Shown: one piece after another, positions 1-64,000 of the stretch | Layout: the number at the start of each line of letters is the position of its first letter | How positions within the stretch are numbered: the first letter of the stretch is position 1 | DNA from: Chloroflexota bacterium | GTDB taxonomy: Bacteria; Chloroflexota; Dehalococcoidia; JACPQK01 | Direction of reading: 5' to 3' | Assembly: GCA_016190505.1 (NCBI GenBank) | Contig: JACPQM010000043.1 | Coordinates: 9,188 to 73,187, forward strand | Length of the DNA stretch: 64,000 nucleotides | Position numbers and translations under genes: made by a program | The notes under the pieces: generated by a model | What the model was told of the DNA's origin: nothing | The model's database searches: none | What the model saw: the letters and a program-made list of their open reading frames with translations, nothing else

Positions 1-1
1 C

Positions 2-991
2 CACCAGCGTATGGGCGAGGTGCTGGGCCTTAATGTCAACTACAGCACCAGCCTGGACAACGGCGGCGCCAGCCAGGCGCTGGGGGTTATCCTGGCCTGC
101 CTGGCCATGGACGCGGGCCTGTGTCATACGGTGGTCTGTGGCTACGGGCGCAACGCCTGGTCCCGGACCCGGCAGGCCGCCGAGAGCCGCAAGGGGTCGC
201 TGCAACAACACGCCGGCGCTGAGGAGCAACTGCCCAGGGAGTTCGGGCCCGAGTTTGGCTACTTCGGCGCCGTGGCTACCCACGCCTTTGGCGCGCAGCG
301 CCACATGCACCTCTACGGCACCACCAAGGAGCAGATGGGGGCTGTCGCCGTCAGCTTCCGCAAGCACGCCCGGCGCACTCCCTGGGCGCAGATGAAGAAG
401 CCGCTGACCATGGAGGACTACCGGCAGGGCCGGCTCATCATCGAGCCGTTCAACGTCTACGACTGTAGCCTGCGCACGGATGCCGCGGGCGCCGTGGTGG
501 TGACCTCGGCGGAGCGCGCCCGGTCCCTCAAGCAGCCTCCAGTTTACATAAGTGGCTTCGGCAGCCACAACAACCTGCGGGGCTGGTTCTTCGACGACCA
601 CATGGTGAACACGGCTGCCCGGGCCAGCGGCCAGACCGCCTTCCGCATGGCGGGGATGTCACCCGGGGACGTGGACACCGCCCAGCTCTACGATTGCTTC
701 ACATACATGGTCATTGCCGAGCTGGAGGACTATGGCTTCTGTCCCAAGGGAGAGGGTGGGCCGTTCGTGGCCTCGGGCGCCCTGGACCTGGAGGGCGTAC
801 TGCCCACCAACACCGCCGGCGGGCAGCTCTCGGAAGGCCACGTCGAGGGAATGCTCCAGATACTGGAGGCGGTCAGGCAACTGCGCCAGAAGGAGCCGCC
901 GGGGCGGCAGGTGCCCAAGGCGGAGGTGGCCCTGGTCAGCGGCCACGGCGGCAACGCCGTGTGTCATACCACCCTTATCCTGAGGAGATAG
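2..991 (+). CDS. SCP-x-type thiolase-like protein (thiolase-fold C-terminal region); 5' end cut by window edge
   Basis: The reading frame is open from nt 2 with no upstream in-frame stop. Thiolase-like C-terminal half (…GFGSHNNLRGWFFDDHMVNTAARASGQ…CFTYMVIAELEDYGFC…). It is followed 2 nt later by the usual DUF35 partner gene. Confidence 0.75.
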   Translation, partial: HQRMGEVLGLNVNYSTSLDNGGASQALGVILACLAMDAGLCHTVVCGYGRNAWSRTRQAAESRKGSLQQHAGAEEQLPREFGPEFGYFGAVATHAFGAQRHMHLYGTTKEQMGAVAVSFRKHARRTPWAQMKKPLTMEDYRQGRLIIEPFNVYDCSLRTDAAGAVVVTSAERARSLKQPPVYISGFGSHNNLRGWFFDDHMVNTAARASGQTAFRMAGMSPGDVDTAQLYDCFTYMVIAELEDYGFCPKGEGGPFVASGALDLEGVLPTNTAGGQLSEGHVEGMLQILEAVRQLRQKEPPGRQVPKAEVALVSGHGGNAVCHTTLILRR

Positions 992-993
992 AC

Positions 994-1410
994 ATGGCCT
1001 ACAACAAGCCCCTGCCCGTGCCCTCGGCGGAGTCGAAGCCCTTCTGGGAGGGCTGCCGCCGCCACGAGCTGCTGGTGCAGCGCTGTAGGGCCTGCGGCAA
1101 GCACTGGTTGCCACCTTCGGCGCTGTGCCCGGAGTGCCTGAGCACCGAATGGGAGTGGACCAGAGCCAGCGGTAAGGGGAAGGTCTTCTCCTTCGTGGTC
1201 TATCACCGGCTGTACCACCCGGGGTTCAAGGACGAGCTGCCGTACGCGGTCGCCCTCATCGAGCTGGAGGAAGGGCCGCGCATGCTGAGCAACGTGGCGG
1301 GCGACGTCAAGGCGGTCAAGTGCGACATGCCCGTCGAGGTTTTCTTCGAAGATGCCACTGAGGAGGTATCGCTACCCAAGTTCCGGGCAGCCAGTTCTGG
1401 GAGGCCCTAG
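994..1410 (+). CDS. DUF35 OB-fold/Zn-ribbon protein (partner subunit of SCP-x thiolases)
   Basis: ATG at 994, immediately after the thiolase stop. Zn-ribbon CxxC…CxxC (CRACGKHW…CPEC) followed by an OB-fold-like tail. This is the canonical thiolase–DUF35 gene pair. Confidence 0.75.
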   Translation: MAYNKPLPVPSAESKPFWEGCRRHELLVQRCRACGKHWLPPSALCPECLSTEWEWTRASGKGKVFSFVVYHRLYHPGFKDELPYAVALIELEEGPRMLSNVAGDVKAVKCDMPVEVFFEDATEEVSLPKFRAASSGRP

Positions 1411-1752
1411 GTGGGTGATTACCTCTACCACTATACATCGCGCTACTTGGCTCAGGAGGTTGTCGTTTCTGGCAAGCTCAGACCAGGTCCCGGCAGCAAA
1501 CTCTACCTATCCCAGGACAGCTATCAGCAAGGTGCCACCGCCGCGGCCAAGTTGGCCATAGTGAACAAGCCAGTAGAGGTAGTGTTTGCGATCCCCAACG
1601 AAAGGGTCGCCAACCACAGCGCTGAAGCGTTTGTGGAGAGTATCATGGGGGTAGACGGCGCTGACATCAGGCCAGGGGGTGGCACTCAAGTGTGGACTGC
1701 CGACGACATAGAGATGACCGCGATAGCGGCCTGGGGTCTGGCGTGGCCATAA
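1411..1752 (+). CDS. hypothetical protein (113 aa), atypical composition
   Basis: GTG start directly abuts the DUF35 stop. Lower GC and non-host codons (ata, cta, tat, aca). N-terminus MGDYLYHYTS…. Confidence 0.35.
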   Translation: MGDYLYHYTSRYLAQEVVVSGKLRPGPGSKLYLSQDSYQQGATAAAKLAIVNKPVEVVFAIPNERVANHSAEAFVESIMGVDGADIRPGGGTQVWTADDIEMTAIAAWGLAWP

Positions 1753-1775
1753 GAGCGTCTAGTAAGCGGTCTCCA

Positions 1776-2231
1776 ATGGGGCGACATGAGCGCGCCGCAA
1801 CCAAGGGCCCCGTAGCCGTCTCGCGTCAGTTGGGCGACCTGATTGGCGAAGTGGTTCTAGCCTTTGCCGGAGAGCGGGACTGGGGCCCCGATTCATATGA
1901 CCTGTGGTATCAGGGAGAGCCATTGTGGTTCCTTCGACAGAGCAGTGCTGTGGGGCCTCACAAACTGCTCGTGCGGAGAGTGCAAGTTGCGGCGTTTGAT
2001 ACCGACAGGGGTATGGAGCTACAGGCGATCCCTGACGCATACCTATACGACAGCGATGCCAGGAAAGCAGAGGCCTCTGTGTCCCCGGGCACGAGGCTTG
2101 AAGGTCGGCATACTGAGTCGTTGACCCAACTAGAGCAAGGCCTTGCGCATGGTAAGCTTGAAACGGCAAGAGCCAAGTTGCGGGTGATGATTGAGGCCGC
2201 ATGGAGCGTTGCCAGCGAGCTCGAGGTCTGA
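1776..2231 (+). CDS. hypothetical protein (~152 aa)
   Basis: Internal ATG at 1776 within the ORF 1692..2231. Same low-GC patch. No recognisable domain. Confidence 0.3.
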   Translation: MGRHERAATKGPVAVSRQLGDLIGEVVLAFAGERDWGPDSYDLWYQGEPLWFLRQSSAVGPHKLLVRRVQVAAFDTDRGMELQAIPDAYLYDSDARKAEASVSPGTRLEGRHTESLTQLEQGLAHGKLETARAKLRVMIEAAWSVASELEV

Positions 2232-2310
2232 GCTTTGCGCCTACTCGGCCATCAGGGTGTTCCCACAACGTGCCCAACCAGGAGTATCGCAAGTGCTGAA
2301 AGAAGAGACC

Positions 2311-4551
2311 ATGCAGGTTGACCCCATAAAGTACGAGATGTTCCTCCACCGCCTGTGGGCCATAGGCGAGGAGGGACGGATGACCATCCAGCGGGTGTCC
2401 GCCTCTCCCATCGTAGCCCAGGGGGGAGAGTGCATCAGCGGCTTCTATGACCCCCAGGGCACCCAGGTGCTGTCGTGCTCGGGCCACCTGCGCTTCGCCG
2501 GCGCTACCTCCATGGCCGTCAAGAAGATTATCGAGCTCTTCTCGGAGAACCCGGGCATCCGCGACGGCGACCAGTTCTTCCAGAACGACCCCTATGTGGC
2601 CGGCGCCCACGTCTATGACCGTCTGGTGATCAAGCCGATCTTTTACCGGGGCCGCCTGCTGGCCTGGGTGGCCACCGGCATTCACACCGCCGATACCGGC
2701 GGGGTGCTCCGGGGGGCGGCCACCCAGATCCACGAGGAGGGCGTGCGCCTGGCGGGGCTCAAGGTGGTGGAGGACGGGCGGCTGCGGGAGGACACCTTCC
2801 GAGCGATTGTGGACCAGTGTCGGGACCCCGGCTACGTGGCTCTGGACCTCAATAGCTGCATCGCGGCCAACAACGTATGCGCCCGGCGGTATCTCCAGAT
2901 TGTCGAGAAGTACGGCGCCGAGTTTGTCGAGGCCGCCGGCACCAAGACTATCCAGGACTCCGAGGCCATGGCCCGGGCCAAGCTGGAGGCCATGCCCAAC
3001 GGGACCTGGGCCGCCCGCCACTACGGCGTCGCCCGGGACAAGGAGACCGGCGAGGCCATCCCCTTCCAGGTAGTGTGTACCATGACCAAACAGGGGGACG
3101 AGCTTACCCTCGACTTTACCGGCACCAGCCGGGAGATGGCGGGCACTACCATGAACTCGACCCTCCCCTGCACCGTGGCCCAGGTGTCGGTGGCCCTCAC
3201 CGCGACCCTGTTCTGGGATATCCCCTGGTGCGATGGCAAGCTGGCCCCGGTGAAGTTCATCGCCCCGGAAGGCTCCATCATCAACTGCCGCTTCCCGGCG
3301 GCCACTGGCGGCGCACCCGAGGTGGGCCAGCAGCTCCTGCCCGCCATCTGCGAGTGCGTAGCCAAGATGCTCTACGCTGCCGGGCGCTACCAGGACGTGG
3401 CAGCATCGCTCCATGCCCGGTGGTACTCCGGGGGGCCCGGCGCCTTCTACGGGGGTCACGGTCGCCAGGGGATACCGGTGCCCCAGGGGATATATGATAG
3501 CCACGGCGCGGGCTTCGGCGCCAAGCCGGACCAGGACGGGGTCAATACCGCCGGTCGCATGCACATCCCATCGGGCGGCATCGCCGACGTGGAACGCACC
3601 GAGATGCACTACCCGATCGTTTACTTCACCCGCAACCATTGCACCGACGGCGGCGGCTGCGGGAAGTTCTCCGGCGGCGCCGGCAGCTACCGCATATACA
3701 TGGTCTACGGCTCCCAGGACCTCAGTGTGGACTACAAGCCCTATGGCGGAGTGCCCGAAGGGGGCTACGGGCTGTTCGGCGGCCAGCCGTCCGGCACCGG
3801 CGGCGTCCGGGCGCTCTTCAAATGCCCCGACGTCATGAAGAAACTGCAGGCTGGAGACTACCCGACCACCACCGACGAGCTGGAGGCAAGCTGGGGCCAG
3901 GCAGTGGTGTCCAAAGGCGGCCCGACCCGCATACCCCTGCCAGAGTTCAGCCTGGTGGCTGATTTCGTGAGCGGCGGCGGGGGCTATGGCGACCCGCTGG
4001 AGCGCGACCCACACAAAGTGGTGCGCGAGCTCCGGGATGGCCTGGTGTCCGCCCACGCGGCCGCCAACTACTACGGTGTGGCCCTGCACCCTGACGGGCG
4101 GAACCCGGACGAAAGCGCGACTCAGCGGCGGCGGCAGGCGCTGCGCCAGGAACGGCTGGCCCAGGGCAAGCCGCACAGTGGCAGCACCTCGTCGGTCCCG
4201 CGGGGACGACCAACGCGCTCGCTGTTGAAGTTCCACGAGTACCTGGCCATCGCGGCAGACGGTGGTGCTCTCCTGGTCTGTTGTCGCTGCGGGCACGTCC
4301 TTTGCCAGGCCGGCGAGAACTATAAGGACTACGCGCTCCGGCGGCAGAGGGACATCGAGGAGCTTACCGGCCGCCGGCTACCCCACGGCCAACCATATCT
4401 GGCTGTCTGGCAGGAGTATATCTGTCCGGGCTGTGCCACACTTCTCCAGGTGGACGTGTGGTGTCCGTCGCTGGGAGACGGGGCGCCGCTGTGGGACACC
4501 CGCCTGGACCTGGGTAAGACTGTAAGCGCGTCGCGTGGGAAAGGGGGCTAA
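2311..4551 (+). CDS. hydantoinase B / acetone-carboxylase alpha-like (HyuB family) with C-terminal Cys-rich Zn-ribbon extension
   Basis: N-terminus MQVDPIKYEMF…IGEEG is typical of the HyuB/oxoprolinase-B family. The C-terminal CCRCGH…CPGC Zn-ribbon extension is of the acetone/acetophenone carboxylase alpha type. An alternative GTG at 2293 lies 9 nt after an AGGAG. Confidence 0.8.
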   Translation: MQVDPIKYEMFLHRLWAIGEEGRMTIQRVSASPIVAQGGECISGFYDPQGTQVLSCSGHLRFAGATSMAVKKIIELFSENPGIRDGDQFFQNDPYVAGAHVYDRLVIKPIFYRGRLLAWVATGIHTADTGGVLRGAATQIHEEGVRLAGLKVVEDGRLREDTFRAIVDQCRDPGYVALDLNSCIAANNVCARRYLQIVEKYGAEFVEAAGTKTIQDSEAMARAKLEAMPNGTWAARHYGVARDKETGEAIPFQVVCTMTKQGDELTLDFTGTSREMAGTTMNSTLPCTVAQVSVALTATLFWDIPWCDGKLAPVKFIAPEGSIINCRFPAATGGAPEVGQQLLPAICECVAKMLYAAGRYQDVAASLHARWYSGGPGAFYGGHGRQGIPVPQGIYDSHGAGFGAKPDQDGVNTAGRMHIPSGGIADVERTEMHYPIVYFTRNHCTDGGGCGKFSGGAGSYRIYMVYGSQDLSVDYKPYGGVPEGGYGLFGGQPSGTGGVRALFKCPDVMKKLQAGDYPTTTDELEASWGQAVVSKGGPTRIPLPEFSLVADFVSGGGGYGDPLERDPHKVVRELRDGLVSAHAAANYYGVALHPDGRNPDESATQRRRQALRQERLAQGKPHSGSTSSVPRGRPTRSLLKFHEYLAIAADGGALLVCCRCGHVLCQAGENYKDYALRRQRDIEELTGRRLPHGQPYLAVWQEYICPGCATLLQVDVWCPSLGDGAPLWDTRLDLGKTVSASRGKGG

Positions 4552-4552
4552 C

Positions 4553-5734
4553 GTGACCAAGGCTCTGGAAGGCATCACTGTCCTGGAGGTGGCCTCCTAT
4601 GTCACCGGCCCTTACGCCGGCGCACTCTTGGGCGACCTGGGGGCGGAGGTCATCAAGATCGAGTCGCCGCCCCACGGCGACCCCCACCGGGGCCATGGCC
4701 GGGACGAGGCACTCTACCACCCCAACTTCAGGGCGCTGAATCGCAACAAGAAGAGCCTCACTCTGAACCTGCGTGACCCCGAAGGCAAGCACATCCTGAT
4801 GCGTCTGATCAGGAAGGCGGACGTGCTCATCGAGAACTTCCGGCCGGGGGCCATGGACCGGCTGGGGCTGGGCTACAACGACCTGCGCCAGCTCAATCCC
4901 AGGCTCGTCTATTGCTCCATCTCCGGCTACGGGCAGAGCGGCCCGTACCGGGACAAGCCCGGATACGACACCATGGGGCAGGCCTTCAGCGGCATGCTCA
5001 GCCTGCTCACCGACGTGAGCGACCCCAAGCCTGTGGGCGTCTCCGTGTCCGACCACGTGACCGCCGTCTTTGCCGCCTACGGCATTCTGGCCGCTCTCTT
5101 GGCCCGAGAGCGGACGGGCCAGGGGCAACAGGTGGAGACTTCGTTGCTCCAGGCCACCACGTCTTTCATCGAGTCATACGCCACCAGCTACCTGAGCGAT
5201 GGCGAGGTTGCCTCCCGCGAGAGCCGTACCCGGACGGTACCCATCTGGTCCTTCGTTTGTGGTGACGGGCAGCCTCTGGTGATACACCTTTCGGCGCCGC
5301 CCAAGTTCTGGGAGGGCCTGGCCAAGGCGGTTGAGCGTCCCGATCTGATCACGGACCCCCGGTTCAAGGAGCGCCGCTTGCGCTGGGAGAATCACGCCGA
5401 GCTTACCCGCATCCTGGAGCAGGAGTTCCGCAAGAAGCCGCGGGACTACTGGCTCAAAGCTCTGGAAGAGCAAGACGTGCCCAGCGCCCCGATCTACACC
5501 ATAGACCAGGTGTTCCAGGACCCCCAGGTCAAGCACCTGGGCATCCCGGTAGAGGTGAAACATCCCAAGATGGGGCCCAACCGGTTTGTGGGCAGCGCCG
5601 TTAACCTCTCGGGCACGCCGGCTGTGATGGCCCTGGCGGCGCCGATGGTGGGCGAACATACCGAGGAGATTCTCGGTAGCCTGGACTGCACGCCGGAAGC
5701 CATCAAGGCCCTCCGGGCGAAGGGCGCTGTCTAG
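4553..5734 (+). CDS. family III CoA-transferase (CaiB/BaiF/formyl-CoA transferase-like)
   Basis: GTG at 4553 follows a GGGGG SD and gives the typical N-terminus MTKALEGITVLEV…GPYAG. An alternative in-frame GTG at 4535 overlaps the upstream stop. Conserved family III core. Confidence 0.85.
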   Translation: MTKALEGITVLEVASYVTGPYAGALLGDLGAEVIKIESPPHGDPHRGHGRDEALYHPNFRALNRNKKSLTLNLRDPEGKHILMRLIRKADVLIENFRPGAMDRLGLGYNDLRQLNPRLVYCSISGYGQSGPYRDKPGYDTMGQAFSGMLSLLTDVSDPKPVGVSVSDHVTAVFAAYGILAALLARERTGQGQQVETSLLQATTSFIESYATSYLSDGEVASRESRTRTVPIWSFVCGDGQPLVIHLSAPPKFWEGLAKAVERPDLITDPRFKERRLRWENHAELTRILEQEFRKKPRDYWLKALEEQDVPSAPIYTIDQVFQDPQVKHLGIPVEVKHPKMGPNRFVGSAVNLSGTPAVMALAAPMVGEHTEEILGSLDCTPEAIKALRAKGAV

Positions 5735-5812
5735 CCAGCGGCGCCGTGGGGCGCTATACTGCCTAACGTCGAGGAGCAGTGAGGGTGCTGCGTTGCCCGG
5801 GGGGGCAAGAAT

Positions 5813-5886
5813 GGGGACCCCTTTCGAGGGGGTTCGGGGGTTTCCCCCGAATCTAATCCCCCCTCTCCTATGCCTAGGAGAGGGGG
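5813..5886. terminator. cluster of three GC-rich hairpins after the CoA-transferase gene, including a 12-bp perfect stem cccctctccta/taggagagggg
   Basis: Inverted repeats are seen directly in the sequence. There is no U-tract, so this may be an intrinsic terminator or a leader RNA structure. Confidence 0.4.
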
Positions 5887-5948
5887 TCAGGGAGTGAGGT
5901 CGCATAACGGCGACAACCGTTGGTACTGAGGAGTATGCAGGAGGTAAC

Positions 5949-6791
5949 ATGCCAGGCATAGGCGCCATAGACATCCTGAACCACTTCTACACCCCGGCGT
6001 CCAAGGCCCGGCGGGACGCCGTGGCCCACGAAGAGCTGGTCTGCCGCATGGAGACCGCCCTGGGCGGGTTCCCGGCGCACTCACCTGAGAAATGGCTGGA
6101 GCTTATGGACGAGGCCGGTGTGGACAAGACGTTCTTCGCCCAGACCGCGGCCTTCTCCTACTTCCAGCGCCGGCTCTACGGGCAGACCACTATAGACGAG
6201 ATCTATGCCGCCACCAAGGTGGCGCCAGGGCGGTTCGTGGGCATTGCCAGCTACAACCCCTTCCGGATCAAGGACAGCCTCCACGACATAGACCGGGCGG
6301 TGCAGGACTGCGGGTTCAAGGGGGTGTTCGTCCACATTTACGGCTTCGACATCCCGCTGGACGACCGCAAGATGTACCCCCTGTACGCCAAGTGCCAGGA
6401 GCTGGGCGTGCCGGTCATCATGCAGGTGGGCTACGTGCTGGAGGCCATGCCCAGCGAGCACGGGCGTCCCATTTACCTGGACCGCATCGCCCTGGACTTC
6501 CCCGAGTGCAAGCTGGTGGGCGCCCATACCGGCTATCCCTGGTGCGAGGAGCTTATCTCCATCTGCTACAAGTATGACAACGTCTACCTGGGGGCCGATG
6601 CCCACATGCCGCGCTACTGGGAGCCCACTGTGGTGCGCTTCATCAACTCTCGGGGCGCCGACAAGTGCCTGTGGGGCACCAACGGCCTTGACTTCAAGCG
6701 CATGCTTACCCAGATTGACGCCCTGGAGCTGAAGGAGGAGAACAAGCGCAAGCTCCTGCGAGACAACGCCATCAAAGTCTTCAAGCTGTAG
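5949..6791 (+). CDS. amidohydrolase-2 family metal-dependent hydrolase/decarboxylase (ACMSD-like TIM barrel)
   Basis: AGGAGG SD before ATG 5949. Amidohydro_2-like sequence (…KGVFVHIYGFD…VIMQVGY…GAHTGYPW…). Confidence 0.7.
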   Translation: MPGIGAIDILNHFYTPASKARRDAVAHEELVCRMETALGGFPAHSPEKWLELMDEAGVDKTFFAQTAAFSYFQRRLYGQTTIDEIYAATKVAPGRFVGIASYNPFRIKDSLHDIDRAVQDCGFKGVFVHIYGFDIPLDDRKMYPLYAKCQELGVPVIMQVGYVLEAMPSEHGRPIYLDRIALDFPECKLVGAHTGYPWCEELISICYKYDNVYLGADAHMPRYWEPTVVRFINSRGADKCLWGTNGLDFKRMLTQIDALELKEENKRKLLRDNAIKVFKL

Positions 6792-6836
6792 GGGCGGGCC
6801 CCTGTGCCCGCCCAGGGGCGGGCGGGAGGCCCGCCC
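6792..6836. terminator. GC-rich stem-loops (gggcggg/cccgccc) immediately after the amidohydrolase stop
   Basis: Two overlapping inverted repeats seen in the sequence. Confidence 0.4.
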
Positions 6837-6873
6837 TCACGCCTGTAACGCTGGACTTAGGAAAGGAGAAAGG

Positions 6874-7878
6874 ATGCCCAACTTCTATGACCAGTGGTTG
6901 AACTACTGGACCGAGGAGCAGGAGGAGCGGGCCAAGGCACGCAAGTGGATCCACGAGGAAGAGCGCCAGTGGGTCCGCACCCGCCAGGACTACAAGACCG
7001 CCCTGCTGTGCAGCCGGGAAAACGGCTTCGCCACCGCTGGCGCGGCCACCATATCCATTATCCCCCCGGGGTGGCACAGTGGCGCCCATAGCCACGGGGA
7101 GGAGGCAATCTGGGTTCTGTCAGGGAAGGGGTTCACCCTGATGGACGGCGCGCGCTACGACTGGGAGAAGGGTAGCTGCGTGTTCATGCCTTTCGGCTCC
7201 ATCCACCAGCACTTCAACGACGGCGACGAGGAAGTCCAGTACCTCTCATTCACCCAGTTGGCGCTGGAGCGGTTCGCGGGCATGGCCAAGTTCACCCAGT
7301 TCGAGGATGTCGGCCAGACCGCTCGCGGTGAGCCGAGAGGCATCGCCATGGCCGAGACCGACGTCCATCCTGAGTACGGTCGCATAGTGCTGCACTTCAA
7401 GGACGCCCCCTCGTCCGTAGGTGAGGACCAGGCCATACGCATGGCCAAGAGGACGGACGAGTTTGCCCAGACGGTGGCCAAGGAGATGAGGACCCCCGGT
7501 AGCCAGGGGCACCGCTCCCGCGTCATCCAGTTCATGGGCGATCCGGAGAACGGGTTCAAGGCCCGAGAGGTGGAGATCACCGGCATCCTGTGCGACGAGC
7601 CGGGCAAGCACTCTGGGAGGCATGCCCACATGGAGGCCCTGCTCTACGTTCTTCAAGGCGAGGGCTACTCCATAGTGGACGAGGAGAAGGTCCCCTGGAA
7701 GCAGGGCACCCTGTTCCACGTGCCTGGCCCGCAGTCAGTCCACCAGCACTTCAACACCAGCAAAGTGGAGGCGCAGCACCTGCGCATTCACTACGGCCTG
7801 CGGTCCCACGTCTTCCAGCCCATCGCCAGGCGGGTGTTCCCCTACAAGTACTACGAGTTCGGCCAGTACCAGTCGTAA
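6874..7878 (+). CDS. bicupin ring-cleavage dioxygenase (gentisate 1,2-dioxygenase-like)
   Basis: AAAGGAGAAAGG SD. Two cupin halves, each with His-rich metal motifs (GWHSGAHSHGEE… and …GRHAHMEALLYVLQGEGY). Confidence 0.7.
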   Translation: MPNFYDQWLNYWTEEQEERAKARKWIHEEERQWVRTRQDYKTALLCSRENGFATAGAATISIIPPGWHSGAHSHGEEAIWVLSGKGFTLMDGARYDWEKGSCVFMPFGSIHQHFNDGDEEVQYLSFTQLALERFAGMAKFTQFEDVGQTARGEPRGIAMAETDVHPEYGRIVLHFKDAPSSVGEDQAIRMAKRTDEFAQTVAKEMRTPGSQGHRSRVIQFMGDPENGFKAREVEITGILCDEPGKHSGRHAHMEALLYVLQGEGYSIVDEEKVPWKQGTLFHVPGPQSVHQHFNTSKVEAQHLRIHYGLRSHVFQPIARRVFPYKYYEFGQYQS

Positions 7879-7900
7879 GGTCCCACGGTCCAAAAAAGTG

Positions 7901-7928
7901 GGGGCGCCCCGATCCATCGGGGCGCCCC
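7901..7928. terminator. hairpin ggggcgccccg-N6-cggggcgcccc after the bicupin gene
   Basis: 11-bp perfect inverted repeat 23 nt after the stop. Confidence 0.45.
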
Positions 7929-8018
7929 TACGATTTCGCGCCTCGGGCCTCCCCGAATCTCGGCGTTCCCACCCAGTGCTGCTTGCTAACGCGAGTTCGA
8001 CAGGCACTGACCCGTCGC

Positions 8019-8444
8019 GACCCAATGTAGAGCCATGAACCGCGTTGTTGCCCGTAGGGGCCCCGACGCGTCGGGGTGCCCGCCCCGGTGGGGTGCGGGG
8101 AACACGTTGTTCACGCCGTACGAGACGCGGCAAGGGCGAGCGGCGTTTTCGTAGCTTGAGTTCAGCAGCTTGGTTCATTGAAAGGACCCCGACGCATCGG
8201 GGGAGGAAGCAATCTAATGACGGCGCGATGGGTCCCGACATGTCGTGACTACGCTGCGCTTTCAATGAACCGACCGTCCCGTCATTGCGAGCCGCAGCGA
8301 AGCAATCTCCGGCCTGTGTGCGCATCATAAGGTTGCTTCGTCGTCCTTCGCCGGAAGGACTCCTCGCAATGACGACACATGGCTTCGTCGCTGTGCTCAT
8401 TTCAACGAAACGCGCCATCTCGGTTCATTGCTCTACATTGGGTC
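8019..8444. repeat. MITE-like element bounded by 23-bp terminal inverted repeats (gacccaatgtagagccatgaacc … ggttcattgctctacattgggtc), with internal nested palindromes
   Basis: The TIRs match at 22 of 23 positions. The interior carries the motifs ggttcattg/caatgaacc and gtcattgcgag…ctcgcaatgac. Confidence 0.45.
8281..8373. repeat. palindromic repeat unit gtcattgcgag-gcgaagcaa…ttgcttcg-ctcgcaatgac (copy 1)
   Basis: A near-identical unit occurs at ~47266-47345. Confidence 0.5.
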
Positions 8445-8948
8445 CCGATGCCTCGGGGCTGAGTACCCCGCCAGCCGCTCCCTCAGCACCTGGAGGTTCG
8501 TCACGTCTTCCCGGTTGTATTGAAGCAGCGTAGCCAGCGCTTCAGGGTCGCCGTGCCTTTGGTACCGTCGCCACAGCACCACTGCGTCCCACCCGCTGAT
8601 GCCCTGCAACTGGCGGGGAATGCCCAGTTGCTGCTCCACCGCCTTGAAACCGCCCTTCAGGTTGCAGCGCCAGCAGTCGTACATCAGGTCATGGTGGCCG
8701 GCGACAGTCTCCAGGTCAATGCCCAGGGAGCCATGGATGAAGGGCAGGTCAAACCGGCTGCCGTTGTAGGTATAAACCGTCTGCACATCACGCAATGCCT
8801 GAAGCAGGCTATGCCTGGTGACCTCTCTGCCCACCAGTTGCACCAGCCTGCTGTCACTGCCATTGACCAGGTAGATGCCGATGACGGTTATCTCCGCATA
8901 AGAGCAGGACAGTCCAGTGGTCTCGATGTCAAGGTAAGCGTCTGCCAA
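8433..8948 (-). CDS. RNase-H-like 3'-5' exonuclease domain protein (YprB/DEDD-like)
   Basis: DIETTGL acidic motif near the N-terminus plus YNGSRFD…H-DLMYD motifs. Low-GC segment. 2-nt gap to the upstream GIY-YIG gene. The last 4 codons and the stop (8433-8444) lie inside a repeat-element terminal inverted repeat. Confidence 0.6.
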   Translation of the reverse strand: MADAYLDIETTGLSCSYAEITVIGIYLVNGSDSRLVQLVGREVTRHSLLQALRDVQTVYTYNGSRFDLPFIHGSLGIDLETVAGHHDLMYDCWRCNLKGGFKAVEQQLGIPRQLQGISGWDAVVLWRRYQRHGDPEALATLLQYNREDVTNLQVLRERLAGYSAPRHRDPM

Positions 8949-8950
8949 GA

Positions 8951-9541
8951 CTAATCTCGTCCTTCGAAAGAGCTGGTGAAGTGACCCAAATTGGTATTGT
9001 ATGTTAGATTGCTAACGGTACGCAACAGCAAAGCTTCGAGATTGGTCCTTAAATCCTTGTCATCTACTCTGTAAAGCGAATAATACATGGCCAGATCGCG
9101 GATTTTGGGCTTGTCTTTGGCCAGAGCAGGGCCGACGCGAATTGGAACTGGAACCCGCCGGCCAAGTGTTTGCGACACTTCCACACGGAAGTTCTGTGCT
9201 TGCCCAATGTAAAGGGCGTTCCCGGCGGAGTCGTAGATCAAGTAGATCCCCGCACAATCTGGTATTCGTGAATTACTATCAGGTATTGGACATATCTCGC
9301 AGACCGCCTGCACTGTGTAGCCAAACCTCCGTCGGGTTAGGCTCTGGAGGCAACCTAACAACGCCTTTTTTTGCGGAACCTTCTTGCCGCGGAGGTAATC
9401 GCTCATATTGGGTAGTTCCTGGCCACAGTCGTGTGCGAAATCACTCATGGTCTTGCTCTTGTAGCCCGCAAGATCGCGTAGCACCTTCAAGAATTGAACG
9501 TTCGGATCGTCTGCCTTGGGAAGGTCTGTCTTGATTGCCAT
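8951..9541 (-). CDS. XRE-type HTH + GIY-YIG nuclease domain protein
   Basis: C-terminal half GIYLIYDSAGNALYIGQAQNFRVE… is a GIY-YIG core. The N-terminal region is helix-turn-helix-like (…MSDFAHDCGQELPNMSDYLRGKKVP…). Markedly lower GC than flanks. Confidence 0.7.
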   Translation of the reverse strand: MAIKTDLPKADDPNVQFLKVLRDLAGYKSKTMSDFAHDCGQELPNMSDYLRGKKVPQKKALLGCLQSLTRRRFGYTVQAVCEICPIPDSNSRIPDCAGIYLIYDSAGNALYIGQAQNFRVEVSQTLGRRVPVPIRVGPALAKDKPKIRDLAMYYSLYRVDDKDLRTNLEALLLRTVSNLTYNTNLGHFTSSFEGRD

Positions 9542-9705
9542 TTGATGTCCTCCTCGATCAAGGCACCGCGCCTCTGCAACACCCCTATGTCAAACTGAAT
9601 GTTTGTTGTCGTAGATTCCTGCCATCTTCTTCGCCGTCTCCAGCATCTCCTTGCGCAGCTCTGGTGGCTCCAGCACCCCACCTTCTCCTCCCAGCCCAGG
9701 ACCCA

Positions 9706-9735
9706 GGGGTGAAGCATCCGCCGATGCTTCACCCC
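9706..9735. terminator. 13-bp perfect hairpin ggggtgaagcatc-cgcc-gatgcttcacccc at the 3' end of the DapB-like gene (convergent with the GIY-YIG gene)
   Basis: Seen directly. It overlaps the stop codon at 9735-9737. Confidence 0.5.
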
Positions 9736-10706
9736 TACATTTTGTTCAAGGGTGCGAAGTGCGCCTGGACCAGGTCGGCCATGGTGTGCAGGCCGGGCGG
9801 CGCCTTCAGTAGCCAGGGGATGCAGTTGGCCATCACGGCCACCGTGCCCAGGTCGCCGTGCACGCCCGGCGCGATGGTCATCTTGATGGGTGGGACTCCG
9901 TCTATGTCCACGGAGTCCGCTTCCTGGGCGCCGGCGTAGGCCTCGAACACCAGCCGGACGCGCACCTGGCCGCCTGATGTGCCAGTCGCCTCCTGGCGCA
10001 GGCCCAGGGCCGTACCTGTTGACTCCACGGGAAGGGGTGCCCCGGCGTTGATTGAGTCCAGCCGCCAGCCCAGGGCTGAGGCCAGCAGGGCGATGGACTG
10101 CTCCAGCCCCACGTGGCCCCCGATCTGGCCCGACTTCATCTGGCGCTTGAACTCGGCCAGCGGTAGGCCCGCGCCGACCTTCTTCAGGAAGGCCAAGCGC
10201 CGGCGGGAGGCGTCCAGCGTGCGCCGCACGGTGACAGATTTCACCTCCTGGCAGGCGGTGGTCAGGACCATGGGCAGCGCGTCCATCAGGAAGCCCGGGT
10301 TGATCCCCGTCCCCAGCACCGCCACACCGTGTACCATGCCCAGCCGGTCTACTTCGGCGGCCAGTTCCGGAGCGGACAGATAGGGGTAGCACAGCTCCTC
10401 ACAAGTGGAGAGCACCGGCAGGTGTGCCTCTACCAGAGCGGCGATCTGGGGGAAGGTGTCCTTGAGGTACGAGCGGGTGGCCAGTATGGCCAGGTCGGCC
10501 TGGAGGCCGGCCAGCGCCGCCTCGATGGTGGGCCGGACCGGCACCCCCAGCACTGGCTGGTCCAGCAGCCCGCCCAGGTCCACCCCCGCCTTGTCCGGCG
10601 CCGGATCAACGGCGCCCATGATGGTGGCGCCCCGGGCCAGCACGCCCCGGGCGATGGCCTGGCCCATTTCGCCCAGGCCGACGATGATTACTTTGAGCGA
10701 TGGCAT
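9735..10706 (-). CDS. DapB-like NAD(P)-dependent oxidoreductase (dihydrodipicolinate-reductase / 2,4-diaminopentanoate-dehydrogenase family)
   Basis: N-terminal Rossmann motif KVIIVGLGEMGQAIARG. 323 aa DapB-like architecture. Confidence 0.65.
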   Translation of the reverse strand: MPSLKVIIVGLGEMGQAIARGVLARGATIMGAVDPAPDKAGVDLGGLLDQPVLGVPVRPTIEAALAGLQADLAILATRSYLKDTFPQIAALVEAHLPVLSTCEELCYPYLSAPELAAEVDRLGMVHGVAVLGTGINPGFLMDALPMVLTTACQEVKSVTVRRTLDASRRRLAFLKKVGAGLPLAEFKRQMKSGQIGGHVGLEQSIALLASALGWRLDSINAGAPLPVESTGTALGLRQEATGTSGGQVRVRLVFEAYAGAQEADSVDIDGVPPIKMTIAPGVHGDLGTVAVMANCIPWLLKAPPGLHTMADLVQAHFAPLNKM

Positions 10707-10904
10707 GACCGAACACCCCCTGACGAGACTCCTCCGCCTGTACCGGGACTCAAAGAGACCTCAGCCCGACACGGCCTCCTACAGTGGCTCTCGTAGCAGT
10801 GCAAGCTGGGGAGGCGGCCCACCCTCTCCGCAGGCGGAGAGGGCAGGGTGAGGTGGCAGCCCGACCGCGACGGCAGCGCCCGTAGCCATATGCCGACTAG
10901 CGTA

Positions 10905-11055
10905 TTTCCTTTCAATGAACCGAGCCCCCCTGTCATTCTGAGCCCCTGCGGCTCGGGGCGAAGAATCCGTGCCTCCTGGTCTAGCATGGCGCCGAGAGAT
11001 GGATTCTTCGGTCGTCCTTAACCGCAGTCCCGATGCGTTGGGATCAGAATGACAA
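10905..11055. repeat. dispersed intergenic repeat (tttcaatgaacc…tgtcattctgag…ggggcgaagaatcc…ggattcttcg…tcagaatgaca)
   Basis: Its first ~95 nt (10905-11000) are ~85% identical to 47121-47213. Nested inverted repeats. Confidence 0.5.
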
Positions 11056-11325
11056 CTGCCAGACAGTACGCTAGCATTCTACCACGAGTGTCATGGTGGC
11101 TCTCCGGTGTCACACGACCTCGTTGGCTCTCGTGGCACCGTCCCGACTCATCGTGACAGTTGGAGATGACACAGCCTGCGCCAGCCTTGACAACGGTCAA
11201 AGGGCTTTGTAGTGTATAGGCATTCCAGGGTGCGTTTGCACCTCGGGGCTGCCTCGGGCCCGCGTCGTAGAAACGCCCCCGGTGTCCTGTCGGACGAGGG
11301 GCCAGCCCAGTCAAAGGAGAGACGG

Positions 11326-13113
11326 ATGCCTACAGCACTACGCGGTCGGGTTGTGACCGGTCTCGGGATTCTGGCGCTTCTCCTGGCCGCGTGCGGCCCG
11401 TCGGCCACGGCCACGCCCTCGCCCACTGCCACGCGGCCTGCCCCGGCTACGGAGGCGCCCAGGGCCACGGCCACGCCAGCCGTGGCCGCCACTGGCACAC
11501 CTGTGCCAACGGCGGCGCCCAGCCCGGCTCCCAAGGCCACGCCAGCCACCACCGGGCCCAAGTACGGCGGTGTTCTTCGCATCCGCACCACGGGTGACCC
11601 CGAGAGCTGGGACACCGGGCGCGACCACGGAGTGCCCGGGGAGTACATGCTCTGGGCCTATCCTCGCCTGTTTACGTTCTACCGGGGTGCTCCTGGTGAG
11701 CAGCAGTGCCAGGTCTACCCCATCAAGGGCGAGTTGGCCACGGGGTTCAAGTGGGTGGACGACCTGACCCTGGACGTCCCCATCCAACAAGGGGTGCGCC
11801 TGCCGCAGGGTGCCCCGTTCAATGGCCGGGAGCTCACCGCCGAGGACGTGGTCTTCTACTTCAACCGGGCCATGTTCGTCACCAAGCTCAACCCGCTGCT
11901 GAACATGGCGGCGATAACGGAATCAGTGACGGCCACGGACAAGTACACCGTGCGCTTCAAGCTCAAGAGCGCCCACGCCGAGTACCCGGAGATCGCCCTG
12001 GCCTACCACGCTACGGCCATCCTGCCCAGGGAGACCCTCAACCCACCGGGGGACCCCAACGGCAGGTACAGCTTCGAGAGCCACGTGGCGGGTGCCTATG
12101 GCCGTTTCCGCCCCACCAGGTACATCCCCGCCGTGTCCACCGAGTTTGAGAAAAACCCCAACTTCTTCATCAAGGGCCTCCCCTACCTCGATGGGGTGTC
12201 TCTGAAGATAATTCCCGAGGAGCCGACCATGGTGGCGGCCATGCGCGGGGGACGCCTGGACAGTGGCCTGGTCCGCTCCACCGAGACCATGGAGGAAGTG
12301 CGCAAGGTTGGGGGCCTGCAGCAAGAGATCTGCCCGGCCGCCAGCACCGTGATGGCCTGGATGAAGCTGAGCATGCCCGAGTTTCAGGATGTCAACGTGC
12401 GCCGGGCCATCTCCATGGCCCTGGACCGCGAGGCTCTGAACAAGCTGGTCTACCGGGGGCTGGCCAGCAATGGCTTCTCCCTGGTGCCGGGGCTGCTGGG
12501 CAAGGAGTGGACCATGGAGCTGAACGACTATCCTCCCGATGTCCGCCGCTACCTGGTGCGCGATGTGAATGCAGCCAAGTCAATGCTGTCCAAGTCGGCC
12601 TACCCCAACGGGTTTACTACCAAACTTACTTACTGGTCGGGGCAGGCCGGGCTGGGACCGATGGCCGAGGCCATCACCTCCATGCTGGACGACATCGGCA
12701 TCAAGATCCAACTGGACTCCATCAACCGGACGGAGCTCAATATCATCGTGGGGCAGTACCCCTGGGACATGCCGATTACCAAGTACCAGGGGATGCTCAT
12801 GATCCTTAGCTTCTGGACCGCGGTGGACGACCTCTATACCTATAGCTACTCCACGAGCATACGCAACCGCAGCGTGATCAAGGACCCCGAGCTGGACCGG
12901 ATGCTCCAGGAGCAAAGGAGCGCCACCGACCCGGCCAAGCGGGCCCAGATCGTGAAGGACATACAGGTCCGGCTGATAGACCAGATGTACATCCTGGGGT
13001 TGCCCACCAGCCCCTTCTCGGAGACGCATCAGCCCTACGTCAAGGGTATCTACTTCAAGACCTATGGCTGGTACGACGGCGAGCCCATGCGCGATGTCTG
13101 GCTAGACAAGTAG
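11326..13113 (+). CDS. ABC transporter substrate-binding lipoprotein, family 5 (peptide/nickel type)
   Basis: AAAGGAGAG SD. Lipobox LLLAAC|GP followed by an Ala/Thr/Pro-rich linker. SBP_bac_5-like body. Confidence 0.8.
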   Translation: MPTALRGRVVTGLGILALLLAACGPSATATPSPTATRPAPATEAPRATATPAVAATGTPVPTAAPSPAPKATPATTGPKYGGVLRIRTTGDPESWDTGRDHGVPGEYMLWAYPRLFTFYRGAPGEQQCQVYPIKGELATGFKWVDDLTLDVPIQQGVRLPQGAPFNGRELTAEDVVFYFNRAMFVTKLNPLLNMAAITESVTATDKYTVRFKLKSAHAEYPEIALAYHATAILPRETLNPPGDPNGRYSFESHVAGAYGRFRPTRYIPAVSTEFEKNPNFFIKGLPYLDGVSLKIIPEEPTMVAAMRGGRLDSGLVRSTETMEEVRKVGGLQQEICPAASTVMAWMKLSMPEFQDVNVRRAISMALDREALNKLVYRGLASNGFSLVPGLLGKEWTMELNDYPPDVRRYLVRDVNAAKSMLSKSAYPNGFTTKLTYWSGQAGLGPMAEAITSMLDDIGIKIQLDSINRTELNIIVGQYPWDMPITKYQGMLMILSFWTAVDDLYTYSYSTSIRNRSVIKDPELDRMLQEQRSATDPAKRAQIVKDIQVRLIDQMYILGLPTSPFSETHQPYVKGIYFKTYGWYDGEPMRDVWLDK

Positions 13114-13169
13114 GGGCGCGATTCATCGCGCCCCCCGCCCGTAGGGGCATGGCGCACCATGCCCCTACG
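13113..13169. terminator. two consecutive hairpins after the SBP gene; the second is of the CGTAGGGGC…GCCCCTACG REP-like type
   Basis: ggggcgcga-ttca-tcgcgcccc, then gtaggggcatgg-cgca-ccatgcccctac. Confidence 0.5.
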
Positions 13170-13209
13170 TTGGCTTAGCAATAGATTTGAATAGGGAGCA
13201 CTGCATCTG

Positions 13210-15765
13210 ATGAAGCCGTCAGGCGCCCCCGACGGCGAGTGGGTCTACTCCGTCTGCGACATGTGCTACGGGTGTTGCGGCATCCGGGTACACCGCCGCG
13301 ACGGCGCCGTGGTCCGCATCGAGGGTAATCCGGACTATCCCCACAACTGGGGCCGGCTGTGCGCCAAGGGCAATGCCGGGCTTATGGGGCTGTACAACCC
13401 TGGCCGGGCCAGTAGTCCGCTAAAGCGTACCAACCTGGCAAAGGGCATCGGCGTTGACCCCCAGTGGGTGGAGATAAGCTGGGAAGAGGCGTTGGACACC
13501 ATTGCCCAGCGTCTTCAGAAGGTCCGGCAGGAAGACCCCCGGAAGCTGATGGTAGCCGTCTCCATAGACCTGAGCCTCAGGTTCTGGGCCATGCTCTGGG
13601 CACAGGCCTTCGGCACCCCCAACTCGGAGTGGACCTCGGCGGGCATGTTCTGCGGGGCGGGCCTCCACATGTTCACCTACATGACCAACGCCACTTTCCA
13701 CTCCGAAGTGGACCTGAGTCACTGCAACTACTGCATCCTCATCGGCAACCAGTTGGGGTTCGGGATAGGCATTAGCCCCAACCTGCTTACCCAGAAGATG
13801 GCCGATGCCCGGGCCAGGGGCATGAAGGTGGTGGTGGTAGACCCGGTGTGCTCCACGGCCGCCAGCAAGGCCAACGAGTGGGTGCCCATCAGGCCGGGGA
13901 CGGACGCGGCCCTGGCGCTGTCCATGGTCAACGTCCTGGTCAACGAGCTGGGCATCTATGACGCCGACTTCATCAAGGGGCACACCAACGGGCCGTACCT
14001 GGTGGGACCTGACGGCCGCTATGTCCGCGACGGCGCCAGTGGCAAGCCAATGGTATGGGACGGCGCCGACCGTATGGCAAAGCCCTATGACAGTCCCAGC
14101 GTGCGGGATGCGTCCATCGAAGGGACCTACGAAGCGGCCGGCGCGGTGTGCCAACCGGCCTTTCAGCGACTGAAGGACCACGTCAGGAGCTACACTCCGG
14201 AGTCAGTCTCCCAGATAACCACCGTCCCGGCGGAGACCATACGGAGGATCGCGGCTGAGTTCGGCAGGGTGGCGCAGATCGGGTCAACCATCTGCATCGA
14301 AGGCCAGGAGCTGCCCTACCGTCCGGTAGCGGTGAACCAGTACCGCGGGGCCACCAGCCACAAGCACGGGGGCATGGCGGCCCTCGCCATTCAGATGCTG
14401 AACCTGGTCGTGGGGGCGGTCTACTCAGCGGGCGGACACCAGGGCGCCAACCCCATAGGCCCGTGGTGGACCACCCAGGAGGGGCCGGATGGTCTACTGG
14501 TGGCGGCCCCTGCCGTCCAGAGCGGTCCCAACCCCTACCGGTTCATGACGATGGAGGCCCGGCCCCCGCAGTCCACGGAGCTGCCGGAGCTTTTCCCCGC
14601 CTCCTGGTCCCACTGCTCCGCCGTGTTGCTCTCCCTGCTTGAACCTGAGCGGTACGGCCTGAACAGGCCGGAGGTCATGCTCCATGGCGGTCTGAACCTC
14701 ATGATGACCACTGTGGACCCGCAGATAACGGGCCGCGCCCTGGCCGCCATTCCGTTCATGGTGTCATTTGCCCGGGAGATTGACGAGACCGTGGAGTTCG
14801 CGGACATCGTCCTCCCCGAGCCCCACTATCTCGAGCGGTTCGACCCGGTGACTACGAGCCACCGCCTCGGCATTGCCCCCGCCAGCGGCTACTGGTACTG
14901 GGGCGTCCGGCAGGCGGCCATCGAACCGGACACTGACGTGAGAAACTCCACCGATGTGCTCATAGAGCTGGCCAACCGAGTTGGGTTCCTGGCCGATTTC
15001 AACCAGTTGGTGGGCGGCGCGCTGAGCTTCAGGCAGCCCTGTCCCGATGCATCGGGAGAGCCGGACAAGGTGTACTCCCGGGAGGAGCTGGGGGAGCTAT
15101 GGGTGAAGGCGCTGGGGACTGACCACGACCTGGCGTGGTTCAAAGAGCATGGCTGCCTGAAGTGGGAGCGGTCAAACGAGGAGTCATACCCTTTTCCCTC
15201 GATAAAGCAGCGCATCCCCATCTACTACGAGCACCTCCTGAGTGCAGGGGACTACGTGCGGAAGGTGAGGGGGGCGATGGGCTTCTCCAGCGACATCTCC
15301 GGCTATGACTACCAGCCGCTGCCCGACTGGAAGCCCTGTGACGCCTTCTCGGCCCAATCATCGGAGTACGACCTTTTCTGTGTCAACTACACGCTCCCCT
15401 TCCATACATATTCCTTCACCGCCGAGAACCCCTGGCTCAATGAGGTCGCCGAGCACCACCCCTACGCTTACAGGGTCCTGCTCAACCCGGAAACGGCAAA
15501 AAGGCGCAGCATCAAGGACGGGGACGCCATCAGGGTGACAACCATTACCGGCCGGAGCGCGACTGGAAAAGCCAGGGTTACCGAGTGCGTCCACCCGGAG
15601 GTAGTGGCGATCGCGGGCGTGTTTGGCTCCTGGGCCAGGGGCAAGCCGATTGCCCGGGGCAAGGGGACGCATTTCAACAGCCTGTTGCCCTTCGACCTCC
15701 AACACGTGGACATGATGTCCCTGTCCACGGATGCCTGCGAGAGGGTAACCGTGCGCCCCCTGTAG
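13210..15765 (+). CDS. molybdopterin (bis-MGD) oxidoreductase catalytic subunit, DMSO-reductase/formate-dehydrogenase superfamily
   Basis: N-terminal 4Fe-4S motif CDMCYGCC…C(AKG). ~850 aa with molybdopterin-binding regions (…NYCILIGNQ…VVVVDPVCSTAASKANEWVPIRPGTD…). No twin-arginine signal. Confidence 0.85.
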   Translation: MKPSGAPDGEWVYSVCDMCYGCCGIRVHRRDGAVVRIEGNPDYPHNWGRLCAKGNAGLMGLYNPGRASSPLKRTNLAKGIGVDPQWVEISWEEALDTIAQRLQKVRQEDPRKLMVAVSIDLSLRFWAMLWAQAFGTPNSEWTSAGMFCGAGLHMFTYMTNATFHSEVDLSHCNYCILIGNQLGFGIGISPNLLTQKMADARARGMKVVVVDPVCSTAASKANEWVPIRPGTDAALALSMVNVLVNELGIYDADFIKGHTNGPYLVGPDGRYVRDGASGKPMVWDGADRMAKPYDSPSVRDASIEGTYEAAGAVCQPAFQRLKDHVRSYTPESVSQITTVPAETIRRIAAEFGRVAQIGSTICIEGQELPYRPVAVNQYRGATSHKHGGMAALAIQMLNLVVGAVYSAGGHQGANPIGPWWTTQEGPDGLLVAAPAVQSGPNPYRFMTMEARPPQSTELPELFPASWSHCSAVLLSLLEPERYGLNRPEVMLHGGLNLMMTTVDPQITGRALAAIPFMVSFAREIDETVEFADIVLPEPHYLERFDPVTTSHRLGIAPASGYWYWGVRQAAIEPDTDVRNSTDVLIELANRVGFLADFNQLVGGALSFRQPCPDASGEPDKVYSREELGELWVKALGTDHDLAWFKEHGCLKWERSNEESYPFPSIKQRIPIYYEHLLSAGDYVRKVRGAMGFSSDISGYDYQPLPDWKPCDAFSAQSSEYDLFCVNYTLPFHTYSFTAENPWLNEVAEHHPYAYRVLLNPETAKRRSIKDGDAIRVTTITGRSATGKARVTECVHPEVVAIAGVFGSWARGKPIARGKGTHFNSLLPFDLQHVDMMSLSTDACERVTVRPL

Positions 15766-15892
15766 CGGCCTGGGCGGGTCTCCGGTCGGCCTGGAAACGG
15801 CGTTCGTCGTGCGGGCCAAGTGCCCCGGGGCCACAAGACAGGATTGAATCGCGAACACGGCGGAGAGCTGTGAGAATTGTGAGAATGCCGCT

Positions 15893-18436
15893 ATGGATGG
15901 CCAGGGCACCGTAGTCACGCCTTCCTTCTGTGTCGAGTGCTACAATCACTGCCCGGTGATTGTGCACGTTGACAACGGCACCATTGTCCGCGTGGAGGGT
16001 AACTCGCTTACTCCCTACACCCAGGGCAGGCTGTGCCCCAAAGGGCAGGCCGCCCTTATGCGCCTGTATGACCCCAACCGGCTGCGGGTCCCTATGAAGC
16101 GGACCAATCCCGACAAAGGCATCGGGGTTGACCCCCGGTGGCAGGAGATAACCTGGGAGGAGGCCCTGGAGACCATCGCGGGCAGAATGGCCCAGCTCAG
16201 GGCCACTAACCCCCGTGGGCTGAAGGTGCCCACGCGGGAGCACCCGCGCGTGGCCATGGCCCAATGCTGGGGACTCGCCTTTGGCACCCACTACGTCGGC
16301 TCCGGGGCGGGGACCGGAGGTGGCGTGCAGTGCGGCAACGCCGCTCACACCCTGGGCACCCAGATATGGGGCTCATTCCACGACTGGCCGGAGTACCGGT
16401 ACACCCGCTATGCGCTGTTCATCGGCACCAACACGGGATTCGAGTCCGACCGGGCATTGCCCATGGACGCCAAGCGCATCGCGGATGCACGCCTGCAAGG
16501 GATGAAACTGGTGGTGGTAGACCTGCGCTTTACGCACACCGCTGCCAAAGCCGACGAATGGATACCCATCCGGCCCGCCACCGATGGTGCCTTCGTGCTT
16601 GGTCTGGTCAACCTGCTGGTCAACGAGCTGGGCATCTACGATGCGCAGTTTCTCCGGCAACACACCAATGCGCCCTATTTGATTGGTCCCGACGGCCACT
16701 ACGTGGTTGATCCCGTGTCCGGCAAGCCGCTCATATGGGACGCCGTGGCAAACGGGGCCAGGCCGTTCGACGTTTTCGGCGGCGACGAGGTGAGCGGCAG
16801 GGCAGCCCTGGAGGGAGAATACGTAGTCAACGGAGTGCCCTGCCGTCCCGCCTTTCAACTGCTGAAGGACCGGGTCAGGGAGTACACTCCGGAGAAAGTG
16901 GAGCAGATCACCAGCGTGCCCGCGGCCACCGTGCGGCGGGTGGCCCGGGAGTTTGGGGAGAGCGCCCAGATCGGCGCCACCATTGAGATTGAGGGGCAGC
17001 GTTGGCCGCTCCGGGGCTCGCTGGTGGCCTACTACCGGGGCACGCAGGGCCACGTGCACTCAACCCTTACCACGCAGGCCATCTACACCCTCCAGATGAT
17101 GGTGGGGGCGATGGGGGTCCCCGGCGGCACCATGCGCTTGCCCACCGGCACGCGCATACCCTCCGCGCCACTGCGGGCGCGTCCCGATGGTACTGTGGCC
17201 TACGACCTTACCCAGCACGTGCCCTTTGCGCCACCGGTGTGGCCTCCTACGGAATACCACCTGGGCAACTACCTGCCCTTCGACGTGGTGGGGGCCTCTC
17301 ATCTCCACTACGTCACCGGGGCCGGACCGGACAAGTGGGGCCTGGACTCGAACGTCATGGTCTTCGCCGACAACTCCAATCCCGTGCTGGTAGTAGGCGA
17401 CCAGAAGGTGATGGACGCCTATCACCAGAACGCCTTTGTCGTGGTAATGGACCAGTACCTTACCGAGACCGCCGAGCTGGCCGACATAGTGCTTCCCTCC
17501 GACTTCCAGCTTGAGAGGCACAGCGTGGTGGCGGTGAAGGCCGGGGCCAGCTATCTTGGCTTCGTTTACTCCCGGCCCGCCGTCAAGCGACCGTACCAGG
17601 CCAGAGACTGGTGGGAGGTGGCCCTGGAGCTGGCGGAGCGGGTAGGCTTCCTCTACGGTGAAGGCGGCTTCAACTACTGGGTCAACGCCACTTTCCGCCT
17701 CCGGCCGGAGTACGCCCTCAGCCTGAACGAACGCCCCGACTCGTTCCAGGTCCAGGAGAGGATTGTCAAGAATATCATCGGCGAAGAAGGCTGGCAGAAG
17801 CTGGTGACTGAGGGGCTTTATGCCTACCGAGTGCCTGCCGCGGAGAAGTACCTGCCCTATCGGGGTGCCCGGCTGGCCTTCTACAACGAAGCTCTGCTGA
17901 AGACTGGCCAGGACCTGGTGCGTGGGATGAAGGAAAGTGGGGCCTACGACAAGGTGGCCACCGCGCTCGACCTTTCAGACTATGATGCCCTGCCCAAGTG
18001 GAAGCCTGGTCCGATTCACCATGAGGACCCAAAGTACGACCTCTTCGCAGTAAACGGCAAGTCCGTGCTGTTTACCTTCGGGCGTTCCGCGTTCAACGCC
18101 TGGCTTATGGAGCTGGCGGAGAGAGACCCCTATGTGCTGAAAGTGTGGGTCCACCGTGATACAGCCAGGCGGAAGGGTATCCAGGATGGGCAGGCCATCT
18201 GGGTGGAGTCGAAGACAGCGCGAGTGCGGGGCGAGGCCAAGGTGACCCAAGGCATGCACCCGGAGTGCGTTGGGATTGTGGGGTGCTTGGGACACTGGTG
18301 CGACCATCCCATTGCCGGGGGCAAAGGAGTCCACTTCAACTCCTTGATAGACCTGAGCCTCCAGAACACTGACCCTATTTGTGCCACCATGCAGGGCTCT
18401 GCGGTGCGCGTGAAGATCTACCCCGACGCGCGGTAA
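15893..18436 (+). CDS. molybdopterin (bis-MGD) oxidoreductase catalytic subunit, tandem paralog
   Basis: CVECYNHC…C(PKG) Fe-S motif. Colinear and clearly homologous to the upstream gene (GIGVDPRWQEITWEEALETIA…, LVNELGIYDAQF…). Confidence 0.85.
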   Translation: MDGQGTVVTPSFCVECYNHCPVIVHVDNGTIVRVEGNSLTPYTQGRLCPKGQAALMRLYDPNRLRVPMKRTNPDKGIGVDPRWQEITWEEALETIAGRMAQLRATNPRGLKVPTREHPRVAMAQCWGLAFGTHYVGSGAGTGGGVQCGNAAHTLGTQIWGSFHDWPEYRYTRYALFIGTNTGFESDRALPMDAKRIADARLQGMKLVVVDLRFTHTAAKADEWIPIRPATDGAFVLGLVNLLVNELGIYDAQFLRQHTNAPYLIGPDGHYVVDPVSGKPLIWDAVANGARPFDVFGGDEVSGRAALEGEYVVNGVPCRPAFQLLKDRVREYTPEKVEQITSVPAATVRRVAREFGESAQIGATIEIEGQRWPLRGSLVAYYRGTQGHVHSTLTTQAIYTLQMMVGAMGVPGGTMRLPTGTRIPSAPLRARPDGTVAYDLTQHVPFAPPVWPPTEYHLGNYLPFDVVGASHLHYVTGAGPDKWGLDSNVMVFADNSNPVLVVGDQKVMDAYHQNAFVVVMDQYLTETAELADIVLPSDFQLERHSVVAVKAGASYLGFVYSRPAVKRPYQARDWWEVALELAERVGFLYGEGGFNYWVNATFRLRPEYALSLNERPDSFQVQERIVKNIIGEEGWQKLVTEGLYAYRVPAAEKYLPYRGARLAFYNEALLKTGQDLVRGMKESGAYDKVATALDLSDYDALPKWKPGPIHHEDPKYDLFAVNGKSVLFTFGRSAFNAWLMELAERDPYVLKVWVHRDTARRKGIQDGQAIWVESKTARVRGEAKVTQGMHPECVGIVGCLGHWCDHPIAGGKGVHFNSLIDLSLQNTDPICATMQGSAVRVKIYPDAR

Positions 18437-18572
18437 AGACAGCAAAGGGTAGGACGGGCATTCAAAGCTGGCGGTCAACCGCTGTTCTCGGCTGCGCGTT
18501 CCAGAAACCGCCATAAGAAACGAAGACAGGAAAACCCGCTGCCTTGGGCACACCCCGACATGCGGTCAAACC

Positions 18573-18600
18573 GTAGGGGCGACCGGCCGGTCGCCCCTAC
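18573..18600. repeat. 28-bp perfect palindrome gtaggggcgaccgg|ccggtcgcccctac (REP-like)
   Basis: Same CGTAGGGGC/GCCCCTACG arms as at 13140-13169 and 8047-8056. Confidence 0.5.
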
Positions 18601-18681
18601 GCGTTGGTGCTCCATCTCGGTGGGAAAACCGTCCGTTCGGGTAGACATAACAGGTGGCGGATTCTGGGCGTTCCCCTGCTC

Positions 18682-18710
18682 TTGACAGTTGCCCTGCCTG
18701 GTGGTAGAAG
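18682..18710 (+). promoter_or_regulatory. TTGACA-N17-TAGAAG candidate promoter ~180 nt upstream of the flavoprotein gene
   Basis: Perfect -35 with 17-nt spacing. Weak -10. Structured leader downstream. Confidence 0.25.
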
Positions 18711-18884
18711 TGTGGCGTCAGTGCCAAACGGGCACTGGCTGGACAGGTAGGGCAGGCTTCCTAACCGGCCCTACGGGGGTGATTAGCGGTGCCTGGGGGT
18801 GTAGGCCAATGCAACCCCCCTCGCAGGTCGGGTTTCCTGACCCGAACTCACCGAGAGACAGTGGATTCAGGCACAGGAGAGAGC

Positions 18885-20405
18885 ATGTCTGACCAATGGC
18901 AGCATGAGACCGACGTGCTGGTCGCCGGCTACGGCGTAGCCGGCGCGGTGACCGCGATTGTGGCCCACGACGCCGGGGCACAGGTGCTCCTGCTGGAAAA
19001 GGGGAAGTACCCGGGGGGCTGCTCCGTGCTGGCAGGTGGGGGCATAAACTGCTGCGGCGATGTCGAAGCCGGTGTGGCCTACCTGCGCACCCTGTCCGGC
19101 GGGCGCGTGCCCGACGAGCTTATTCGTCCCTTTGCCGAAGGGCTGGCCGGCAACGAGGCCTTCATCCGCCGGCTGGCTGAGGTGGATGGTGCCCGCATCT
19201 CCCTCAACAAGACCTACCACGGTCAGCCGGTCGGCGTCTATCCCTTCCCGGGCCGGGAGGCGTGGTACTACGTCAGGATACTACAGGTCCCCGGGTTTAG
19301 TGGTTTCCCCTATGTGCAGGGGGCCAGCACTCGGGGCACCGCCATGTTCAAGCTGGTCATGGACAACGTGGAGGCCCGTGGCATACCGGTGTGGCTGGAG
19401 GCACCCGCTCGCCGCCTGGTAACGGACCACGGTAGCGTTGTCGGCGCGATAGTAGAAAGAGATGGCCGCGAGGTAAGGGTACGGGCCAGACGGGCGGTGG
19501 TGCTGGCCACCGGGGGCTTCGAGCAGAACGAATGGATGCGGCTCCAGTTCCTCCAGGGCAAGCCGTTTCACTCCATGGCGCCAGTCACGCATACGGGAGA
19601 TGGTATTGCCCTGTCCCAGAAGGCGGGGGCGGCCCTGTGGCACATGTGGCTGGTGCACGGTTCGTATGGTTTCAAGTTCCCGGAGTTTCCCATCGCCTTC
19701 CGGCACCCCTTCGGGGGGCATCGTAACCCCAACCGCCGCATGCCCTGGATCGTGGTGGACCGCGTGGGCCGGCGCTACATGAACGAGTACCATCCCGCCT
19801 CGGCCGACACCAACCACCGGCCCATGGAGGTCTTCGATCCAGACCTTCCCGGCTACCCGCGCATCCCTTCCTTCATGGTCTTTGACGACGTGGGCAGGCA
19901 GCTTGGGCCTATCGGCGACCCCATCGCTTTTGAGCCTTACATCTACGAGTGGAGCAAGGACAACAGCAAGGAGTTGGACAAGGGCTGGATAGTCGCCGCC
20001 GGTACGATCAGCGACCTTGCCCACAAGCTGAAGGAGGTGCCGGAGAACGGCGGTCTGATGGCGCCAGAGGTGCTCGATACCAGCGTCGCCTCTTGGAACC
20101 GGCAGGTCGAGGCCCGGCGCGACCCGCTGCTGCGGCCGCCGGGGACCATGATGCCTATCGCCACGCCGCCCTTCTACGCGGCCACCGTGTGGCCCATCAT
20201 AAGCAACACCCAGGGTGGCCCGCAGCACAACGAAAGACAGCAGGTGCTGGATGCCTTCGGCCAGCCCATCCCTCGCTTATATGCCGTGGGGGAGCTGGGC
20301 TCTTTCTTCGGGCACCTCTACGAGCAGGCCAGCAACCTGGGGGAGTGCTTTTCCTCCGGGCGCATCGCGGCCAAATACGCGGTGCAGGAGCCGCCGTTGC
20401 CATAG
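18885..20405 (+). CDS. FAD-dependent flavoprotein oxidoreductase (FAD_binding_2; fumarate-reductase/3-ketosteroid-dehydrogenase-like)
   Basis: AGGAGAGAG SD before ATG 18885. Dinucleotide fold DVLVAGYGVAGAVTA…LLLEKG. A C-terminal FAD-closing motif is present. Confidence 0.8.
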   Translation: MSDQWQHETDVLVAGYGVAGAVTAIVAHDAGAQVLLLEKGKYPGGCSVLAGGGINCCGDVEAGVAYLRTLSGGRVPDELIRPFAEGLAGNEAFIRRLAEVDGARISLNKTYHGQPVGVYPFPGREAWYYVRILQVPGFSGFPYVQGASTRGTAMFKLVMDNVEARGIPVWLEAPARRLVTDHGSVVGAIVERDGREVRVRARRAVVLATGGFEQNEWMRLQFLQGKPFHSMAPVTHTGDGIALSQKAGAALWHMWLVHGSYGFKFPEFPIAFRHPFGGHRNPNRRMPWIVVDRVGRRYMNEYHPASADTNHRPMEVFDPDLPGYPRIPSFMVFDDVGRQLGPIGDPIAFEPYIYEWSKDNSKELDKGWIVAAGTISDLAHKLKEVPENGGLMAPEVLDTSVASWNRQVEARRDPLLRPPGTMMPIATPPFYAATVWPIISNTQGGPQHNERQQVLDAFGQPIPRLYAVGELGSFFGHLYEQASNLGECFSSGRIAAKYAVQEPPLP

Positions 20406-20412
20406 GGCGCGC

Positions 20413-20436
20413 TCGAAGGGCCAAACTGCCCTTCGA
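20413..20436. terminator. 9-bp stem hairpin tcgaagggc-caaact-gcccttcga right after the flavoprotein stop
   Basis: Seen directly. Confidence 0.5.
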
Positions 20437-20816
20437 CCTCCAGCGGGTGGGAGACGATGCCCCAGTGCCCAATGCGCGGGAAGTGAGAGTGGGTTGCCGT
20501 GCGCCCCATTGGCGGCATCAACTGAGTTGCATCGTACCGGCGCGGGCGCCGAGGGTTTGCCGGCGCTCCCACCTTCGCTTTGGGGGCTGGCAAACGGCGG
20601 GCCGATACAACCAGGTGGAACAGAGCGCTATTGTGTGCCATGCCCCCCCTGTGCTACGGTGGGCAGTGGTGAGGGACCTAGTGCAGTGGTCCCTGGATTG
20701 CCCAAGGTCACAGGACGCCACTTGTCCCCGGCTTGCTTCTGACCCGTGACCCCAGAGGGTCAACATGTCAGTCTAGATCCCGAGCGTACTCCATCTGGCT
20801 GGGATGCGGGCAACAG

Positions 20817-23624
20817 CTACTCACCTGCCTCAAACTCCAACCCCAGTTGTCTGGCGGCCTCGCGCATGGTCTTGAGCGTCTGGTCATTCTCGTCAAGCGA
20901 CTGGTCGGCGCCGGTTTCCATCTCGAACTGGATCCCCAGGCTGAGCTTCTTGAGGTGCATACGCGCCGCCGGCCCCACAAACGCCCTGAAGATGTCCGCC
21001 CAACTCTCCTGGGGCACAGACCCTCGGATAACCAGGCGCCGGACAACGGGTTTGGTGGGCGTTGGCGGTGTTACCGGTCCTTCGACGGGCCCCGGCTGAA
21101 CACCGCCGCCACCCGTAGGTTCGCCCACGCGTGGCTGAGGGGCACCGGTGAGTGGTGGCGTCAGTGGCGCAATCTCGAATGGCGGAATCACCCAAACGCC
21201 ATCCTCGTTGGGGTCAACAAATACGGACTGCCGGCAATACTTCGCTTGAAGGTTCGAGACGGTCACGCCTCGACCGATGCCAACGAGTCCATCTTTACAT
21301 GCTTGGGCCAGGCCAGTGCTCACCGCTTCCTTTGATGCGATCATGGGCTTATCTGAGAAGCGCAGGAAGGCATCCACTGCGTCTCTGACACGGATGGCCC
21401 CCGTTTCGGGCACGAGGCCGGTATCCTTGAGGGTTACTGATCCCACGCGGGGCAGAATCCATTCCTCGTCTTCCACCAGGGTCTTCCACAGATAACCCAG
21501 GTGTTCGGGGAAGGAAGTTCGAGCATCGCTTAGCACCACAGGTTCAACCTCTTGCTTGGCAATCCTGAGTGCGATTGTGTAGGCTGGGCCGAGGGCTTCG
21601 AGCGCTGATTTGTCGGCCGCCTCGATGCGCTTCTTGAGATCGTCTTTCTGCTCGCCGTCAAGCTGGCTGCCGTAGTCGGACTGGATTGCCCTGAGGGCAG
21701 CCCGCTCGCTGTACGCCTGCCGGAGTTTGCTCAACCCTCGCGACGTGGTGGCCAGAAAGAGCAAGGTGTTTCGGTAGAGCCGGTCCTTCGCGCCGCATTT
21801 GGTGCTCAGCTCCATCACGCGGTTCTTGACTAGCACCTTGCCTGCTTCATCCTCTCCCCAGGCAAGCGACGGCGGAAGCAGTAGGAGGCAGAGGCTTCTT
21901 TGCTCAGGCAATTCGGGGTCCGGGTTAACAAGTATCCTCCAGGTGGGGCCACTGGCCCAACCTTTCTGGGATTGGGTGTTGAGCGCATCGAGTATCTCTT
22001 GATCGAAGTTCTTGCCGGCGAATTGTTGGCGGTACTGGACCAGGAGCTTGTTCAGTGTCGGCTTGGTCCCGAACCAGTACCGTTTACCCAGGCTGCCGGC
22101 CAAGGCCGTATACAGGAAGAACCCGCGGTCTTCAAGCTCCAGAAGCGCGCCGTCGTGGTAGTTCCAGTTGAGTCCGGGCCTGGAACATGCCAGCTTCAAG
22201 TCCCTGGCGGTGAAGCCCGACTTGGCCCCCTGGCCACCGAAAGAGCCGAGCAGCATCGCGGCGGCCAATCCCTCGGCGATGCGCTCCCGGCGATAGTCCC
22301 CGCCGCGCTCCTCGTCCAGGGCGGCCGCCGTCGATTTCTCGCCCAGGACATCGGCGGCCACCACCGTCTGGTAAGCCGGCCCCCACAACCGGGTCAGCGC
22401 CGCCTGCATAGCGTCCACCGACCAACGAATATGGCATGGTTGAATCAACGGTTGCGATTCGGTGTAGGTATCCCGATGTTTCCAGAGATCGCCGACAACG
22501 CTGGCCAATAGCCTCAGCACGCCGCGAGTCCTCTGGAAGTCCGGGTGGCTGCCCCAGCGCATGTAGAGAGCATCGATCAGCGCCGGGTGAAACGGATAGC
22601 AGCGCTCGATCTGGTCCCGGTAAGTGGTCTTCGCTGCCTCAGCGGGGACCTCGCCGGAATGGGCAGCGTAGGTGGCCTGGTACTCGGTCGCAACCTTGCG
22701 AGGGTAGTCCTTGTCTCCGTTCGAGACGGACTCAAAAAGGCGGCTTCGCACCACGGCGTAGATTTCATCGTCAGCTACCGGCCTCACATCCGCGCCCAAC
22801 CGCTGGAACCGCTTCTCCAGTGTGATGAACGCCTCTTGCCCCTTCTCACTCTGGGCAACCTCGAACTTGCTGGCCGGGAGAGTGGCAACGACGACCGCTC
22901 CGGGGACCTGTTGCACCGCTTCCGTGAGTTGCTGAATGAACGAGATCGTTTGATCGGCAAGGGTGGTGTCTCCGACCGGGACGGCGGCAGCGCCGACGCA
23001 GTAGTCGGCCAGCTCGTCCAGCAAGATAAGACACGGCGACGCCGTTCGCAGGACCTCCACGAACAGACCATGTGGAACGCGCTGCGTCTCATCGTTGGCG
23101 CGGACCTTCTCGTAAAGAGCCTTGCCGCCCAGTTGGAGAGCTAGCTCGCCCCACAGGGTGTGGGTATGCACTCCTTCCGGCGTCTTCCGGCCTTGAGTGG
23201 CGTCACAGCTAGCATTGGTGAACACGGCCACGCCGCGCACCTTGTCCGGGAAGTGGTTGTCCAGGACCCGGCGCAAGTCTTCGGAAGCCGGCGACCCCTT
23301 GAGAAGTCCAGCGTGCTTCGCCAGATGGTAGAGCGCCACCAGCGTATGAGTCTTGCCGCCGCCGAAAGCGGTTTGAAGGCTGATGATGCGGTCGCCCGCC
23401 TCTCCGCCCTGAAGGGCCACCGAGACACGCTTCAGAACGGTGGCAAGCCCAACGGTCATGTAGGTCTTGCGGAAGAACTCCTCCGGGTTGAGGTAGACTT
23501 CGGGCGCCGTACCCTGGACGACAGCCCAGATGTTCGCCGCGAAGACCGCTTCCTCAAGCCTGCCGGCGCGGATGTCCTCGTGCGGGATGGCCACGGCGTA
23601 CCAGGGTTTCAAGGTTTCGGCCAT
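20817..23624 (-). CDS. DUF499-type AAA+ ATPase (BrxC/PglY-like N-terminal region)
   Basis: N-terminus …LKPWYAVAIPHEDIRAGRLEEAVFAANIW… Walker A (GGGKTHT) and Walker B (CLILLDELADY). GGAGGGG SD 5 nt before the ATG. 22-nt gap after the methyltransferase gene. Confidence 0.8.
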   Translation of the reverse strand: MAETLKPWYAVAIPHEDIRAGRLEEAVFAANIWAVVQGTAPEVYLNPEEFFRKTYMTVGLATVLKRVSVALQGGEAGDRIISLQTAFGGGKTHTLVALYHLAKHAGLLKGSPASEDLRRVLDNHFPDKVRGVAVFTNASCDATQGRKTPEGVHTHTLWGELALQLGGKALYEKVRANDETQRVPHGLFVEVLRTASPCLILLDELADYCVGAAAVPVGDTTLADQTISFIQQLTEAVQQVPGAVVVATLPASKFEVAQSEKGQEAFITLEKRFQRLGADVRPVADDEIYAVVRSRLFESVSNGDKDYPRKVATEYQATYAAHSGEVPAEAAKTTYRDQIERCYPFHPALIDALYMRWGSHPDFQRTRGVLRLLASVVGDLWKHRDTYTESQPLIQPCHIRWSVDAMQAALTRLWGPAYQTVVAADVLGEKSTAAALDEERGGDYRRERIAEGLAAAMLLGSFGGQGAKSGFTARDLKLACSRPGLNWNYHDGALLELEDRGFFLYTALAGSLGKRYWFGTKPTLNKLLVQYRQQFAGKNFDQEILDALNTQSQKGWASGPTWRILVNPDPELPEQRSLCLLLLPPSLAWGEDEAGKVLVKNRVMELSTKCGAKDRLYRNTLLFLATTSRGLSKLRQAYSERAALRAIQSDYGSQLDGEQKDDLKKRIEAADKSALEALGPAYTIALRIAKQEVEPVVLSDARTSFPEHLGYLWKTLVEDEEWILPRVGSVTLKDTGLVPETGAIRVRDAVDAFLRFSDKPMIASKEAVSTGLAQACKDGLVGIGRGVTVSNLQAKYCRQSVFVDPNEDGVWVIPPFEIAPLTPPLTGAPQPRVGEPTGGGGVQPGPVEGPVTPPTPTKPVVRRLVIRGSVPQESWADIFRAFVGPAARMHLKKLSLGIQFEMETGADQSLDENDQTLKTMREAARQLGLEFEAGE

Positions 23625-23646
23625 TGTCCCCTCCTATGGCGGTACA

Positions 23647-26616
23647 TCAGAACAGCCGGCCATCGGTCCGATTCCGCATGGCTTCAACCCGCAGAGTCTG
23701 ACGCTCGCCCAGGATGGCATTGACCAGTTTCCAGTCCTCGATGTCATGCGGCAGCACTTCAAAAAGCGCCTGGGCTAGCTTCCAGAACGGGCCATCCTCC
23801 AGGAGATCGCGCTCTGCGAGATACTTGACCAGTTCCGGCCTGTTCTCTTGTTTCCATAGCAATATGGAACGATGGAGGGAATCTATAAGTGGCGGATTCG
23901 GGTCAATCCCGAGGCCCCGGCGCTCCGCGCGGTCTTTGAGGAGCGCCAGGCGGCACGTGGACCCGTCCACCACGAATATGCCGTGTCCCCTGGCCACCTC
24001 CATCGCGCTCTCGGCGTCGCCGCCGATCTGGACTACCAGCCGGGCATCGTCCCAGGCCTGCTCGCCGACTCCGTAAAGGTTGGCCCACACGAAATAGAGG
24101 CGCGAGAGATTGTCGCCTTCAAACTGACCCGCGATGGCTTTCAGAGCAGACTCGCGCACAAGCGCCAGCAACTCTGGAACGCCGACGGCAGTCCCATCGG
24201 CGCGCTCCACGCGCTCGTAGCGACCAAAGACGCCGACGGCCGGACCATAGCAGGCCACGATCAAATCCACGCCGCGCAACCCGTACCCAAAGAAGCGATG
24301 CACGCTCTTTGCGACTACATCATCGAGCTCTCGACGCACGTCACGGAACGATGCCGCCGCACCCACTTCACGTGGGCGGCAGACAACGGTGATAGAAGAA
24401 GCCAGTGCAGAACCAGCGAGCGCAACAGCCCGGTTACCGCGTTCAGTATCAATGGGGAAGCTTGCCGTTATGTTCAAACCAGCCTCGAAGAGAGCTTTGA
24501 TGAGCGCTGTCCAAGCTTCAGTAGATTGGTGAGCGAACATAACCGCCAGCACGCCGTTAGACTTGCACAACCGCTTCGCTTCGGCAAAGCAAGCGGCCAA
24601 CTTTGAAGTGCAATGAACCCTTGCTCGTTCGGCATCACCGCCGTGCCGATGCTTGAGAGCCGTTGCTTCATCGTTCTTCGGGGTGAGGGGCGTCGAGAAA
24701 ACCTCAGGGAGTTGGTCGCCCAGTCCACGCTTGAGCCACACGTAGAAAAAGTCGGAAAGATCGGCATAGGCAATGGCATCGAAGTAAGGCGGATCAGTGA
24801 CAACGGCATCTGTTTGGCCTTTCGGGAACGACAATCGCCCGCTGTCGCCGTTGAAAACACAACACTCTGGAGATGAGACACCAGGAGGCAACGACTCGTG
24901 TATGAGCACACGCAGTATCCAGTCGAGTTGGCTTAATCCGCCGCCCGTTGCCTCGTTGAATGGATTGACCTCTGCATAGTCCCATATTATTGGGATGGAT
25001 TGTTTAGTGAAAACATGACCGAAGAACTCGCCGCCAGGAGTCCATGTGGCGAAACTCGCCAAGTAGTCAGCGGACTTGCTCGCCCACAAACCCAAGTACG
25101 CTGAAATCGCTTTCCGATATTCAGAGTCTTTCTCGCGCTCTTCTAAGTTGGTGAGGAAACAATGTAAACACGCCATAAGGGTTTGCATGGTCAGCAGTTG
25201 GCGAGGGTTGAACAGGGATCCCCACGTCTTCAGTCCGTAGAGGTGAACGCGGATGCCCGTAGAGTTGGAAATGCCCTCACCGTCACTCCCGGTGATTTCG
25301 GGCAGAATGAGTTCCTTTGGCCGCTGGATCGATTCCGCCATTCTCCTGGCTTTCTCAAACGCTTCCAGGTCGGTAGCCTCTACCGGGCGGTAGTCCTTTC
25401 CCTGTGGGGTATCTGTTATGACCGCAACCATCCGTTCGCCCATCTTTCCTTCCAGACCCGCACGGCGTAAATCATCAACTGGCGTCGTCTGCTGGCAAAT
25501 TGGACAACGCACGCTGCCGCGTCCCTTCTCTATCATCGTGCCAGCAGTTTCCTTGATGTCGAGGTTCTTCGCAATCCCGAAGACCACTTCTTTGCCATTC
25601 CGCTCCATCGTCAGCGCCACGCGCTTTTTGTCCTTGTTGCACACAAGGAGACTGCGCAGCAACGGAATCTCGGCGCGGCAGGTCGGGTTGGAGCAAGGCG
25701 CAGTACGTGCCCACAAATAGCCCACCACCGGCTTGCCATCCTTCCCCGGCGGATACAGATGCCCAATTCTCTCTTTGGCTTTCGCCAGAATCCACTTCGC
25801 CCAATAGTCCACGTCATGGGCAAGCACGTTGGCAACGTCAACCTCGCGCTCGACCTTCCTGCCAAACTCCTCGACCGTTGTCTTTCGGATGCCGGGCTTG
25901 CCGTACTTCTGAGGGAACTCGCAGGTGGCCCGCAGAATGAGGTAGGCCACCGGGTTGTAGTCGTTTGCTATGGCCTGGCAGCCCAAGCGTCCGGCTTCCA
26001 GAGGGATCGCGCCGCCGCCGGCGAACGGGTCGAGCACCACCGGTGTTTTGCCGCCATTCGCAATATGCACAAGTTCGCGCGCTATGCGAAGAATCTCTCG
26101 CCCCTGTTTGTTCTCAGGGTTGCTGGTCTCCCACTTGACCAGGCAGCGGTCGTCCAGAACCTCGTTCGGCGGCGGCTCTTTCACCTCGCCGTTCTGCGCC
26201 ACCGCCTGCCCCGAATCGAAGGCGATTTGTTGCGGCGACCATTTGGCGATGAAGGTGAGCAGGCGATTACGGGGCGTATCGAGGATGTTCTTATAAGGAC
26301 GGTACGGGTCAGCGTCGTTGCGCGGTTTGTTGTTTTGCAGGTACGACTTCAGAATGGTCGGTATGCTGTCTTTCAGCAGGCGATTGACCGCGTCGCGGAA
26401 TTCGGCGGGACAGCGGGGGTCATCCGGGTCCGGCACCAGCGAGGCGAAGACCACAGCGCGGGACGCTGCCAGGGGTCGCCGCGCCCACCACAGGTGCAGC
26501 GTGGAGATGTGCCCGTGCCGCAACGACTTGTCTCTCACGCTTTCGACAGAAATCTCTCGAATGGGGAGAGCCACCTCGATGAGGCGCGGACAGAAGTCGT
26601 TGGTTTTGTCGCTCAT
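23647..26616 (-). CDS. DUF1156-type N6-adenine DNA methyltransferase (Zn-ribbon-containing)
   Basis: Signature HISTLHLWWARRPLAASRAV. Motif I is DPFAGGGAIPLEAG and motif IV is TDPPY. The ATG overlaps the helicase stop by 1 nt (TAATG). Confidence 0.85.
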   Translation of the reverse strand: MSDKTNDFCPRLIEVALPIREISVESVRDKSLRHGHISTLHLWWARRPLAASRAVVFASLVPDPDDPRCPAEFRDAVNRLLKDSIPTILKSYLQNNKPRNDADPYRPYKNILDTPRNRLLTFIAKWSPQQIAFDSGQAVAQNGEVKEPPPNEVLDDRCLVKWETSNPENKQGREILRIARELVHIANGGKTPVVLDPFAGGGAIPLEAGRLGCQAIANDYNPVAYLILRATCEFPQKYGKPGIRKTTVEEFGRKVEREVDVANVLAHDVDYWAKWILAKAKERIGHLYPPGKDGKPVVGYLWARTAPCSNPTCRAEIPLLRSLLVCNKDKKRVALTMERNGKEVVFGIAKNLDIKETAGTMIEKGRGSVRCPICQQTTPVDDLRRAGLEGKMGERMVAVITDTPQGKDYRPVEATDLEAFEKARRMAESIQRPKELILPEITGSDGEGISNSTGIRVHLYGLKTWGSLFNPRQLLTMQTLMACLHCFLTNLEEREKDSEYRKAISAYLGLWASKSADYLASFATWTPGGEFFGHVFTKQSIPIIWDYAEVNPFNEATGGGLSQLDWILRVLIHESLPPGVSSPECCVFNGDSGRLSFPKGQTDAVVTDPPYFDAIAYADLSDFFYVWLKRGLGDQLPEVFSTPLTPKNDEATALKHRHGGDAERARVHCTSKLAACFAEAKRLCKSNGVLAVMFAHQSTEAWTALIKALFEAGLNITASFPIDTERGNRAVALAGSALASSITVVCRPREVGAAASFRDVRRELDDVVAKSVHRFFGYGLRGVDLIVACYGPAVGVFGRYERVERADGTAVGVPELLALVRESALKAIAGQFEGDNLSRLYFVWANLYGVGEQAWDDARLVVQIGGDAESAMEVARGHGIFVVDGSTCRLALLKDRAERRGLGIDPNPPLIDSLHRSILLWKQENRPELVKYLAERDLLEDGPFWKLAQALFEVLPHDIEDWKLVNAILGERQTLRVEAMRNRTDGRLF

Positions 26617-29600
26617 TAGTCCTCTTTACTACCGTCAAGCTGAAGCTCGGTCCCCTGGCTCGCCCAGTCGGATTCGTCTACCAAGAACTGCACGTTGCGG
26701 TAGAGCATCTCCGGGTTGAGGTTAGGGATGGGGTCCTGGATCATCCGAAGTCTTGGCCGCTCATCCTTGCAGAGGGTCACGATATAGAGCCAGCCGCGCG
26801 ACTCCAGTTGTTCCAGCTTGTCCTTCTCCGGCCCGGTCAACACAATGGCGCCCGACTGTGCCCGCCCTTTGACCTCAATGAAGCGCTTTTCCCCCGCAGG
26901 CCCTTCGGACCGGATGTCGTAATGCTCGCCATCCTTGTGTACGTCAACCGGCTTCCATCCCCTCCCGCGCTCGTAGCGCATGACGCAATCCATCGCTATC
27001 TGCTCGACTTCATCGTCGCGGCGCATGGGGAACCCGCGTGATGGACCGGGACCCTCGCCCTCCACAATGGCCTCTTGAGCGGGGATGGTTACGGCCTGGG
27101 TGATGATGTCGGGGAGATTGGCCGTGAGATTCAACATCAAGTCCAGTTCCTTCATCCGCTCGACTTTGCGCGTCTTGAGGTCAACGATGCGTTTCTGAAG
27201 CCGTTCCCGTTCCTCGGCGTTGATTTCACCAAACAGGCTGGCGTGTTGTAGCTCATTGAGGTGGCCCTGAAGTTCAAGGATCAAGTCAGTGAACGCTGTG
27301 TTGAGATACTCACGCCGGACATTGCATTCTTCTTGTCTGGCCGCACTCGTTTGGCCGAGTTGCTTCTCCGTGACCGTCTCGTAGGCCCAGGCTTGCACCT
27401 CCTCGGCAGAGTGGGCCTGGGCGCCAGGCGTATCAGGTTGTTGAATCGGAGGAATGCAGTTAAGGAGATAGGAGGGGGAAGTTATTCGCAGCCCCATGTG
27501 GTCCGCCGCCACAACTGCCAGGCGTTCGTGAGCCAGGCGAGTGCGCGATTCATTCCGGCCATCCTGAATCGTTGAACGCACGAGCCAGACGTGCTGGGGC
27601 GTCGCGATGTTTGGATCGACCAGCACAGCGCCCCTGGCGAATGCGTGGCGCGCCTCCCGAATCGCCCATCCTATGACGGTATCGAAAAGAACGTGCCCTG
27701 GCCCCAGGAGCTTTGTGCGGTCGGGAACGCGGACCTTGCTGGCCACGCTCACCAGTTGCTTGTCAAAGACAAAGGGGGTGTCATAGTGGTCGGAAATCGG
27801 CGTCCTTCGCTCCTTTGCCAGGTCTAATAGAGCAACCGGCGTCCGGCCAAGGTTCCACACCGGGAAATGCTGGTCTTGTTGGATAGTTCCCCCACAGGCC
27901 ACCCAGGCTTTCTCAAAGAAACGTTGGACAAAGAGGGGTTGCAGCTTTCGTTCGTCCGAGGCATCTCGTAGCTCGCGAGCCGCCCGAAGGTTGAGATGTG
28001 ATGCCAGGGAAGTCTTCTTCTGAAGCGCTACGAGTTTCTCCGCTTTCTCTTGGCTGGCCAGGATCAGCGCCTCTGTGGTCTCTTCCTCTGCCCCCGTTGC
28101 ATCCTCAGAATCAATAGCCCTTTCCATCAGACTGACCAGGGGCACGCCTTCCAGCCAGTCGTCGATGACATCATAGACCCGGTCTGAACCCATCTGGTCC
28201 CGCATGACATCCAACTTCGAGAGTACGTGTCGCAGAACGGAGCCTTCTCTGGTGTTCTGCGCGACCAGGTTGTAGACCCACACATCATCATTCTGGCCGT
28301 AGCGGTGGACACGCCCCATGCGCTGCTCCAGGCGGTTTGGATTCCAGGGTATGTCCCAATTGATCAGGAAGCGGCAGAACTGAAGGTTGATACCCTCGCC
28401 CGCGGCGTCGGTGGCCACCATGATCTTGGCTCGGGTCCTGAACTCACGCTGGGCGCGCTTGCGCTCGTCCACATCCATGCTCCCATGTATGGCAGCGACG
28501 GAGTAGCCCATATCTTCCAGCCGCTTGGCCAGGTTGTCGAGCGTGTCTTTGTGTTCGGTGAAGATGAGCAGCTTTTCGTCCTCGGTCCGGATCACTTCGG
28601 AGGTGTCGAGAACCTTGAGCAACTCTGTGAACTTGGCTTCCTTGTGATGCTTCAGAGTGGCCGCCAAGTTGAAGAGCCGGTCTACTTCATCGCGCTCCTC
28701 TTCGACCTTGGCCGGGTCGTCCGTCAACACTTGCCCGAAGATGCGCTTATCGATCCGGTCTCGCTCCTCTTCAGTCATGTCTTCGTATTCAGAGATGTCG
28801 CGAGGGTCTGTGGGATCGGTGTCGCCGCCGAGCAGCCTCTTCTTCTCGGCGGCGGTCTTGCGAGGGTCGCGCAGGACGACCAAGACCTCAGTTAATGCCT
28901 TCAGGCGGTTCTCCAGCGTCCGAGTTATGGCATAGATGCTGCTGGCGAGACGGCGCTGCATGACCATGAGGGTCAATTCGACATTTCGGTTCTTCTTGGC
29001 TTTCGCTTCCTTACGCTTCGAGCGGACGTATCTGGTAACCTCGTCATAGAGAATCTTCTCTTCGGGCGTCAACTCGTAGCCGAGAGTCTTGGTGTGCCGG
29101 TCTTTGAAGAGTGGCTGGTTGTCCCAATCAACCATCTCTTCTTTCAGGCGGCGTAGAAAGAAGCGATTCCTGGCCGCACTGATCGGCTTCTCGCCTTCAA
29201 AATCTTCCCCGCCGGCTTCGAACGCGGCAACTTGTTCGCGGACCCGTTTCGAGACGTGCTCATCCTTCTGGAAGAGGTCTTCATCGAGGAGCAGTAGCAG
29301 CCGCCGGAAGGTGTCTTTGCGGCCCCGGTGCGGTGTAGCTGTGAGGAATATGAGGTGGTCGGTCTTGTCAGCTAGGGCCTTGATGGCCTTATACCGTTCG
29401 CTTTCTTCGATCTTGGTTCCGTACTCATAAGCCGAGAGCTTGTGAGCCTCGTCCACGACAACCAGGTCCCACTGTGTCTCTTGCGCAGCCTTGAGGCACC
29501 CTTCGTTCCGTGCCAGGAAGTCAATGGAGATAACGAATATGCCATCCTCGTAGCGTGAGAACTGCCCGGGCTCAGCCTCAAAAGAAGGCCGGTTTACCAG

Positions 29601-30140
29601 GCGGGCATGGATACCGAATTTCTCTAGAAGCTCCTCTTCTTGCCATTGTTTAGTAAGTCCGCCGGGAGTAACGATCAACACCTTGTTAATGACGCCACGG
29701 AAAAGCAGTTCCTTCAGCAGCAGTCCTGTCATGATAGTCTTGCCCGCGCCGGTGTCGTCTGCCAGTAGAAACCTGATGCGTGGAAGTGGAAGGAGATAGT
29801 GATAGACGGCTTCCACCTGGTGGGGGAGGGGGTCTACGACGCTGGAGTTTACAGCGAAGAGGGGGTCGAACTGGTGAGCAATACGGATGCGCTCGGCCTC
29901 AGTGCCCAGCAAGAACTTCTCTGCGTCCCCGTCGTAGGTGAGTTCGGCACCGCGAATCCTCACCAGTCGGGCGAGTTCCTCATCAGACAGCGGGCGCTTC
30001 ACGACGCGCCTGGACTGGACTCCGACACCTTCAATCAGTGTCTTGCTGCCGAACGGAGCCACCCTCTGGACCTCGACCAGTTCCGAAGGCTCGAGTCCAG
30101 AAACAATATCGCCAGGAGACAAAGCGGTTGTTTCTGCCAT
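26616..30140 (-). CDS. SNF2-family helicase fused to a C-terminal PD-(D/E)xK-like nuclease domain
   Basis: Motif I is LADDTGAGKT, motif II is VVVDEAHK, motif III is TATPHRG, and motif VI is QRMGRVHRYGQ. The C-terminal ~150 aa carry D…(IEV)K (…HYDIRSEG…KRFIEVKGR…). Confidence 0.85.
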   Translation of the reverse strand: MAETTALSPGDIVSGLEPSELVEVQRVAPFGSKTLIEGVGVQSRRVVKRPLSDEELARLVRIRGAELTYDGDAEKFLLGTEAERIRIAHQFDPLFAVNSSVVDPLPHQVEAVYHYLLPLPRIRFLLADDTGAGKTIMTGLLLKELLFRGVINKVLIVTPGGLTKQWQEEELLEKFGIHARLVNRPSFEAEPGQFSRYEDGIFVISIDFLARNEGCLKAAQETQWDLVVVDEAHKLSAYEYGTKIEESERYKAIKALADKTDHLIFLTATPHRGRKDTFRRLLLLLDEDLFQKDEHVSKRVREQVAAFEAGGEDFEGEKPISAARNRFFLRRLKEEMVDWDNQPLFKDRHTKTLGYELTPEEKILYDEVTRYVRSKRKEAKAKKNRNVELTLMVMQRRLASSIYAITRTLENRLKALTEVLVVLRDPRKTAAEKKRLLGGDTDPTDPRDISEYEDMTEEERDRIDKRIFGQVLTDDPAKVEEERDEVDRLFNLAATLKHHKEAKFTELLKVLDTSEVIRTEDEKLLIFTEHKDTLDNLAKRLEDMGYSVAAIHGSMDVDERKRAQREFRTRAKIMVATDAAGEGINLQFCRFLINWDIPWNPNRLEQRMGRVHRYGQNDDVWVYNLVAQNTREGSVLRHVLSKLDVMRDQMGSDRVYDVIDDWLEGVPLVSLMERAIDSEDATGAEEETTEALILASQEKAEKLVALQKKTSLASHLNLRAARELRDASDERKLQPLFVQRFFEKAWVACGGTIQQDQHFPVWNLGRTPVALLDLAKERRTPISDHYDTPFVFDKQLVSVASKVRVPDRTKLLGPGHVLFDTVIGWAIREARHAFARGAVLVDPNIATPQHVWLVRSTIQDGRNESRTRLAHERLAVVAADHMGLRITSPSYLLNCIPPIQQPDTPGAQAHSAEEVQAWAYETVTEKQLGQTSAARQEECNVRREYLNTAFTDLILELQGHLNELQHASLFGEINAEERERLQKRIVDLKTRKVERMKELDLMLNLTANLPDIITQAVTIPAQEAIVEGEGPGPSRGFPMRRDDEVEQIAMDCVMRYERGRGWKPVDVHKDGEHYDIRSEGPAGEKRFIEVKGRAQSGAIVLTGPEKDKLEQLESRGWLYIVTLCKDERPRLRMIQDPIPNLNPEMLYRNVQFLVDESDWASQGTELQLDGSKED

Positions 30141-30212
30141 ATCCTAACCTCATCCTCCCGGCAAGACCTTTAATGCCTAGCCGCGCTGCACTGGCCCTGA
30201 TGGTCGGTTCGT

Positions 30213-30218
30213 ATTCTA
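30213..30218 (-). promoter_or_regulatory. TGcTAGAAT extended -10-like element ~70 nt upstream of the helicase start codon (minus strand)
   Basis: Reverse complement of attcta(gca) at 30213-30220. Confidence 0.25.
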
Positions 30219-30605
30219 GCACACCCAAACGTGAGCGAGACCGCCGCCTATTCAGTCGCCGACATTCAGAGCCAACTGGAACCGAGTGTTGGATGTCAGC
30301 AGCGTGGCAAGATCCACGTGTTGTGTCGGGCGTAACACAGGGTTGTCATTGGTGCAGTAGGGAACAATAAGCCAGGTTGTGCCGCCGCTGACGAGGGCTC
30401 CACCATCGCGGACAGTAAGCAGAGCTCTTGCCATCACCTTTTGGTACTCGCTGAAACCCTGAATCCGCGCCGGGGCAATTGCACCTGAGCGCAGGGCAAG
30501 GCACCGCGGCCACGGTACCATCTTCGTAGATGACTTTGCCGTGGTCGCGTCTCCCCCGTGGCGCCAACCGTGGGGACCCCTCCACAGCCGCTGCTCGGCA
30601 CCCGG

Positions 30606-31709
30606 CTACTTCTCCGGTGGGAGCGGGGCCCCCGTCCGCGCCTGGTACTCCGGGCAGTCCTCCAGTTGCTCGAAGCCGCAGGCCATGTCCACGCCCAGGA
30701 TGGGGGTCCAGTTGGGCTCCGCACAGGCCAGCCGGGCGGGCCGGCTGCCGGCATTGAAGTGCTGGACAGTGCACCCACCCGAGTTGATGGGTAGTATGAG
30801 CATGTCGCCGGGCACCCAGTCGTAGCGCTTGCCGTCCACCGTGGAGTATCCCTCTCCCTCGACCACGTAGTGGATGCGACCCCCCTGGTGTTTCTGCAAT
30901 CCGGAGCGGCTGCCCGGCGGTATGTCGTGGACCCAGAACAGGATGTGGTGCATCACCACGTCCTCCAGGTCGGGATGAACGTACCAGCGGTAGAAGCCCA
31001 TCCGGTTGCACTCGACAGGCTGGTCCTGCTCGCGGACGACCCAGCGGCTCCGGGCGATGCGCTCCCGCTGCTGGTTGCGCGTCCGGTAGAGCGAGTCGAG
31101 AAGCGTGGCGGGCCGGCCAGGCACCTCGATGTCGTAGCCGCGCAGGTAAGCCGCCTCGGGCAGGAAGTCCTTGGGGCGGTAGACCTCGTCGTTGCCGGGG
31201 CCTTTCCAGTCGGGTGAGTCGGTCTCCTGGCGGGTCTCGTAGGCCACTACCTCCATGAACGGCCAGTAGCCTATGACGAACATCCCGCAAGGGTTGCCCG
31301 GGTCCAGGTTCACGTGCTCGTGGGAGTTCTCGAAGGGAGTGACGGGCAGAATCTCCAGGTCGCCCTTCTGCCAGTCCATCCGGACCTCGTTGTTCACGGT
31401 GTATCCCCGGCCCTCCAGCACGTAGAGGATGCGGCCGCCCCCCTTGTGGGTATGCCTTCCCCTCCGAATGACCTGCTGGTTGGTGATGCTTATCTTCCAC
31501 CCGGGGGCGGCCAGCTCGTGCCAGTTCGTGTGGTTCATGTACTGCTTGCCGTAGCCGTGGCGGCTCTGCTCCCAGGGCACCTCCTCGCCCCGGATGAGGA
31601 CTCGCCCCTGCGCCCTCTGTTTGGCCCTCTCTATCCCGAACTTGTAGAGGTAGTCATTGATGTCCAACTGAGGCCCGCGCTCCTTGAGGCGCTCTACTTC
31701 CCTTTGCAT
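30606..31709 (-). CDS. bicupin dioxygenase (gentisate/1-hydroxy-2-naphthoate dioxygenase-like)
   Basis: Internal ATG at 31709 with an AAGGAG SD (MQREVERL…). Two cupin halves (…THKGGGRILYVLEGRGY… and …HQGGRIHYVVEGEGY…). Confidence 0.7.
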   Translation of the reverse strand: MQREVERLKERGPQLDINDYLYKFGIERAKQRAQGRVLIRGEEVPWEQSRHGYGKQYMNHTNWHELAAPGWKISITNQQVIRRGRHTHKGGGRILYVLEGRGYTVNNEVRMDWQKGDLEILPVTPFENSHEHVNLDPGNPCGMFVIGYWPFMEVVAYETRQETDSPDWKGPGNDEVYRPKDFLPEAAYLRGYDIEVPGRPATLLDSLYRTRNQQRERIARSRWVVREQDQPVECNRMGFYRWYVHPDLEDVVMHHILFWVHDIPPGSRSGLQKHQGGRIHYVVEGEGYSTVDGKRYDWVPGDMLILPINSGGCTVQHFNAGSRPARLACAEPNWTPILGVDMACGFEQLEDCPEYQARTGAPLPPEK

Positions 31710-32080
31710 TGGTCCATCTCCTTGCTGCCAGCCGCACAAGCGGCGGCCTGCTCCCGATAGACTCCCAATATCACACAACGGTAGCGCGAGTCAAGCGATA
31801 TTAGAGGGGCTCCCCACCATTGTGGGAGCCTCGACACGCTGGGGCCCCCACCCGCACGCAGCGTACGCCAGAACTGGACTGAAGAAGTGACTACTTTCCG
31901 GTGCGCAATGGGCCTTCCGGACAGGGTGCTGCCGGTCCAACTCGGGCCGTGTGCCCGCAGGCCGGGTCCAAGGGGTTCTTTTCGAACCTTCGTGTCTCTT
32001 GACACAAGCTCAGAAGATATGGTATCAAAGCACAGTCTGCCGGTGGCCTGGTTGGGCCTGTTAGTTAAGGGAGGCACAGA

Positions 32081-33289
32081 ATGAGAACCAAGCGTGTCCT
32101 GGCTTTCCTGGGTGTGTTGGTATTGTTGCTCGCTGCCTGTGGCCCCGCGGCCACGGCAACCCCGCAGCGAGTGGTGCAAACCCCCACCCCAACACCGGGA
32201 GAGCCCATAAGAATAGGGCATCTGCTGGCGCTTACGGGGCCTTTTGCCGGCATCATGGAGATCTTCAACCCAGGGGTGGACTGCGCGTTTGAAGAGGTCG
32301 GCTGGCAGGTCGCCGGTAGGCCCATCAAGCTGGTCCGGGAGGATACCCAGTTCAAGGCTGATGTGGCCCTGAGCAAGGCCAAGAAGCTGATGGAGGTTGA
32401 CAAGATACATCTCGGCTTTGGGCCTCAGGTGACCTTCGAGGCTCAGGCGGCCAAGGAATACCTCACACAGTCAGGCATCCCCTGGATCACTTCTGACCTC
32501 GCTCTTCCTGATTGGGCGCAGAAGGGCACCAACATCTTCCACGTTGGCCCGATACCGCAGCAGGCGTTCACAGATGATGTGCTGAGCTACATCTACAATG
32601 ATCTTGGGATCCGCAAGGCCATAGTCTACTCGCAGGACCACCCGGGGGGGCGCCTCTGGTCCCAGGGTTTCATGGACGGGTTCAAGAAGGTCGGCGGCCA
32701 GATCGTCCAGGAGAACTACTTCCCGCCGGACATCGTGGACCACGCCGTCAATTTCCCGAAACTGAAGGTTGGAGAAGCTGACGCCATAGTCACGGCCCTG
32801 TGGGGCGCGGCAGCCGCCAGATTCGTGAAGCAAGCCGACGAATATGGCCTGACCAAGAAGACAAAGGTCCTTGGTTTGGCCTCCATGGTGGAGGACGACA
32901 CCACGCTGCCGGCGGTTGGCAAGTCCGCCGTGGGCATCGTGAGCCTGTATGCTCTGCCGCCTCCGGACTATGACAACCCGGCGTACAAACGGCTCAATGA
33001 CTGCGTAGCCGGCAAGATCAAGCTGCCGCCCGGGATGGCCATTCAAGGTTACCTTGAAGCCAGGGCCGCCATTGAGGCGATCAAGGCGGTCAAGGGCAAC
33101 GTGGAGGACCGAGGGGCACTTCTCCAGGCCCTTCGGAATGTGAGCTTTGACTCGCCGCAAGGCGCTTTCAGTTTCCAGGAATGCCAACTGGGGCGAAGGA
33201 CGATCTTTGTGAAGAAGGTGGTCGAAAAGGCTGGCGTGGTCCAGAACGAGATGCTCAAGACGTTTGCCTCAGCGCCATTCTGTCCTTAG
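32081..33289 (+). CDS. branched-chain amino-acid-type ABC transporter substrate-binding lipoprotein (LivJ/Peripla_BP_6-like)
   Basis: Signal and lipobox MRTKRVLAFLGVLVLLLAAC. Type I periplasmic binding fold. Confidence 0.8.
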   Translation: MRTKRVLAFLGVLVLLLAACGPAATATPQRVVQTPTPTPGEPIRIGHLLALTGPFAGIMEIFNPGVDCAFEEVGWQVAGRPIKLVREDTQFKADVALSKAKKLMEVDKIHLGFGPQVTFEAQAAKEYLTQSGIPWITSDLALPDWAQKGTNIFHVGPIPQQAFTDDVLSYIYNDLGIRKAIVYSQDHPGGRLWSQGFMDGFKKVGGQIVQENYFPPDIVDHAVNFPKLKVGEADAIVTALWGAAAARFVKQADEYGLTKKTKVLGLASMVEDDTTLPAVGKSAVGIVSLYALPPPDYDNPAYKRLNDCVAGKIKLPPGMAIQGYLEARAAIEAIKAVKGNVEDRGALLQALRNVSFDSPQGAFSFQECQLGRRTIFVKKVVEKAGVVQNEMLKTFASAPFCP

Positions 33290-33325
33290 CAGTCTGACCA
33301 ATCATTTGACCCGCTTCATCTGGCC

Positions 33326-34258
33326 TTGGCCCTCGGCCAGGGCCAGGTGCAGCGGCATCGGCGACCTGGCTGGGTTGAAACGCGGAGCTGGTCTAGAGTG
33401 GAACACTGGATAATCCAGAGCGCCAACGCCCTTAGCTTCGCCAGTATCCTGTTCCTGCTAGCCGCTGGGTTCTCCATAACCTTCGGCATGATGCGCGTGC
33501 TCAACATGGCCCACGCCTCCTTTTTCTTCCTGGGCGCTTACATTGGCATGGAGACCTTGAAACGCAGCCACAACTTTCTTCTGGCCCTGGTTGTGGCGTC
33601 GCTTTTCATGGGTCTGGCAGGTCTGGCAACCTACAGGTTCTTTCTTCGGAGGTTCTCTCGGGAGGAGGAATTCCCGCAGGCCCTGTTGACTATCGGCGTG
33701 CTGCTGGTCGCGTCTGAGGTGGTCCGGTGGACCTGGGGTGGCCGTGTCTACCTGCCCTCCGGCCCTACCTTCGCCACCGGCTCTATCGCCCTCGGTGGCC
33801 TTATTTTCCCCAAATACCGTCTGTTCCTTATCGCCGTTGGTGCGGCGGTATCGGTGGTCTTGTGGGTCCTGCTGACGAAGACGAGGCTGGGCGCCCTGGT
33901 CCGTGCCACAGCGGATGACGCGGAGATGTCCCAGGGCCTGGGGGTGAACACGCGCTACCTGTTCATGGGGGTGTTTGGCCTCGGAGCCATGCTCGCTGGT
34001 TTCGGGGGTGTGCTGGCGGCCCCGGTCTTGGGTCTCTACTCTGGCCTTGATTGGGAGGCGTTGCTGCTCGCGGTGGTGGTAGTGATCGTGGGTGGCGTGG
34101 GAAGCTTCTACGGCCTGCTGGTGGGTTCGCTGGCGGTCGCTTTCGTTGACACCTTTACCCGCTGGTTCATGCCGGAGCTGGCATGGTTCACCATCTTTCT
34201 GCCGGTGGCGCTGATCCTCGCTTTCAGGCCGCACGGGCTGATGGGGAAGCCCCAGTGA
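33326..34258 (+). CDS. ABC transporter permease (LivH-like)
   Basis: Multi-transmembrane BPD_transp_2-like sequence. The true start may be the GTG near 33398 (VEHWIIQSANALSF…). Confidence 0.7.
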   Translation: MALGQGQVQRHRRPGWVETRSWSRVEHWIIQSANALSFASILFLLAAGFSITFGMMRVLNMAHASFFFLGAYIGMETLKRSHNFLLALVVASLFMGLAGLATYRFFLRRFSREEEFPQALLTIGVLLVASEVVRWTWGGRVYLPSGPTFATGSIALGGLIFPKYRLFLIAVGAAVSVVLWVLLTKTRLGALVRATADDAEMSQGLGVNTRYLFMGVFGLGAMLAGFGGVLAAPVLGLYSGLDWEALLLAVVVVIVGGVGSFYGLLVGSLAVAFVDTFTRWFMPELAWFTIFLPVALILAFRPHGLMGKPQ

Positions 34259-35190
34259 GAACAAGGATTGGGCTGCTGGTGGTCCTGGGACTTGGTCTGA
34301 TTCTAGCGCCTTCATTCCTCGGACCCTGGCAGACAGGGATCCTCACTCGGGCGCTGATATTCGCCATACTGGCGATGAGCCTGGACCTGCTAATGGGCTA
34401 TGCCGGGTTGCCTTCACTGGGGCAGTCCGCGTACTTTGGCACGTCCGCCTACGTTGTGGGGCTGATGACAACACGGGCGACAGCCAGTTTCTGGCTGAAC
34501 TTTGGGGCGGGGTTGACATCGGCTGCCCTGCTGGCCGCACTGTTCGGGCTGCTGGCCTTGCGTGCCCGCGCGGTTACGTTTCTCATGATCACGCTGGCTT
34601 TGGCGCAAGTGGTGTGGGCCCTGGCGAGCAGTGGGCGTGCCGTGACCCGGGGGGCTGATGGCTTGCCTGGGATTGGAAGGCCGGACCTTGGCTTCCTACC
34701 CTGGTCCTTTGACAGCGCTGCGAGCTTCTACTATCTGGTGCTCGCCTTCTTTATCATTACCGCAGTCGTCCTGCACCGTATTGTGCGCTCTCCCTTCGGG
34801 CTGGCATTGACTGGGATCCGAGATAACGAGGTCCGTATGCGGGCCCTGGGCTACAATACCTGGCTCCACTTGTACATAGCCTTCATAATAGCCGGCACCT
34901 TCGCCGGCCTGGCGGGCATCATGGACGTGTACTTCAACAGCATTGTCACCCCGGCGTCGGCGGGGGTGATGGTCTCGGCGGATCCCATGCTGATGATAAT
35001 CCTGGGAGGGCCTGCCAGCCTCTTGGGACCCGTGCTGGGTGCTTTCCTGATAGTGCCTCTGTCAGAGGTGGTCAGCGTGTTCACCGAGCACTGGCTCATA
35101 GTCATGGGCTTGATCTACATATTGGTGATGCTGTTTGCGCGTCAGGGCCTTCTTGGCGTGTTGCGCCGGAAGGCTGAGGCGCCCGGCTAG
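34255..35190 (+). CDS. ABC transporter permease (LivM-like)
   Basis: The GTG overlaps the upstream stop (GTGA). Hydrophobic multi-transmembrane protein. No ATPase genes follow. Confidence 0.7.
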   Translation: MRTRIGLLVVLGLGLILAPSFLGPWQTGILTRALIFAILAMSLDLLMGYAGLPSLGQSAYFGTSAYVVGLMTTRATASFWLNFGAGLTSAALLAALFGLLALRARAVTFLMITLALAQVVWALASSGRAVTRGADGLPGIGRPDLGFLPWSFDSAASFYYLVLAFFIITAVVLHRIVRSPFGLALTGIRDNEVRMRALGYNTWLHLYIAFIIAGTFAGLAGIMDVYFNSIVTPASAGVMVSADPMLMIILGGPASLLGPVLGAFLIVPLSEVVSVFTEHWLIVMGLIYILVMLFARQGLLGVLRRKAEAPG

Positions 35191-35234
35191 ACAATGCGCG
35201 TGGTGCGGGCGAGCGCCCTACGAAAGGACGACCT

Positions 35235-37313
35235 ATGGAAATAGCAGTGGATGTGGGTGGAACGTTTACCGACCTCATATGTGTCCACGATGGACAGCTT
35301 GCGGTCACGAAAGTGCCTTCTACCCCAAGGGACCAGAGCGTGGGCGTAATGACTGGCGTGGAACGCCTGCTTCGTTCCGTGAGCCGGGGTCCCCGTGACA
35401 TCACCAGGTTTGTGCACGGCACAACCGTTGCCATCAACACCATCCTCGAGCGGAACGGGGCCAGTGTCGGTGTGCTCATGACGAAGGGCTTTGAAGACAC
35501 GCTCACCATTGGCCGGCAGACCCGGAGCGACCTCTACGACCTGTTCCTGGACGCCGAAACTCCAGAGTTCCTGGCCCCGCGCAGGCAAAGGACCGGGATT
35601 GACGAAAGGATTGACTTCCAGGGGAAGGTACTGGTTTCCCTGGACGAGGAAGGGGTGGCCCAGGCTGCTCGGAGACTCAAAGAGACCTACCACGTGGAGA
35701 GCATCGCGGTCTGCTACCTGTTTTCTTTCCTCAACCCGAGCCATGAGCTGAGGACCCGGGAAATCATCAACCGGCAGTTTCCCGACCTGCGAGTGGTCCT
35801 TTCCTGCGAGGTTGATCCCATATTTCGGGAATACGAGAGACTGTTGCTCACCCTCTTCGAGGCCTACATAGGGCCCCGGGTGGACCGGTATCTCAGCCGG
35901 TTGGAGCAGCAGATGGCCGCGGCCGGTATTGAGGCGGACTTGCAGATCATCCAGTCCAGGGGCGGGATCACCTCGGCCGCGTTGGCCCGAGAGAGGCCGG
36001 TGAATATCATCATGTCTGGTCCTGCTGCTGGGGTGGTGGCGGCGATTTCCGTGGGGCAAAGCCTTGGCGACTCCGGACGCCTGGGAGCCAGCACTCGCAA
36101 CCTGATAAGCCTGGATATCGGGGGCACCAGCACAGACGTTGGCCTGGTCTATGAGGGCAGGCCCCTGGTGACCAACGAGGCGAAGCTGGACCAGTACCCG
36201 GTGCGGCGAACGATGATTGACGTGAGCTCGATAGGGGCTGGCGGTGGAAGCATTGCCTGGATATCGGCTGCGGGAGGGTTGCGGGTGGGTCCCCAGAGCG
36301 CGGGATCTGACCCCGGCCCCGCATGCTACGGCCTTGGAGGACAACGTCCCGCCCTCACGGATGCTTCTGTGGTGTTGGGTTTCCTGGACCCGGACTACTT
36401 CGCCGGCGGGCTGGTGAAGCTAGATGGCGACGCGGCCCACCGGGCCGTTGAGAAGATCGCTTCCCCTCTGGGCATGGATATCCTCAACGCGGCACTGGGC
36501 ATCCACCGTGTGGTAAATGCCAACATAGCCGATCAGATCCGTGTGGCTACCATAAAGCGGGGCTACGACACCAGGGACTTCTGCCTGGTGGCCGGCGGCG
36601 GCGCCGGACCGGTCCATGGGGGCGTCCTGGCCGGGGAGCTGTCAATACCCTGGTGCGTTGTGCCAGCCATGCCAGGGGCCTTCTCGGCGGCAGGTCTTCT
36701 CGTTGCCCCGGTGGAGCACGAAAACTCCCGGACCTTCGTTTGCCGGCTCCAGGACGGGGACGCTGTGGCATCTCAGATTGCGTCCGTCTTCGAAGGGCTG
36801 ACAAAGCAGGGCGATCTACAGATGGAGCGGGACCGAATCTCTCGCAGCCGGGTCAAAGTCACCAGGTCCTGCGACATGCGGTATGCCGGGCAGTCCTACG
36901 AGTTGGAGGTGCCGCTGGGGGGCGAAATCAGCCTTCAGAGCTTGACGAAGGCGGTGGACGACTTCCATGCCCGCCATGACCTGGTCTACGGGCACCGGAA
37001 AACGGGCGTGGACGTGGAGTTCGTCAATTTCAGGACGGTGCACTCCTGCTACTTCCCACCCCTGGCTTCCTCCAACCCTCACCGCGGGCGAAGCCTGGGC
37101 GAAGCCCGAAAGGGCACCAGGCGCGTCTACTTCGGCGAATTCGTGGATGTGCCTGTCTATGAGAGGTCATGGCTCCCCTCCAGTGAGGAGACGATTACTG
37201 GGCCAGCCATCATTGAGCAAGCGGACTCCACTACTGTTCTCTACCCCGGCCAACGGTGCATTGTCCATCCCTCGGGCAACCTGCTGGTGGGTGGACTGTG
37301 CCAAAAGGAGTAA
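35235..37313 (+). CDS. hyuA: hydantoinase A / N-methylhydantoinase A (HyuA family)
   Basis: N-terminus MEIAVDVGGTFTDLI (hydantoinase/oxoprolinase N-terminal ATPase domain). Confidence 0.9.
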   Translation: MEIAVDVGGTFTDLICVHDGQLAVTKVPSTPRDQSVGVMTGVERLLRSVSRGPRDITRFVHGTTVAINTILERNGASVGVLMTKGFEDTLTIGRQTRSDLYDLFLDAETPEFLAPRRQRTGIDERIDFQGKVLVSLDEEGVAQAARRLKETYHVESIAVCYLFSFLNPSHELRTREIINRQFPDLRVVLSCEVDPIFREYERLLLTLFEAYIGPRVDRYLSRLEQQMAAAGIEADLQIIQSRGGITSAALARERPVNIIMSGPAAGVVAAISVGQSLGDSGRLGASTRNLISLDIGGTSTDVGLVYEGRPLVTNEAKLDQYPVRRTMIDVSSIGAGGGSIAWISAAGGLRVGPQSAGSDPGPACYGLGGQRPALTDASVVLGFLDPDYFAGGLVKLDGDAAHRAVEKIASPLGMDILNAALGIHRVVNANIADQIRVATIKRGYDTRDFCLVAGGGAGPVHGGVLAGELSIPWCVVPAMPGAFSAAGLLVAPVEHENSRTFVCRLQDGDAVASQIASVFEGLTKQGDLQMERDRISRSRVKVTRSCDMRYAGQSYELEVPLGGEISLQSLTKAVDDFHARHDLVYGHRKTGVDVEFVNFRTVHSCYFPPLASSNPHRGRSLGEARKGTRRVYFGEFVDVPVYERSWLPSSEETITGPAIIEQADSTTVLYPGQRCIVHPSGNLLVGGLCQKE

Positions 37314-37315
37314 GC

Positions 37316-38983
37316 ATGTCCATAGATCCCGTGACTCTAGAGATACTGCGGAACAAGTTCGACATGGTCTGCCAGGAGATGCAGACCGTTCTGGTGAGGA
37401 GTGCCCAGTCCACGATAATCAAAGAGGCCCTCGATGCTCTGAATGCCCTCTTCGATACTCAGGGACAGGTCATCTCCCAGTCCATCTCGATTCCATGCCA
37501 CCTGGGAATGGTCATCCCTGCCGTGCAGCGGATCCTCGCCGAGTTCCCTCCGGACCAGATGCACGATGGAGACATCTACACCATGAATGACCCCCACGAT
37601 GGGGGCACCCATATTCCGGACGTCTTCGTGGTCATCCCTGTGATATATGGTGGGAGGGCAATAGGGGTTGCCGTGTGCATTGCCCATCAGGTGGATATGG
37701 GAGGGAAGACCTATGGCAGCAAGGCCATGGATGCCACGGAGATATTCCAGGAGGGACTGATTATCCCGCCAATCAAACTGTATGACCAGGGCAAACGGAA
37801 CGACACCCTGTTCAAGATACTGGAACGGAACAGCAGGATACCTCAGATGGTGCTCAACGACATCCAGGCCCAGATCGCCGGCTGCACCATAGGGAAAAGG
37901 AGACTCGTTGACCTGTGTGAGAGGTACGGGGTGGAGACTGTCCTTCAAGCCAAGGACGATCTCATGGCACACTCCGAGCTCATGACCCGCCAGGTGATCG
38001 AGAAGATGCCCGGTGGCACCTATAGTGCAGTGGGCTATGTTGACTCCGATGGCGTAGAGCTGGACAAGCCTGTGAAGATCCAGTTGGCGGTGACCATCCG
38101 TGGGTCCGAAATGATTGTGGACTTTGCCGGCACCAGTCCGCAAACGAAAGGCCCCATCAACTCCACCTACGGGTCCACGGTGTCCGCGGTGTACTACACG
38201 CTCCGCTCGGTCACAGATCCCACTATCCCCAACAACGCCGGCTGCTTCCGCCCGATAGCGATCCGGACCTCAAAGGGGACCGTGGTGGACCCTGTGCCTC
38301 CATCTCCTGTCAACGCGCGGATGCCCACAGTGTGCATGGTGGGCGACGTCATGCTGGAGGCTATGGCTCAGGCGATCCCGCACAAGGTGGCGGCCGTTTC
38401 GTCCAGCACCTGCGGCCCGGGCTTTGGCGGTGTGGACCCCCTGACAGGGAAGCGCTTCATGTTCATGGACTTCGTGGCGGGAGGGGTAGGCGCTCGCCCA
38501 ATGAAGGATGGCATAGACTCGCGCGATTCGGGCGCCGGGAACTGCCATACCCTGTCTGCCGAAGTGATTGAGATGAACTACCCCATCCGCGTCAATCAGT
38601 TCGGCCTCTGGGAGGACTCCTGTGGTGCTGGGAGATACCAGGGGGGACTGGGCACTATCAAGGCCTACGAGGTCACGCGGGGCGAGCTTACTCTTATCCA
38701 CCAGACCGAGCGTCAGTTCCAGGGGCCTCCCGGTCTTCTGGACGGGGAGCCCGGCTCAAAGCAGGAAACTATCATCACCAGGCGGAGCGGGCAAATCGAG
38801 GCTGTTCCTTCCGTCGCGGTAAGGTCACTGCGGGAGGGAGACCGCCTTGTGGTCAAGGCTCCGGGTGGTGGGGGGGCCGGCAATCCCCGAGACCGAGACC
38901 GTCAGGCGGTCCTGGAAGACATTGCAGACGGTAGGGTTTCCGCGGCATTCGCCAGGGACAAATACGGCACCGCTTCAGGGTGA
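37316..38983 (+). CDS. hyuB: hydantoinase B (HyuB family)
   Basis: AAAAGGAG SD before ATG 37316, 2 nt after the hyuA stop. MSIDPVTLEILRNKF… is the typical HyuB N-terminus. Confidence 0.9.
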   Translation: MSIDPVTLEILRNKFDMVCQEMQTVLVRSAQSTIIKEALDALNALFDTQGQVISQSISIPCHLGMVIPAVQRILAEFPPDQMHDGDIYTMNDPHDGGTHIPDVFVVIPVIYGGRAIGVAVCIAHQVDMGGKTYGSKAMDATEIFQEGLIIPPIKLYDQGKRNDTLFKILERNSRIPQMVLNDIQAQIAGCTIGKRRLVDLCERYGVETVLQAKDDLMAHSELMTRQVIEKMPGGTYSAVGYVDSDGVELDKPVKIQLAVTIRGSEMIVDFAGTSPQTKGPINSTYGSTVSAVYYTLRSVTDPTIPNNAGCFRPIAIRTSKGTVVDPVPPSPVNARMPTVCMVGDVMLEAMAQAIPHKVAAVSSSTCGPGFGGVDPLTGKRFMFMDFVAGGVGARPMKDGIDSRDSGAGNCHTLSAEVIEMNYPIRVNQFGLWEDSCGAGRYQGGLGTIKAYEVTRGELTLIHQTERQFQGPPGLLDGEPGSKQETIITRRSGQIEAVPSVAVRSLREGDRLVVKAPGGGGAGNPRDRDRQAVLEDIADGRVSAAFARDKYGTASG

Positions 38984-39029
38984 GCCTCGCGGTGGGGACC
39001 AGCCAACAGTAGCCCCAGGTCGCGCCATC

Positions 39030-40328
39030 CTACACCGTCCGCACGAACTCCTCAGTCAGCGAGACCAGGTGGTCTATGTCCTGTGTGGTGTGGGCTGCCG
39101 AGATGTAGAAGTGGGGGTGAGACCCGCGGTAGAGCACACGGTGGTCCCGCAGGTAGTCGCTGTAGCGCTCGCCGATGTCTTTGCGAGCGTTGCGGCTAGC
39201 GGAGCGCATATCTCGGGGCCGCTCCGGTGTCAGGTGGACCGAGGCCAGGGCGCCGATGCCCGTGGCGTGGGCTGGTATGCCTGCCCGGCGAAAGGCCCCT
39301 TCGATCCCCTGTCGGCACCGCTCTCCCAGGGCATTCAGGTGCGGGTATATGGCGTCCTGACGCCGTTCCAGCTCGGTGAGTGTCACGTAGCCCGCGCGGC
39401 ACACCAGGGGGTTGCCCGCGTAGGTGCCGCCCTGGTAGGACCGCTGTGACTTGTCCGGGTGCTTCAGGTGGTCAATGAGCTCCATCAGGTCCTGGCGGCC
39501 GCAGAGGGCGCCCACCGGGAAGGCCCCACCGCCCACGATCTTGCCCAGCGTGGTGATGTCGGGCAGGATGCCGTACAGCTCCTGGCCGCCGCCGGGCGCC
39601 AGCCGGAAGCCGGTGACCACCTCGTCGTACATCAGCATGGTGCCGGTGGCGGTGCAGGCCTCCCGGATGCTCTGAAGGAAGGCCCGCTCCGCGGGGATGA
39701 ATCCGGCGGCTCCCTGCACCACCTCGATCATCACCGCAGCCAGGTCGCCCCGGTGGATGGCCTGCAAGGATGTCTCCAGGTCGTTAAAGGGGAGGGCTAC
39801 TGTGTCTTCCAGGGCGCCCTGGGTCAGGCCCAGGCTCTCGGACGCGTCCAGCGGCGCTGAAGATGCCTTGTGGAGGGCATCGTAGCCGCCATGCCAGCCG
39901 CCCTCGTACTTGGCGATCTTGCTTCTGCCCGTCGCTGACCGGGCCAGGCGGATGGCGTACATGTTGGCCTCGGTGCCGCTGTTGGCGAAACGCACCATCT
40001 CGGCGGAGGGGACCATGTCCACGATCTGCTGGGCTAGCAGCACCTCCCACTCGTGGCAGAACCCGAAGTGCGCCCCCAGCGCCACCTGCTGCTGGACGGC
40101 CTCCACCACGGGTGGAAAGCAATGGCCGAGGACCAATGCCCCGTGCCCCATCCAGAAATCGAGGTACTCGTTGCCGTCCAGGTCGTAGACGCGACCGCCC
40201 GCAGCGCGCTTGATGTACACGGGATGGGGGGACATGTGGCGCGAGGAGTAGGTCACGCCTGCCGGCAGCACGGCGGTGGCCCGGGAGTACCATTCCTGGG
40301 ATGCCGGGGTACTGGATACGAAGTCCAT
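39030..40328 (-). CDS. class III aminotransferase (glutamate-1-semialdehyde 2,1-aminomutase-like)
   Basis: The PLP-lysine region and overall architecture are like HemL (…GGRVYDLDGNEYLDF…ANSGTEANMYAIRLAR…). Confidence 0.8.
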   Translation of the reverse strand: MDFVSSTPASQEWYSRATAVLPAGVTYSSRHMSPHPVYIKRAAGGRVYDLDGNEYLDFWMGHGALVLGHCFPPVVEAVQQQVALGAHFGFCHEWEVLLAQQIVDMVPSAEMVRFANSGTEANMYAIRLARSATGRSKIAKYEGGWHGGYDALHKASSAPLDASESLGLTQGALEDTVALPFNDLETSLQAIHRGDLAAVMIEVVQGAAGFIPAERAFLQSIREACTATGTMLMYDEVVTGFRLAPGGGQELYGILPDITTLGKIVGGGAFPVGALCGRQDLMELIDHLKHPDKSQRSYQGGTYAGNPLVCRAGYVTLTELERRQDAIYPHLNALGERCRQGIEGAFRRAGIPAHATGIGALASVHLTPERPRDMRSASRNARKDIGERYSDYLRDHRVLYRGSHPHFYISAAHTTQDIDHLVSLTEEFVRTV

Positions 40329-40390
40329 GGCTCCCTCCTTCAGGTGAGAGACCGCATATGGGGAGTGGCCCGGTTTGCTACCAGCGGTGA

Positions 40391-40402
40391 TGCTATACTA
40401 AC
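40391..40402 (+). promoter_or_regulatory. TGCTATACTAAC extended -10-like motif in the aminotransferase/ftsY divergent region
   Basis: An identical 12-mer occurs at 50089-50100 upstream of ppsA. Related gcTATACT at 5753 and gcTATAAT at 47568. Confidence 0.3.
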
Positions 40403-40480
40403 ATCACACCAGAAGGCGAACAAGGCCCGCCTTGAACAGCCCATTGAGCCGTGGCATAATGGCCTTCCTGACGACCTAGC

Positions 40481-41410
40481 ATGTCCGACAAAGACCAGAA
40501 AGAACAGACGGAGAAAGGCGTACAGCGCACCAGGCAGGCCTGGTGGGGCCGGCTGGCCCGCGTATTCCGCGGTGGTGGCGCCATTGAACCTGGCCTGTGG
40601 GAGGAGCTCGAGGCGGCCCTGTTGATGGCAGACGTGGGGGTTGCCACCACCGAGCGGCTCATCGGCCGGGTGCGGGAGCAGGCCCAGCGGCAAGGCTTCC
40701 GCCAGCCCGAGGAGGTCCGCCAGGCCCTGCAGCGGGAGATGGTGCAGGGGTTACGGGTAGACGGCGCCCGGCCGGGGGCGCCCGCCTCAAGCCCGGAGGT
40801 CATTCTGGTGGTCGGGGTCAACGGCGTGGGCAAGACCACCAGCATCGCCAAGCTGGGCCGCTACTACCAGAGACAGGGGAAGCGGGTGGTCCTGGCCGCT
40901 GCGGACACATTCCGGGCCGCGGCCATCGAGCAGTTGCAGACGTGGGGAGAGCGGCTTGGAGCACCGGTGATCGCCCACAAGCAGGGCGCCGACCCGGGGG
41001 CTGTGGCCTTCGACGCCATGCAAGCGGCGCAAGCCCGTGGCGCGCAGATGCTCATCGTGGACACCGCGGGCCGTCTCCATACCAAATTCAATCTCATGGA
41101 GGAGCTCAAGAAAGTACACAGGGTGATCAGCCGTTGCGACTCCCAGGCTCCTCACCAGGTCCTGCTGGTGCTGGACGCCACCACGGGCCAGAACGGTCTT
41201 ACCCAGGCCCGCGCCTTCACCCAGGCTATCGGCGTCAGCGGGCTGTTTCTGGCCAAGCTGGATGCCACCGCCAAGGGCGGTATCGTGCTGGCGGTGTCCC
41301 AAGAGCTACGGATCCCCGTGCTCTATCTGGGGACGGGTGAGAGGCTCGATGACATGGTGCCCTTCGATGCGGAGGCCTTTGTCCAGGCGTTACTTGCTCC
41401 GGAGGCGTGA
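40481..41410 (+). CDS. ftsY: signal-recognition-particle receptor FtsY (short form lacking A domain)
   Basis: [15 protein letters not shown]-loop and DTAGRLH motifs of an SRP GTPase. Putative -10 CATAAT ~20 nt upstream. Confidence 0.9.
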
Positions 41411-41462
41411 CGCCCTGCGTGTGCCGGCCCGCACCGGGGAATGCCACTCGTAGGACGGCCTA

Positions 41463-43841
41463 TTGCTCTGGGTCCTGACCTGGTGGCTCTGGGCTGAGGT
41501 TCTGGGGCTGATCGCCTTCCCCATCGCTTTCGTCCTGTTCCGCAACCTCTACGACCGGGGCTATGCCTTTGCCAAGGTCCTGGGCTTGCTATTGTTGGCC
41601 TACGGGGTCTGGGCGGGTGGCAGCAGTGGGATACTGCCCAATACCAGGCCTATCGCCCTGGGTGTGCTCGGGCTGATAGCGCTGGTGTCGGCGGGCCTGG
41701 CCTGGTCGCAGCGCGCGGCGCTGGCCGAGTTTGTGCGCCGCCGCTACGGGGTGTTGTTAGTGGCGGACGCCGCCCTGCTGGCCTTCTTTCTCCTGGGGGT
41801 GGTTCTGCGCTCCTTCGACCCGGGCGTGTCCCACACCGAGCAGCCCATGGACTTCGCCTTCCTGAACGCGCTGTCCCGCAGCCGCACCTTTCCGCCCGCG
41901 GACCCCTGGCTCAGCGGCTACACCATCAACTACTACTACTTCGGCTACCTGGTCTGGGCGGTCTTCGCCAAGCTGGCAGCTACACCCACAGGTATAGCCT
42001 ATAACCTGGCCCTGGCCCTGACCATGGGCCTGGCTGCCGCGGCTGCCTTCGGCCTCGTGTTCAACCTGGCCCAGGGCAGCAGGGAGAAGGTGCAGGACCG
42101 GGCCTTAGCGTTCGGGCTGGTGGGGGCAACGCTCCTCCTGGTGGTCAGCAATCTGGAGGGGCTGCTGGAGCTGGCCTATGCCCACGGGTTGGGCGGGACC
42201 GGGTTCTGGAGCTGGCTGGGCATCAAGGGGCTGGCCACCCCTTACTCCAGCCCTAACTGGTACCCCAGTGACAACTGGTGGTGGTGGAAGGCCACCCGGG
42301 TGATAGATACGGTTGTCAATGGACAGAGCAAGGACTACACCATCACCGAGTTCCCTTTCTTCAGCTTTCTCCTTGGTGACCTGCACCCGCACGTGAGCGC
42401 ATTGCCCCTGGGCCTGCTGAGCCTGGGTCTGTCGCTGGAACTGATCAGGCAGCCGCACGGGCTGGCATGGACCTGGGCCAGGGGCAACATCGGTTTTCTG
42501 GCGGCGAGCGCGCTGGTAATCGGCGCCCTGGGCTTTGCCAATAGCTGGGACCTGCCCACCTATGGGGCGCTGTGGCTGGCCTGCCTGGGCGTGTGGGCCT
42601 GCGGATCGGGGCAACGCAGGTGGTGGCTTCGGGCGGCGGCCCTGGGTGGGGCCGTGCTGGCGGGCGCTGTAGTGCTCTATTCCCCCTTCTACTGGCGCTT
42701 CAGCCCGCAGACGCGGGGGGTATGGCCGGTGCTGGGGGCGACCACGTGGCCTGTGCACTACCTGGTTGTGTGGGGCGCGTTCGTGCTGCCGGTGGCCTAC
42801 ATAGTCCTGCGCGGCGCCAGACGGTTGCGCCAGGTGGACTGGCGGGTGACCAGGCTGGCCCTGGGGGTGGCGTTGGTCCCGCTGGCGCTGTGGTCAGCTA
42901 TTGCCCTGTTCCTCAGCATGTTCGGGGGTGAGCCGGGCAATGGCGCGGTGGCCTGGCGCTGGTTCAAGCTGGCGCCCCTGGTGGCCGCCATCGGCGGTTC
43001 CCTGGCCCTGGCCTTCGGCCAGGCGAGTCGAGAAGGGGCCGACAGGCACGAGGCGTTTGCCCTGCTCCTGCTGGCCTTCGGCCTGGGAGTGACCTACGTC
43101 CCCGAGCTGTTCTACGTTCGAGACCTGTTCGGCAACCGCATGAACACGATGTTCAAGCTATACTATCAGGGCTGGACGTTGCTATCCCTGGCAGCCGCCT
43201 ACGGGCTATGCCGCTGGGGCGACCTGGTAGGAAGCCGTGCCGAAGCAGGTATTACGGTGCGGTCACGCGAACCCTCCGGCGGCAACAGCCGGCGGGTGAT
43301 TGGGGTCTCGGCATGGGGTGGGAGGCTGGCCCTGGCCCTGGGGGCTGCCCTGATCGTGGCCGGGCTGGCCTATCCCGCGGCGGCCTTTGCCTCGCGGCAG
43401 GCTACCAGTCCTGGTAGGTTCACAGTGGACGCGCTGGCCCCGGTGGAGGCTTCTAGGCCCGGCGAGTATAGCGCCGTGCGCTGGCTGCTGGAGCGGCCGG
43501 GGCAACCAGTGGTCCTGGAGGCCGTCGGCGGGAGCTACACTGGGTATGCGCGGGTGTCTGCCATGACCGGGCTGCCCACCGTTCTGGGCTGGTCCGGCCA
43601 CGAGCACCAGTGGCGGGGTAACACTCGCCCCTTCGAGGGGCGTGAGGCCGACGTCGAACAGGCCTACCGCAGCTCGGACCAGGCGCAGGTGCTGGCCCTG
43701 CTTCGCAAGTACCAGGTGCGTTACGTCTACGTGGGCGATTTGGAGCGAAGCAAGTATGGCGCTGCCGTGGACGGGTTCCAGGGCATGCTGCCGGTGGCCT
43801 TCTCCGCTCCCGGAGTCACCATATATGAGGTGCCGGCATGA
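41463..43841 (+). CDS. Chlor_Arch_YYY / DUF2298 family integral membrane protein
   Basis: Characteristic TINYYYFGY motif. ~12 predicted transmembrane segments. The TTG start is the only candidate after an in-frame stop. Confidence 0.7.
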   Translation: MLWVLTWWLWAEVLGLIAFPIAFVLFRNLYDRGYAFAKVLGLLLLAYGVWAGGSSGILPNTRPIALGVLGLIALVSAGLAWSQRAALAEFVRRRYGVLLVADAALLAFFLLGVVLRSFDPGVSHTEQPMDFAFLNALSRSRTFPPADPWLSGYTINYYYFGYLVWAVFAKLAATPTGIAYNLALALTMGLAAAAAFGLVFNLAQGSREKVQDRALAFGLVGATLLLVVSNLEGLLELAYAHGLGGTGFWSWLGIKGLATPYSSPNWYPSDNWWWWKATRVIDTVVNGQSKDYTITEFPFFSFLLGDLHPHVSALPLGLLSLGLSLELIRQPHGLAWTWARGNIGFLAASALVIGALGFANSWDLPTYGALWLACLGVWACGSGQRRWWLRAAALGGAVLAGAVVLYSPFYWRFSPQTRGVWPVLGATTWPVHYLVVWGAFVLPVAYIVLRGARRLRQVDWRVTRLALGVALVPLALWSAIALFLSMFGGEPGNGAVAWRWFKLAPLVAAIGGSLALAFGQASREGADRHEAFALLLLAFGLGVTYVPELFYVRDLFGNRMNTMFKLYYQGWTLLSLAAAYGLCRWGDLVGSRAEAGITVRSREPSGGNSRRVIGVSAWGGRLALALGAALIVAGLAYPAAAFASRQATSPGRFTVDALAPVEASRPGEYSAVRWLLERPGQPVVLEAVGGSYTGYARVSAMTGLPTVLGWSGHEHQWRGNTRPFEGREADVEQAYRSSDQAQVLALLRKYQVRYVYVGDLERSKYGAAVDGFQGMLPVAFSAPGVTIYEVPA

Positions 43842-45928
43842 TGGCAGAACCCCCTGACAACCGGACTGGTCCACCGGCCCCGGCCGTGTCCGCGCCTGCC
43901 GAGGCCGTGGACCACTCGGCGGCGCAGCCCCGACGCGTCGGGGCCATCGCCCGCTGGGAGATCGTGGTCTGGGTGGTGCTCATCCTGGCGTCGGCGGCGC
44001 TGCGGCTGTGGGACCTGGGCGGCAGGGCCTACCAGTACGACGAAAGCCTCCACGCCTCCACTGCCTGGAACCTCTACCGGCACTGGAATTACCAGCACGC
44101 GCCCATGATGCACGGGCCGTTCCAGTTCTACGGCACGGCGCTGATGTTCTTCCTCTTCGGGGACAGCGACTACACCGGCCGGTTGCTGTACGCCCTCTTC
44201 GGCATTGCCCTGGTAGGCCTGCCCTTCTTCTGGCGCCGGGAGCTGGGTAGGGCCGGGGCGCTGGCCGCGGCCGGCCTCATCGCCATCTCGCCCATGCTCC
44301 TCTACTACAGCCGGTTCGCCCGCAACGAAAGCCCGATCTCCGTGTGGAACCTGGCCCTGGCCATCTGCATGTGGTGCTACCTCCAGGGGCGCCGGCCTCG
44401 GTACCTGTACCTCGGTGCGCTGTTCCTTGCCCTGGCCTTCGCTACTAAAGAGACGGCCTACATCACGGCGGCCATCTTCGGCACCTTCCTGCTGCTCATG
44501 GGCGGATGGGACCTGCTGCGCTGGGTGAGGCACGGTTTCCGGCACGTGATGCTGTCCCCGGCGGCGGAGTTCTTCCTGATGATGGCTTCTCTGCTGTTGC
44601 CTCTGGCGGCGGCAGCCACCACTCTGCCCGCGCGATGGCTGGGGGTGGACCTGAGCCGGCCCATAGGGGAAGCCGGGGTGATTGATGCCAAGGTGGGTGG
44701 GGCGGCGCTGGTGACGCTGGGCTTCTTCGCCCTGACGGCGGCCCTTGGCCTGGTCTGGAACCGGCGCCTCTGGGTACGCTGCTTTGCCATCTTTTACGGT
44801 GTGTTCCTGGTGATGTACACTTCGCTTTTCACCTGGCTCCCCGGTTTCGGCAGCGGAGTCTGGGGCAGCCTCGACTACTGGTTGCTCCAGCAGGGCGTGA
44901 GGCGAGGTGGGCAGCCCGAGTACTACTACCTGATCGTCATGCCCATCTACGAGTTCCTGCCTCTTATTCTGACCTTCTTCGGTTGGATGGCCTTCTGGAA
45001 CCGGCGCAACCCCTTCGATCAGTTCCTGATCTACTGGGCGGGCATGAGCCTGATCCTCTACTCGCTGGGCGGAGAGAGGATGCCCTGGCTGAGCGTACAC
45101 ATCGTGTTGCCCATGGCGCTGCTGGGTGGCCGCTGGCTGGGTGAGCGACTGGAGAGGGTGGACTGGCGCTCCCTGGCCCGGCGCGAGACTGCATACATGG
45201 CCCTATTCGGCCTGCTGCTGCTGCTGGGGGCCGGCGCCCTGGTGAGGGCTGGGCCGCGAGGTGTGGGACAGCTCATCCCGGGGACTTCGCTGGTGCTGGT
45301 GTTCATCGTGGCCCTGCTGGCCGGGGCTACCGTCTACTGTAGCCTGCGCCTGGGCAGGAGGCGGGCACTGACGGTGGGGTCCCTGGCCCTGCTGGGAATC
45401 CTGGCGGTATTGACGCTGCGGGCGAGCTGGCTGGCCAGCTTCCGCCAGGGCGACGTCCCGGTGGAGATGATCACCTACGCCCAGGGCTCCAACGAAGTGC
45501 CCCCGATCATGGAGTCGGTGGACAGGGTGGCGCGGCAGACTGGCAAGGGCTACGACCTGCCGCTGGTGGTGGACCGGGACATTTACTGGGGCATGGTGTG
45601 GTACCTGCGGCGCTACAAGAACGTCGAGTACGCCACCATCTCGGGGATGACAGCGCCCAAGGAAGGGGCCGTCCTGCTTATGGATGTGGGGAACGAGGCA
45701 TCGGCCCAGCCATTCCTGGAGAACTATGGCCCGAGGGTAAGGTTCCTATACCTGTGGTGGCCCGCCGAGGGCTACAAGACCCTGACGCCCCAGCGCCTGC
45801 TGGACTCGGTGACCAGCGGACGCAAGTGGTTGGACATGGGGCTGTACTTCCTGCACCGCAAGACTGAGGTCTCCTTCGCCCTGCACCAGGCAGTAGCCTA
45901 CTTCCCGAAGGGCTACCCTGTGCCTTGA
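43838..45928 (+). CDS. GT39-like glycosyltransferase (ArnT/PMT-type, 2-TM partner of YYY proteins)
   Basis: The ATG overlaps the upstream stop (ATGA). N-terminal region …DESLHASTAWNL… and a transmembrane-rich body. Confidence 0.7.
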   Translation: MMAEPPDNRTGPPAPAVSAPAEAVDHSAAQPRRVGAIARWEIVVWVVLILASAALRLWDLGGRAYQYDESLHASTAWNLYRHWNYQHAPMMHGPFQFYGTALMFFLFGDSDYTGRLLYALFGIALVGLPFFWRRELGRAGALAAAGLIAISPMLLYYSRFARNESPISVWNLALAICMWCYLQGRRPRYLYLGALFLALAFATKETAYITAAIFGTFLLLMGGWDLLRWVRHGFRHVMLSPAAEFFLMMASLLLPLAAAATTLPARWLGVDLSRPIGEAGVIDAKVGGAALVTLGFFALTAALGLVWNRRLWVRCFAIFYGVFLVMYTSLFTWLPGFGSGVWGSLDYWLLQQGVRRGGQPEYYYLIVMPIYEFLPLILTFFGWMAFWNRRNPFDQFLIYWAGMSLILYSLGGERMPWLSVHIVLPMALLGGRWLGERLERVDWRSLARRETAYMALFGLLLLLGAGALVRAGPRGVGQLIPGTSLVLVFIVALLAGATVYCSLRLGRRRALTVGSLALLGILAVLTLRASWLASFRQGDVPVEMITYAQGSNEVPPIMESVDRVARQTGKGYDLPLVVDRDIYWGMVWYLRRYKNVEYATISGMTAPKEGAVLLMDVGNEASAQPFLENYGPRVRFLYLWWPAEGYKTLTPQRLLDSVTSGRKWLDMGLYFLHRKTEVSFALHQAVAYFPKGYPVP

Positions 45929-45995
45929 CGGCAGGCCGCGCGCGAAGATACAATAAGAACGCGCTTTCGGATTTGGGCGGGAGGTATGCAACGCA

Positions 45996-46214
45996 ATGCC
46001 ATTCAAATTCGGCGGCTGGGAGCTAATCCTAATACTGGCCATAGTGCTTATCATCTTCGGGGCTGGCCGCTTGCCCGAGATCGGTGGCGCCATGGGGAAG
46101 GCCATCCGTTCGTTCAAGAGGTCCTCAGAGGGAGAGGATGAGCCGAAGCCGAAGGCCAAGCGGGGCAGGGCCAAGGCCAAGACCGAGGCCAAGGAGACCT
46201 CCAAGGCGAAGTAG
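45996..46214 (+). CDS. tatA: twin-arginine translocase TatA/E
   Basis: [27 protein letters not shown]…GKAIRSFK is a canonical TatA sequence, with a lysine-rich tail. Confidence 0.85.
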
Positions 46215-46250
46215 CTTCGTGGCGTGGGCTGGGCCCATGTGGCAGCATGA

Positions 46251-46280
46251 CAAGGGCACCCGAGGTGCCCTTGTGGTTTT
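46251..46280 (+). terminator. intrinsic terminator after tatA (10-bp stem plus U-rich tail)
   Basis: caagggcacc-cga-ggtgcccttg followed by tggtttt. Confidence 0.6.
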
Positions 46281-46299
46281 CCGTAGGGGGTAGCGCTGG

Positions 46300-47037
46300 T
46301 TGCGCACCGCCTGTTTCGTCGGAACGAGTGGCTGGGTCTATCCCCACTGGCGAGGCCCTTTCTATCCTCAGGGCCTGCCCCAGACCTTGTGGCTGAAGTA
46401 CTACGCTCAGCACTTCTCCACCGTCGAGCTGAACAACAGCTTCTACCGCCTGCCCTCGGAGGCCGCCTTCCAGCGCTGGAGGGACTCGACCCCGGGGGGC
46501 TTCGTGTTCACGGTCAAGGCCAGCCGCCTGATCACCCACTACAAGAAGCTGCGCAACGTGACTGAGGCTCTGGAGAACTTCCTGGCCCGGGCCCGCCTGC
46601 TTGGGCCTAAGCTTGGGCCTGTCCTCTACCAGCTCCCGCCCAACCTCAAGCGCAATCACGAGCTGCTGGACGCGTTTCTTGCCGGTCTGCCTCGGGACGT
46701 GCCCGCCGTCTTCGAGTTTCGGGAGGCATCCTGGTTCCACGACGAGACATTCTCCCTGCTGCGCCGCTACGGGGCCGGCTTCTGCATCATGGACCTGGTG
46801 GGACTGCCCTGCCCTTTTGTGGTGACCACGGACTTCGCCTACGTCCGCTTCCACGGCCCGGCGGGCTATTACACGGGCAGCTACCCAGACAGGGAGCTTG
46901 CCGGATGGGCCGATAGGATAAGGGGCATATCCCAAGACCTGTCCGCAGTCTACGTCTACTTCAACAACGACGTGGGTGGGGCGGCGGTGGCCAACGCTCG
47001 CACGCTGGGTACGATGCTGGGGAGCCGCACAACGTAG
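46300..47037 (+). CDS. DUF72 (YecE-like) family protein
   Basis: VGTSGWVYPHW…FYP…YAQHFSTVELNNSFYRLP is the DUF72 signature. TTG start. Confidence 0.75.
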   Translation: MRTACFVGTSGWVYPHWRGPFYPQGLPQTLWLKYYAQHFSTVELNNSFYRLPSEAAFQRWRDSTPGGFVFTVKASRLITHYKKLRNVTEALENFLARARLLGPKLGPVLYQLPPNLKRNHELLDAFLAGLPRDVPAVFEFREASWFHDETFSLLRRYGAGFCIMDLVGLPCPFVVTTDFAYVRFHGPAGYYTGSYPDRELAGWADRIRGISQDLSAVYVYFNNDVGGAAVANARTLGTMLGSRTT

Positions 47038-47054
47038 GGACAGACCTGTGCAGC

Positions 47055-47078
47055 CGCTTTCGCTACTTGTCGAAAGCG
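47055..47078. terminator. hairpin cgctttcg-N8-cgaaagcg after the DUF72 gene
   Basis: 8-bp perfect inverted repeat. Confidence 0.4.
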
Positions 47079-47120
47079 TTGTCATGGAACGTTGGTGCGG
47101 TCTCGAATCCACTGCGCCCG

Positions 47121-47213
47121 CTCCTTTCAATGAACCAAGCCCCCATGTCATTCTGGAGTCCCGACGCATCGGGGCGAAGAATCCGCGCCCCCTGGTCTAG
47201 CTTGGCGCCGGGG
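47121..47213. repeat. second copy of the 10905-type dispersed repeat
   Basis: Sequence similarity seen directly. Confidence 0.5.
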
Positions 47214-47265
47214 AGTCGGACAGGACGACGTATCAGAGTCGTGCCCCTGGCACCGGGCATGCCCC

Positions 47266-47345
47266 GTCATTGCGAGCGCAGCGAAGCAACCTTCTGCCAA
47301 GTTGGCGGCTGTAGGTTGCTTCGTCGCTCCGCTCCTCGCAATGAC
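47266..47345. repeat. palindromic repeat unit gtcattgcgag…ctcgcaatgac (copy 2)
   Basis: Matches 8281-8373. Confidence 0.5.
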
Positions 47346-47404
47346 ATACAATCCCCCGGTGCGTCCGAGGTCCTCGCAACGACGGAATGCGCACGCCGCG
47401 AGCC

Positions 47405-47442
47405 GGTTCATTGCTCTACATTGGGTCCCGACGGCTCGGGAC
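47405..47442. repeat. ggttcattgctctacattgggtcccgacggctcgggacc repeat (same as the right TIR at 8422-8461)
   Basis: 23 nt identical to 8422-8444, followed by the same type of CCCGA-N-TCGGG hairpin. Confidence 0.5.
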
Positions 47443-47567
47443 CTGTGGAACTCGCAATGACGCCTAGCGGCGCCAATCGACCCGATAGGTGAGTCCCGAC
47501 AGGTCGGGACTACAGCCACGGATCACGGGGCGACGAATATGGGGGTTTGCCTCCCCTCAGCGTCGTC

Positions 47568-47575
47568 GCTATAAT
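47568..47575 (+). promoter_or_regulatory. GCTATAAT -10 element ~35 nt upstream of cmk
   Basis: Consensus sigma-70-like -10 hexamer. Confidence 0.4.
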
Positions 47576-47610
47576 TACGGTATTGTTATCCGTTTTGCGA
47601 GTCTGTTGAC

Positions 47611-48288
47611 ATGCCACGGCCGGCGACCATCGCACTGGACGGCCCGGTAGCTTCCGGTAAGACCACGGTAGGGCTGAGGTTGGCCCAGAGGCTGGGCTAT
47701 CGCTTCATTGACACCGGCGCCATGTATCGAGCTCTCACCTGGAAAGCCCTCAAGGCCAGCCTGGACTTCCAGGACCAGGCCGGGCTAGCGCGTCTAGCTG
47801 CCTCCACCAGCGTGGACCTGGTGTGGGGCAACCATGGCGGGCGCCCCTTTTCGGTCGTAGTTGACAGGGAAGACGTGACCGACGAGCTGCGCAGGGCCGA
47901 GGTGGACCGGAGCGTGTCCCTGGTGGCCCGCGTGCCCGAGGTGCGCCGGGCGCTGGTGGCCCGGCAGCGCGACATGGCCCTCGAGGGCCCCGTGGTCATG
48001 GCCGGGCGCGATATCGGCACCGTGGTGCTGCCGGCAGCCCAGCTTAAGGTGTACCTCGATGCGTCGCCCGAAGTGAGGGCGCTGCGCCGCTACCACGAGT
48101 TGCGTGCCATGGGGATCGGGTCCGACTACCAGGACATCCTGGATGGGCTGACCAGGCGGGATGACCTGGACAGCAGCCGGGCTGATTCTCCGCTCAGGCC
48201 GGCTGCCGACGCCCGCCACATCAACACCGACGCCCTGACCCTCGAACAGGTAGTGGACGCCATCCTGGGATTGGTGGGGAACAACTGA
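47611..48288 (+). CDS. cmk: cytidylate kinase
   Basis: P-loop IALDGPVASGKTT…IDTGAMYR. GCTATAAT -10-like motif ~40 nt upstream. Confidence 0.9.
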   Translation: MPRPATIALDGPVASGKTTVGLRLAQRLGYRFIDTGAMYRALTWKALKASLDFQDQAGLARLAASTSVDLVWGNHGGRPFSVVVDREDVTDELRRAEVDRSVSLVARVPEVRRALVARQRDMALEGPVVMAGRDIGTVVLPAAQLKVYLDASPEVRALRRYHELRAMGIGSDYQDILDGLTRRDDLDSSRADSPLRPAADARHINTDALTLEQVVDAILGLVGNN

Positions 48289-48944
48289 TGGCCCTGTTCT
48301 ACCACGTGTGCACTGGGGCGTTTGCCGGGGCGGTCCGCTTGCTGGCCTCCTACCATGTGGAAGGCAGGCAACACCTGCCCAAAGGGCCGGTCATAGTGGT
48401 GTCCAACCACCTCAGCTTCTTGGACCCGCCATTGCTGGGGGCTAGCCTGCACCGACAGATGGTCTTCCTGGCCAAGAGAGAGCTGTTCCACGGCTTGGGG
48501 GGCTGGTGCGTGCGCACCTACGGCGCTATTGAGGTCCGGCGCGGCGAGTTCGACCGCAAGGGGCTGGAGGAGGCCGAGGCGGTACTGGGCCGGGGGCTTG
48601 CCCTGGGGGTATTCCCCGAAGGCAGGCGCCATCCCCAAGGGGGTATGGGCCGCGCCCAGCCCGGTGCGGTGCTCCTGGCCTGCCGGACTGGCGTGCCCGT
48701 GCTGCCGGTGGGCATCATTGGGACCGAACGCGTGCAAAAGCTCAAGGACGTCTTCTCGCGCCCTACCATCCGGGTAGCTGTTGGTGAGCCCATACAGATA
48801 CCGTCGTCGCAGGAGGCCATATCGAAGACCTATCTAGCCCACTGGCACCAGCAGGTTATGTCCGCGGTGGCCGGGCTCCTTCCTGAACCTTACCAGGGTG
48901 CCTACCGGGCTGCGGGCGCCAGGGCATTGGCCCTGGGGGAATGA
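48288..48944 (+). CDS. plsC: 1-acyl-sn-glycerol-3-phosphate acyltransferase
   Basis: HxxxxD motif (VSNHLSFLD) and FPEG(T/R)R motif. The start overlaps the cmk stop. Confidence 0.8.
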   Translation: MALFYHVCTGAFAGAVRLLASYHVEGRQHLPKGPVIVVSNHLSFLDPPLLGASLHRQMVFLAKRELFHGLGGWCVRTYGAIEVRRGEFDRKGLEEAEAVLGRGLALGVFPEGRRHPQGGMGRAQPGAVLLACRTGVPVLPVGIIGTERVQKLKDVFSRPTIRVAVGEPIQIPSSQEAISKTYLAHWHQQVMSAVAGLLPEPYQGAYRAAGARALALGE

Positions 48945-49813
48945 ACGTGGAAGTCCTCCTGGCCAAAGAAATGGGCTTCTGCTTCGGCGTGAAGCGGGCG
49001 GTACGTCTGCTTGAGGAGGCAGCCAGGGACGGCCCCGTGGACAGTCTGGGCAGCGTGGTGCACAATCCCCAGGTGGTGGCCCGGCTCCAGGAGCGAGGAG
49101 TCCGAGTCGTGGCATCCCCAGAGGAGGTCCGGGCGCCGACAGTGGCCATTCCCAGCCACGGGGCTGGCCCTGGGGTGGCGGACCGGTTGGCCGAGGGGCG
49201 ACGCGTGGTAGACACCACGTGCCCCATAGTGCGCCGGGCACAACAGGCGGCGGCGCGATTGCGGGAGGAAGGCTTCTACGTGGTGGTCTTTGGCGAGTCA
49301 GATCACCCGGAGGTACGGGCGGTGCTCGCCTGGGCCCAGGGGCAGGGACTGGCCACCACAGACCCGTTCGGCTTGCCCAGACCGCTTCCCAGGTGGCTGG
49401 GGGTGATCCCACAGACGACCCAGCACCTGGCCAGCTTCGCCAACTTCGTGCGCGACCTGATGAGCCTGCCGGACGGTAAGGGCAAGGCGGCGCCTTGCCC
49501 CTACTCGGAGCTGAGGGTGGTAACCAACGTGCTGTGCCAGGCTACCCAGCAGCGGCAGCAGTCGGCCCAGGACCTGGCCCGCCAGTCTGATGTGGTGATA
49601 GTGGTGGGTGGCTACAATAGCGCCAATACCCGGCGCCTGGCGGAGCTGTGCTCGCCCCTGGTGGAGACGCACCATGTTCAAACAGCAGCCGAGATAGACC
49701 CGCGCTGGCTACAGGGCCAGCGGAGAGTGGGAGTGACCGCCGGTGCGTCTACGCCCGAGGGGTCTGTCGAGGAGGTGGTGGAGCTTCTGAGGAAAAGGTT
49801 AGAAAACGGTTAA
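48941..49813 (+). CDS. ispH: 4-hydroxy-3-methylbut-2-enyl diphosphate reductase
   Basis: MGFCFGVKRAV…VHNPQVV… is a LytB/IspH sequence with conserved Cys residues. 4-nt overlap with plsC. Confidence 0.9.
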   Translation: MNVEVLLAKEMGFCFGVKRAVRLLEEAARDGPVDSLGSVVHNPQVVARLQERGVRVVASPEEVRAPTVAIPSHGAGPGVADRLAEGRRVVDTTCPIVRRAQQAAARLREEGFYVVVFGESDHPEVRAVLAWAQGQGLATTDPFGLPRPLPRWLGVIPQTTQHLASFANFVRDLMSLPDGKGKAAPCPYSELRVVTNVLCQATQQRQQSAQDLARQSDVVIVVGGYNSANTRRLAELCSPLVETHHVQTAAEIDPRWLQGQRRVGVTAGASTPEGSVEEVVELLRKRLENG

Positions 49814-49832
49814 GAAACCGGAAGGAGGAAGA

Positions 49833-50057
49833 GTGTACCAGGACATTGTCAAGAAGTTCGGCATCTACCTGAACCCAAACCAGAAGATCGCGGTGCGCAT
49901 AAACTCCCCCTACTGGATCCCGGAAGGGAGTGATTGGGTATTCTTGACGCCAGAGGTCAATATGACCATGGTAAATATCCGGAAACTGGCTGGTGAGAAG
50001 AAGCTGGTCCCAGACCCCGATAGCATTCAGTGGGGGACAATACCCGTCCGGGACTAA
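49833..50057 (+). CDS. small hypothetical protein (74 aa), low-GC
   Basis: GGAGGAAG SD followed by a GTG start. AT-rich relative to neighbours. No recognisable domain. Confidence 0.35.
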   Translation: MYQDIVKKFGIYLNPNQKIAVRINSPYWIPEGSDWVFLTPEVNMTMVNIRKLAGEKKLVPDPDSIQWGTIPVRD

Positions 50058-50088
50058 CTTGGCCAGCTAGCGTCATTCCGCGGTTATT

Positions 50089-50100
50089 TGCTATACTAAC
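50089..50100 (+). promoter_or_regulatory. TGCTATACTAAC extended -10-like motif ~55 nt upstream of ppsA
   Basis: Identical to 40391-40402. Confidence 0.35.
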
Positions 50101-50155
50101 GGCGTCCCACCTTAGCTGCTGGGAGGCCGGTGTCACTATACATTCTGGGGGAGCC

Positions 50156-52417
50156 ATGATGTCGAAGAGTATTCTGTGGTTTCAAGAGGTAGACAAGACC
50201 CACGTGGCCTTAGTGGGGGGGAAGGGTGCCAACCTGGGCGAGATGCTACGGGCTGGCATTCCGGTCCCCCCTGGGTTTATCGTCACTGCCGACAGCTATT
50301 ATTCCTTCCTCGTTTCCTCAGGGCTTGACCGGGAGATTAACGGTCTACTGGGGAGCCTTGATCCCAACGACAACAACCGCCTCCAGCAGGTCTCAGAACA
50401 CATCAAGGAGCAGATGTCCGCCGCGCCCATGCCCCCGGCCATAGCAGCGGAGATCAGGCAGGCATACAAGGACCTGGGCAACGGCCCAGTAGCCGTGCGT
50501 TCTTCAGCCACCGCCGAGGACTTGCCCGAGGCCTCTTTTGCCGGCCAACAGAGCACGTTCCTCAATGTCCAGGGGGATGACAACGTGGTGGCCGCGGTAC
50601 AGGGTTGTTGGGCGTCGCTTTTCCAGGCCCGTGCCATCTTCTACCGGGTGCAGCAAGGCTTTGACCATGGGGTGGTCAAGATCGCTGTGCCGGTGCAGCG
50701 CATGGTACAGTCGCAAGCCGCCGGGGTAATGTTCACGGTGGAGCCGACCTACGGCAACCGGGCGCGGCTGCTAATCGAGGCTGTATACGGTTTGGGCGAG
50801 GCCATCGTCTCCGGCGAGGTAAAGCCCGACATTTATTTTGTGCACAAGGGTAAAGACGGCACTGTCCGCCTGCTCAAGACCGAGGTCTCACCCCAGGAGT
50901 GGCAACTCGTGCGCAATGAACAGGCTACCGACCACGAGTCCTCTAACATCCGGGTGCCTGTACCCGCGGACAAGCGTGAGGCCGCCAAACTCACCGAAGA
51001 GCAGGTGCTGGCCCTGGCCCGCATCGGCCTTCAGGTGGAGTCGCACTACGGGCAGCCCCAGGACATCGAGTGGGCCATGGAGGGCGGAGGCCTGTACATT
51101 GTACAGTCACGGCCCATCACCACGCTGGGTAAAGCTAGTGCCAAGTTCCGCATTGACTTGACCGACGGTGAGAAGCCTATCCTCACCGGCTCCCCGGCAA
51201 GCCCTGGTGCCGGTGCTGGGCTGGTCAAGATCGTGCTGGACCCTTCCGAGTTGGGCAAGGTAGAGAAGGGTGACGTGCTGGTGGCTGAGATGACCTCGCC
51301 GGACTACGTGCCGGCCATGGTGCGGGCCTCGGCCATCGTCACCGACCGTGGTGGCCGGACCTGCCACGCCGCCATCGTGAGCCGCGAGTTGGGTGTACCT
51401 TGCGTGGTGGGCACCGAGCAGGCCACGAGTGTCCTCAGGGAGGGCGCCGAGGTCTCGGTGGACGGCTCTCGGGGCCACATCTACCCGGGCCTGAAGGTAC
51501 GGCCGGAGGAGGCCAAGGTCAGTCCGGCAGCGGGCTTGAAGACCAAGACCCGGGTGTACGTGAATCTGGCTGTCCCAGAGCTGGCCGAGGCGGTCTCCGC
51601 CCAGAACTGCGACGGGGTGGGCCTGCTCCGTGCCGAGTTCATCATCGCCAACCATATTGGTGTGCACCCGCGCTACATGATTGACCATGGGCGCGGCCAA
51701 GAGTGGGCAGATAAACTGGCCCAGGGCCTGGAGGACTTCGCCTGGAACTTCTACCCCCGGCCTGTGGTCTATCGCTTCACGGACTTCAAGACCAACGAGT
51801 ACCGCGGACTCAAGGGAGGCGATGCCTACGAGGGTGAGGAAGAGAACCCCATGCTGGGCTACCGGGGGTGCTCACGCTACATCGCCGAGCGGGATGTATT
51901 CCAGCTTGAGATAGACGCCATCCGCAGTGCGCGACAGCGGTTCGAGAACCTGTGGGTTATGGCCCCCTTCGTGCGCACGGTCAAGGAGATGGCCGATATC
52001 AAAGCCATCCTGGATGAGGAAGGGCTGCGCTCTTCAGACAAGTTCAAGGTGTGGATGATGGTGGAGGTGCCCTCGAACATCATTTTGCTGGACAAGTTCA
52101 TTGACACCGGCATAGACGGCATCTCCATCGGCTCCAACGACCTGACCCAGCTTACCCTGGGCGTGGACCGGGACAACCAGCGGCTGGCCCGCCTCTTCGA
52201 CGAACGTGACGAGGCGGTCATGCTCTCCCTGGAGAAGGCTATCGTTGGCTGCAAGCGGCGGGGTATTACCGCATCCATCTGCGGCCAGGCCCCGTCGGTG
52301 TACCCGGAGCTAACGCGTAAGCTGGTGGAGTGGGGCATCACCTCCGTATCTGTGGCGCCGGACATGATTGATACCACCCGCGAGATCGTGGCCCGAATCG
52401 AGGGTCTGCTGCAATAG
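50156..52417 (+). CDS. ppsA: phosphoenolpyruvate synthase (pyruvate, water dikinase)
   Basis: MMSKSILWFQEVDK…GGKGANLGEM N-terminus. Phospho-His domain (…RGGRTCHAAIVSRELG…). C-terminal PEP-utilising domain. ATG at 50156 after a GGGGGAG motif. Confidence 0.9.
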   Translation: MMSKSILWFQEVDKTHVALVGGKGANLGEMLRAGIPVPPGFIVTADSYYSFLVSSGLDREINGLLGSLDPNDNNRLQQVSEHIKEQMSAAPMPPAIAAEIRQAYKDLGNGPVAVRSSATAEDLPEASFAGQQSTFLNVQGDDNVVAAVQGCWASLFQARAIFYRVQQGFDHGVVKIAVPVQRMVQSQAAGVMFTVEPTYGNRARLLIEAVYGLGEAIVSGEVKPDIYFVHKGKDGTVRLLKTEVSPQEWQLVRNEQATDHESSNIRVPVPADKREAAKLTEEQVLALARIGLQVESHYGQPQDIEWAMEGGGLYIVQSRPITTLGKASAKFRIDLTDGEKPILTGSPASPGAGAGLVKIVLDPSELGKVEKGDVLVAEMTSPDYVPAMVRASAIVTDRGGRTCHAAIVSRELGVPCVVGTEQATSVLREGAEVSVDGSRGHIYPGLKVRPEEAKVSPAAGLKTKTRVYVNLAVPELAEAVSAQNCDGVGLLRAEFIIANHIGVHPRYMIDHGRGQEWADKLAQGLEDFAWNFYPRPVVYRFTDFKTNEYRGLKGGDAYEGEEENPMLGYRGCSRYIAERDVFQLEIDAIRSARQRFENLWVMAPFVRTVKEMADIKAILDEEGLRSSDKFKVWMMVEVPSNIILLDKFIDTGIDGISIGSNDLTQLTLGVDRDNQRLARLFDERDEAVMLSLEKAIVGCKRRGITASICGQAPSVYPELTRKLVEWGITSVSVAPDMIDTTREIVARIEGLLQ

Positions 52418-52446
52418 CGTCAAGCTGATTTCAGGAGGAGTGCCAA

Positions 52447-52521
52447 ATGGCTACACAGACCAAGCCTGCCGCCAAGCCCGCTGCTACCCCGGCCAAGCCC
52501 AAGAAGGGGTGCTGCTGCTAG
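52447..52521 (+). CDS. 24-codon ORF MATQTKPAAKPAATPAKPKKGCCC (Lys/Pro/Ala-rich, C-terminal Cys triplet)
   Basis: AGGAGG 8 nt upstream of the ATG. Stop TAG at 52519-52521. It is immediately upstream of an Fe-S protein gene cluster. Confidence 0.4.
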   Translation: MATQTKPAAKPAATPAKPKKGCCC

Positions 52522-52532
52522 CGGCGAAGCCG

Positions 52533-52844
52533 ATGGCCCAGGGGACGAAGGGGGCCAAGTTGCCCCGTGAGGTAACGTCAGCCGCGGCCGCTACCGAAAT
52601 TGCCCTTGCGTTTGCCAAGAAGCATAGCTTGGTAGCTGTACCGTTGCGCGCCGTGCGGCAAGAAGGTGCGTGGCTCGTCGAGATAAATGTCGGCCTTCTT
52701 CGTGTGCTCAAGGCTACCCTCAGGATAAACGCCCAAACAGGGACCATTCTGGAATACGTTTTGCCGGAGGGAGTTCATTCCGCTTGGCCGTCAGCAACCT
52801 CAGGCCAATGTGGTGGTGCTTGTACTCCAGGCTTAGAGAGGTGA
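52533..52844 (+). CDS. PepSY-like small protein (hypothetical)
   Basis: The pattern …AWLVEINVGLLRVLKATLRINAQTGTILEY resembles a PepSY fold. The start codon is uncertain. Different frame from the 24-codon ORF. Confidence 0.3.
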   Translation: MAQGTKGAKLPREVTSAAAATEIALAFAKKHSLVAVPLRAVRQEGAWLVEINVGLLRVLKATLRINAQTGTILEYVLPEGVHSAWPSATSGQCGGACTPGLER

Positions 52845-52847
52845 ATT

Positions 52848-53684
52848 ATGTGCGTCTGGTGTGAACGTTACTCCGAAGGCGCTGAGCGCTGGTACTTCAA
52901 CCCGGCAAACTACGCTCGCAGGCTGTACAAGATACGCCGCGAGGAGGCGGAGGCCGCTGGCGCCGAGGCCAACCCCCAGCGCGCCGGGGGCATGACCGCC
53001 GGTGGCAGGCCCTTCCAGGAGGCCATGGCCGTCCGTGATGTCGCCACCATGGAGCGCATCAAGAAAGAGGCTGAGGAGCGCGCCTGGGCCACCCACTTCG
53101 GCCAGGTGGTCACCCTGGAGGAGACCCTCAAGATCGTTGACCTCATCTATCCCATTGGCCAAATGACCTGCAACTGCCGCCGCTCCATGCGCGGCCTCCC
53201 CGACGAGGAGAACTTCACCTGCATCGGCATGGGGCCAGGGATGTACAAGTGGGAGCGCTGGCCGGACACCTACCGAGGCGGAGTCGAGTTCCTCACTACG
53301 GCTCAGGCCAAGGACCTGGTCACCCGCCTCCATCACCGGGGCTATGTCCAGGTCATGTACACCTTCGGCACGCCGTACCTGGGGGGCATCTGCAACTGCG
53401 ACTACCCGGACTGCGGCGGCTTCCGGACTACGGTGGACCTGGGCATCAAGTGCGTGTGGAAAGGGCACTACGTGGCCCAGGTGGACCCTAACAAGTGCAA
53501 CGGCTGCGGGCTGTGCGTATCTCGGTGCCAGTTCAAGGCCCTGTCCTTCAACCCCAGCTACAACATGGCCTACGTGGACCAGATGCAGTGCTTCGGCTGT
53601 GGCCAGTGCCAGATACCGTGCAAACCTAACGCCATCTCCCTGCTGGACCGCTCCAAGATTCCCGCTCTGGCCACCGTATGGTGA
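52848..53684 (+). CDS. Cys-rich protein with C-terminal 2x[4Fe-4S] ferredoxin-type motifs
   Basis: AGAGAGGTGA SD. N-terminus MCVWCERY… with additional Cys clusters (TCNCRR, GICNCDYPDCGG). The C-terminus carries CNGCGLCVSRC and CFGCGQCQIPC. Confidence 0.7.
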   Translation: MCVWCERYSEGAERWYFNPANYARRLYKIRREEAEAAGAEANPQRAGGMTAGGRPFQEAMAVRDVATMERIKKEAEERAWATHFGQVVTLEETLKIVDLIYPIGQMTCNCRRSMRGLPDEENFTCIGMGPGMYKWERWPDTYRGGVEFLTTAQAKDLVTRLHHRGYVQVMYTFGTPYLGGICNCDYPDCGGFRTTVDLGIKCVWKGHYVAQVDPNKCNGCGLCVSRCQFKALSFNPSYNMAYVDQMQCFGCGQCQIPCKPNAISLLDRSKIPALATVW

Positions 53685-53779
53685 AGGGACTTTCCTTCCC
53701 CCTCGACGGGGGAAGGTTAGGATGGGGGTGAGGCTCGCTTGTCTTTGGTTGAACGAGGCTAACTGTGGGAGGAAACGCT

Positions 53780-54031
53780 GTGCTACCTGACGTGACTGTT
53801 GATGCTGCGAAGTGTACCGACCCGCTGAGTTGCCGGGCCTGCCTGCTGGTCTGCCCCAACCGGGTGCTGGGGCTGGGGACCCGGGTGGCCCCGCGCAAGT
53901 TCGCCGAGACCGACCCCAAGGACTTCGAGGTCCAGATGGTCCGCTACCTGTCGTGCACCCTGTGCCGCCAGTGCGAGGCGGCCTGCCCCACCGGCGCCTT
54001 GAGCATAGACGAAGGGAGGGTGCCCGCATGA
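53780..54031 (+). CDS. 2[4Fe-4S] ferredoxin
   Basis: GGGAGG SD 7 nt before the GTG. Cys arrays CTDPLSCRACLLVC and CTLCRQCEAAC. Confidence 0.7.
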   Translation: MLPDVTVDAAKCTDPLSCRACLLVCPNRVLGLGTRVAPRKFAETDPKDFEVQMVRYLSCTLCRQCEAACPTGALSIDEGRVPA

Positions 54032-54618
54032 GGCCCGCTTCTCGCCGCAGCCCGTTGCCCCCACCGGCGGCCCCGTTCACCTTGGAGGAGCCAGGCAAGC
54101 CGCTCCTGTTCGACGCCGACCGGGGCCTGCCCGACGAGGTCACCGCCCGCTACAGCGTTAAGACGTTGGTGGCGTCGCTAACGCCGGACCTGCCAGCCGC
54201 TCGCAAGGCGTGCGCCGACTTTGGCCGGGGTGCCATGGGGCTCACCATAGAGCTGGCCGACAGCAAGTACCAGGACCGGGCCGGGGAGATGATCGAGAAG
54301 GTCTACCTCAAGACGGGCATCTCGTTCCCCCACCGCCTCCAGCGCTACGCCGAGCTATTCCTCATTGCCGTCCGGCCCCTGGACCGCTGGAACGTGACCT
54401 GCGCTACGCCGGACAAGCTGACCATCGAGGTCTCCGGCTGCGCCGTGTTCCAGGCGATGAAAGTGAAGGGCCTGTCCTACAAGGAACTGCCCTGTTTGGA
54501 GCTATGCCTGGGAGGCTTCCGCGTGGCCGCCGACAAGACGGGCGACAAGGTGCGCCTGGACGTGCCCAAGACCCTGCCCAGAGACGGGCGCTGCCAGTTC
54601 GTGCTCGCAGTGGCGTAG
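54028..54618 (+). CDS. hypothetical protein (196 aa), possibly ATC-hydrolase-like
   Basis: The ATG overlaps the ferredoxin stop (ATGA) and is preceded by a GGGAGGG SD. No confident domain call. Confidence 0.5.
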   Translation: MRPASRRSPLPPPAAPFTLEEPGKPLLFDADRGLPDEVTARYSVKTLVASLTPDLPAARKACADFGRGAMGLTIELADSKYQDRAGEMIEKVYLKTGISFPHRLQRYAELFLIAVRPLDRWNVTCATPDKLTIEVSGCAVFQAMKVKGLSYKELPCLELCLGGFRVAADKTGDKVRLDVPKTLPRDGRCQFVLAVA

Positions 54619-54756
54619 CTTTGTCTCTGTGGCTCGGGTGCCGGAACGTGGTTCCCTTGACTGGTTCGCTCAGGTAGCGCGGCGAGAAGAATATGATAAC
54701 CAGCCGACGGCGATGCGTATTGTGCTTGGCCGCCAACCGCAAGCCAGCGTGACATT

Positions 54757-55173
54757 TTAGCCGCGGCGGTCTGCCAGTCTCTCGAATATCCCCAGACTAC
54801 ATATCTGAACTGCGGCGAACTCCAGTAGATCTCGGCGCGACTTGGCCCTTGATTTCAGGTCGATGTCCCTAAGTAGGTCAACGACTTCTTCTTCGTCACA
54901 TTCAACCTGGTCGAAATACTGGATGATCTCGTCTTTCGACATGGCCTTGAGTTCATCTAGGGATTTCGCGATGCGCCTGTCCACTTCCTTCACAATCTGG
55001 GCGGCGATCTTGCTCTTGGTGTCTTTGGTAGTCGCCTTCACACCCAACGAACTAGCCGTCTGGGCTAACTCTTGGGTGTTGATTCTCTTGCTGCTATCAA
55101 GCGCAGCAATTGCACCTTCTCTTCCAACCATGGCAACGAGAGTCTTGACATCTTCTTTTGAAATGCGTGTCAT
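54757..55173 (-). CDS. hypothetical small protein, downstream partner of ParA-like ATPase
   Basis: It lies 17 nt after the ParA stop in the same AT-rich patch. Charged, Lys-rich, 138 aa. Confidence 0.55.
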   Translation of the reverse strand: MTRISKEDVKTLVAMVGREGAIAALDSSKRINTQELAQTASSLGVKATTKDTKSKIAAQIVKEVDRRIAKSLDELKAMSKDEIIQYFDQVECDEEEVVDLLRDIDLKSRAKSRRDLLEFAAVQICSLGIFERLADRRG

Positions 55174-55189
55174 ACAAGAACCCCCGTGC

Positions 55190-56080
55190 TTAGAGCTTGC
55201 TTAGCAATTCGTTGATCAACTGGCGAAACTGCTCCGCCTGCTTTTCGGCATTCACGCCAGAAATGTCGTACACAGAGCACCCTTGCTCAGCAGCCCACCG
55301 GATGCCATCCCCTTCCGTAATGTACGTGTCAAAAATGCCGGTTGTCCTCTTAAGTCGGTTATAAGTGATCGTCTCGGAGTACTTCAGCCCGCCGCCCCAC
55401 TCACGGCACATCATGCCGATGGCCCCCAGGAAAACCGTGTCTTTGTAACCTGGTAGGAGTCCCAAGAGGGACCCGACCGCCTTTACATCCGCATCTACGT
55501 TCTTGATAGCCTCTATGGTTGACGGCACGCCTATGGCGGATTGGGCATCCAGTTTCACGGGAGATACGCAGTAGTCCGAGGCGTAGATTACGGCCTTTTC
55601 CAAATCATAGAGGTCTGGATGACTGTCGATGAGAACAAAGTCGTATGGTCTGTTTGCGCCAACCAAACGTTCCAGGCAGTCTCGAATGAGGGTAAGATGG
55701 CGCATGATCATTCTGTTATTGTCACGCAGATTGTTCGTCGGGGGCATTTTGTCTACCGAGATTGAGTTGAGCCTCGGATCAGCCGGAACAAGATCTATCT
55801 TGTCTTTCTTGGCGGGAAGCACCGTTACCGGTAGGACGTCCTGTCCACTGTACAACGCTCTATAAGCGTGGTAGAGGGTTACATGCGGGACATCACCCAA
55901 CCGGAAGTTCTCGAGCATTTCGGGCCGCAAGCGACAGGTGAGCCCACCCCTTTGGTAATCGGTGTCAATCACCAACACATTGACGTCGTGAAACAGTCGG
56001 AGGCCCACAGCAATATGATATACAGTCGTCGTCTTACCGACGCCTCCCTTTTCACTAATGAAGCTTATTATCTTGGCCAC
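55190..56080 (-). CDS. ParA/MinD/Soj-family ATPase (deviant Walker A)
   Basis: KGGVGKTT deviant Walker A. The GTG start is preceded by an AGGAGGGTGAT SD. Low-GC region. Confidence 0.85.
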   Translation of the reverse strand: MAKIISFISEKGGVGKTTTVYHIAVGLRLFHDVNVLVIDTDYQRGGLTCRLRPEMLENFRLGDVPHVTLYHAYRALYSGQDVLPVTVLPAKKDKIDLVPADPRLNSISVDKMPPTNNLRDNNRMIMRHLTLIRDCLERLVGANRPYDFVLIDSHPDLYDLEKAVIYASDYCVSPVKLDAQSAIGVPSTIEAIKNVDADVKAVGSLLGLLPGYKDTVFLGAIGMMCREWGGGLKYSETITYNRLKRTTGIFDTYITEGDGIRWAAEQGCSVYDISGVNAEKQAEQFRQLINELLSKL

Positions 56081-56163
56081 ATCACCCTCCTTTCACGCCA
56101 TCCGTGACAACCTCAACGCGCCAACTGTGGTGCAACGTGGAATAGTCTGCCGCTGGCCTTCGC

Positions 56164-56186
56164 AACGCCATTAGCCTAACGCCATT
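56164..56186. promoter_or_regulatory. direct repeats AACGCCATT x2 (spaced 14 nt), ~90 nt upstream of the parA-like start; candidate partition site or operator
   Basis: Seen directly. Additional CAACG half-repeats nearby. Confidence 0.3.
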
Positions 56187-56236
56187 GCGGGCAGGTGTCA
56201 ATGCTCTGCTGTGCAGAAGCTGAGTAGTCGTTCAGC

Positions 56237-56297
56237 CCCAGGCTCACGCGCAGGGCCTGGTTCACCTCGCGCATCTTCTCGGCGCTCAAGGCGTCGC
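56237..56297 (-). pseudogene. orphan 3'-terminal fragment of a mazF-like gene (encodes …ALSAEKMREVNQALRVSLG)
   Basis: >80% nucleotide similarity to the 3' end of the second mazF copy (57027-57090). It sits directly downstream of the first mazF stop. Confidence 0.45.
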
Positions 56298-56615
56298 CTA
56301 CTCCTCCATCCCCAGCGCGTAGTGTATGGCGGCGTCTACAGCCTCGAGCTTCTTGGGATCTAGCATGCCGATACGAGTGTCAAGCCTGTTCTTGTTGATA
56401 GTGATGATGGTGTCTAGGTTGGCTACTGAGGGCCGCGATAGACCGTCCTCCCTCCCAAGCCGCACCTCGGCGGGAATATCTCGGATGCGTGTTGTCACCT
56501 GAGTCACCATGATCAGGCTGCGGACCGCGTAAGCGTCGTCTCGAGAGAGAAGCAACACAGGCCGACGCCCGCTGGGCGGCGCCAGGTTAGCCCACCACAG
56601 TTCGCCGCGCCTCAC
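56298..56615 (-). CDS. MazF/PemK-family endoribonuclease toxin
   Basis: RGELWWANL…GRRPVLLLSRD… PemK fold. 4-nt overlap with the upstream antitoxin. Confidence 0.8.
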   Translation of the reverse strand: MRRGELWWANLAPPSGRRPVLLLSRDDAYAVRSLIMVTQVTTRIRDIPAEVRLGREDGLSRPSVANLDTIITINKNRLDTRIGMLDPKKLEAVDAAIHYALGMEE

Positions 56616-56884
56616 TGTTCCGCCCCCTCATCCCAGGGGTTCTCGGCCATGACGTCCGCGAGCGCGGATTCCGCAAAGGCGATCTCTTCGGCAGTCTCGG
56701 GGTACTGCTGGTAGCCTCGGATGTACCGCTCGATCTCTTCGCGCTCGCGCTGCCGGCGGAAGAAAGCCTCGATGGCGCGCCGGAGGAACTGGCTACGGGT
56801 CTCCCCACCTGCCGCGCGTTCCCTCTCAATGCTATCCAACAGGTCTCTGGGCAAACTGAAGGTGATCTTGGCTGTGTCTTGCAT
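56612..56884 (-). CDS. ribbon-helix-helix (CopG/MazE-like) antitoxin
   Basis: N-terminal KITFSLPRDLLDSIER is a RHH motif. Translationally coupled to mazF. Confidence 0.75.
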   Translation of the reverse strand: MQDTAKITFSLPRDLLDSIERERAAGGETRSQFLRRAIEAFFRRQREREEIERYIRGYQQYPETAEEIAFAESALADVMAENPWDEGAEQ

Positions 56885-56900
56885 ACCTATCTCCTACTGC

Positions 56901-56920
56901 GTTCATACCGAAGTATGAAC
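56901..56920. promoter_or_regulatory. palindrome gttcatac-cgaa-gtatgaac upstream of the first RHH-mazF operon (candidate antitoxin operator)
   Basis: 8-bp arms. A related tcatac-N5-gtatga is found upstream of the second pair. Confidence 0.4.
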
Positions 56921-57014
56921 CAGGCCTCGCCATTCGTCAATGCCTGCGCGGTCGGGTTGTCCCGACAAGTCGGGACGACCTACGGCTTGAGACGCTTTCC
57001 TTTGGCAGAGGGAT

Positions 57015-57359
57015 CTACTCCTCCAGCCCCAGGCTCAGGTGCAGCGCCTGATCCACCTCGCGCATCTTTTCGGCGCTCAATGCGCCTGCCTGGTTACCAA
57101 GGCGCGACTGGTCTACGGTCCTGAGTTGCTCGCACAGGACCGTGCCGTCCAGTCCCAGGCCGCTTTCCAGGGCCGTGAACGGTACGTGGAATGGGTGGGT
57201 ACGGCGGCGCGCCTGCGATGTCAATGCGGCTACGATGGTGGTGGGGCTGAACTGGTTGCCCGCGTCGTTCTGAACGATGACCACAGGGCGGCGCCCGGCC
57301 TGCTCGGAGCCAGTGGCGGCGCCAAGCTCCAGCCAGTAGACCTCGCCGCGCCTAACCAT
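57015..57359 (-). CDS. MazF/PemK-family toxin (second copy)
   Basis: The internal ATG (MVRRGEVYWLEL…GRRPVVIVQND…) overlaps the antitoxin stop. The longer TTG-initiated ORF to 57404 is less likely. Confidence 0.75.
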   Translation of the reverse strand: MVRRGEVYWLELGAATGSEQAGRRPVVIVQNDAGNQFSPTTIVAALTSQARRRTHPFHVPFTALESGLGLDGTVLCEQLRTVDQSRLGNQAGALSAEKMREVDQALHLSLGLEE

Positions 57360-57624
57360 TGGCAGGCTCGTCCCATCGGATGTACTTCCGCATCGTCGCG
57401 ACAACCAGCGGCCAGGCCTCCTCCGCCTCCCGCCGGTTCTCCTCGGCCATCTCGCGGTAGCCTTCGGCCATCGCTGCCTCGATGCGCTCCCTCTCTGCCC
57501 TCTTGAGCAGATCGGCGATCACCTCGCTGCGACTGATGGACCGTTCTTTGGCCAGGCGGTCTGCGAATTGGAGCAGCGCCTTGGGCAGGCTAATGGTCAC
57601 CTTGGCCACTCGTTCCTTTGCCAT
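57352..57624 (-). CDS. ribbon-helix-helix antitoxin (second copy)
   Basis: KVTISLPKALLQFADRLAKERSISRSEVI is a RHH motif. Confidence 0.75.
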   Translation of the reverse strand: MAKERVAKVTISLPKALLQFADRLAKERSISRSEVIADLLKRAERERIEAAMAEGYREMAEENRREAEEAWPLVVATMRKYIRWDEPANG

Positions 57625-57649
57625 TAGTCACCTCCAGTCGTACATTATA

Positions 57650-57666
57650 TCATACCAATAGTATGA
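57650..57666. promoter_or_regulatory. palindrome tcatac-caata-gtatga upstream of the second RHH-mazF operon (candidate operator)
   Basis: Seen directly. Confidence 0.4.
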
Positions 57667-57742
57667 CCAAACAGACGGACGAAGGGCGGGCATCCCGGCG
57701 TGTCGGGACCCCTACGGGTACACTGGGTGCTAGAATGGGCCT

Positions 57743-58366
57743 GTGCTCGTGGACATGCACACGCATACCCGGTTTGGGTCCAACTGCTCATACATGGAGC
57801 CGGTGGGCCTGGTCCGGTCCGCGCAAACGGCCGGCCTGGGCGCGGTGTGCATCACTGAGCATGACCTGCTCTGGAGCGCAAGTGATCTCGAAGCCCTGGG
57901 CCGCGAGCAGGGCTTCCTCTGCCTGGGTGGCATGGAGGTAGCCACGGACCTTGGCTCCATCCTGGTCTATGGCTATCGTGGTCCCCTGTCGCAACGGGCG
58001 GAGGAGCTGCGCCGTCAGGTACAGGCCAACGGTGGCTACATGGTGGCGGCCCACCCCTTCCGGCGTGACCCCCAGTGGGCTGTTTGGGACGTTGCCGCTG
58101 AGGTGGGGCGCCCGTTGTTCCGCCTGGTGGATGCTCTGGAGGTGTTCAACGGCCTCTCCCCTCGTCGGGAGGCGGAATTCGGGTTGGAGGTAGCTGGTAG
58201 GACCGGCTTGCCGGTGCTTGGGGGCAGCGACAGCCACGCGCCCCATACCGTGGGCCGCTGCATCACCCGCTTTGAGCGGCCCATTGCCTCGGAGGCGGAC
58301 ATGGTGGCCGAGCTCCGGGCGGGGCGGTTCCGGGCGGAGCACCGGGTGCTGGGGCTGAGCACGTGA
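57743..58366 (+). CDS. PHP-domain metal-dependent phosphoesterase
   Basis: VDMHTHTRFGS…CITEHD His motifs of the PHP family. GTG start. Confidence 0.75.
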   Translation: MLVDMHTHTRFGSNCSYMEPVGLVRSAQTAGLGAVCITEHDLLWSASDLEALGREQGFLCLGGMEVATDLGSILVYGYRGPLSQRAEELRRQVQANGGYMVAAHPFRRDPQWAVWDVAAEVGRPLFRLVDALEVFNGLSPRREAEFGLEVAGRTGLPVLGGSDSHAPHTVGRCITRFERPIASEADMVAELRAGRFRAEHRVLGLST

Positions 58367-58446
58367 CCCGAGGCCAGATTGGACGGATTGGACTGATCGG
58401 ACGGATCCGACCTAGCGGGACTCGGTGGGGGTGGTATCATAGGCAT

Positions 58447-58689
58447 ATGCATGAGCCTTTCCTCCCCGACTGCGGCCATTGCACATGGTTCCTCAAGCCT
58501 TTTGACTCACAGAGCCCCCTGGGCGATTGGGGATTCTGCTCAGCCCGGGCCGGGGGGGCGCTGCCGGAGCGGGACGTGCTCCACCGCCTGGAGGTCGCTG
58601 CCCGGGGTGGGGACTTCGCCCCAGTGCTGAGCTTCCCAGGCCTCTTCCCTGAGGGGGACGATGGCTGTGAAGCCTTCTGCCCACTCTGA
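58447..58689 (+). CDS. possible small Cys-containing protein (hypothetical)
   Basis: ATG within the ORF 58363..58689. MHEPFLPDCGHCTWF…GFC… Weak support. It may overlap the true dgt start. Confidence 0.2.
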   Translation: MHEPFLPDCGHCTWFLKPFDSQSPLGDWGFCSARAGGALPERDVLHRLEVAARGGDFAPVLSFPGLFPEGDDGCEAFCPL

Positions 58690-59728
58690 CCTGCTGGTGG
58701 GGCAGGCCATCCGCCTCCGCTTGGAGGCGAAGGAAGATGCGCTATCGCCCTATGCCGCCCTTAGCGCCCGCTCTCGGGGCCGACTGAGTGCCGAGCCTCC
58801 GGACCCCATGCGCACCGAGTTCCAGCGGGACCGGGACCGCATTATCCACGCCAAGGCGTTCCGGCGCCTCAAGCACAAGACCCAGGTGTTCATCCTTCCC
58901 GAGAAGGACCACTACGTAACCCGGCTCACTCATACTCTGGAGGTGGCCCAGATCGCCCGCTCCATAGCGCGCGCCCTGAACTTGAACGAGGACCTTACCG
59001 AGGCCATCGCCCTGGGCCATGACCTGGGCCACCCTCCCTTCGGCCATATCGGCGAGGAAGTCCTGGCCGAGCTCTACCCGGCCGGGTTCCGCCACGGGGA
59101 GCAAAGCCTGCGGGTGGTGGACTGCCTGGAGAAGGACGGGCAAGGTCTCAACCTGACCTACGAGGTACGGCAGGGCATCCTCCAGCATTCCAAGGCCCTG
59201 GCCAATCTGCTAGAATGGCCTGCGCCGGAGACTATGGAGGCTCAGGTGGTCAAGGTGTCCGATACTATCGCGTACATCAACCACGATCTGGGCGACGCCA
59301 TCAGGGCCGGCCTGGTCAAGGAGAGCGATCTGCCCGCAGCCGCCCGGTCGCTGGGCGCGTCATCGGGGGAGCGCATCAACTCCCTGGTATGGGATGTGGT
59401 GGAGCACTCGTGGGTGGCCACGGGCGATCCGCTCCAGGCGGGTGGCAAGCCCGAGATCGCCATGTCGCCTGAGGTCATCGCGGCGGCCAACGGGCTTCAG
59501 GCGTTCCTCCTGGATCGGGTCTACGCGCGCAGCGCTGCCACGGAGGAGGCGCACCGTGCTCGAGAGGCTCTGCGCCGCCTGTATGCCTACTATACCAGCG
59601 ATGGTGGGCAGCTTCCCCAGGAGTACGTGGTGCGCGCTGAGGACGCAGTGGAGCGGCGCGTAGTTGACTACATCGCGGGCATGACCGACAATTTCGCACT
59701 GGGTCTGGCCGGTTCTATCGGAGGCTAA
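58661..59728 (+). CDS. dgt: dGTP triphosphohydrolase-like HD-domain phosphohydrolase
   Basis: LSPYAALSARSRGR…FQRDRDRIIHAKAFRRL…HTLEVAQIAR…HDLGHPPFGH is the dGTPase signature. Confidence 0.85.
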   Translation: MAVKPSAHSDLLVGQAIRLRLEAKEDALSPYAALSARSRGRLSAEPPDPMRTEFQRDRDRIIHAKAFRRLKHKTQVFILPEKDHYVTRLTHTLEVAQIARSIARALNLNEDLTEAIALGHDLGHPPFGHIGEEVLAELYPAGFRHGEQSLRVVDCLEKDGQGLNLTYEVRQGILQHSKALANLLEWPAPETMEAQVVKVSDTIAYINHDLGDAIRAGLVKESDLPAAARSLGASSGERINSLVWDVVEHSWVATGDPLQAGGKPEIAMSPEVIAAANGLQAFLLDRVYARSAATEEAHRAREALRRLYAYYTSDGGQLPQEYVVRAEDAVERRVVDYIAGMTDNFALGLAGSIGG

Positions 59729-59731
59729 GGT

Positions 59732-61537
59732 ATGGGCGTCGCCGACGAGGTGCGTCAGCGCCTGGACATCGTCGAGGTTGTCTCCCAATACGTCCAGTTG
59801 CAGAAGGCCGGGCGGCACTTCAAGGCCCGCTGCCCGTTCCATAGCGAGAAAACGCCCTCCTTCATAGTTTCCCCCGAGCGGCAGACCTGGCACTGCTTCG
59901 GCGCCTGTGGCACCGGCGGAGACGTTTTCTCTTTCTTGATGAAGGCGGACAAGATTGAGTTCCCCGAGGCACTGCGCCGCCTGGCGGATAGGGCCGGGGT
60001 GGCCCTCGCCCCGCCGTCGCCAGAGGAGACCAGGGCCAGGGAGGATGCCGACCGGCTGTACCGGGTCAACGAGGCAGCCGCCCGCTATTACCACAACCTG
60101 CTGCTGAGCTCTGCCCCGGCTGAGGGGGCCAGAGGCTATGTCCACCGTCGTGGCCTGTCACCGGAGACTGTGGCCCGCTTCGAGCTGGGCTACAGCCTGG
60201 ACGTCTGGCGGGGGCTCCAGGACCATTTGCTGGCAGCGGGCTTCTCCCGTGAGGACACGCTGGCCGCGGGGCTCTGTGTGGCCCGCCAGGATGGGGGGAG
60301 CTACGACCTGTTCCGCGGTCGCCTGCTCTTCCCCATCCGCAACGATAGGGGAAGGGTCGTTGGTTTTGGAGGCCGTGCCCTGGACGCCTCGAACCCCAAG
60401 TACCTGAACACTCCGCAGACGCCGGTGTTCGACAAGGGATCGGTCCTGTACGGCATTGACCAGGCGACCGCCGCCATCAGGTCTGCGGACCGGGCCGTTA
60501 TAGTGGAGGGCTACTTCGACGTGCTCATGGCCCACCAGATGGGGTATGGCAACGTGGTGGCCTCCATGGGAACGGCGCTGACCGAGCGGCAGGTGGCTGT
60601 CTTGCGGCGGTTCACTCGCAATCTGGTGTTGGCCCTGGATGCCGACGCCGCGGGCGACGAGGCCACGCTGCGGGCCATTGTCACCGTGGGACAGGCCCTG
60701 GGCAAGGCTACCGTGCCTGTTCCCACCAGCACCGGCATTCGCTATCAGACCACCTACCGAGGGGACGTGCGCGTCGCGTCTTTGCCACTGGGCAAGGACC
60801 CTGACGAGGTGCTGTTGGAGGGGGGCGAAGCCTGGCCTTCACTTGTGGCCAACGGGCTTTCGGTGATAGAATATGTGTTCAAGGCGACACTAGAGAAGTT
60901 GGACCTGACCCAGGCCTCCGGAAAGCAGGGGGCGGCAGAAAAGCTGTTGCCCATCATAGCGGAGCTTACAGACCCCGTAGCCGAGGCGCACTATCTACAG
61001 CGTCTTGCCCGCGTGGTGGGCGTGACGGAGGTCACACTGCGCTCGGCCCTGCCCAGGGTGCGCCGGTCCAGGCAAGCGGGCGCGGGTCATGTTCCCGCTC
61101 TGGTGCCGCAGAGACAGAGGCTGGAGGAGTTCTGTCTTGGCCTGTTGTTGCGCTACCCAGGCCTCCGCGCGCTGGGTAGCCAGCTTGCGGCCGACGACTT
61201 CCAGTGCACGGAGAACCGGGAGATGTTTCGCCTGTGGCAGGAGGGTAGCGACGTGGCACGGCTTCAGGGCGACGAGAGCATGGGTGCCCACATAGCCGAG
61301 GTGGTTGCCCAGGCATTGCCACCCGCGACACCCAAGGAGATAGAAGCCGATCTGGCCCAGGTTATGCGCCGGCTGCGGGAACGCCGCCTGCGGGCGCTGA
61401 AGCTGGAGGAGGCGGCGTGGGAGAGCGAGGACCCCGAGGTTAACCTGGAGGAGGTCGAGGCTCGAGCCTTGCCCATTAACACCCAGCTTCGTCAGATCTT
61501 TAGCCAGCCCCCAAAGGGTGAGGCGGTAGGGGGGTAG
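59732..61537 (+). CDS. dnaG: DNA primase
   Basis: CHC2 zinc finger ([11 protein letters not shown]…WHCFGCG) and a TOPRIM domain. Confidence 0.9.
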
Positions 61538-61545
61538 CCACGAGT

Positions 61546-63246
61546 ATGGTAGGGAAGAAGACTGCTTCGAAAATGAAAGAAGCTGCTCTTGACAAGCCCT
61601 CGTTCGAGGATAACCCCGAACTAGAGGCGCCTGAGAAGGTTGCGGAGGCGCCTTTGGAGGCGGATACGTCTCAAGGCACGGTAGGGAAGAAGGCGGCACC
61701 CAGGGCCAAAGAAGCTGCCTTCGACAGGCCCGCATTTGAGGACGGTCCGGAGGAGAGCGCGCCCGAGCAGGCCATGGAGCCGCTGTTGACGGAGTTGCCT
61801 CCGCCGATCGCTGAAGTGCCACCAGTTGCCGACATCGGCCCAGTCATTGCCGACGTGCCCGTTATCTCCGATGTGGACGTGGTGTTGGGGAAGGGCGAAG
61901 GGGCTGTGGAGAGACGACAAACTGCTGTGGTGACGCTGCAGCCGGAAGAGGTCCTGCCGGTCGCCCCTGCCGAACGGGAGGTAATCGACGATCCCGTCCG
62001 CATGTACCTGCGCGAGATTGGCCGGGTCAACCTGTTGACGGCCCAGCAGGAAAAGAAACTCGCCTCCGCCATGGAGATGGGGCGGCACTTGGAGAAAGTG
62101 CAGGATGAGCTGTTCCGGGCTCGGGGGCGGCCCCCGAGCAGCGGGGACATTGCCATCGCCGTGCTCAAACGGCTGGAGGGCCTGGCGCCGGCGCTGTTGG
62201 TCATCGAGTCCAAGACCGGCCTGGCCTCGGGCCGGGACCTGGCGGTGCGTTTCACCGATCCGGCCCTGCGGTCGGCCATTGACGGCGACATGAACGCCGA
62301 CCTGGTTAAGGAGATCTCCGAGCAGTTGGGCATCTCGGCCGCAGAAGCGGAAGAGCGAGTAGTACACGTGTCGGTGTTCAGCCGGGTGCTGCCCGAGGCG
62401 GTACTCAAAGAGCTGTCCGCCTGGTCAGAGTGGTCGCAGGCCGACTGGGAGGCGCTGCCCCAGGCGCTCGAGGCCCAAAAGGATGGGCTGCACAGCCACT
62501 GGAGGCGGATCATGGACGAGGGGCGCAAGGCGGCCTCGGACCTCACCGAAGCTAACCTGCGCCTAGTGGTCAGCGTGGCTAAGAAGTACATCGGCCGGGG
62601 CATGTCGCTGCTCGACCTGATCCAGGAAGGCAACGTTGGCCTGATCCGGGCGGTGGAGAAGTTCGACTACCGCAAGGGATACAAGTTCAGCACCTACGCC
62701 ACCTGGTGGATACGCCAGGCCATAACCCGGGCTATCGCCGACCAGGCACGGACCATCCGCATCCCCGTGCACATGGTGGAGACCATAAACAAGCTGCTCC
62801 GGGTCAGCCGCCGGCTGGTACAGGAGTACGGGCGGGAGCCCACCAGCTCCGAGATCTCCCAGGACATGGAGATCACCCCGGAGAAAGTCCGGGAAATCAT
62901 CAAGGTCTCGCAGGAGCCTGTGTCCCTGGAGACGCCCATTGGCGAGGAAGAGGACAGCCACCTGGGCGACTTCATTGAGGACCGAGCGGCTACCCCACCG
63001 TTGGAGGCGGCCTCCCAACAGCTCCTGAAGGAGCAGATCGAGTCGGTGCTGAACACCCTCAGCGAGCGCGAGCGGAAGGTGCTGCGGCTGCGCTTCGGCC
63101 TCGATGACGGCCGTCCCCGCACCCTCGAGGAGGTGGGGCGCGAGTTCAAGGTGACCCGGGAGCGCATTCGACAGATCGAGGGCAAGGCGCTCCGCAAGCT
63201 GCGCCATCCGAGCCGCAGCAAGAAGCTTCGCGACTACCTCGAGTAA
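61546..63246 (+). CDS. rpoD: primary RNA polymerase sigma factor (sigma-70/SigA)
   Basis: Regions 2-4: [44 protein letters not shown]… and the terminal [15 protein letters not shown]. Confidence 0.9.
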
Positions 63247-63299
63247 GCGGCACCAGCCCCGACGCGTCTGGGCGTTTCGGCGACCTCCAAGGGAGAGCG

Positions 63300-64000
63300 A
63301 TGGAAGACTTCATTCCGGCGTACACTTTCACTATCAGGGCCCAGTATCCTAACCAGGCCGGCATGCTGGGCAGGGTTAGCTCGGTCATCGGCGAGCACGG
63401 CGGCAACATTGGGGCTATTGACATCGTGGAGATGGCGCAGGGGCGCATAACGAGGGACATCACCGTGGGCGTGCACCATCCCGAGCAGACCCACGAGATC
63501 GTCCAGTACATCGGCGCCCTGCCCGGCGTCCGGGTGGTCCGGGTGGCCGACCTAACCTTCCAGCTTCACCTGGGGGGCAAGATTGAGGTGCATAGCCGGG
63601 TCCCCATCCGCACGCGGTCGGCCCTGTCCATGGTGTATACGCCGGGGGTGGCCCGTGTGTCCCTGGCCATCGCCCAGGACCGGGAGGCGGCGTGGAACCT
63701 GACAGTAAAGCGCAACACCGTGGCCGTGGTAAGTGACGGGACGGCAGTCCTGGGCCTGGGGGATGTGGGCCCCTGGGCGGCCCTGCCTGTGATGGAGGGC
63801 AAGGCTCTTTTGTTCAAAGAGCTGGGTGGGGTAGACGCCTGGCCCATCTGCCTGAACACCAAAGACCCGGACGAGATCGTGAAGACGGTCAAGAACATCG
63901 CCGTGGGCTTCGGCGGTATCAACCTGGAGGACATCTCGGCGCCGCGGTGCTTCGAGATCGAGGAGCGCTTGCGCCAGGAGTTGGACATCCCGGTGTTCCA
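63300..64000 (+). CDS. NAD(P)-dependent malic enzyme with N-terminal ACT domain; 3' end beyond window
   Basis: AAGGGAGAG SD before ATG 63300. ACT-like N-terminus, then the malic-enzyme core (VYTPGVA…VVSDGTAVLGLGDVG…). No stop before nt 64000. Confidence 0.8.
   Translation, partial: MEDFIPAYTFTIRAQYPNQAGMLGRVSSVIGEHGGNIGAIDIVEMAQGRITRDITVGVHHPEQTHEIVQYIGALPGVRVVRVADLTFQLHLGGKIEVHSRVPIRTRSALSMVYTPGVARVSLAIAQDREAAWNLTVKRNTVAVVSDGTAVLGLGDVGPWAALPVMEGKALLFKELGGVDAWPICLNTKDPDEIVKTVKNIAVGFGGINLEDISAPRCFEIEERLRQELDIPVF

What the first reader, a model, noticed from the sequence alone, without database searches (positions are those of the whole stretch)
52447..54618. Tiny ORF ending in Cys-Cys-Cys with a strong SD, heading a cluster of Fe-S proteins
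The ORF MATQTKPAAKPAATPAKPKKGCCC (24 aa) has a perfectly spaced AGGAGG and lies 30 nt downstream of ppsA. It is followed by a possible PepSY-like small ORF, a 278-aa Cys-rich protein with two ferredoxin-type CxxCxxCxxxC motifs plus extra N-terminal Cys clusters, a 2[4Fe-4S] ferredoxin, and a coupled 196-aa unknown protein; the last two share an ATGA start/stop overlap. The Lys/Pro/Ala-rich body resembles histone-H1-like tails. The terminal Cys triplet could be a metal-binding or lipidation site, or the substrate of a maturation system. The longer alternative ORF 52368-52844 overlaps it in another frame, so only one reading can be real.
Basis: seen in the sequence. Interest (0 to 1): 0.6.

Follow-up and report, generated by a model that had tools for sequence, protein, structure and literature searches.

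The report
Conserved 24-codon gene ending Cys-Cys-Cys
A 24-codon gene just after ppsA is real and under strong purifying selection in four related uncultured Chloroflexota sequences, and it encodes an unannotated lysine/proline-rich peptide ending in Gly-Cys-Cys-Cys whose function is unknown and which is not a fixed partner of the neighbouring iron-sulfur genes.

Summary
The ORF at 52447-52521 (MATQTKPAAKPAATPAKPKKGCCC) has AGGAGG 8 nt upstream and starts 29 nt after the ppsA stop.

I found three homologues (L081, L082, L083). All keep the start, the TAG stop, all Lys and Pro, and GCCC. Of 25 single-step changes, 19 are synonymous (neutral expectation 27%, P=5e-7). Variable columns by codon position are 3/3/15. 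One indel is a whole codon. pN/pS is 0.06-0.15, about the level of ppsA (0.13). Flanks are 30-42% identical against 83% in the ORF. It is a selected coding gene.

The "competing" long ORF is only an upstream extension of the PepSY-like gene, which starts at 52533. That extension is not conserved.

The link to the Fe-S genes is weak. The cassette fes278-fdx83-unk196 occurs in more than 80 loci without the peptide, including a 73%-identical relative. Within the peptide clade the gene after the micro-ORF varies.

No protein database, Pfam, NCBIfam or Rfam match exists for the peptide.

Best reading, inferred only: a trans-acting disordered polycationic microprotein whose tri-thiolate tip binds a soft metal or a metal centre.

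Main rival: a cysteine-sensing leader peptide.

The parts
52433..52440 (+). Shine-Dalgarno sequence AGGAGGAG of the micro-ORF, with an 8-nt spacer from AGGAGG to the ATG.
   Evidence: Read directly. A purine-rich SD is kept in the homologues: AGGAGGAG in L081, GGGAGG in L083, GGGAGAGAGG in L082.
52447..52521 (+). Micro-ORF of 24 codons plus TAG, encoding MATQTKPAAKPAATPAKPKKGCCC. It is a conserved, selected coding gene.
   Evidence: Three homologues were found. Synonymous changes number 19 of 25 (P=5e-7), and pN/pS is 0.06-0.15. Variable columns by codon position are 3/3/15 (P=4e-4). Identity is 83% in the ORF against 42% and 30% in the flanks.
52510..52518 (+). Three consecutive Cys codons (TGC TGC TGC) directly before the stop. 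The Cys residues are invariant in all four sequences, while TGC/TGT usage varies.
52533..52844 (+). PepSY-like small ORF of 103 aa, starting 11 nt after the micro-ORF stop. It is present in L081 and L082 and absent in L083.
   Evidence: Only 2 homologues exist in 5.8e9 proteins. pN/pS is 0.22-0.31. The AF2 model has one helix and four strands, with weak Foldseek matches to PepSY-domain proteins 4exr, 2gu3 and 5boi. The Pfam score is below threshold.
50156..52417 (+). ppsA (PEP synthase), the upstream neighbour. Its stop lies 29-34 nt before the micro-ORF ATG in the window, L083 and L081.
   Evidence: Pfam PPDK_N, PEP-utilizers and PEP-utilizers_C; synteny. The micro-ORF is in a different phase relative to ppsA in the window and in L083 (sequences).
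52848..53684 (+). fes278: an uncharacterised N-terminal Cys-bearing alpha/beta domain followed by a C-terminal 2x[4Fe-4S] ferredoxin domain. It is the first gene of a widely conserved cassette that usually lacks the micro-ORF.
   Evidence: The AF2 model has pLDDT 85. Only the ferredoxin domain matches the PDB.
53780..54031 (+). fdx83, a 2x[4Fe-4S] ferredoxin with a GTG start after GGGAGG.
54028..54618 (+). unk196, a conserved protein of unknown family. It is translationally coupled to fdx83 through the ATGA overlap, and in some organisms it is fused to an fdx83-like domain.
54757..57624 (-). Inserted island carrying orf138, a ParA-like ATPase and two PemK/MazF modules. It separates the cassette from its usual neighbour, the PHP gene. 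It is context only, not part of the micro-ORF feature.
57743..58366 (+). PHP-family predicted metal-dependent phosphoesterase. It lies directly next to the cassette in other genomes and is displaced here.

Best explanation
The 24-codon ORF is a genuine, independently translated gene for a microprotein that acts through the peptide itself.

**Shown**
- The ORF has its own strong ribosome-binding site.
- Its amino-acid sequence is under purifying selection about as strong as that on ppsA.
- All five Lys, all five Pro and the C-terminal Gly-Cys-Cys-Cys are invariant in four diverged sequences.
- It persists whether the next gene is a PepSY-like ORF, a PepSY-like plus PaREP1 pair, or a 260-nt spacer.
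- It is confined to a narrow clade. The Fe-S cassette does not need it.

**Inferred mechanism**
- The Lys/Pro/Ala body (net charge +5, no hydrophobic core) is a disordered, extended polycationic arm. It would dock on an acidic or polyanionic surface of a protein, nucleic acid or polyphosphate.
- The arm presents the flexible tri-thiolate tip. The tip would bind a soft metal ion (Zn, Cu(I), Ni, Co, Fe) or cap a metal centre of a partner.
- This is the logic shown experimentally for the basic-patch-plus-CCC segment of eukaryotic Inhibitor-3 on PP1.
- The partner is unknown.

I put the probability that it is a real selected coding gene at about 0.9. I put the metal-binding or metal-capping mechanism at about 0.35. 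The single confidence value of 0.5 covers the statement as a whole, that is, a trans-acting functional peptide.
For: **Conservation as coding sequence**
- Homologues are MATQTTKPAAKPTATPAKPKKGCCC (L081), MATQVTKPAAKPGTTPAKPKKGCCC (L082) and MATPTTKPAAKPATTPAKPKKGCCC (L083).
- Eleven codon columns vary only synonymously, and four vary in amino acid.
- Variable nucleotide columns by codon position are 3/3/15, P=4e-4.
- 19 of 25 single-step changes are synonymous against 27% expected, P=5e-7.
- pN/pS is 0.06-0.15, against ppsA 0.13, fes278 0.12-0.15 and PepSY-like 0.22-0.31.
- The only length difference is one whole codon.
- Identity is 83% in the ORF, 42% upstream and 30% downstream.

**Expression signals and independence**
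- An SD is kept in all four sequences. L082 has a TTGAAC-17-TAGAAT promoter match just upstream.
- The phase relative to ppsA differs between the window and L083, so the ORF is not a ppsA tail.
- GC3 of the ORF, counted by hand, is 19/24, like the window's genes.

**No RNA explanation**
- The region folds no better than shuffles (z=+1.07). Rfam finds nothing.

**Mechanistic precedent**
- In Inhibitor-3, the disordered ...GRRSSKCCC segment docks through basic patches. Its CCC binds Zn2+ (KD about 3 uM) and engages the PP1 active-site metals (PMC10066265).
Against: - Only four sequences are known, all from one narrow clade (fes278 90-93% identical among the three loci that include it), so the phylogenetic depth is shallow.
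- There are no expression, proteomic or metal-binding data.
- No partner is identified, and nothing in the neighbourhood is constant except ppsA upstream (3 of 4 loci).
- Three Cys in 24 residues is too few for a metallothionein-like cluster.
- Three adjacent Cys codons right before a stop are also what a cysteine-sensing leader peptide looks like. In the mycobacterial examples, non-Cys residues are sometimes conserved too.
- The Inhibitor-3 analogy is functional only. There is no homology, and it is a eukaryotic protein.
Confidence: 0.5

Rival explanations
1. Cysteine-sensing leader peptide. Ribosomes pause at the three Cys codons when Cys-tRNA is scarce. Because the stop is only 11-25 nt from the next start codon, pausing would change translation of the downstream genes. 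It could do this by blocking termination-reinitiation or by occluding the next ribosome-binding site. This would match expression of Cys-rich Fe-S proteins to cysteine supply.
For: - Three consecutive Cys codons close a short, strongly initiated ORF.
- The next start lies 11 nt (window), 16 nt (L081) and 25 nt (L082) after the stop, and the PepSY-like ORF has little or no SD of its own in the window and L081.
- Mycobacterial polycysteine short ORFs are proven Cys-responsive attenuators, and two or three consecutive Cys codons suffice (10.1101/834739).
- Non-Cys residues are conserved in some of those ORFs.
- The downstream proteins are Cys-rich.
Against: - The whole peptide, not only the Cys codons, is under strong amino-acid-level selection.
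- The gene after the ORF is not constant. In L083 a 260-nt unrelated spacer follows, yet the ORF is intact.
- There is no significant or conserved RNA structure linking the Cys codons to a downstream SD (z=+1.07; the flanks do not align).
- The downstream genes are not cysteine or sulfur metabolism genes.
- The ORF is SD-led, not leaderless.
Confidence: 0.2
2. Redox-crosslinkable polyanion binder, like protamines or the KPAA-repeat protein AlgP. The KPAAKP-type body binds DNA, RNA or polyphosphate. The terminal cysteines form intermolecular disulfides or metal bridges, turning a monovalent peptide into a multivalent condenser under oxidising conditions.
For: - The body is made of KPAA-type units (KPAA-KPAAT-PAKPKK) and carries a net charge of +5.
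- KPAA repeats define the histone H1-like protein AlgP, which associates with polyphosphate granules (PMC9239181, title and abstract listed).
- A PhaF-type disordered KPAA region binds RNA (PMC12818456, title and abstract listed).
- The Lys and Pro residues are invariant.
Against: - There are only about three imperfect units, against dozens in AlgP (from my own knowledge of AlgP).
- There is no test of nucleic-acid or polyphosphate binding.
- No sequence match to any such protein was found.
- The cytoplasm of an anaerobe is reducing, so disulfide formation would be exceptional.
Confidence: 0.12
3. Precursor of a ribosomally made, post-translationally modified peptide (RiPP), or another substrate of a maturation system that modifies the C-terminal cysteines. 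The Fe-S proteins would act as the maturases.
For: The ORF is short with a conserved Cys-rich C-terminus and lies next to uncharacterised Fe-S proteins.
Against: - No radical-SAM, YcaO, lanthipeptide, MNIO/DUF692 or peptidase/transporter gene appears among the neighbours: cmk, plsC, ispH, ppsA, fes278, fdx83, unk196, ParA, MazF modules, PHP, HD, dnaG, rpoD.
- fes278 has no radical-SAM match.
- The cassette is present in more than 80 loci without any such peptide.
- The peptide is kept next to different genes.
Confidence: 0.06
4. C-terminal lipid or membrane anchor. A polybasic stretch followed by acylated or prenylated cysteines would tether the peptide to the membrane, as in Ras and Rab tails.
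For: KPKKGCCC resembles the polybasic-plus-Cys tails of eukaryotic small GTPases. This rests on my own knowledge and no tool result.
Against: No bacterial machinery for C-terminal Cys prenylation or S-acylation is known (my own knowledge). None is encoded nearby. The peptide carries no cargo domain.
Confidence: 0.04
5. Not a gene. The ORF would be a chance open frame in a conserved non-coding element, such as the ppsA 3' UTR, a small RNA or a protein-binding site.
For: The ORF is very short, is not called by gene finders in L081 or L082, and has no protein database match.
Against: - Substitutions concentrate at third codon positions (15 of 21 variable columns).
- 19 of 25 changes are synonymous.
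- The indel is one codon.
- The start, the stop and the SD are kept in all four sequences.
- There is no RNA structure signal.
Confidence: 0.03

Closest known systems
Polycysteine short-ORF attenuators of mycobacteria (Ms5788A and related; Canestrari et al., bioRxiv 10.1101/834739)
   Same: Both are very short ORFs ending in a run of consecutive Cys codons, placed 5' of other genes in the same orientation. The Cys run is the most conserved part, and some non-Cys residues are conserved as well.
   Different: - The mycobacterial ORFs are leaderless and sit upstream of cysteine or sulfur metabolism operons. They act through an RNA duplex that hides the next SD.
- Here the ORF is SD-led and lies after ppsA.
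- The next gene varies, or is 260 nt away.
- No such RNA duplex is detectable or conserved.
- The whole peptide is under amino-acid-level selection.
CCC motif of Inhibitor-3 (PPP1R11), a disordered PP1 regulator (PMC10066265)
   Same: A disordered basic patch (…GRRSSK in I3, …AKPKKG here) is immediately followed by Cys-Cys-Cys. In I3 the basic residues dock on an acidic groove and the CCC binds Zn2+ and caps the active-site metals.
   Different: There is no sequence homology. I3 is a 126-residue eukaryotic protein with RVxF and SILK motifs, and its CCC is internal. Here the peptide is 24 residues, bacterial, has the CCC at the very C-terminus, and has no known partner.
KPAA-repeat histone H1-like proteins (AlgP, PhaF C-terminal regions of Pseudomonas; PMC9239181, PMC12818456)
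   Same: Both have a Lys-Pro-Ala-Ala type low-complexity polycationic sequence, and such regions bind polyanions.
   Different: Those are long tandem arrays attached to folded domains and have no terminal cysteines. Here there are about three imperfect units and a Cys triplet.
Metallothioneins with CCC motifs (for example fungal-IV MT of Yarrowia, PMC13107397; listed)
   Same: A CCC triplet is used as a thiolate metal ligand set.
   Different: Metallothioneins carry many Cys in several CxC/CC/CCC motifs that form metal-thiolate clusters. This peptide has a single triplet (12.5% Cys).

Membership tests
Polycysteine short-ORF cysteine attenuators (mycobacterial type) | Short ORF with at least two consecutive Cys codons. 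| tested here: met
   There are three consecutive Cys codons at 52510-52518, invariant in four sequences.
Polycysteine short-ORF cysteine attenuators (mycobacterial type) | Leaderless mRNA whose first codon is the transcript 5' end. | tested here: not met
   The ORF is preceded by AGGAGGAG and lies 29 nt after the ppsA stop. In L082 the promoter-like site ends 21 nt before the ATG.
Polycysteine short-ORF cysteine attenuators (mycobacterial type) | RNA duplex between the ORF and the downstream SD that a paused ribosome disrupts. | tested here: not met
   The fold of 52415-52560 is no more stable than shuffles (z=+1.07). The downstream sequence is not alignable among the four loci (30% identity).
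Polycysteine short-ORF cysteine attenuators (mycobacterial type) | The ORF heads an operon of cysteine or sulfur metabolism genes. | tested here: not met
   The downstream genes are a PepSY-like ORF, Fe-S proteins and an unknown protein. In L081 and L082 they are PepSY-like plus PaREP1, and in L083 a spacer follows.
Polycysteine short-ORF cysteine attenuators (mycobacterial type) | Downstream expression responds to cysteine supply. | not testable with these tools
   This needs reporter or proteomic experiments.
RiPP precursor peptide | Genomic association with a maturase (radical SAM, YcaO, LanB/C/M, MNIO and similar). | tested here: not met
   Pfam and NCBIfam annotation of the neighbours in the window and relatives shows none.
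Metallothionein | High Cys content with several CxC/CC motifs forming a metal-thiolate cluster. | tested here: not met
   The peptide has 3 Cys in 24 residues, in one motif, and no family match.
PepSY domain (PF03413), for the neighbouring 103-aa ORF | Score at or above the Pfam gathering threshold. | tested here: not met
   The score is 14.3 bits against a cut-off of 24, E=0.054.
PepSY domain (PF03413), for the neighbouring 103-aa ORF | One helix packed on a four-stranded antiparallel sheet. | tested here: inconclusive
   The AF2 model (pLDDT 69) has H17-30 and four strands. The best Foldseek matches include PepSY-type proteins 4exr, 2gu3 and 5boi, but E is only 0.04-0.5.
2x[4Fe-4S] bacterial-type ferredoxin domain (fdx83 and the C-terminus of fes278) | Two CxxCxxCxxxC(P) motifs and Fer4-family HMM matches above threshold. 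| tested here: met
   PF00037, PF12838 and PF12837 are above their cut-offs.
KPAA-repeat H1-like proteins (AlgP type) | Long tandem array of KPAA units. | tested here: not met
   There are only about three imperfect units in 24 residues, and no sequence match in 5.8e9 proteins.

The most novel reading that the evidence does not exclude
The peptide is the founding member of a bacterial class of "metal-capping" microproteins. A disordered basic arm would dock on a metalloenzyme, and the terminal Cys-Cys-Cys would reversibly ligate its active-site or assembly-intermediate metal.

One candidate partner is the PHP-family phosphoesterase that is a conserved neighbour of the Fe-S cassette in two phyla. 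Another is the uncharacterised Cys-rich N-domain of fes278.

The peptide would then act as an inhibitor or chaperone, as Inhibitor-3 does for PP1 in eukaryotes.
Probability: 0.1. Interest if true: 0.8.

Novelty: new variant of a known kind. Interest (0 to 1): 0.5.

Why it matters
Genes this short are missed by gene finders. The gene calls on record for two of the homologous contigs omit it, and a search of 5.8 billion predicted proteins found no match.

Few unannotated micro-ORFs can be shown to be selected coding genes from sequence alone. This one can, and its architecture (polycationic proline-rich arm plus an invariant terminal Cys triplet) is simple enough to test directly with a synthetic peptide.

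If the tri-thiolate tip binds a metal or caps a metalloenzyme, it would be a minimal bacterial counterpart of a mechanism so far shown only for a eukaryotic phosphatase regulator. If it is instead a cysteine sensor, it would extend polycysteine attenuation beyond mycobacteria and beyond leaderless transcripts.

Its known distribution is narrow (four sequences), which limits its general importance for now.

The analysis also delimits a widespread uncharacterised redox cassette: fes278-fdx83-unk196, often with a PHP protein. That cassette deserves study in its own right.

Tried and rejected
1. **Fe-S cassette relatives.** I looked for the peptide next to 80 genome loci carrying the cassette. No frame ending in CC or CCC and no Lys/Pro/Ala-rich short frame lies near the cassette. 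Six ppsA-fes278 intergenic regions read in all frames contain nothing similar. The closest relatives outside the clade also lack it: L131/L132 (73% identical) in sequence, and L133-L135 (70-71%) by gene context and the scan only.
2. **Protein database search with the peptide.** The tool refuses queries under 40 aa. A tandem of two variants gave no hit at E<=10.
3. **Exact look-up of the PepSY-like protein.** It is not on record.
4. **DNA pattern PKKGCCC-stop.** In metagenomes it gave 45 stretches, of which one is a true homologue (L083). The rest are chance hits or off-frame pieces of unrelated conserved genes. Viral contigs gave 3 chance hits.
5. **RNA explanations.** Rfam found nothing and there is no fold signal.
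7. **ppsA C-terminal extension.** Rejected, because the phase relative to ppsA differs between loci.
8. **Long ORF 52368-52844 as the true gene.** Rejected.
Full report
**1. What is in the window**

The region reads as the first-stage reader described.
- ppsA (Pfam PPDK_N, PEP-utilizers, PEP-utilizers_C) ends with TAG at 52415-52417.
- AGGAGGAG lies at 52433-52440.
- ATG at 52447 opens a 24-codon frame, MATQTKPAAKPAATPAKPKKGCCC, closed by TAG at 52519-52521.
- Eleven nucleotides later, ATG 52533 opens a 103-aa ORF with a sub-threshold PepSY match (E=0.054).
- Next comes a 278-aa protein (52848-53684, "fes278"). Its C-terminal 70 residues are a two-cluster ferredoxin domain. Its N-terminal 200 residues match no family.
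- Then come an 83-aa two-cluster ferredoxin (GTG 53780-54031, "fdx83") and a 196-aa protein with no family (54028-54618, "unk196"). The last two overlap by ATGA.

The motif three-Cys-codons-then-TAR occurs once in the window against 0.04 expected. It is the only stop-to-stop frame ending in CCC.

**2. Is the micro-ORF conserved?**

The Fe-S genes gave the first handle.
- A genome scan with fes278 returned 80 loci from Dehalococcoidia, Desulfosporosinus, Abyssobacteria and others.
- All of them carry fes278-fdx83-unk196 in that order, wherever the contig reaches far enough.
- None has a short frame ending in Cys-Cys near the cassette, or a Lys/Pro/Ala-rich short frame anywhere.
- Six Dehalococcoidia loci have ppsA directly upstream of fes278. 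Their 200-275-nt spacers contain nothing like the peptide.
- All these relatives are at most 69-71% identical in fes278, so they do not test conservation among close relatives.

Closer relatives came from three routes.
- **L081.** The nearest fes278 homologue in the protein collection (P0001, 93%) lies on a 1.7-kb contig. It reads [end of ppsA]-SD-MATQTTKPAAKPTATPAKPKKGCCC-PepSY-like-PaREP1-fes278.
- **L082.** The PepSY-like protein has only two homologues among 5.8 billion proteins. The second lies on a 595-nt groundwater contig. It reads promoter-like TTGAAC-17-TAGAAT, SD, MATQVTKPAAKPGTTPAKPKKGCCC, PepSY-like, start of a PaREP1-like gene.
- **L083.** A metagenome scan for DNA encoding PKKGCCC-stop gave 45 stretches. 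One is a true homologue, from an 88.6-kb contig. It is syntenic with the window: ispH, glmS, a 74-aa ORF, ppsA, SD, MATPTTKPAAKPATTPAKPKKGCCC, a 260-nt spacer, then fes278-fdx83-unk196. It has no PepSY-like gene.

**3. The substitutions are those of a coding sequence in this frame**

| Measure | Result |
|---|---|
| Codon columns varying only synonymously | 11 |
| Codon columns changing the amino acid | 4 (positions 4, 5, 13, 14) |
| Length differences | one whole codon |
| Variable nucleotide columns by codon position | 3, 3, 15 (P=4e-4) |
| Synonymous share of single-step changes from consensus | 19 of 25; 27% expected under neutrality (P=5e-7) |
| Pairwise pS | 0.29-0.65 |
| Pairwise pN | 0.02-0.09 |

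- The resulting pN/pS of 0.06-0.15 compares with 0.13 for ppsA, 0.12-0.15 for fes278 and 0.22-0.31 for the PepSY-like ORF.
- Mean pairwise identity is 83% inside the ORF, 42% in the 30 columns upstream and 30% downstream.
- The start codon, the TAG stop, a purine-rich SD, all Lys, all Pro and Gly-Cys-Cys-Cys are invariant.
- The region has no RNA-structure signal (z=+1.07) and no Rfam match.

The micro-ORF is a selected coding gene.

**4. The alternative long ORF**

ORF 52368-52844 is the PepSY-like frame run upstream to a TTG inside ppsA.
- The conserved start of the PepSY-like protein is ATG 52533 (MAQGTKGA...; L081 reads MAERAKGA...).
- In L082 that frame is closed 18 nt upstream of its start.
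- In L081 it has no start codon upstream.
- Its phase relative to the micro-ORF differs between the window and L081.

The two genes are adjacent, not competing.

**5. What the micro-ORF is associated with**

It is not tied to the Fe-S cassette.
- The cassette is widespread without it, including in L131/L132 (fes278 73% identical). That locus reads glmS-ppsA-410 nt-fes278 with no such ORF.
- Inside the peptide clade, the sequence between the micro-ORF and fes278 differs from locus to locus. It is the PepSY-like ORF in the window, PepSY-like plus PaREP1 in L081, and a spacer with nested perfect palindromes in L083.
- ppsA is immediately upstream in three of four loci, at 29-34 nt. The phase differs between loci, so the ORF is not a ppsA extension.
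- L082 has a promoter-like site instead of ppsA within the 65 nt available.
- PaREP1 belongs to the HEPN-T clade (PMC3710099). PepSY-like plus PaREP1 may therefore be an accessory, conflict-type pair that entered this spacer.

The micro-ORF is the only constant element. Its distribution, as far as these searches reach, is one narrow clade of uncultured Chloroflexota. Among the three loci that include fes278, that protein is 90-93% identical.

**6. The Fe-S cassette itself**

- fes278 gives a confident model (pLDDT 85). Only its ferredoxin domain matches solved structures.
- The N-domain carries invariant Cys at positions 5, 108, 110, 125, 182, 184 and 189, with Cys2 nearly invariant.
- unk196 has no Pfam or PDB relative. 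In some organisms it is fused to an fdx83-like domain. This fits the ATGA coupling.
- A PHP-family phosphoesterase lies directly after unk196 in at least nine Dehalococcoidia loci. It lies directly before fes278 in at least eight Desulfosporosinus loci.
- In the window, the PHP gene (57743-58366) is separated from the cassette by an inserted island. The island carries ParA and two PemK/MazF modules.
- The surrounding genes are chromosomal housekeeping genes: cmk, plsC, ispH, ppsA, then an HD phosphohydrolase, dnaG and rpoD.

**7. How it most likely works**

Shown: the amino-acid sequence itself is selected, and it is kept next to different neighbours. This argues that the product, not only the act of translating it, matters.

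The peptide has no hydrophobic segment. It has five Lys, five Pro and no acidic residue, so it should be an extended, disordered polycation ending in three thiols.

Inferred: the basic arm docks on an acidic or polyanionic surface, and the flexible tri-thiolate tip binds a soft metal or caps a metal centre.

The only experimentally dissected precedent I found is eukaryotic Inhibitor-3. Its basic patches position a CCC motif over the PP1 active-site metals, and the motif binds Zn2+ with a KD of about 3 uM (PMC10066265). This is an analogy of mechanism, not homology.

I put about 0.9 on "real selected gene" and about 0.35 on this mechanism.

**8. Rivals**

- **Cysteine-sensing leader peptide.** This is the main rival, modelled on the mycobacterial polycysteine ORFs (10.1101/834739).
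  - For: the Cys run at the end of the ORF, the very short distance to the next start in three loci, and the Cys-rich downstream proteins.
  - Against: the variable downstream partner, the 260-nt spacer in L083, the absence of any conserved RNA duplex, an SD-led rather than leaderless start, and no link to cysteine metabolism.
- **Protamine- or AlgP-like polyanion binder with redox crosslinking.** This is compatible with the KPAA-type body but is untested.
- **RiPP precursor.** Unlikely, because no maturase is nearby and the cassette does not co-occur with the peptide.
- **Lipid anchoring.** It lacks any known bacterial machinery.
- **Non-coding element.** Excluded by the substitution pattern.

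**9. Novelty and verdict**

The peptide matches no Pfam or NCBIfam family. It matches no protein among 5.8 billion. The gene calls on record for two of the homologous contigs omit it.

It is a new microprotein family with an unusual but simple architecture. As a kind, a conserved bacterial small ORF with a Cys-based function, it falls within what is known.

The finding is real and moderately interesting. Its claimed tie to the Fe-S cluster is not supported, and its function remains inferred.

Noticed in passing
window 54757-57624 (- strand): This stretch is an inserted island. It carries a 138-aa ORF, a ParA-like ATPase (55190-56080), PemK/MazF (56298-56615) with an RHH partner (56612-56884), and a second PemK/MazF (57015-57404) with a DUF6364 partner (57352-57624). 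It splits unk196 from the PHP gene, which follows unk196 directly in other Dehalococcoidia.
   Followed up: partly
window 57743-58366 and 58363-58689; loci L001, L003, L015, L016, L022, L025, L026, L035, L039, L053, L054, L059, L061-L063, L073, L074: A PHP-family phosphoesterase is a recurrent direct neighbour of the fes278-fdx83-unk196 cassette in two phyla, often with a 108-aa ORF of no family. It lies downstream in Dehalococcoidia and upstream in Desulfosporosinus. This suggests a four- or five-gene functional unit of unknown function.
   Followed up: partly
proteins P0123, P0127, P0169 (homologues of window 54028-54618): In some organisms the unk196 family is fused to an N-terminal two-cluster ferredoxin domain like fdx83. 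This is a gene-fusion argument that fdx83 and unk196 work together.
   Followed up: yes
L006 3912, L007 3204, L011 3291, L013 3882, L027 3882, L131 3882, L132 645: A conserved non-coding motif lies about 100 nt upstream of fes278 in Dehalococcoidia that have ppsA next to the cassette. It reads TTTACGTC-N5-ACAAAGACGTTAC followed by TAGRTGTATACTTTCCCTGATACAC, and is probably a promoter or operator. It is absent from the window.
   Followed up: partly
L083 3047-3151: The spacer between the micro-ORF and fes278 holds nested perfect inverted repeats, TGTCATTCTGAG/CTCAGAATGACA and CGAAGAATCTCGT/ACGAGATTCTTCG. It looks like a miniature mobile element. There is no copy in the window.
   Followed up: partly
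L081 421-789; L082 from about 442 (gene): In two relatives the PepSY-like ORF is followed, with a 1-nt gap, by a PaREP1-family gene (HEPN-T clade). PaREP1 is described as an archaeal family, but here it sits in bacterial Chloroflexota contigs. The window has lost it, and the C-terminus of its PepSY-like ORF is unrelated to that of the relatives.
   Followed up: partly
window 49833-50057: A 74-aa ORF between ispH and ppsA has no family match. It is conserved in L083 (84% identity, pN/pS 0.155), so it is probably a real small gene.
   Followed up: partly
L086, L095, L099, L101, L117, L118, L121, L128; and L088, L090, L103, L106, L110, L116, L123: Two unrelated sets of metagenomic contigs each share a near-identical longer frame ending in PKKGCCC-stop (…LKPPRKPKKGCCC and …LEPLPPKKGCCC). 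They are probably off-frame readings of conserved genes. I did not examine them.
   Followed up: no
L023, L024, L041: Some Chloroflexota loci carry tandem duplicates of fes278, plus a more distant paralogue (32-34% identity) on the opposite strand upstream.
   Followed up: no
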